Below, piece after piece: positions 1 to 38,323 of a stretch of DNA of 38,323 nt. Made by a program: the position numbers and the translations under genes. Source of the stretch: Fimicolochytrium jonesii (taxonomy: Eukaryota); the NCBI RefSeq assembly GCF_025526975.1, contig NW_026515689.1, forward strand, positions 496,001 through 534,323. The letters run 5' to 3'. Below the pieces are notes generated by a model. It was not told the DNA's origin. It searched no databases and saw only the letters and a list, made by a program, of their open reading frames with translations. Within the stretch, counting starts at the first letter, position 1; each line of letters opens with the position of its first letter.

Positions 1-1298
1 CGGACTTTCCTTCCGTTGACATCGACCTCCTTGTCACTACCAACCACGGCGAACGGAATGCGGGCCTGCGAGACAACCGAAATCAGAAGGGCGTGCTTCC
101 TCCGAGCACGAAATCAGGTTATACATACGATGATGTCCTTATTCTCGGCAATGGTTTCTGGGTCCTCGTTGTCGTAAACTGGTGGCTGATATATCTGGAT
201 CTTGTTCTGGTTGATGTCATCAAGGATCTGATGGTCGCATCGTCAAAATCAGACCTCCGCAATACAACCATAGCTACGCGCGCAACGATTTAATCCACAA
301 CATACCCTGATCTTGAACGCCTTGATCTCATCTTCCGTCAGCGTATCAGATTTTGCAATGACAGGGATCAGATTGACACGCGATGCAAGGTGGCGCATAA
401 ACTCGATGTCCAAGGGCTTCAGAGAATGTCCCGTTGGTGCAATGAAGTACAGGCAGGCGTGGACACGGGTGTCGACGACCCGCTTGCGGTTGACTCGGTT
501 CTCCTGGTCCAAAAACGCATCGTACCGGGCCTCGATGTTTTCTAAGATCGGGCGCCAGCTCTCCTCGTTGTTGACGAAGTCACCGAATCCGGGAGTGTCG
601 ATCACGGTGAGCTTCAGCTTAACACCGTTCTCCTCAATGTCTACGTCGACGCAAGTCCGTCAGTACCCTCCCACCAAAGTCCCCTGGCTCCCTCTCGAAG
701 TTCGGAATCCCCCAATCATACCAGCGCTGATGGCCTGAATATCAACGGTTTTGGCGGTGTCGTGGGTGGGTTCCTTGTTCTCCTTATTGGGATACAGCGA
801 GGTGTTGAAAAGGGTGTTGATCAAGGTGCTCTTTCCCAGACCAGATTCACCTACAAGAGTACACACCCATCAGTTTCGCCGGTCGCATGAGTTTCCCGCT
901 CCACAAATGAATCAGCTTCCTCACCGACAACCATGAGGGTGAATTGGAAACCCTTTTTTATCGATTTGCGGTGAACCTGGTTCGGGAGGTTGTGGAAACC
1001 AACATATCCGGCAAGCTTCTTCTTGACGATGGGGATCTGGCGCGCGAGAATTGTGCGACTATCATCAGCATCCAACCTTATGGCAACGGAAAGCCTTGGA
1101 AGAGCGGCGCTTACTGAAAGGTCTACAATTTCCAAGTTCGTCAGGTAGCGATTGTTAAACGTTAGTGGAGATTCCCGGTTCGTCCGTCCGTGGTGTCAAA
1201 ACGAAGTGGTGGACCACCCCTTCTCCTCTCTCGACCGTATCCCGCAGTGAAAGTTCGCCCGTATGGTGCCCATCAGCATCCGCTAACTTACCGGCCAT
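1..1298 (-). CDS. CDC3: Septin, Cdc3/SEPT7-like; multi-exon, 3' end runs off the window
   Basis: Exon fragments give [43 protein letters not shown] (P-loop), [32 protein letters not shown] and [10 protein letters not shown], all septin motifs. The start ATG at 1298 (ATGGCCG|GTAAGT) is tentative. Confidence 0.9.
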
Positions 1299-2362
1299 GT
1301 TTGCGAAACTAAAGGGAGAATAGGGCGAGGGCGAGAACGTGTTAATTGCTGATTTTCCCACGCTCGCTGATCAGCAAGTGCGGCCTTCAAGAACTCGCTG
1401 ATCTAAGAGACGCTTCTCCCTGGACCGTGCACGTCCTGCTTCTCTACCGCAGCCTCACCTTAGTTGTCAGCCAGGTCCGTGTGAGTGTTGGGGTCCGCTG
1501 CGTGGAGCACCTGTGATTTCCTGTCGTTTGCAGAAGCTCTCACGAACGGCAGCTTTCGGGTGACCTTTGGGCGGCGTGAAATTCCCTGTGGCGACGAACG
1601 ACAACCGCGTCCATATGTTGGTGATAGCATACAGTATGTACGTACATACCGTACTTAAGGTAAATAGATGCTGATCATGCCAACAAAAGCAACCAATCAG
1701 CAACTCACTACAGCCACGCAAGCCACATGCGCCTCCGAAAATGTCCAAAGCGACGGGAACGCCAGAAATGTGCTCGTTGGCGTCGTTTGAAAACGTTGAC
1801 TTTGGGGGGCACGCTCTTAGATTTAGCAGGCCTAATCAAAATGTCTCTGCAGAGGGCGAGAAGCAAAAATTTCCAGGGCGCGCGCCTGGAACCAACCGCC
1901 ACAACGGGCCGCTGTGTCTCTCTCTCTCACATCATCATCTCTTTCTTTGCAGGCCCCGTGAAACTCGGCGTGATACCTGACGGACGGCCGGCTCTTGGTG
2001 GTGGGAAACAGTACAGTACGTGAATATTCTCGTGGGAAGCCAGCAACGATACAGTCTTCAGCATCCTCCAGCCGCTAGTTGTCACCAGCCTTCTCGTAGC
2101 TGACTTGTGTGCAAGTTTCGTCGCCCTTCCGTGTCTTGCCTTCGGTGCTCCGGTGTGTGTTCCGCGCTTCTTTCGACAAAGGATCAACAAGGCGTCGGCA
2201 GCCCCACAGTACAGTGTCAGGATTGGAGCACCCCCAGCAGAGAAGAGGATTTGGCGGACCCTAGTATTTGCATAACCGCAGGATACGTTGCAAGGGCTTA
2301 GGCCCGCCCTTCTCACCACCTCGGCGCAGAAGTACAAAGCTTTCTTCCCACAAAGGTCAAAC

Positions 2363-3724
2363 ATGGCATTTAAGTTCTCATGGTTGGCTTTAGCCGCATT
2401 CCCCTTGCTCGTCCTCGGACAGACGCCGTTGCCTCCCGCCGCGACTACCCTCAGCACCGCTGTGCCCCCCGCAGCACCCGTACCCGCTTTCCCAGAAGGC
2501 GGCCCTTGTTCGGATAATACTCAGTGTTCCGTGAGCCCGGGGACCGTGTGTGTAACACTGCCAGGGCAGACCTTGGGAACCTGCAGACGAGACGCTACAC
2601 CAACAGGGAGTAGCTCTGGCATCACCACGGTGTTCCCGGTCAGGACGCAATCTAGCCCTCGGCCAACGGCAACAGCAATACCTTGCACCTCTACGGCTCC
2701 TGCAGCTGCTATCCTCGCGATATGTGGTGCAGGGAATGCCTGTGTGAACGGTTTTTGTCAACTCACACCCGAAGAACGTGTAACTCGAGCATCAGGCGGT
2801 CTGTCGACGGCGTTGATCGTGATGATAGTTGCAGCGGCGGTGTTGGGGTCGGCGGCCCTAGGCTTGGTGACGTGCTTTTGCATGAACATTTGCTGCTTCG
2901 CTCACCGAAGCAAGCATCGGAAGGAGAACAAGACTCGGACAGCTGCGGCGGCTGGGAAGGCCCAGGTGCTGGATGCGGAAGACGACGGCTTCGGCGATCG
3001 GCACCGAAGTTCCGCCCACTTCAGCAGACATCCCTCCCTCTCGTCCCAGTTCAACAACCGAAGTTTCAATAAATTGGAGAGGGAGCAGCAACGCCTAGAT
3101 TTCTCACGCGCACCATCACATTTTGGCACCATCAATACCAGCGGCGTTGCTCTCGTCCCAGAACATCATTTCACACCAAACAGCACCCAAGCCTATCGCC
3201 AATCCTATTTTTCCCACATTGACCGCCACTCCCCATTCGACCCATCTCACAACCCAAGCGCCAGCGAACACTCCCCTGCACTCGAAAACTTCCCTCCCAA
3301 CGCCGCTTATTCACATCAAGCACACACGCACCAACCATCCGCCCTCGCTTTCCCTGCTGCAGCACACCACCCACACCATCACAACTCGGCCTCGGTCCCG
3401 TACGCCGCCGTAGCCCTCGCCCCAGCAGCAGACCTCTACCACTACCCCCAACCCCCACCACCGACAACCCAAACCGACATTTACCCATCCCCACCAGAAC
3501 ACTGCGAGTTCGGCTACTGGGACGCCCAACGGCGGTTCCACCAGGGCTTCCAGGAAGCTGACGGGACCGTGCACAGGGGATATTGGGACGAGGAAGGCAA
3601 TTTCTGGAACCTGTCGTTACCCAGAAATCACCCGGATGGGTCAGTGGGAGACGATGCGAGGGACTTGCAGTCAGGGACAGAGTCGCATACTATGGCTACC
3701 TCGACAACGTCGGATTATCCGTAG
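2363..3724 (+). CDS. Type I membrane protein: signal peptide, two Cys-rich extracellular modules, TM helix, low-complexity cytoplasmic tail
   Basis: Signal peptide MAFKFSWLALAAFPLLVLG. Cys modules CSDNTQC..C..C and C..CGAGNACVNGFC. TM ALIVMIVAAAVLGSAALGLVTCFC followed by basic residues. Single ORF. Confidence 0.8.
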   Translation: MAFKFSWLALAAFPLLVLGQTPLPPAATTLSTAVPPAAPVPAFPEGGPCSDNTQCSVSPGTVCVTLPGQTLGTCRRDATPTGSSSGITTVFPVRTQSSPRPTATAIPCTSTAPAAAILAICGAGNACVNGFCQLTPEERVTRASGGLSTALIVMIVAAAVLGSAALGLVTCFCMNICCFAHRSKHRKENKTRTAAAAGKAQVLDAEDDGFGDRHRSSAHFSRHPSLSSQFNNRSFNKLEREQQRLDFSRAPSHFGTINTSGVALVPEHHFTPNSTQAYRQSYFSHIDRHSPFDPSHNPSASEHSPALENFPPNAAYSHQAHTHQPSALAFPAAAHHPHHHNSASVPYAAVALAPAADLYHYPQPPPPTTQTDIYPSPPEHCEFGYWDAQRRFHQGFQEADGTVHRGYWDEEGNFWNLSLPRNHPDGSVGDDARDLQSGTESHTMATSTTSDYP

Positions 3725-4315
3725 GTCATCCACCTAATCTGGGTGCGGACCATTTAGATACGTCTTGAACTATATCCCCTCCGTAATATTTGCCGGCGTA
3801 ATCCCCACGTTATTTTTGAAATATCTGTACCGCCCTCTCTGTAACCAGCGTCGTGTTTAGGTCCGCCCTATGTCGTCCTCCTCTCCCGACCTCATGGCCC
3901 CGCCTCCCTCTCTCGCACATGTTGGAGTGTGTGTCTGTACCAGCGTACATAGTGTCTGTATAAATATTATCACTTTGGTTTATGCCCAGTATCCTTCGCT
4001 CAGCGCTCTCTTGCAAATCCCGTGTTTCCTGGCGCTTTTCGTCGACGCTAGCGAGGCTCCCGAGACGAGAAGTCCTTCATATTCTAACCCTTGCTGCCCG
4101 CAGTTGATCTTGATAAAGAACCTTCGACCAGCAGGTCAGCAGCAGTTAGCGGGATTCAATTGTGGAAGGGCAAAGATATGACTTGGCCGTCATCAACGGC
4201 AAGTTGGCAATAGAGTCTGAGGCCCCGAAGGTCGTCGGTCATCCAGGACAACCACACCTTCTCTTCCCATTTTCACTCAGGCCTAATTTAGCCTCAAACC
4301 CCGTCAGAGCGGCAA

Positions 4316-4919
4316 TCAGGTCCGCCACAGCTTCATGAAATGCCTCAATACTATCGTCGCGTCGTCGTCGTTGTTCTCCAGCGACCCATCGGGTAAATGC
4401 ATCCGCCGCCCCCTCACGAACCAGCCCAGGATGCAGCGCGATGCTATCGTCGCATTATCCATCCTCGTTGCGCCAGTTGAAACTGCCGATGGATGCTTGG
4501 CCCTAATCCACTGCAAGGTAAGCTCGTCGCGCTGCCGTTGCGCGTTTTCGAGCTCAGCGAGCCGAGTTTCGATGTTTTTGAGCGAGGTTTTGAGCGACTT
4601 GAGTTTGGGTTGCCGTTCTTCGCTGGCGGCACGGACTACGCCTTGGATGTCGGTGAGCAGGTTTGCGCTGGGCTTCGGGATTCACCATCTTGGCGTGCGA
4701 CCTTGGGTGTGCGGGATTCGGCGTGAGAAATCTGCGATTGAGGTCGCAATTGATGCAAGACCTTTCAGGCTTCGAGCGGACTCCAGCAGCCAGTTGCGTC
4801 TTCTCTCCCTCTTGAGACTGACCTTGAGACTGACCTAGGACGGGGTTCAACGTGGCCGTTTTCAAATTTGCACTTTCCGTTTTTTGCTGTACTCGGGTCT
4901 GGCTCACTGACACAAGCAT
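4316..4919 (-). CDS. Hypothetical small coiled-coil protein; structure uncertain
   Basis: An open frame from about 4680 to 4316 reads KLKSLKTSLKNIETRLAELENAQRQRDELTLQWIR...HFMKLWRT*. Joining it to an upstream start would need an intron I could not fix. Confidence 0.3.
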
Positions 4920-5184
4920 ATTTCAGAACAAAAGATATATCAAACTCAATATGGCCTCACAGGATTTTTTTGCCTAACCGATGATGTCTTTTGTATTCAC
5001 ACTTGCAGGAGATTGATTAAGAAAAGGAAAAAGAGTATCTACGATTCTAAACTAGGGGGTAACAAAATCTAATGTACTGGTATGATGATGTTGGTCACAG
5101 AGGGTGTAGGAGCAGCCCCAGACCCGTACGGTATCACGAGAGGTCCCGGGAGCGGTCTCACGAGCGAATGTTGATCAGGGTTGT

Positions 5185-6135
5185 TCATGCGCGGTCCTTG
5201 TTCTTGTGGCACTTCTTGGGAGGAGTGGTGGGTTCGGCTGTTGGCTCAGCGGTAGGCTCAGCGGTAGGCTCAGCGGTGGGTTCAGCTGTAGGCTCGACGG
5301 TGGGCTCGGCAGTAGGCTCGGGGTTTTCCGTGGGCTCCTGAGTGGGCTCAGCGGTGTGGGTGGGCTTAGTGGAGGAATGTTCCTTGGTGGAGGAGTGGGC
5401 CTTGGTGGAGGAGGAGCGGGGCTTCCGTGTGGAGTGACCCGTCTGTGTGGTGACAGGGGGTACGGGGGCACCACCGCCAGAGACCTCGATCTTTTGAGCA
5501 CCGTTCTTGAAGGCATTCTTGTAAAGACGGCCTTCCTGGTTGTCGGAGGGGAAACCGGGGACGCCAAAGACGTGGTCGCGGAGCTTGATTCCACCGGTGA
5601 CGGTACCCTTCACGTCGGAGACGACCGAGCAGTCGAAGCAGTTCTCGTAGTACTCAGCGGCGGCGTTCTGGGGGTTGGGGATCCACGACCATGAGCAGAC
5701 GTATTCACCGGCGGGCAGGTTGGCGGGGATCTGGAAGGGGACTTTGCGTCCAAGGTCGGGGCACTTGGCGGCGACGGAGAAGACGGTGAAGTCGTCAATG
5801 GTGGGGTTTTGCTTGGAGGTGATAGACAGAGCGCATCCACCTCCACCGTGAAAACCGTTGATGTCGTTGGAGCAGATCTGGACGGCGTTGTCGGGGTTGC
5901 CGACGGCCTCACCACAGGTGACTGGAACAGAGAGAGTCTGACCAGCGCGAATCTGGAGCTTGCCCTTTCCGGTGTGAGGCTTTTGGCCGGCGCAGAACCA
6001 ATTCTTGGTGCCTTGGTTCAGAGGGTTCTCGAGTGACGTCTTGAGGCCCCAGACTGAAGGGTGGTTGAAGACTTGATGCGCCTGCGCACCAACCGTGAGA
6101 GCAGCCAAAGCAACGAGAGCAGTGCGGGCAACCAT
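5185..6135 (-). CDS. Secreted lytic polysaccharide monooxygenase-like protein (AA14-like) with a Thr/Glu/Pro-rich tail
   Basis: The signal peptide ends AQA and is followed by His1 (HQVFNHPSVWG). A second His in GFHGGGGCAL, then DFTVFSV..C, FQIPANLP, CSWSW and EYYENCFDC resemble recalled AA14 motifs. Confidence 0.75.
   Translation of the reverse strand: MVARTALVALAALTVGAQAHQVFNHPSVWGLKTSLENPLNQGTKNWFCAGQKPHTGKGKLQIRAGQTLSVPVTCGEAVGNPDNAVQICSNDINGFHGGGGCALSITSKQNPTIDDFTVFSVAAKCPDLGRKVPFQIPANLPAGEYVCSWSWIPNPQNAAAEYYENCFDCSVVSDVKGTVTGGIKLRDHVFGVPGFPSDNQEGRLYKNAFKNGAQKIEVSGGGAPVPPVTTQTGHSTRKPRSSSTKAHSSTKEHSSTKPTHTAEPTQEPTENPEPTAEPTVEPTAEPTAEPTAEPTAEPTAEPTTPPKKCHKNKDRA
5227..5355 (-). repeat. Coding 12-bp tandem repeat (TAEP)n in the LPMO linker
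   Basis: Units such as ggctcagcggta repeat. The protein reads PTAEPTVEPTAEPTAEPTAEPTAEPTAEP. Confidence 0.9.
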
Positions 6136-7446
6136 ATTGAAATAATCTGTTGTTGTAGGTAATGATAATGGGGAGGAAATAGAGTTAACGGTGAGCTTTG
6201 CGAGATGCGTCGTTCTCTTTATACCCCGCCCGGCCTAGCGACTGAGAGGCTTTCCCACTCTTGGCGAGGATCCGCCGAAAGTCGAGAAAGTTCTTTCACA
6301 CCGCCTCCCGATGAGGCGCTGCCCACACCGACGAGTACATGTGCATGTGCACACAGGACGCGGATTTAGAAGCGACCTTCGCTATCATACCGTGCACGGC
6401 GAGCCCGAGGGCTGACAAAACGGAGTTGACCAACGTACCTGCTGGGTATTACTGTTCTTGGATGTTAGGTGAGGTACAAGAGGCGGGGCGAGGCTGTCCG
6501 CTCTCTTTAATGCTTTTCGTGCCTGCCGCTGTCGATGACATGGTCATCACCGCCTTTCCTTTTCGCCTCTTCCGAGAGGTATCCGCCCCAAAGGCTACAA
6601 ACCACCTATGACCGTGCTGCGTACACAGGCTGCGGCTGGCTGGATCCCAAAGGAAGCGATGGGAGGTGATTATACCGCTTTCCTCCTTGTGGGAAAGCAG
6701 ACCAGCAACCACAACTTTGTTGGCGGTGCGCCCGCATGCAAAGCAAATTTCTCACCCATATGGCAAAATTTCGCTGATGTGGTTGTGCGCGGCGGATCAA
6801 ACTGTTTATGCCGGCAACTTCGACACATATTATCTTCCATTGTCCTGGTTCACGGAAGAGTCTTTGGGACCTGGTACTTGTCACAAGCGCCGCTCGTTCC
6901 GTCTAATAAAAGTCTGGTCGGCCGTAAGCGGCTCGTTTGGACGGCGGCGCGGTACGAGTACTACGAGACTACGAGGGCCACCCGAGTCCCGACTACCAGG
7001 AAGGACTGCATGGTTTTTGTATGGTTTTTGACGATTGATCAACACCGTGATTTTTTTGGCTGACGGGGATATCCACTTTCAATGACAATTCGGGGTCATT
7101 GATGGTCTGTCATTGTGCCATGTTGGCGACATATGCGATAGGGTGCCAACAACGCGTAGTGATCCTACCCCGCACGCGCTGTCGCTTTTTTGGTTTCCCT
7201 CCGCTCTGTCAAAACACCTTGAATTGAAAAAGCAGTCCAGGCACAGTCCAAGACAACTGCTAAAATCGGCTGTCGAATAAACATGGATGCCACTCTCTAT
7301 TTGTCGGAGCGAGTCCGAATCCGGCTTCCATATAAGTTGAGCTGGGTCTGCTGTCCCCCGGTGCAGGCCTCTCAAACTCACAACTCTGTCTGACTCGCCT
7401 GGCCACTTTCAAAGCGACCCCATAATTCCTACCCTCCCATACACAA

Positions 7447-9128
7447 ATGAGCAGAATGGCAGACGCTGAAGGCAAAGGCGACGGTGATGCACGGGCGACG
7501 ACGCCTTGGTGGAAAGGCGGCTTCAAAGTTCCATTCGCTGTAGCTCTCCTTGGCGTCACTATAGCAACGGCGGCTGCCATCGCCGCACCCCTGGGGGTAC
7601 TATCCTTCAGCGGAGCCACCAAGTCAACCGATACCATGACTGACGCCCTGCGTGGCCGACTTGTGGCCACGGCATCCGACTCCGTGCTGCGTCTTAGCGA
7701 CAAGTGCTTTGCGGCAGTTGATGACATCCGGAATCTTCAATCGGTCGGGACTTACTTTGCGGCCTATGACTTAGATAAATCAAAACGCATCACTCAGGCT
7801 CCTTACGCGGATAGCCTGATTAATGACCTCATCACCGTTGCAGAAAGATACAATTTTACCGTGGCATTCAATGTTGCGACAAGACTGCCGGGTATCGGTG
7901 GCGCTGAGAATCTGTTACTCGGGGCAAAGAATGCTCAGGGCTTTTACGAAGGCCGCCGCTGCAACGAGCTCAATGCAACCTTCCAGATATGTGATGGCGG
8001 TGCCTTCTCTCAGAAAGGCAACGTGTGGAATCGGACCGTGGACTTCTACGCCTTCTCAACTTTTGAAGTACCGAAGACGAGCGAGATGTTCCCAGCGAGC
8101 GAAAATGGGTTGTGGCTGCCCACGGTGATTTTTCCCTACAATGGGCAACACATACCCACCAAGGTTTGCTATAAAGCGCCGTCTTTCCTAGATCGAACCC
8201 CGCAGACCGATTTTTATGCCGGGATGGGAAATTACACTGCAATGTTCTCCGGGGTGTACCGGCTGGCGTCAATTTCGGAATACCTGATGACGGTGGTCCC
8301 GACAAAGAACGCTGTGCTCGCCGTGTTTGACATTCCTCATGGGGCATTAGTCGGCGTGAGCAAAGCCGGTCTCACGATGAACGCCGACGAGTCCGCGACT
8401 GTCAACATTGCCGACGTTGCCGATCCTCTCTTGCGGGAGTCTGCAACGGCCGTCTACGAGCGATATGGCAAAAGTTGGACTGCCTTACCCGCGTCGCTCG
8501 ACACGACAGTGAAGACGTCGCAAGGCAATGTGTTGATAAGCACTAAAGCCCTTACAACTGACCAGGGCCTGGCATGGATGCTAGTCATTGCCATCCCCGA
8601 AGACGACCTCATCGGTGATATGGTATGTTCTTTGAAGACGTTAACAACCGCCGCACGTAATTGACGCCTTGCCTTTCAAACAAACCTCCGCGTATCCATC
8701 AGATCCGAGCTCGAAAAGCTGCCATCATCACCGCCATTGTCGTCTCTGTTGGGATGATCATTTTAGCCGCCGTAGTCAGTTATCTGTTTGTCCTGCCTCT
8801 TAAGCATCTCTCCACCGTCATGCAGGCCGCCACCAAGTTTGATTTCTCGGTCGTCAACTCCAGTAAATCCAATAAGAGATCGTTTCTCAACGAACTGGCG
8901 AACATGCAAGGTATTTGTTTCGCGCTTAGACTATAGAGTCTCGGAGCCACAAATGCTGACATCCATCTTCTCCCAGATGTGTTTTACATCATGCTAACCA
9001 AGTTTGCGAAGGCCATCGAGGCCAACAAGAGTCTCCAGAGGGGCAAAGGGAACCCAACGACCTCTGCGCAGCAAGCTTCCGTAATACATTCGGCAAGCAC
9101 AAAAAACCAATCCGGAGCGGCGCTTTGA
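7447..9128 (+). CDS. Two-TM sensor-like protein: TM, Cache-like extracellular domain, TM, HAMP-like segment, no catalytic domain. Exons 7447-8622, 8703-8910, 8977-9128
   Basis: N-terminal TM, GLAWMLVIAIPEDDL (Cache C-terminal pattern), second TM AAIITAIVVSVGMIILAAVVSYLFV, then PLKHLSTVMQAATKFDFS...FLNELANMQDVFYIMLTKFAKAIEANK. Both GT-AG introns keep the frame. Confidence 0.75.
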
Positions 9129-9246
9129 GATGGAGTTTTAGACATTTTACTTGACAATGCAGTTTTATCAATGCAACTGAATTATTAGCCCGGAGCGCTC
9201 GTTTTGCTCGCTGCGAATTTGAAACCTCTCTCAAGCTCTTCCGTAA

Positions 9247-9287
9247 AGTCCTCGGAAACTGTCAACAGCGGGTTGTGACAGGATTGC
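9247..9287. repeat. 41-bp direct repeat, copy 1
   Basis: agtcctcggaaactgtcaacagcgggttgtgacaggattgc, 40/41 identical to 11072-11112. Confidence 0.95.
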
Positions 9288-9840
9288 GTAACTTGAGCTG
9301 TCCAGCCAGGCGGCGATATTACTCGTAACAAAGTCAGATTGTTGTCAGACCCGTTTACAAACGTATGGCTTTCTGCAATGATTGTACGGAAACCACCGAC
9401 GAGCCCATACCCCACATAAGTGAAGTACTCGCGGGCCATTGTGTCTATCCTGTTGTATTTACGTGCGTGATAGATCTATCTACCCTTAAAACTTGGGCCG
9501 CACGGGGTTGTACTGTATCATGGCTTGACGAGCGTTTTACATGACTCTGCGACTTGCCACTTGTCGACGGTAGTGCAGGGAGAGTGGGTTGACTTGTGTA
9601 CTAGGTAATTCGAGATCAAAGAGAACTTGTCTGTTAGTATATATATAGGAGGTCCGCCATGTAAGAAATAAAAGATTATGTCTGGGAAAATTTCACCTGC
9701 TGTCTTCGCCTTTGACAGACGCCCGAATTGTTCTTCAGTAGCCATGACACAGGAGCTCTTAAGAGATGATGGAGCTTGTTTTCTATTCCTTTAAGAAAGT
9801 ACCTTTCTACGTACGTAGCACGGAATAGCAGCGAACCACA

Positions 9841-11056
9841 TCATCGAATGGGCTTGCTCATTCTGTCCATCTGATCCACCTTTTGTTTCCGTTTCACCAA
9901 GGCCTTGTGATCGAACTTTGCCAAAAAGTCTGCCATATGTGAATGCAGGCGGTCAAGCTCTTCCTGACGTTCACGCCTATTCTCTTCAATCTGGCGGCGA
10001 AGATGTCCGAATCTATCCTTTTCGAGTTGAGCTCCCAAAATTGACACATTTCCGTGGGATTCGGCGGCCGTGATAACAGGTGTGGTGGTCGACGATGAGT
10101 CTGCCCTGGAGCACAAGTGTTTCAGCGCTTCAATCGTCCAGTCTTTTCGCTGCCCAACAGCATCTGCATAAGCTTCTTGGACGGAATCGCTCCTGGCAAG
10201 AGCTTGGTCAAGTTTCGCCTCGAGGTCGTCAATTTTTATCAATATCGGCGTGATGTAAGTAGCGAGGCCAGGCCGAATTGAAAACAGTGTCCGTGCGATG
10301 GTAGCCAACCAGAAACTTCTTGATACCAGGACCGAGGGCTATGATTGTTGGGACTGGGGACATTCGCCCACTGCGTACGTCTGGCTCCACGGTTGAACCA
10401 GACATGCCCCATACCTTCGAGGCCTTTGAATGCCCGGAGGTCAAAGTCAGGATGGAATCGCCAGGGTTTGAACCCCGTTTTATGCTCAATGGTATCCAGT
10501 CTCTGCTGTTCGATGTGTCGCAGTGTTGACGGACTGGGTTTGTAGAGGGTTCACGTGGAATGGAGGGCTTTTTCATTGGTGTCTTGTGCTTCTTCGATTG
10601 GAGGGTATCTCCCTCTTGAATTCCATGGCTTGACGGCGATGTAATAAATCGGTGATAAATATTTATGTCCAAGAAAGTCCCACAAATCGCATTGTCCTGT
10701 GGAAAATGCACTGCAAATAGTGGGCGGAACTCCATGCGGTACATGTTGGAGGACGCTCCAGTTATCTCCACTTTCCCATCAACTGCGTGCTGTCGCAGAC
10801 TGTCTCTGTACCCCAGCTCCACTGTTGTTGTCCCAGCTTTCACCCGGAGCTTTAGCTCTCGTGCTTCAACATTCAACCCTCTTTGTGGCCCTGCACTGTA
10901 AGGCGATGTGTGGAACTGAAGCGCCGTGCCAACGTAGAAGTTCTTACCGTAAAACTGTGTAATGAGCGGGGTGCCCTGCTTCATATAGTTTGCCACATTC
11001 ATGCGAAGGCGGTTCATTGCCGCGCTTACCAGTGGGGACGCTATTATTCGGAGCAA
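9841..11056 (-). pseudogene. Degenerate Fanzor2/TnpB-like nuclease remnant
   Basis: IIALGPGIKKFLVGY resembles the RuvC-I motif ALDPG..FL.GY with D>G (GAT>GGT). A frameshift near 10280 continues FSIRPGLATYITPILIKIDDLEAKL...KDWTIEALKHLCSRAD. No RuvC-II, RuvC-III or zinc finger was recognised. Confidence 0.55.
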
Positions 11057-11071
11057 GTCACAGGAGGGCGG

Positions 11072-11112
11072 AGTCCTCAGAAACTGTCAACAGCGGGTTG
11101 TGACAGGATTGC
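11072..11112. repeat. 41-bp direct repeat, copy 2
   Basis: agtcctcagaaactgtcaacagcgggttgtgacaggattgc. Confidence 0.95.
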
Positions 11113-11229
11113 CTGCGCAACGTCAACTTGCGAAACGATGGAGTCTATTATATATGTAGTTGAACTGAACCTGAACACCATCAACCATCGTTGGAAGAAT
11201 TACCTGAACTTGCGCGGGCAAGGATAGAT

Positions 11230-13009
11230 ATGGGAGCATCCCAGTCTCACGGGGAGGAAAGTCCGCCTAGGAGAGGAAGTGCAGCAACTTCACCCTCGGA
11301 AATTCCCCCGGATGGGATACATCCCTCGAGGTCAAGTTTGGTATCAGAGCATCCCTTTTCCGCACCCACGTTGGCCGCAGCCCGGAGTGCGTATCTGAAG
11401 CTTCGGGATGTCCAGCCAGACGGCGAAAAAGAGGGCGGGATAAGATTGTCCCGGTTTGTGGTTGTGGTAAGAAGCAGGAACTTCTCTTGTCAGACCGTTT
11501 GACTTACCATCCTGTTAGGGAGGACTCCAAACATGGCTTTCTGCCCGCTTATTCAAAAGCGCATGTGAGGACGGCGAGCGAGAGATCCTTCATTACGAAG
11601 GCTTCCTGCGAATCTTACAGCTGCTCGTTCGAGATGATGCTTGCTATGTCACTCCCCACACCGCCGAAGAGCTTCGACAGGCAGACTTGCAGCTCCTGCA
11701 GTGTCTGAGCTTGAAAACTGGAGCCTTCACCCGAGCTGATCTATGCGAGCTTCTCAGCGCCGTAGCGGATGTGGCGATCACGCAACTGAGAGCCCTGAAC
11801 AAAAGCGCCGACAGGCCTCAGTTAGGGAGCGAATCGCTCGAACCGGATTCTCCGCGCATAAAGATGCTCAGCGGGCAGATATTGCGAGCAAATCAGACCA
11901 ACGGCATTAGCGGCGACGTCGAATCTATCACAGTGGAGGACTTGCAAAAATGGTTCATTCGCAACATGCCGTTCATATTCGAGCCGGTCCGATTCGCTTT
12001 CATTCAGACTTGGCTGACTCTAAATGAAGAGGCTCAACTTCCTCTATATCCTCCACAACATATTCCTGTGGTTGGCAAAAGCGAGATCTTGACGGACGCC
12101 ATGACATGGATCTTGAGTTCTTTCTTGAAACTGCCAGCCCCGGCGGCGAAGGAGCATACCCTTGCGCTTGCTGAGTCGCAGCAGGGAGAAACAGTTGCCC
12201 AGTGGGATCTGCTCTTCAGCGCTCGGAATGATGTAAGGCTTGGTTTGCGTGCAGCGTTGTAATCGACGTTCTCCGAACTCCTTGTTCTCCAGGGATACAG
12301 CATCAATCGTTTCGAGTACCACACATTGAAGTACCCGAAGCCGTCGCTACTACTGGTGAGCGGCTCATTACCTGCCTCGAAAACCTCCAACGGCGAGCCT
12401 CAGCTCATCACGATCGGCGCGTACGTGGATTGCCCATGGAAGAAAAGCAAAAGCTTTTGGGGGACGCCAGACTGCATGTTATTCCAACTGGATCCCGTGG
12501 TGGATCTCTTTCGCACAAATGTGGAGAGCTCGACGCATGCAAAACTGCCGCTCGATCATTTTGTGTATTTCAGCGCCGACAGTGGGGTGATTGGTTTTGG
12601 CGGGGAGATTGGAACATTCAAGTAAGAACTGTTAGGTACGGTGTCTGAGAGTCGTAGAGCCGCTCATCAATTTTGCTCCTGCAGTTTTTCCACGGATCTC
12701 CGAACAGCCACATTAAACCTCAATTCAACATCACCTCTAAATGTCACCACCCAGGCCCAGCGGCCGCCCACATACGACTTTGGACCCCGCGGTGCTAAAC
12801 AGGAGAGCGGTATAACCTTCGACGTGGACGACTTGGAGGTGTTCGGACTGGGAGGCACCCAAGCGCGCCAAAGGCAACGCCGAGAGTGGGACTTTGATGC
12901 CCGAGACGCGGCGAGACGGTCGGGGCTGGTTTCACATCATCGAGGTGGGGATGCCACTGCGGCAGATTTGGAAATAACGAAGCAGATTTTGGCTATGGCT
13001 GGTACGTGA
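11230..13009 (+). CDS. TLDc-domain protein (Rtc5/MEAK7-like), probably myristoylated. Exons 11230-11466, 11519-12232, 12293-12621, 12685-13001; last exon uncertain
   Basis: MGASQS start. WDLLFSARND|GYSINRF, PSLLLV, IGAYVDCPW, FWGTPDCMLFQLDP, IGFGG and FDVDDLEVFGLGG are TLDc motifs. The introns keep the frame. Confidence 0.85.
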
Positions 13010-14242
13010 GAGTGTCTGGTGCGGGGGCTCCACGGGATGTCAAGGGGTCATAGGTTTACCTTTCTTGCGCATTACGTCGGGAAATGACATCTTTCTTGTA
13101 GGAGGTAAGCGGGGAATGTACAGAATGTTCTGCGGACACGCATTGTCAATCAGTGTATTTAACTCTATCGAAACGCAGTTTATTCCGGAGCAGATCAATA
13201 ATGAGAATGTCTTGGGACATCCGGTTCCTCCTCCGAGTCGAGCATCTGTCTTGATCGATGCTCAATTTTCAAATGCCACAGAAAATCGGCGTATCGAGTT
13301 TCCATATGGGAACTAAACAGTTTACACACCCTTCCACTATGTGCCACGACGCTACAGGGCGCGGAACGCAGGAAGTAGGTGAACGGCTCATCCTACGACA
13401 AACGACTGCAGGTGGGATGTGGGAAACACGAGGCGTGACCACATGGAGGGAGGATCCCAGGTGGGAAGCGAAGAATCATACGAACAAGTCCGCCATTGAT
13501 ACGGTGGAATAGCTGAAACCACCCTACATATTCACAGCTGTGTACATACTGTAATTTGGTAAATCCGTAAAGGCGTAAAGCAGGGTCCACTGGGCTCCGA
13601 GTCGGAGGGTCACTTGGGGGCGTTTGACGACATGGCGATAAGGCAGATAAGCAACTTGAAGACGCGTCGCCAGGCGATGATTCACCACAAATTCAGAATG
13701 CTTATTACGTGTCCCAGAATCCCAGCCCGAACGCAACTCGGGCCCTCATATAAAACGACCTCCAGGATCCAGAGCAGGCAACTTTGCTTCAAACCCCGAG
13801 CGAAGGTTGTTCCTTCGCACCACTACCAACGTACGAGCAGCAGCTGGCCCCTCGTCCAATCCGGTGGGTTCACTACCGTCGAAAGTCGGGGCATTCGAAC
13901 CCCGCACCCAGAACCGCTACCGTCGACGAGAAGACCGCCACTTCCAGGTCCATCGTTCGGAAAACCTTCTGCACCTGGTGTATCCGCCTCTTGCTTCGTC
14001 AATACTGGTGCTCCTACATACTTGTAGGTTGGTTGTCACGTAGAGTCACCCGTCTGGAAATCACACTTTCTCGCAGGGAGTGCAACGGCTTGAAAGGAGA
14101 CCGTTTTTCCTTCTTCGATGGCGTACTTCTTCTTTGTTTTTTCTGGCAAACACGTTGGCTGCGATTGCGACTGATACGAACATAAGGATATATCGACTCT
14201 ATCACCAGCACACACGTAAACCGTATTAGATTAGGTTTCCCT

Positions 14243-15517
14243 ATGGATATGGATTACGGCTCTGCCCAGTGGCAGATGCTTAATCAGCAAACGGGAGAAT
14301 CGAGCCCCTTCACTGGCCCGGCCGGCGCCATGAAGAAGGATCTGCCTACATTAGGTACGTTGCTTGTCCGTTGAACTCCCTAGAGTGCCTACACTTACGC
14401 TCTCTGTTCGTTAGCCTTCGACCCCATAAGCCCAACGTCCAATGCCTTCTTCATATCTCCGCAGGCGGAGGGAACACACGGCATGCAGGCCCCTCTGTTT
14501 GGGAATGTCCCTGACCATTCGATCTTCAGTACCCGACACTTTCGATCAAACAGCATTTTTGGACTTTCTCCACCCGGTTCTGAATTTGGCGGTTTCTTTC
14601 CACATCAGTGGCCCCATGATGAGAATGTGGAGGGCAGGGAACTCATGGCTACGGAAGGGAGTCCGATGTTTGCACCCCACGATCTGGATACAGGCTCCTT
14701 TGGTGGCGACGCGGCTGCGTCCGCCGCGGTCACTGCAGCCCAAAAGCTTGTCGATCAACATCATGCGATCTCCCAGATACGGGAAGCTCAGCGGAAGACA
14801 TCCATGGTCGACCTGATTCCTGAAATCAATGTGAAAGTGGACAGCTTGGACAAGCTCACAAAAGCCGAGCGCAAGAAGATTAGGGAGAATACGCGGAATC
14901 TCAACTGCTTCAACTGTGGCACGCGTCGTACTCCCCTCTGGAGGCGGACAGCAGATCGATTGCACAACCTTTGCAATGCTTGCGGTTGGTAGTGTTTGCT
15001 GGCTTCGCCGGGACTTCTAGATACTAAAATATTGCGGTCCATAGGGCTGTACCACAAACAATACGGCTTCCATCGCCCAGCCACGATCCGCCAAAAGACA
15101 TCATCCGCAGTCGAGCTGAGCATCGTCTCTACAGCTAACGGCACTGATTATGCGGTTGTCATGCCAAGTGCAGCGGCTTTGCGGAAAGACGGAGGACAAG
15201 CTACGGTCAAGGTTGTGTCCATTGGCAGCCTCACAAAGGGAAGGAAGCGCAAGCTTTCGGTCCCACATCATGTTCGGAGCCCCGCGGACGAAGGTACGAC
15301 GCAAGTCAAATCCGAAGACATCGCCGACACCTCATGCGAGGGACGCCGTGAAGATGAAGAAGTTCGTGAAGGATCGCCTCCCTACGAGCATGAGGTTGAC
15401 CTCGGACAGTTTCAAACCCAACTTCAATCCATGGGCAAAGGAGATGTACGGAGGTTACTCGGGTCGATGGAGAGCCAAATCGCTGTCCTTCGAGAGTACA
15501 TATCATCCAATGAATAA
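14243..15517 (+). CDS. GATA zinc-finger transcription factor. Exons 14243-14354, 14415-14984, 15045-15517
   Basis: CFNCGTRRTPLWRRTADRLHNLCNACG|LYHKQYGFHRP (C-x2-C-x18-C-x2-C) is rebuilt across a GT-AG intron. Confidence 0.9.
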
Positions 15518-15990
15518 ACGGCAGGTCCTCCGGTTGTTAGGTAGTCCACTCTTTATGTAGTGTCGATTTCTGTACTATATCATCTTGTCGTTCTGTACAC
15601 ATGTGCTATTGAATTCTGCTTTTCTCCATCTCGCTTCTCCTGTCATTGGACGCGTCCCTTCTACAGCCAGACGCCACATACGGTTCCTCCCTCCATTAGT
15701 AAGCAGCTGGAAGCTTACCTTGGCCAACGAATTTCCATAGCTCCGCCCTCAGCTAAACGGAGAGCTGCCCCACAGACATTCCCTTACACTTGGCCTGTCT
15801 CGACCACAGCGCAACACTCAGACAACCGCCGAAGACACTCTTCGAGTCTTCGAGAGTCACAGTCCGCCGAGCGCTAGTTTATCTTGGTCCCATCTCGCCT
15901 CGTTGTTCTTCGGAACTGCGCAGGACAGCAACTCAGACACTCGGTCGTTCGGAAACAAACCTAATCTACAAAATCGATACGCCACAAATT

Positions 15991-18858
15991 ATGAGCCGTC
16001 TAGAGAGTCGTCGGCGACAACGTCGCGAGGAAGCGACAGACTCCTCGGAGGACGATACCAGCATCGGTTCCGTTACTGACGATTCCGCTGACGAACTCGA
16101 AATTACCAGCGATTCGGAAGTAGAATCTGTATCGAAAGCACATAAGAACGTAGATGCGAAGGAAGTTATTTCGAAGCCAGCGGTGGCAAAGCACAACAAA
16201 GCAGTGACCGTGCGCGGTGGCACCGATAAGAAACCGTCAGCTGTAAAGAGTGCGAATGCCCCTGCCGCTGCGGGTGTTAACAATAAGGGACGCAAAGCTC
16301 AATTAAAACCATCCGCCAAATCTCCGGTCGCTCCTGCCGATACGACATCCGATGAAGCCGAAACGGTAGTCGAATACAACGACATTGCTCAACCGCAAAT
16401 TATCACCGAATCTACAAAGTCCGCTGCTGTCACATTTACCGCATCAGCGAAGGCCGCATCAAACTCGCGCGACACTAAATGGGCCAGCGCGCCTTCCTAC
16501 GCTAAACGGCAGCAAGAGCAAGAGGAGTACCGCCGCAAGCTCAAAGAAGACCCAGCATTCACTCCCAATGTCGGCAAATTCTGGGGTCACGACGATCGTT
16601 TCTCCGGACGCGGCGGATCCCGCGGTTTCCGTGGCAGCAGCCGTGGCCGTGGCTGGGCTTACGCCAACCGCCCGGTCATTGCTCCGCCGCGGGACTCCCA
16701 TTACCAACATCAACAGCATCGCACGCAAGATCAAGCATACCACACAGCGAGCGCCAATACCGTCAGCGGCCGTCAAGGTGCAATATCCCCAAAGAGCGAC
16801 GGCTTCGCCATGAACCACACGGCATCGGATCCTGCAAAGGACTTGATGAACAAGACGTGGGTCCACGATAAGTTTGAGGAGGTTTCCAAGGATACCAGGC
16901 CTTATGGGAAGTACAACGGTCCGGCGAAGCACCAAACCCGTCCCCAAACTGAAAGCCGACAATTGCCTCCAGCCCGGCCATCACCTACCAACCGGCAGTC
17001 ACCGGGAAGTCGCTTGAACACTGCCACTGCAACGGTTGTGCAGAAACCTCAAACCTCTATCGCCGCTGCCGACAAACCAGTCGAAAGCCAAGTGACTTCC
17101 AAGGTCCCCGTGGTTGTCGCCAAGGTTGCTGCTCCGCAGACAAACCAGAAGGTGGCACCGCCGCAACCTGAAGTCGAGCGAGTATCATTTACAATCGGCG
17201 CCCACGCAGTGACTATTGTAAAACAGAAATCGACGCCAGACCTCAACGCGGCTCCAGCTCAGAAGCCAACTACTCCTGCGATCGACCACACTGTGAAGCC
17301 GTCCGTGACAAACCCCGACAATGCGATTGCCAAGCCGACGGCATCAAAGCGGGCTACTACACAGCCTTCCCCTCCTGCCGTAAATCCCGTACCAACAATG
17401 AACGCACGTGCCATCAGTTCCGCGCACACCGGTCGCAGCAACGAAGGCGATATTGCCAAGATGCAAAGCAACGAGGCCGTTACCAAGGACTTTGACACTG
17501 CTACTACAGGCGCCCCACCGGCTGCAGTTGTGTCGCAAGACACGGCGGCGCCTCGTACAACCAAGCGCTACCTGGGTTCTGCGACTTTGCAGCAGACCAG
17601 CCCAGTTGCACCTGCCGAACAGCAGCAAATTCCTGCAGCTGAGACCAAGTCACGCACGGCTGATTCCCAATCACCGAAGGAATCTACTCAATCGCCGACG
17701 GACCTCAAGGAAGCCCCGACCTCGTCAACTAAATCTCCCACGGGAACGATGTCGCCTACGCCTGGACAGAGATCCCCGGTCGGAACCCACATTCAAGGCG
17801 CGAAACATACAACTTCTTACTCTGCTCGTGAACCAACAGCGCACGCTGGACCGGTCAACCATCGTGAATTCAACACATACCATCCGTCGTCTGCATTCAG
17901 CTCGTTATCCGCTCAAGGGACTGACGCACCAGCGATCAATCGTGGCCCGAAGTCGTCGCCGCGCAAGCGCCACAATAAACCGCGACCACTTCCCAACAGC
18001 TCAAGTCCACAGCTGTACGCGGATCATCAACAGCTGGTCCAATATGACGGGTCGCCGACATACCCGGTGTACACAAGCGCGGACAACTACCCTATTTATA
18101 CAACCGCGCCCGCATATCCGACATTCACCAGCGCTGCCGCAGCTTCGATGCTTCCTTACGTGCCTTCGGAGGAGGCCATGGCGAACGGAGAATCGCAGAT
18201 GCCGCAAGTTCCTCACATGCAACCGATAATGACCAATTCGGGGTCATTTGTGTTTATGACCGAGTCAGGACTCATGGTGCCCGGGGACAATTACAGTCCA
18301 ACATACGGGTACCCCGGTCCATACCCTCAGTATGCCGGGTACGCGGCCGACGGATCACAACCCCAAGGGCCGATCCAGTCTGGGTACGCACCAGGTGTTG
18401 ATGCAAATGGGTATTACGCGCAACAGCACCCACAGCCAATGTACTTCAGCGGCCCACCAATGTACCATGACCCCGCTTCGGGCATGGTGATGGTATCCGC
18501 GCCATACTATCCGCCGCCAATGTTCCATCACCAGATGGGGGGGTCAACGGGGCCTTACATGCCCCACATGCACGCGCCGCATAATATCATGCCCTACCAG
18601 CACGTCAACCCGAATAGCACAGTGACACCACGAATCACCGAACTTGACGTGAATGGCAATGGGAACGGAAGTGGTCGGCATCGTCACCACCACAACCACC
18701 GCTATCAGCATCATCAACACGCGCAAAACTTCGGGGACAGCACGTACAAACATGCGAACAACACATACGGTCAGCAACAGAACGGGTACAACCCAAAAGT
18801 GCAGATTCGTCGGCCGGACTCGGGAGAAGCGGTCGATGTTAGCCAGCTGAGCGCTTGA
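15991..18858 (+). CDS. Btz/CASC3 (Barentsz) eIF4AIII-binding domain protein
   Basis: EDPAFTPNVGKFWGHDDR and WVHDKFEE match the two-part Btz motif. There is an RGG segment and a Pro/Tyr/Gln-rich C-terminus. ATG 15991 lies in the long ORF. Confidence 0.8.
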   Translation: MSRLESRRRQRREEATDSSEDDTSIGSVTDDSADELEITSDSEVESVSKAHKNVDAKEVISKPAVAKHNKAVTVRGGTDKKPSAVKSANAPAAAGVNNKGRKAQLKPSAKSPVAPADTTSDEAETVVEYNDIAQPQIITESTKSAAVTFTASAKAASNSRDTKWASAPSYAKRQQEQEEYRRKLKEDPAFTPNVGKFWGHDDRFSGRGGSRGFRGSSRGRGWAYANRPVIAPPRDSHYQHQQHRTQDQAYHTASANTVSGRQGAISPKSDGFAMNHTASDPAKDLMNKTWVHDKFEEVSKDTRPYGKYNGPAKHQTRPQTESRQLPPARPSPTNRQSPGSRLNTATATVVQKPQTSIAAADKPVESQVTSKVPVVVAKVAAPQTNQKVAPPQPEVERVSFTIGAHAVTIVKQKSTPDLNAAPAQKPTTPAIDHTVKPSVTNPDNAIAKPTASKRATTQPSPPAVNPVPTMNARAISSAHTGRSNEGDIAKMQSNEAVTKDFDTATTGAPPAAVVSQDTAAPRTTKRYLGSATLQQTSPVAPAEQQQIPAAETKSRTADSQSPKESTQSPTDLKEAPTSSTKSPTGTMSPTPGQRSPVGTHIQGAKHTTSYSAREPTAHAGPVNHREFNTYHPSSAFSSLSAQGTDAPAINRGPKSSPRKRHNKPRPLPNSSSPQLYADHQQLVQYDGSPTYPVYTSADNYPIYTTAPAYPTFTSAAAASMLPYVPSEEAMANGESQMPQVPHMQPIMTNSGSFVFMTESGLMVPGDNYSPTYGYPGPYPQYAGYAADGSQPQGPIQSGYAPGVDANGYYAQQHPQPMYFSGPPMYHDPASGMVMVSAPYYPPPMFHHQMGGSTGPYMPHMHAPHNIMPYQHVNPNSTVTPRITELDVNGNGNGSGRHRHHHNHRYQHHQHAQNFGDSTYKHANNTYGQQQNGYNPKVQIRRPDSGEAVDVSQLSA

Positions 18859-19844
18859 TTAGGAAAAGATATATGGGATTGGAGATATTTTTGTGGCTTT
18901 CTGTTATCAAGCTAGTTAGTCTTGCCTTTTTTTGATGTCAGAGAGTAGTGTGGCCATGGTGGGGAAGTCTTCATGGAATGGGTGGGAGAGATGTGTCTTT
19001 ATAAACACTGCTTTGTATCAGACTTATTAAAGCCTGCGCAACGCTCACGTGATGAAACCCACGTGATGGAACGCTCTCTCGGACGCTCTTTTGGCCACCT
19101 ACTGTAATTGCACTCTGATAACACTGGCGCTTTGGCACAGTTGAATCTTGCTCTCCCTGCAGACGTGCAGGTCGCGAGTTCAATTCCCACTCCCAGACAA
19201 CTTCTTCTTTGTTTGTTCAGATTATGACCCCTGTCGCACTTGGTGCGGCGTGGTAACTACTGTCGCGCTCGGCGCTTCGGGGGTGTTAACTGAACAGCAG
19301 CACACCTAAGTATCACAACAGAAAGCAACCTTACCCGCTCTCAAACAGCTCGACCCACGACCATTTTTCCTCGCGCTCCTTTTGCTGTTATTCCTCCCGG
19401 TTCACATCACACAGCTCCATCACATCACACAGCTCCATCTCGATGGGGATCTGGGGAAATCACCAACATCGCTCTTGGAGTCCAATTCGGTTCAGTTCAC
19501 AATGGTCAAGCCTTGCCCTTCAACCCGAGCCGTTCAGCGGCGACGGTTGGGTTCTCAACGCAGCACCCGCAGCAGCACTCCCAGGCGCAACCTTGCAGCT
19601 TCCTCGAACAGTAACGGCGGCGATGGCAGTGGAGCGAACGGCGACGGCGACAGTGGTGCCAACGGCAATGGCAGTGACAATGGTGCCAACGGCAACGGAA
19701 GTGACCATGGTGCAAACGGGAGGCGACGGCGCGAACGGCAATGGCAACGGCGCGAGCGGCAATGGCGTGCCCGACCGTAGCGACGTCGAGGACATCTTGG
19801 CTGTGAGCTAGCTCATCGGCCATAGCTCATCGGCCGGAGCTCGA

Positions 19845-19922
19845 CAACCGTAGAGCCTGTCAACTGTAGAGCTTGTCAACTGTAGAGCTTGTCAACTGTA
19901 GAGCTCGTCAACGGGAGCTTGT
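19845..19922. repeat. 16-bp tandem repeat, about 5 copies
   Basis: Unit caactgtagagcttgt with minor variants. Confidence 0.9.
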
Positions 19923-20243
19923 TGAGGGGTTCTAGACCGGAAGTGTGAAGCGTGATCACCAGGCCGTTGAGTTCCCCCGATATTGTTGATTTTCAGTTCC
20001 TGCAAAGTGGGTGAGATGAGTATCTATCCGCAAATAGCTGGGTAGATACCGGTATACCCGCCCTGCACATACCGGTATATTTCACTAGGGCTGTGTCGCA
20101 GACGCGACGTGTTGTTCCCCAGGTAGACTGGACACTCCGCATTACGGCAGATGACAGTGGCAGCGGTGCCAACGGCGGCTCAAACTTCAGCGTCAGCGGG
20201 TGCATTGCATCAACATGTCCATCTCCAACACCGAATCCATCTG

Positions 20244-20266
20244 TAACCCTAACCCTAACCCTAACC
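20244..20266. repeat. Telomere-like (TAACCC)n, about 4 copies
   Basis: taaccctaaccctaaccctaacc. Confidence 0.85.
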
Positions 20267-20850
20267 AGGTCCAGCGGTGCTTGAGATGCTCGCCAACGGC
20301 AAACCCGTCCACGAAGGTGGATTCGCCGCAGGTGCCGTTGTTGTGGTAGAGGATGTGCATTGAAGGAGACTGTGGGGAACGACGGGGTGGGTCAATGGGG
20401 TGCCATGTCGGGTTGCCAAGCTTGCCCTCCAACTTTGCCCACTCCCTTCAGCCGCCGTGCGTTCCCTTTATCAGCCGCCCTCTCTGTTCTCTCTGTTGCT
20501 TTTCCCACTCCCTCCAAGTTCCCCGCGCTCCCACTCGCTCGCTGGCCACCCTTTTTCCCACTCTCCCTTTTTCCCACTCGCTCGCTGGCCACCCTTTCTC
20601 CCACTCACCTCTTGGTCTCTATATCGTTCGACCCTGCGGCCTATTTTACTCAATGCGCACTGCTGATGGCGCAAACCACGCGCCAGCCACGGCGCTGAGA
20701 GCGTGAAGCTGTATATGTAAGGCCAAGCGTGAAGGGTGTAAGGCTGAGCGCGATTCTGAGCGCGATTATATCTGCAATGTACTGTAAATGTACATACGTA
20801 CATACTCCGCTGAGCTGTCGAATATCCAGTGCTGTCAGTGCCATACCCCT

Positions 20851-20925
20851 GCTTCCCCCCATTCCCATAAGCAAGCGTAGCTTCCCCCCATTCCCATAAG
20901 CAAGCGTACGTAGCTTCCCCCCATT
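20851..20925. repeat. 29-bp tandem repeat, about 2.5 copies
   Basis: gcttccccccattcccataagcaagcgta repeated. Confidence 0.9.
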
Positions 20926-21426
20926 GGCTGGGCCTTTTTCTTCCCTGGGACGAGCCACACTCTGTATCGCACAAAACACATGGACATTCATATATCAAGA
21001 CGCCGTTGAGTGGGGAGGACGGAGGCCCTTCTCTCCTTCCCAACCTGCTTCCCAACCCCCTTCCTTCCTAACGCAATTGCAAACACCTCTGTACCGTACA
21101 CATCCCGCCGACCACCTCCAGGTAACAACAGCAATCCCTTACCCCGCCGCCATCCCTCACACTACCTAAAACAGATCAATCTAACCTCCCTGCACAGCAC
21201 AGCACAGCACAGCCAACATGTCATCACACCAAGCGCTCCAGGGGTACCTGTGGTGTGGCATATTTACTGGAGCAACCACACCACGGCGGAAGAGGAGGAA
21301 GGTTGCTCCGGTTACCCCACCCCGCGGTTGCCCATACGTCTGCCAACTGTGCAGACACCTTTGCAACCCCCGCGATTCCAGTTCCCACCGTCTGTCCAAC
21401 GCCACTTGCCCGAAGCCATTGCAGAC

Positions 21427-24400
21427 ATGGTCAGCGAGAGTTCCGGCAATGAAGACGGGCAACAGCACCAGCAGCAGCAAGGGCTTTCACCCGTGGACAG
21501 GGGTCTGCAGCGCCCACTGAACCTCCCCGCGCCCATCCCTTTCCGTTTTCCCAGCACACCGGGTGGATCCCTGGTGTATGAACCCCCGCCACCACCACCA
21601 CCACCAGTTCAACGACCCCGCCCGCAAACACATGCCAGCACCAAGGTTTCGCTTCACCGAATCATCCATAATCAAAATCAAGTTCAAAGGGAGCGCCTGG
21701 CAACGTTCATCGCCGATGTTCACGTCCTTGCGCGCCACACCACCTTCTTTATCAAGTACTACCTTGGTGAGTTTTTGAGGTACACTATACTGTATATTTC
21801 CCATAAAGCAATGTCCTGACTGCTACATCTGCCCACCCCACCACAGCTGATCATCCTCTACACGAGTTCCCGGACATCACCGACAAGCACATTAGTGTGA
21901 TATTTGAGCTGCTAAACAATCCAGGCTACAACGGCAATCCGGTCATCGCGCAAGAGTTGCGTCCACGGGTTCAAGAGTACTGTAATGTTCACGGATTCGC
22001 CCCCATCCGCATGCAAAATAGCCAACAGACCGCAGCGTACACAGCTACGAGCATCTTCACCAACCTCAAAGTCAACGTACAGGAGCATTCTATGCAAATG
22101 TTTCTGCGCTATGTCAATGAAAGGCTTGGTTTGAAGCAAGTCGTACTGCATCTTCGGAGAGCCGGAGTTAGCCAAGCGCAGCGCCAACAGTATTATCGGC
22201 GTGTCCGTCAATTCACAAAGTACGCGACATTGGAAGAGTACCCAACTGAAGAGGAGTTTGCCCGCCTCACGCGACTTGAGCGGACTCTCCTTGACAAGTT
22301 ATGGGCTCTGTTTCCTCCCCAGGATGAGCCCCTTGCGTACAGCCTTGCGGTGGACGCAATGCCATATTTAGGTGAGTTGCATCCTGTATATTTATCCCCC
22401 CCCCCCCCCCCCCGCCTCCAGCTCGTGCGTGGCTGCGAAGCGACGCAAGCGAGCGCCTCGCTTGGTACGCCGAACTGGCCGAATGGCTGCGCGCTGGGGC
22501 CGACAGGAAGCGAACCCCCCCACCCCCGCCCTCCCTCCCCCCCCCCCCCCCTCCAGCTCGTGCGTGGCTGCGAAGCGACGCGAGCAAGCGCCTCGCTTGG
22601 TATGCCGAACTGGCCGAATGGCTGCACGCCGGGGCCGACTGGAAGCGAACCCCCCCTCCCCCCCCCCCCCCTCCCTCCAGCTTGTGCGTGGCTGGGAAGC
22701 GACGCAAGCGAGCCTTGCTTGGTACGCCGAACTGGGCAAATGGCTGCGCGCCGGGACCCAGGCCGACGTGGTCCCCCCCCCCCGGCCGAGAGGAAGCGGA
22801 ACCCCCCCCCCCCCCGCTTCCTCTCTTGTCTAATCATGGTCTGCACCTGCCTCCTCATAGGCACCTACTGTGAGCTCTCGCACCTCTATGAGCGCCGTGG
22901 AATGCGCCTGTTTCCTGCTATCCCGCTGCGCAAATCTCGAATCCAGTCATCTGTTCTGATTGACACGAAGATCCTAACCACTCATATCCTGGCCTTGGGC
23001 CACCATCACATGGGGAAACTTACCGATGAACGCAAGCGGGAGCTGTGGGGGCAGTTTCTCAATGTGAATGTAAGTTAAGTCTGTAGCCCTCTGCGCTTAT
23101 TTCAATCACCTCGCTGAATGACGATTGCAGGACACGGTCTTCAAGGATCGAAAGAAGCTTGGTCTCAAATTTGATGGGTCAATCAGCACAAACGGGTATT
23201 CCGCTACCATCCACTTCAAGAAGCCAGGGCTCAAGTACGGCCATCGCGCTCGGAAGCGCAGCAAAGCCGAAATGCAGGAAGAAGTCCAGCAGCTGTATTT
23301 TGAGCACCACATCGCCCAACTAAGGGAGGCTCCAAACATCGTCTGCAGTGATCCGGGCAAGCGTGACCTCTTGTTCTGTCGAGACATCAAGAAGGAGCGG
23401 CCATTTCGGTACGTTTCAGTTGATTACTACTGCCCTGCTGTCCCGGCTACCCACCCCCCCCCCCCGTCTCCGCCCGCCAGCCCCCCCTCTCCGCCCGCCA
23501 GCCCCCCGTCTCCACCCGCCAGCCCCCCGTCTCCACCCGCCAGCCCCCCGTCTCCACCTGCCAGCCCCCCGTCTCCACCCGCCAGCCCCCCATCTCCGCC
23601 CGCCAGCCCCCCGTCTCCGCCTGCCAGCCCCCCGTCTCCGCCATCCCCGTTGCGGCGACATTCCGTTGCAGCGTCCTCACAATGCACCACCCCATATCAG
23701 ATACACGTCCAATCAACGGGCGGTCGAGACAAAGTCTCGGTACTTTCAAAGAGACATGAGAGAGCAAAAGATCAATGCCGGCATCGCTGAGATGGAATCA
23801 CATATTCCATTGCACAAGAGCATGAACATCGAGGCGTTCTCAGCGTTCATCGTGGATTACGAACACACGGGTATGATGTTCCACTTCAACTTTGATTTTC
23901 AACTTTGGTAATACATGGGCTGACATCCATATCCCAGATCCCGCCCTGGATGAGTTTTACCAGGATGAGATTCATGTAGCTTGCAGATTCAAGGCGTTCT
24001 CACTGCGGCAAAAGTCTGAGAGCAAGCTCATCAAGAACATGCGACACCTGTATGGAAAGCATTTTGCGGCCATCTTGGGTGATTGGAGCGACGCTGGAAA
24101 GACCATGCGCTTTCAGGAGTCATCAAAGACCAAAGGGTGAGTGACTATCATTGGTAATATGTATTACAGTATGCCATCATGGAAATCAGATTTCGCACAC
24201 TCTTTGCAAGAAACAGCATTCCATGCTACTTGCTGGATGAGTATCGAACGTCGTCCGTGTGCCCCGACTGCCACGGCCGTGTGAAGAAAAACATCCGTCA
24301 GCGGCTGTCATCTCGGCCATGGCAAGCTAGAAAGGGAAGAATGGAATACGTCCATGGATTGGTGGGTTGCCCCAACCCCGAATGTATCAACCAAGACTGG

Positions 24401-24553
24401 ACACCATATGAGATTCCTGGAAGACGACCACTACGACTACGGATGAGAGTGCACAATCGGGACATCCTGAGCACCAAGAATTTCCTCTCGATTGTGCGTT
24501 CGGTGGTGTTTGGCAATGGCCGCAGACCAGACGCATTCTCCCGTAACCGGTAG
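21427..24553 (+). CDS. Fanzor1 RNA-guided DNA endonuclease, 694 aa from ATG 21427. Exons 21427-21766, 21847-22371, 22861-23069, 23131-23408, 23701-23870, 23938-24136, 24190-24553
   Basis: Six GT-AG introns splice to 2085 nt with no internal stop. RuvC-I CSDPGKRDLL, GDWSDAG..RFQESSKTKG, RuvC-II LDEYRTSSVCPDC, zinc finger CPDC/CPNPEC and RuvC-III HNRDILSTKNF are present. NLKVNVQEH and RYTSNQRAVET match my recollection of SpuFz1. Confidence 0.93.
22396..22815. repeat. Three copies of a 124-135-bp GC-rich unit separated by poly-C tracts, in Fanzor intron 2
   Basis: Units starting ctccagct(c/t)gtgcgtggctg at 22416, 22551 and 22675. Confidence 0.95.
23464..23642. repeat. 21-bp minisatellite, about 8.5 copies, in Fanzor intron 4
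   Basis: Unit ccgtctcc(g/a)cccgccagcccc. Confidence 0.95.
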
Positions 24554-24665
24554 TCTAGATTTCACCCCATCCCATTTTCCGTGGTGGTTATCTGCCATCC
24601 ACATCATTGTACCTCTGCCTGAGGCGTCGCCGATGAAGGCAACTTGTATGTAGCATGCCTCACTC
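24554..24665 (+). ncRNA. Candidate Fanzor omegaRNA scaffold region
   Basis: Lies directly after the Fanzor stop, where such RNAs are encoded. It has a hairpin at 24581-24602 and a tgaggc/gcctca stem at 24620-24662. Ends are not defined. Confidence 0.45.
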
Positions 24666-24797
24666 AAAAAGCGACAGCGCGGCGCGTACCTAAGATGATG
24701 CCAAATGCGCAAGTTCGCGGTTTCCACTTCGTCCTCGGGCCTTGCTGAACACAACATCCGTGATCAACACCCAGAACCTCGATCAACAAACAACAAA

Positions 24798-25605
24798 ATG
24801 GGCGACAGGAAAGCCAAAATGGAGGCGCTTGCCGCAAAGCGTCGAGCTGCAGAGGAAGAAGAGGAGAAGCCAAGGTTGGAACCGAATGCTACGCCAAGTG
24901 ATCTTCCAGTCCCTCGGGGGTGTTCCGACACTAACTTCCGCGATCTTAAAGTACGAAGGCAGCAACGAAATCGAAAGGATCGGCCGCGACAGCAAAGCCA
25001 AAACCGAAAGTCACTGATGAGCGCTCTGCCAAAGCTCGTGAGGAGGAGTTTGCAAAGAAGGAGCGTGAGCTGTCCAAGCACAAGAACCTTGACCAGTACG
25101 ATAACGAGGACGGATTCCTGGTCGATGATGAGGAGGAAGAAGGTATGGGGGAGCATACGAAAGTTATCAAGTTAGTATCATGACTATAGTCTGACTAAGA
25201 TACTCCGGAATAATGTTGAAGAGGACGATGCCGGAAGCGAATCTCCCTCTGAAGACGAGGAGGAAGAGGAACGACCAAAGAAGCGGAAGGCGAAGGACGT
25301 AAAGCCATCAAAAAGCTCCGGCAAAGCTTCTAGCAAGCAACCACCGGCCAAAAAGAAGAAGAAGGCTGAAAGCGACGATGAGGGTTCTGGTGGTGACGAA
25401 CCTGATGAAATCTCTGGTAGGAAACTGACTCGACTGGCGCGCATGGAAAGCGATGACAACTAACGTCTCTTTCCTCTCTCTAGATGACGACCTCCTGGAA
25501 GGTTTGGACACATCGGATATCCTGCCTGACCGTGGACGTCGTACCCGTGGCGTTAAGATCGATTACACGAAGTTCGGCCCTGATGATGAAGATGATGACG
25601 AATGA
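24798..25605 (+). CDS. Acidic/basic nuclear protein with a C-terminal CHZ motif (Chz1/HIRIP3-like histone chaperone). Exons 24798-24874, 24952-25142, 25222-25416, 25484-25605
   Basis: The spliced frame is open. The C-terminus reads DDLLEGLDTSDILPDRGRRTRGVKIDYTKF. NLS-like PAKKKKK. Confidence 0.7.
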
Positions 25606-25865
25606 GCATCAGCCGCTTAAGAAGGTCTAGGCAGAGTTTGCGTAACGATGCATTTAGCAGTATGGAGGTTAGCGAATAGGCATGAGAAGATCTGGGGCTC
25701 AAGCTGCAAGTCAGCTTTGGCTGCGAACGTTCGGATGGCATTTCAAAGTCCAAGCGCAAGTGAGATTGAAAAACTGAACTATGTACAGCGAATGGTGCAG
25801 CAATGTGGTATACGAAAATAACCATAAATGCATAAGAAACTTTTGCGGTTGGCCGGTCTATCAAC

Positions 25866-28800
25866 TCAATCCTCCTCGTTAACCTCGAACAACAGCTCTG
25901 TGGACGGCGGCATGCGTGTCTTCTTGATTTCCTTCGTCGGCTTGTCTTTCGATGGCAAACCACTCTGTGATTTCTCCTTCCCAACCTCCTTTTCCTTCTC
26001 CTTTTCTTTCTGTTTCTCCTTCGTGGTATCCTTCTCCTTGTCGCTACCGTCTTTCCGGCTTCCAAAAATGCCTCTCCCAGGAAATTTGTTATGCCGGGCA
26101 GGTGGAGCTTGCAAAGTAGCATTACCATGTTCGTCTGAAGCCGTGCTCGGTTTCCGCTTGACGAAGAGCTTCTCTCTAACTAGCGCTCCGGTGTTTGCCA
26201 GGACCGCCCGGAGTGCCTCTGTGGGGGTTCGAAAGTATTCCTTCAGAACACTTTCGCTAATTCTGTTCCGAATGACCAAAACGCACCTTTCTTTACAGCG
26301 TCCAAGAAGTCAAGCCACGTCCAAGTCTTGTTGCGAAACTCGAGCGTTGGCATTTTGAACGCGAACATGTACAAATCCTCAATGTTTTTCTCTTTCGACC
26401 CCTGATGATAATGGCAAAGTAAGAACTTCGGCCCCATTTGTCATCACCAGAACGAACCGGAATGAACGCGGATGAGGTGCTTACCCGATAACTCAAACAA
26501 TGATTGGCTCCGGGCATCTTGATGTAGATGAACGATCGATTTTCCGAGGCTCTGGCTTGCATTTGTTTGAGTTCATTCACTCGCGTCTCCTTTCGTCGCA
26601 ATTTCGGAGACGACGACGCCTCCTCCTTGGTCTCGCTTTTACTGCTGAGGGTTCTCCCGTGACTGTATGAGAAAGTCCCGCTCTTAAACCGTCGCTTTCT
26701 CTCAGTCTGGGGAGACATATCGGGCTCCGATGGTGAACTCGGTCGAAGCTTGTCATCAACCACAGCTACATTATCGGCGCTCGTGGAGGAAACTCTTCGC
26801 AAACTGAGGTCTGAAACGGAAGAACGAGAGCTTCTGTTCGCGATTTGATCCGCAGATTCGGAGCGGGGGAATCTTCGGTTCTGCTTATCGTCACTGGTAT
26901 TATGCAACTGCTGAGCATGGGTTTTCGCGGCGGCCTTGGCTTTCTTCTCCGGAAAGAGATAAAACACAATCTCCTTCGCCATATCGTAAGTTACTTGGAT
27001 GAGAAGGGGATATATGTTGACTTCGAAGTGATCGACCACTTTGATGCCAGCAACAGGTGCCATCTGACGCCAGTATACGCGAATCATCTTGTGCCGGGTG
27101 AAGTCCACATCAGTCATGTCGGGCGAATAAGGCGCAATGACCTCCTTGAAGGAGTTCATAGCCGACATATGGTTCTCCAGATGAAGCTTGTCGATATGAA
27201 GCGTGTTGACGTCCGTCTGATCCTCGTGATGGACCCCACCAAACTGCGCTTTATCAAGCGTCCATTCACAGAGGGGCGTTTGCTCGTCAGTCAGCATACA
27301 CCAGACCATCTTGCCCATCTTGATCAAGATTTCAGAAGAGATCGCCGCTGATTTCTTCTTCTGTTCTAGCGATTGCGTTGCTTTGATGGCATCGACGACA
27401 ATGATCAACTCATCCTGGCACTGCAGCAAATGACGAAGAATCTCCGCATTCCGATGGGAAGAGGCTCCGACTGTCAACCCACTGTTGTCCATATCGGTGT
27501 GCAGCATAGCTTCCGTCTGCCTGATCTTCTGCTGAAGTAGCAAGACCGTCTCTTGCACTTTCCGCAAATCCTCCATCTGCTCCAAGATGAGTAGCATCTT
27601 GGTCATCTTCTCCACCTGTTCGCCTCGTCCTGGGTCTCGATACACCAGAAGGTTCTCGATAACGTCATATATGACCATATATTGCATAGCGGTGGCGGTT
27701 ATGAAGAATGTCGGGATGTTGATCTGCAGGGTGTGCTTTGTCTCCGGCTGGGTGCTCGCTACATCGCCTTTCAAGTACAAAGGATTAGGGACGTCGCGAT
27801 GAAGACTCGCAGAAACGCGTTCGACCACCCGCTCGAGGAATCCCGGATGCGATGAGTGATCTGCAATGCATTCTATTGGGACCCAAATGGGCCAGGCAGC
27901 CGCCGTCGGGGTATCTGATTTGTCCCAAGGTTGATGCATGGCAATATTGTCCAAATCGAATTCAGGGGCGACTTCAATGTCGGTCTTGCGAGCAACGAAA
28001 AGTTGGGCGTCATAAATATTCACCACCATTCGGGATTTGACGATCTCTTCATTCCTATCGCTGTTCTCATCGGCGGTCGATGAAGTACTGGCTTGGGCGT
28101 CCAGAATGCGGATCGAACGCAGTTGCATGCTTTCCGCGGCAAGCACGACTGATTCGAGATGTGACGGATTGTCCTTTGATTCAGCTTCAAGGTTGACTTG
28201 TGGGTACACGAGCTGCATCATAAAATTGCTTTCATACGTTTGCGAGTCGGAGATGTAGTCCGGCGATTCAATGTCCCTCGAGGGAAAGTACACTTTGCGA
28301 TTGTTGAAGGCAAGCGCAGCCCCTCGATTGTTGGACTCTGCCGCATCGTCATCCTGCTCCACTTCTGTTTCATTGGAGACAAAGAACGCCGTATCCATCT
28401 CGTCCACAAGTTTGTTGAGCAAACGATGTGCTGCATTTGCGTCGAGCTCGGCGAAAACCATGCTTGATTTTGGAGCTGGTGCTGTCTTTGCCGTATCTGC
28501 CAGAACATCATGAGCAGTCTCCGGCGCATCGGTACGATTTCTCCGCTCCGCAAAGGACGTAACAAGTTGCGCCATCAATTTCGTTGCCGTATGGGACAGA
28601 CAGAACTTGATCGCCATGGCCTTTTGCTGCAACGAAACCATTTGGAACAAAATGTTGCGCACATCTTTCTTCCAAATCAAGTTGAGATTGTGGACCACAA
28701 AGTGATGTTGGAAAACAGCCGCCGCGGGAAGCTTGCGCTCGGCTCTGCCCGCCGCTTTGTCGCCCACATTGTCGCATTCCAGTTTCTGCTGACACGAGCG

Positions 28801-31800
28801 AATATAACGCTCAATCACGACCTTTTTCTCGTGCAGTATGGCCATTTTCTCAACAATGATCTGCGACTGCTGCCGCAACGAGTCGTCAAAGAAGACAGCC
28901 ATACGGTATTCCAGACCACGCTGCATTTCGAGATAATGACGAATCGCCGCTTCAATCTCCCGCAGTCGGCTCTTGAACAGATGCTTCTGCACCTCGAAAA
29001 TATCCTTCTTAGACCGTGTGCTATCCTGCGCGCCGGATACCTTCGTGTCGTTCGATTTAGTGTAGATGATTTTGGGCGTCCAAGCAAACGGAACGAGGTT
29101 CAAAGTCGGTCTCTTTTTTCGAAGCGCGTCGCGTGGAAAGATCCAGTCCTTATCATCACTGGCCCCTGGCTGATCGAGCTCGTCCACTGATAGAGGCTTT
29201 TCCAACGTGGCAGGACGTGCTTCGCTGAAGTCCCCAAATGCTAAAGCCCTAGCTTCCACATCTGTCAATTCGAGCTCAGAGTCGCGCAAAATCCATTTGC
29301 TCGTGGGTTTCCGCTTGAGAAGCTCCTCTTTGGGCCGTCGCTGCTGAATCACCCTCTGCAATAATGTCATATCCATGACGACTTGCGCGGCGCGACACCT
29401 CAGCCCCACGCCGAGGCTCTTATCCTGCGCCTCGGCAACGAAGCCGAGCAGTAAGGGATGTAGCGACGTTTGAATCCTGATGGAGCCGATTGTGCGACCC
29501 AGTTTTTGCTTTGAAGGGCCTGGGCCGTCCTCCTGGAATAGCTTCCCCTTCCGTACCGGTAAGCTTGTCAGAACTGACTGATAAACTTGCAGGAAGGTGA
29601 AAAAACGAGACATGGTGTTTAGAGTGAGATGGACCGAGTTGGAAGGCTCGGAGAGGCCGGCGTAGAATGGTTTGGGCGACTCTAAGCGGACGGTAATGTT
29701 GATGCTGCTGGACCGGAATCCTCGGAAAGAGTCCCACTATAGCCAGAGACGGTTATCAAACTCTCTTCGTCCCAAGTCGTACATGTAGAGAAACGCACCT
29801 TTCGCAATTGATCCGAGTCGATGTATTCCGGAGCTCTCAAACAAATGTCCGCATGGCTCTTTACTAAACCACTCGCAGGATCTCTCCTATTCCTTTCCGT
29901 GACAAAGCCAAACCCGAACACCAGTCGAACCCCGCCCCTCATCCTCGCAACAGTGTCCTCCTCCTTTGCCCGATGATGATGCCCTGCGCGCGCATTGAAA
30001 GGGAGCGCAAAGCCCAATTCGCCGCATTCGATCGTCACGTCCTCGCCCGGAATTTGACTGCCGTTGACCTCGATTCGAACCCCGTCTCGCATCGAGACCT
30101 GCATGCCTTCGGTGCCAAAATGCTTGTGGCCATCGAAGTACGGAGAAGTGGAGCCGAGGACACGGAAGCTGATGTCACCGCCCCCCGTGATGATCAAGGT
30201 GTGCGTGCCGTGCATAATCAGTCGGAGCTTATCCCACCAACCTAGCGGTTGGCTAGGATCCACGTTTGGCTTGGTGAACGTGTCGAATACGCTAATCATA
30301 TCGGATATACCAGGTTCTAACGACGCTCCCCACGCTGCATGTATCGTAGACGACGTGGTAATGGTAGTTGTCAAGGAGCTGTACATTTTGTTCGGGTTAA
30401 CAGTTCGTGCAACGACAACCTCCTCTCCCGTGGGTAGGCCGACCGGTATCACGACTGTGCGGTTTGCTTCGGCGGCGGAGACCTGCTCTGCGAAGATGAC
30501 CAGCCCCTTCGTTTCCAGCTTTACACTCCCGTCTGCCGGTAAGCACACGAGAGGCGCCGAGTAGTCTCTAATCTGCATCTTCAGGGAGTGCATGCTGATG
30601 GTCACGTTCCGGGGAATCTGCTCGTCGTACAGAGCGTTTGCTGGCGTTGCGGGATCAATAATATGCAGCGTCTGCTCGATCGAGTTCGCTAACAAAACAG
30701 GTGGATCTATAGCTACTTGTATGTTGGTGATGGTGGTGTGCATAAGCGGCGGGGGCCCTTCAGTTTCCTTATGGGCTTTCCGCAAACGGTCGATCCACGC
30801 CCTAGCATTGAACTCCTGCAAGAGCCCCCAGGCGTTCTCGACCGCAGTTGATTGCTTATGCTCGTCATGCACAGAACCTCGTCTCCTTTCATCAACCGAG
30901 CGCAAAGCCGCGGCTTTAGTCTGAAAGGCCTTGTCGCGGGCTATACGTCCTTCCTGCTCTTCGAACCCCAATAAGTAGTTCCGTGACAGTGCGGATTCGA
31001 ATGGGTCATCTGCGAAGCGTATACAGAGCGTGGAGATTTGCACCCTGATGATGGGTATCGTGTCGTAGATTGGTATCGAATGGCCTGTCGTGCTTGGTGT
31101 TTTCAGCCGAAGCCCGAGCTCTGCGGCACAAAGCCGTTTGATGGCCTTCTGCATACTGATGGCATTCTCAATCACCTTGGCCATTTTGAAGCCATATGGT
31201 ACTCGTACTTCTGCAGACATGACCTCAGCTTCGACTTTCGTGGCCGACGTGCCGGGAGGTTTGCGGCACTCAACAGTCAATTCGGTGACTTGTGTCAAGC
31301 GTTCGTATATGAGCTGCTCTTCGTCTGTAAGGACATCGACGGTGGCCAGTTGTGTTTGCGCTCGCACAAGGAGTCCTTCGCCGGTGTCGATGAATATTGG
31401 TTGTATGCCTACACGCAGGTGGACATGGCCCGGCAGCGTGATGTCGACCAGCAAGCTTTGGACTTCCACATGAACGACCGGCGATTTTGTTCCGATTTCT
31501 TTTCCTTTGTTCTTCTCAGTTTTTTCGATATCCAGCAGTTTCACGAGCTTCCAGCAGTATATCGACGCCATCAAGGTAACGTAGAACATCCGCAAACTGA
31601 AGCAAACTACGACCTCATCCAAGCGCAACGTGAGCTCGTTTCGGTCCGTCGCGCCAAACTCGCGCACATGGAGCATTTCAATCCGACGAATCCGGAGGGA
31701 AGATTCCGTGTCAAGTCCATTTGACATGGCCTCCTGCTTGGCAAAGTACGGCTCCTCCGTAGAATAGAATGTCCCAGTAGTGTGAACACCGATATCCTGC

Positions 31801-38323: not shown

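Follow-up and report, generated by a model that had tools for sequence, protein, structure and literature searches.

A Fanzor1 gene with six introns, close to SpuFz1, in Fimicolochytrium jonesii: one of dozens of copies and probably in decay

The locus and its gene model

The window, i.e. the whole stretch of DNA analysed (38,323 nt of contig NW_026515689.1 in the Fimicolochytrium jonesii assembly GCF_025526975.1), contains a spliced nuclease gene with a predicted RNA feature behind it, set among host genes that form an ordinary fungal context (Table 1). The eukaryotic setting is apparent from the spliceosomal introns, from the Btz, CHZ, Hobbit and GATA neighbours and from the nearest proteins, which come from a chytrid; an exact look-up of three neighbouring ORFs of the window found none. 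Elsewhere in the window, about 1.9 kb at 9247-11112 lie between 41-nt direct repeats (9247-9287 and 11072-11112; 98% identical) and hold broken minus-strand ORFs. The stretch IIALGPGIKKFLVGY within this interval we take, by eye, to resemble a degenerate first RuvC motif of the TnpB/Fanzor2 type, and Pfam, homologue, PDB and atlas searches gave nothing convincing.

An earlier note on this DNA had proposed seven exons joined through GT-AG sites into a stop-free protein of 694 aa, and this model (2085 nt; 21427-24553, + strand) is borne out. Only two of 96 nearby donor/acceptor combinations leave the frame open, giving 692 and 694 aa, of which the 692-aa variant was set aside as the alignment to SpuFz1 is gap-free for the 694-aa form. 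GTGAGT serves as donor three times and GTAAGT, GTACGT and GTATGA once each, with CAG or TAG as acceptor in all six introns. Every one of the six junctions is gap-free against SpuFz1, which is encoded by a single ORF, and against the metagenomic relative L001, which has two introns elsewhere, so that the splice model is supported by homology; judged from the sequence, the seven-exon, 694-aa model is real. The intron density of the gene, 2.9 per kb of coding sequence, can be set beside Fanzor densities of up to ~9.6 per kb, reported from introns predicted with AUGUSTUS and Spaln (PMC10530073). Minisatellites have enlarged introns 2 and 4 (22398-22789, unit 135 nt; 23460-23642, unit 21 nt), and a sister copy, P0023, seems to have another repeat in intron 4, hence the arrays may vary among copies.

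Table 1. Features of the Fanzor1 gene and its surroundings (positions in the window)
Feature	Position	Strand	Remarks
AA14-like monooxygenase with PT-repeat tail	5185-6234	-	host gene
GATA factor	14384-15517		host gene
Btz/CASC3	15991-18858		host gene
Family start and 100-codon frame	21218-21520	+	first 34 codons match sister N-termini, then the frame shifts
NLS-like basic motif PRRKRRKV	21281-21304	+	out of frame with the nuclease here; 12 sisters have RRKRRK at residue 23
5-nt tandem duplication (ACCCC twice)	21314-21323	+	shifts the frame
Exon 1, from internal Met	21427-21766	+	aa 1-113; low-complexity linker, then the folded part begins
Intron 1	21767-21846	+	80 nt, GTGAGT..CAG; intron-derived peptide in sister P0085
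Exon 2	21847-22371	+	aa 114-288, REC region; TAM-contact equivalents Q173, Q174, A177; F195S codon 22089-22091
Intron 2	22372-22860	+	489 nt; about three 135-nt repeats inside
Exon 3	22861-23069	+	aa 289-358; H336 at the place of SpuFz1 R291
Intron 3	23070-23130	+	61 nt, GTAAGT..CAG
Exon 4	23131-23408	+	aa 359-450; catalytic D432 at 23350-23352, I431S just before it
Intron 4	23409-23700	+	292 nt; 21-nt minisatellite, 8.7 copies; intron-derived peptides in P0023, P0011
Exon 5	23701-23870	+	aa 451-507; identical in P0001
Intron 5	23871-23937	+	67 nt; intron-derived peptide in P0030
Exon 6	23938-24136	+	aa 508-573; identical in P0001
Intron 6	24137-24189	+	53 nt, GTGAGT..CAG
Exon 7	24190-24553	+	aa 574-694; E591 at 24239-24241, four-Cys zinc finger, D665 at 24461-24463, stop
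Candidate omegaRNA scaffold	24574-24652	+	predicted; TTCC, stem-loop 1 (24581-24602), linker, stem 2 from 24608
Candidate guide, ~15 nt after the scaffold	24649-24667	+	from flanking host DNA; placed by the SpuFz1 layout, start +/- 4 nt
CHZ-domain histone chaperone	24798-25605	+	host gene directly downstream, outside the element
Hobbit/FMP27	26293-29736	-	host gene

A Fanzor1 close to SpuFz1

The Fanzor1 layout and the closeness to SpuFz1 of Spizellomyces punctatus, which the earlier note had named, were both confirmed by alignment. Single exons of the window gene match SpuFz1 (PDB 8gkh) at E 1.5e-20 (exon 2), 1.4e-14 (exon 4) and 1.1e-29 (exon 7), and the sister protein P0012 does so at E 1.5e-133. 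The motifs pointed out before are present as a RuvC triad of D432 (DPGKRD), E591 (DEYRTS, the Glu lying just before the zinc finger) and D665 (NRD), together with the four zinc-finger cysteines C598, C601, C634 and C639, and all seven catalytic and zinc-binding residues are kept. The triad corresponds, when counted by hand with a fusion offset of 394, to the catalytic residues D383/E541/D606 of SpuFz1 (PMC11423790, PMC10432273). Structure prediction, which had been proposed as a check, supports the assignment for a sister, P0050, rather than for the window protein itself: the AlphaFold2 model (pLDDT 82.5; residues 1-125 disordered, with pLDDT < 50 up to about residue 125) matches 8gkh in Foldseek at E 5e-51, with a TM-score of 0.90 by target length and ~42% identity over the folded part, and its best structural matches are SpuFz1 first, then PpFz1 and GtFz1. 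A FastTree phylogeny of 26 sequences unites the F. jonesii family with S. punctatus, L001 and Phlyctochytrium arcticum at a support of 0.99. Pfam scans contributed little, the six exon ORFs giving weak matches only (best relevant, Cas12f1-like_TNB, E 0.037) and full-length P0050 matching 0 families, and no relative of P0050 was found among the viral contigs searched. The gene is a Fanzor1 close to SpuFz1, and the RNA-guided, TAM-dependent cleavage of double-stranded DNA known for Fanzor1 would, by family assignment, be expected of its intact form.

Comparison with described systems places the gene more precisely. SpuFz1 and its element SPu-1 share with it the D-E-D triad, residues Q129/Q130/Y345 and, measured on the folded part of sister P0050, ~42% identity, as well as a two-stem RNA candidate that is equal in size and follows closely on the stop codon, a large number of similar copies and the lack of a transposase beside the gene (PMC10432273, PMC3627910). 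SPu-1, however, is a single ORF in an element of ~2.1 kb with 30-33-bp inverted repeats (PMC3627910, PMC10432273), whereas the window gene has six introns and no such repeats that could be detected, and differs from SpuFz1 further in that its low-complexity N-terminus is longer and 11 aa are inserted before NRD. The intron-containing Fanzor1 genes of the CrFNuc type resemble it in having spliceosomal introns and an N-terminal NLS, to which the NLS-like motif of the F. jonesii family may be compared, but CrFNuc is carried by Helitron2 elements whose ends are defined (PMC10530073), and no such ends were found at the window gene.

The nearest orthologues are in the same clade with S. punctatus, at 39-42% identity. 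L001 carries, at 511-2900, a Fanzor1 frame that is open over 717 aa after removal of two introns (1235-1293 and 2575-2638), with a basic N-terminus, the triad and, at 2831-2896, an omegaRNA-like fold of the same two-stem layout; apparently intact, this locus may suit testing better than the window copy does. In P. arcticum, six Fanzor1 models of 489-693 aa form one 90% cluster (P0055), which is another young family; a literature search naming both Fanzor1 and Phlyctochytrium arcticum found no paper. The two introns of L001 stand at other positions and it has none of the six described here, so that the distribution, with none in SPu-1, two in L001 and six others in the window gene, suggests repeated intron gain within one clade of transposon genes.

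SpuFz1 reads its CATA TAM through R96, Q129, Q130, N133, R291 and Y345 (PMC10432273), and three of these six contacts (Q129, Q130 and Y345) are kept in the window model. Ala stands at the N133 position in each of the five F. jonesii rows given in the diverse alignment, the loop that carries R96 is five residues shorter than in SpuFz1 and is without the Arg, and the R291 equivalent is His in the window and varies among 14 sisters (R in eight, H in four, Q in one, C in one). These changed contacts make a TAM other than CATA likely, as far as it can be predicted from the residues, and the suggestion of the earlier note that the enzyme has its own TAM is thus plausible, as a prediction.

The candidate omegaRNA and the ends of the element

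The scaffold candidate starts 20 nt past the Fanzor stop, and its second stem ends in TA at 24648 or 24652. Stem-loop 1, which has 7-8 base pairs and a single bulge, is more stable than most shuffled sequences (z -2.97; 2 of 200 shuffles as good), whereas the full scaffold is no more stable than its shuffled versions (z -1.4 to -1.5; 12 and 21 of 200 as good). A descriptor of the two-stem layout, which was written after both candidates had been seen, finds a single match when run over both strands of the window and a single one in L001; in either case the match follows closely on the stop codon of the Fanzor gene. The scaffold of SpuFz1 is 75 nt long and has a two-stem layout (PMC10432273). 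The predicted fold and its place suggest that 24574-24652 is likely an omegaRNA of this same layout, and that it is likely the right end of the element; the candidate guide would then lie ~130 nt before the start of the CHZ gene. Rfam gave 0 matches over 18800-25000, and nothing could be learnt from aligning the two 3' regions pairwise as DNA. Of 18 named omegaRNA nucleotides (PMC10432273), 10 are found at 24574, but 219 positions in the window reach at least 10 and two nearby registers tie, and this comparison was not taken as support.

The left end is less clear. No terminal inverted repeats of the SPu-1 kind (30-33 bp, with a TA duplication) are present, the best 30-nt inverted match in the window having 12 mismatches, and neither the window nor L001 has terminal repeats beyond chance. 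The best short inverted match (12/13 nt) was judged to be at chance level, as were a CATA at 20801 and a 7-nt inverted match to the right end, both of which were rejected. Neither a left end nor a target-site duplication was found in the window. No transposase was detected in it, the four upstream ORFs being without Pfam match. A Helitron2-type element would be marked by short asymmetric inverted repeats, terminal hairpins and a RepHel gene; the window showed no significant repeat, and the same four ORFs had no Pfam match. The tandem repeats cluster at 19402-23642, from which the element may reach back to ~19.3 kb. The region 19290-21000, which may form the 5' part of the element, is of low complexity and rich in tandem repeats (units of 14, 16, 18, 21, 27, 29 and 43 nt). 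TAACCC recurs in a short run at ~20246-20266, and the Gly/Asn-rich ORF beginning at 19502 looks frameshifted. For the upstream ORF at 19502-19777, no homologue was found among longer proteins.

A family of dozens and the state of this copy

All 13 matches of a protein search were F. jonesii models, nine of them spanning the whole last exon at 88-100%. With cluster members included, the family comprises 50 named gene models on 29 contigs that differ in length, some of the models being split parts of one locus, for which reason the copy number is given as ‘dozens’; three cluster members, P0020, P0033 and P0037, were dropped as unrelated sequences. Mean pairwise identity is 92% over aa 470-675 (31 sequences), and all seven catalytic and zinc residues are kept in 20 of the 22 sequences that span the triad, the window model counted. 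Peptides derived from introns 1, 2, 4 and 5 occur in sister models, showing that the copies keep their introns and have therefore spread as DNA. P0001 (KAI8818442.1) is identical to residues 408-694 of the window model. Another model, P0017, shares the downstream CHZ gene (222/222 residues identical) and has a C-terminal half identical to the window model, but differs from it in an in-frame N-terminus, in F195 and at several other N-terminal positions; it is an allele or a segmental duplicate of the window copy and looks as if it had its own frame break near residue 150.

The earlier note had also held that the gene was hidden from ORF-only mining and probably uncharacterised, and here the picture is divided. 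Table S2 of PMC10711439, a list of Fanzor HMM hits, names F. jonesii in 33 rows, KAI8818442.1 among them, and spliced models of the family are present in NCBI/UniRef; since introns in Fanzor genes are described as well (PMC10530073), neither the introns nor the family was hidden. The Table S2 entries are, however, protein hits only, no full gene model, RNA, element ends or activity being found with them, and a term search of the main text of PMC10711439 found neither F. jonesii nor introns mentioned. The genus was not found in the readable supplements of PMC10530073 and PMC10432273, the former of which also lacks Spizellomyces and may not carry names. Literature searches on Fanzor introns, SpuFz1, Fimicolochytrium and ortholog mining found no study of, and no experimental work on, the F. 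jonesii family. ‘Uncharacterised’ thus stands with regard to experiment, and the family appears to be uncharacterised and catalogued in part.

The description of this copy as intact does not hold, as the Met encoded by ATG 21427 is internal to the family protein. In twelve sister models the start lies 65-70 codons before it and the frame is kept through the basic motif, one other (P0051) being called from the internal Met. The family start at 21218 lies 209 nt upstream of ATG 21427, and in the window its frame ends at a stop (21518-21520) after 100 codons because ACCCC is duplicated at 21314-21323. The shifted-frame peptide is absent from all stored sister models, and splices that would rejoin the frame with the motif kept need non-consensus donors, e.g. 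GTTGCT or GTTACC. The window copy has no uninterrupted frame from the family start through the basic motif, and so is not intact; the frameshift itself could be an assembly error. That PRRKRRKV acts as an NLS is suggested by its composition and place: basic N-terminal clusters also occur in the S. punctatus, P. arcticum and L001 orthologues, and 21 of 22 predicted N-terminal Fanzor NLS were functional (PMC10530073).

The protein sequence has also changed, with 56 of 692 positions differing from the sister majority. At position 195, Ser is seen in 0/10 sisters and 0/57 diverse homologues, 54 of the 57 having F, Y, L or V (F195S). At position 431, Ser occurs in one of 25 sisters, the near-twin P0017, and in 0/57 diverse homologues, of which 47 have I or V (I431S); it is also in P0001, and as P0001 and P0017 are on contigs that differ in length, its presence in two annotated models points to a copied or allelic variant. 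I431S adjoins the catalytic Asp on its strand and would presumably be destabilising. The other two changes are V552A, where 55 of the 57 diverse homologues have I, V, L or F and none has A, and K360T, where 44 have K or R and one has T. Together with the 5' frameshift, which removes the NLS-like N-terminus, these four substitutions weaken the claim that the gene is potentially active.

Across the family, changes seen in a single copy fall on L001-conserved sites about as often as they would in the absence of selection (81/205 against 44%, p 0.18), and those common to at least three copies fall there less often (13/58, p 0.0008; Fisher p 0.02). The test covered 40 models and the window model, nine of 49 models having been dropped (two near-twins and seven with mis-spliced stretches), and is a protein-level rather than a codon-level pattern, to which gene-model errors add noise. 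As a pattern in sequences it fits a protein that would be kept functional in spreading lineages, with copies decaying after insertion. Nineteen of the 56 differences from the sister majority are readable as CpG transitions, and the coding CpG o/e is 0.89 in the window copy against 1.14 and 1.11 in two host ORFs; with two host ORFs as the comparison, this hints at methylation-driven decay.

The reading preferred here, to which a probability of about 0.7 is given, is that the gene is a Fanzor1 with six introns that belongs with SpuFz1 and is followed by a predicted omegaRNA, and that this copy, out of dozens in F. jonesii, is likely decaying. The main alternative is that the window copy is a working nuclease, made as 694 aa from ATG 21427 (or in full, if the duplication is an assembly error), tolerant of F195S and I431S and nuclear by way of an internal basic patch or a partner. 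It would account for a frame that is open over six introns with triad and zinc finger whole, and for the C-terminal 287 aa being identical in P0001 and nearly all of P0017; P0051 is called from the same Met, ATG 21427 is flanked by a purine (-3) and a G (+4), an internal KRSK lies at 400, and the lost N-terminus is predicted to be disordered and outside the folded enzyme. ATG 21218, however, also has a purine at -3 and opens a frame that overlaps 21427, only non-consensus donors would splice round the duplication with the motif kept, and the four substitutions bring in residues that are all but absent from the diverse homologues at those positions, which makes a working copy unlikely, if still worth considering. 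That the family no longer moves as a transposon, its element ends lost and its copies owed to segmental duplication, gene conversion or domestication, would agree with the lack of a terminal inverted repeat or transposase in the window and with P0017, which shares the CHZ gene yet has several N-terminal differences, but is improbable given models on 29 contigs that differ in length, flanks that differ (P0041 is fused to another neighbour, with a CUE domain), many lesions among the copies rather than one conserved orthologue, and other Fanzor loci known without inverted repeats (PMC10432273).

On the preferred reading of a mobile family with this copy in decay, the family gene would be transcribed and spliced from ATG 21218, and the N-terminal basic motif would carry the protein into the nucleus, where it may bind an RNA of ~90 nt made up of the right end of the element and ~15 nt of flank. 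The DNA cut would be that in which this flank adjoins a TAM, which is the insertion site in its element-free form, and the element would be retained when the break is repaired from the occupied copy, a homing role that is a hypothesis even for SpuFz1, borrowed from TnpB and raised as a possibility in the discussion of PMC10432273. Copies would spread as DNA, moved by a transposase supplied in trans, as none is seen in the window. In the window copy, translation from 21218 would end after 100 codons, and the 694-aa form would need leaky scanning and would come without the N-terminal motif and with F195S and I431S. The copy is probably decaying and likely damaged, and intact sisters would be the better candidates for an editing tool.

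Enzyme class, introns and NLS are already known, and the surprise is modest; what appears new, on sequence evidence, is the omegaRNA-like fold, the changed TAM residues, six introns not shared with the orthologues and the lack of a detectable terminal inverted repeat or transposase. A wider proposal, held tentatively and at slightly under even odds, is that the family, recently amplified and lacking terminal inverted repeats, acquired six introns of its own during its spread as DNA, that intact copies (e.g. P0050 and P0007) are active nucleases with a non-CATA TAM and a predicted scaffold of 75-79 nt, and that variation at the R291 site may give copies different TAMs. Characterised Fanzor1 enzymes are few, with SpuFz1 as the main scaffold for editing. 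A new target range could reasonably be sought with a relative at 42% identity whose TAM contacts have changed and for which an RNA scaffold is predicted, provided that an intact sister is used. The value lies in the family, with its candidate new TAM, predicted scaffold and lineage-specific introns, and its dozens of copies, each with its own flank-derived guide, could help to test what Fanzors do for their elements.
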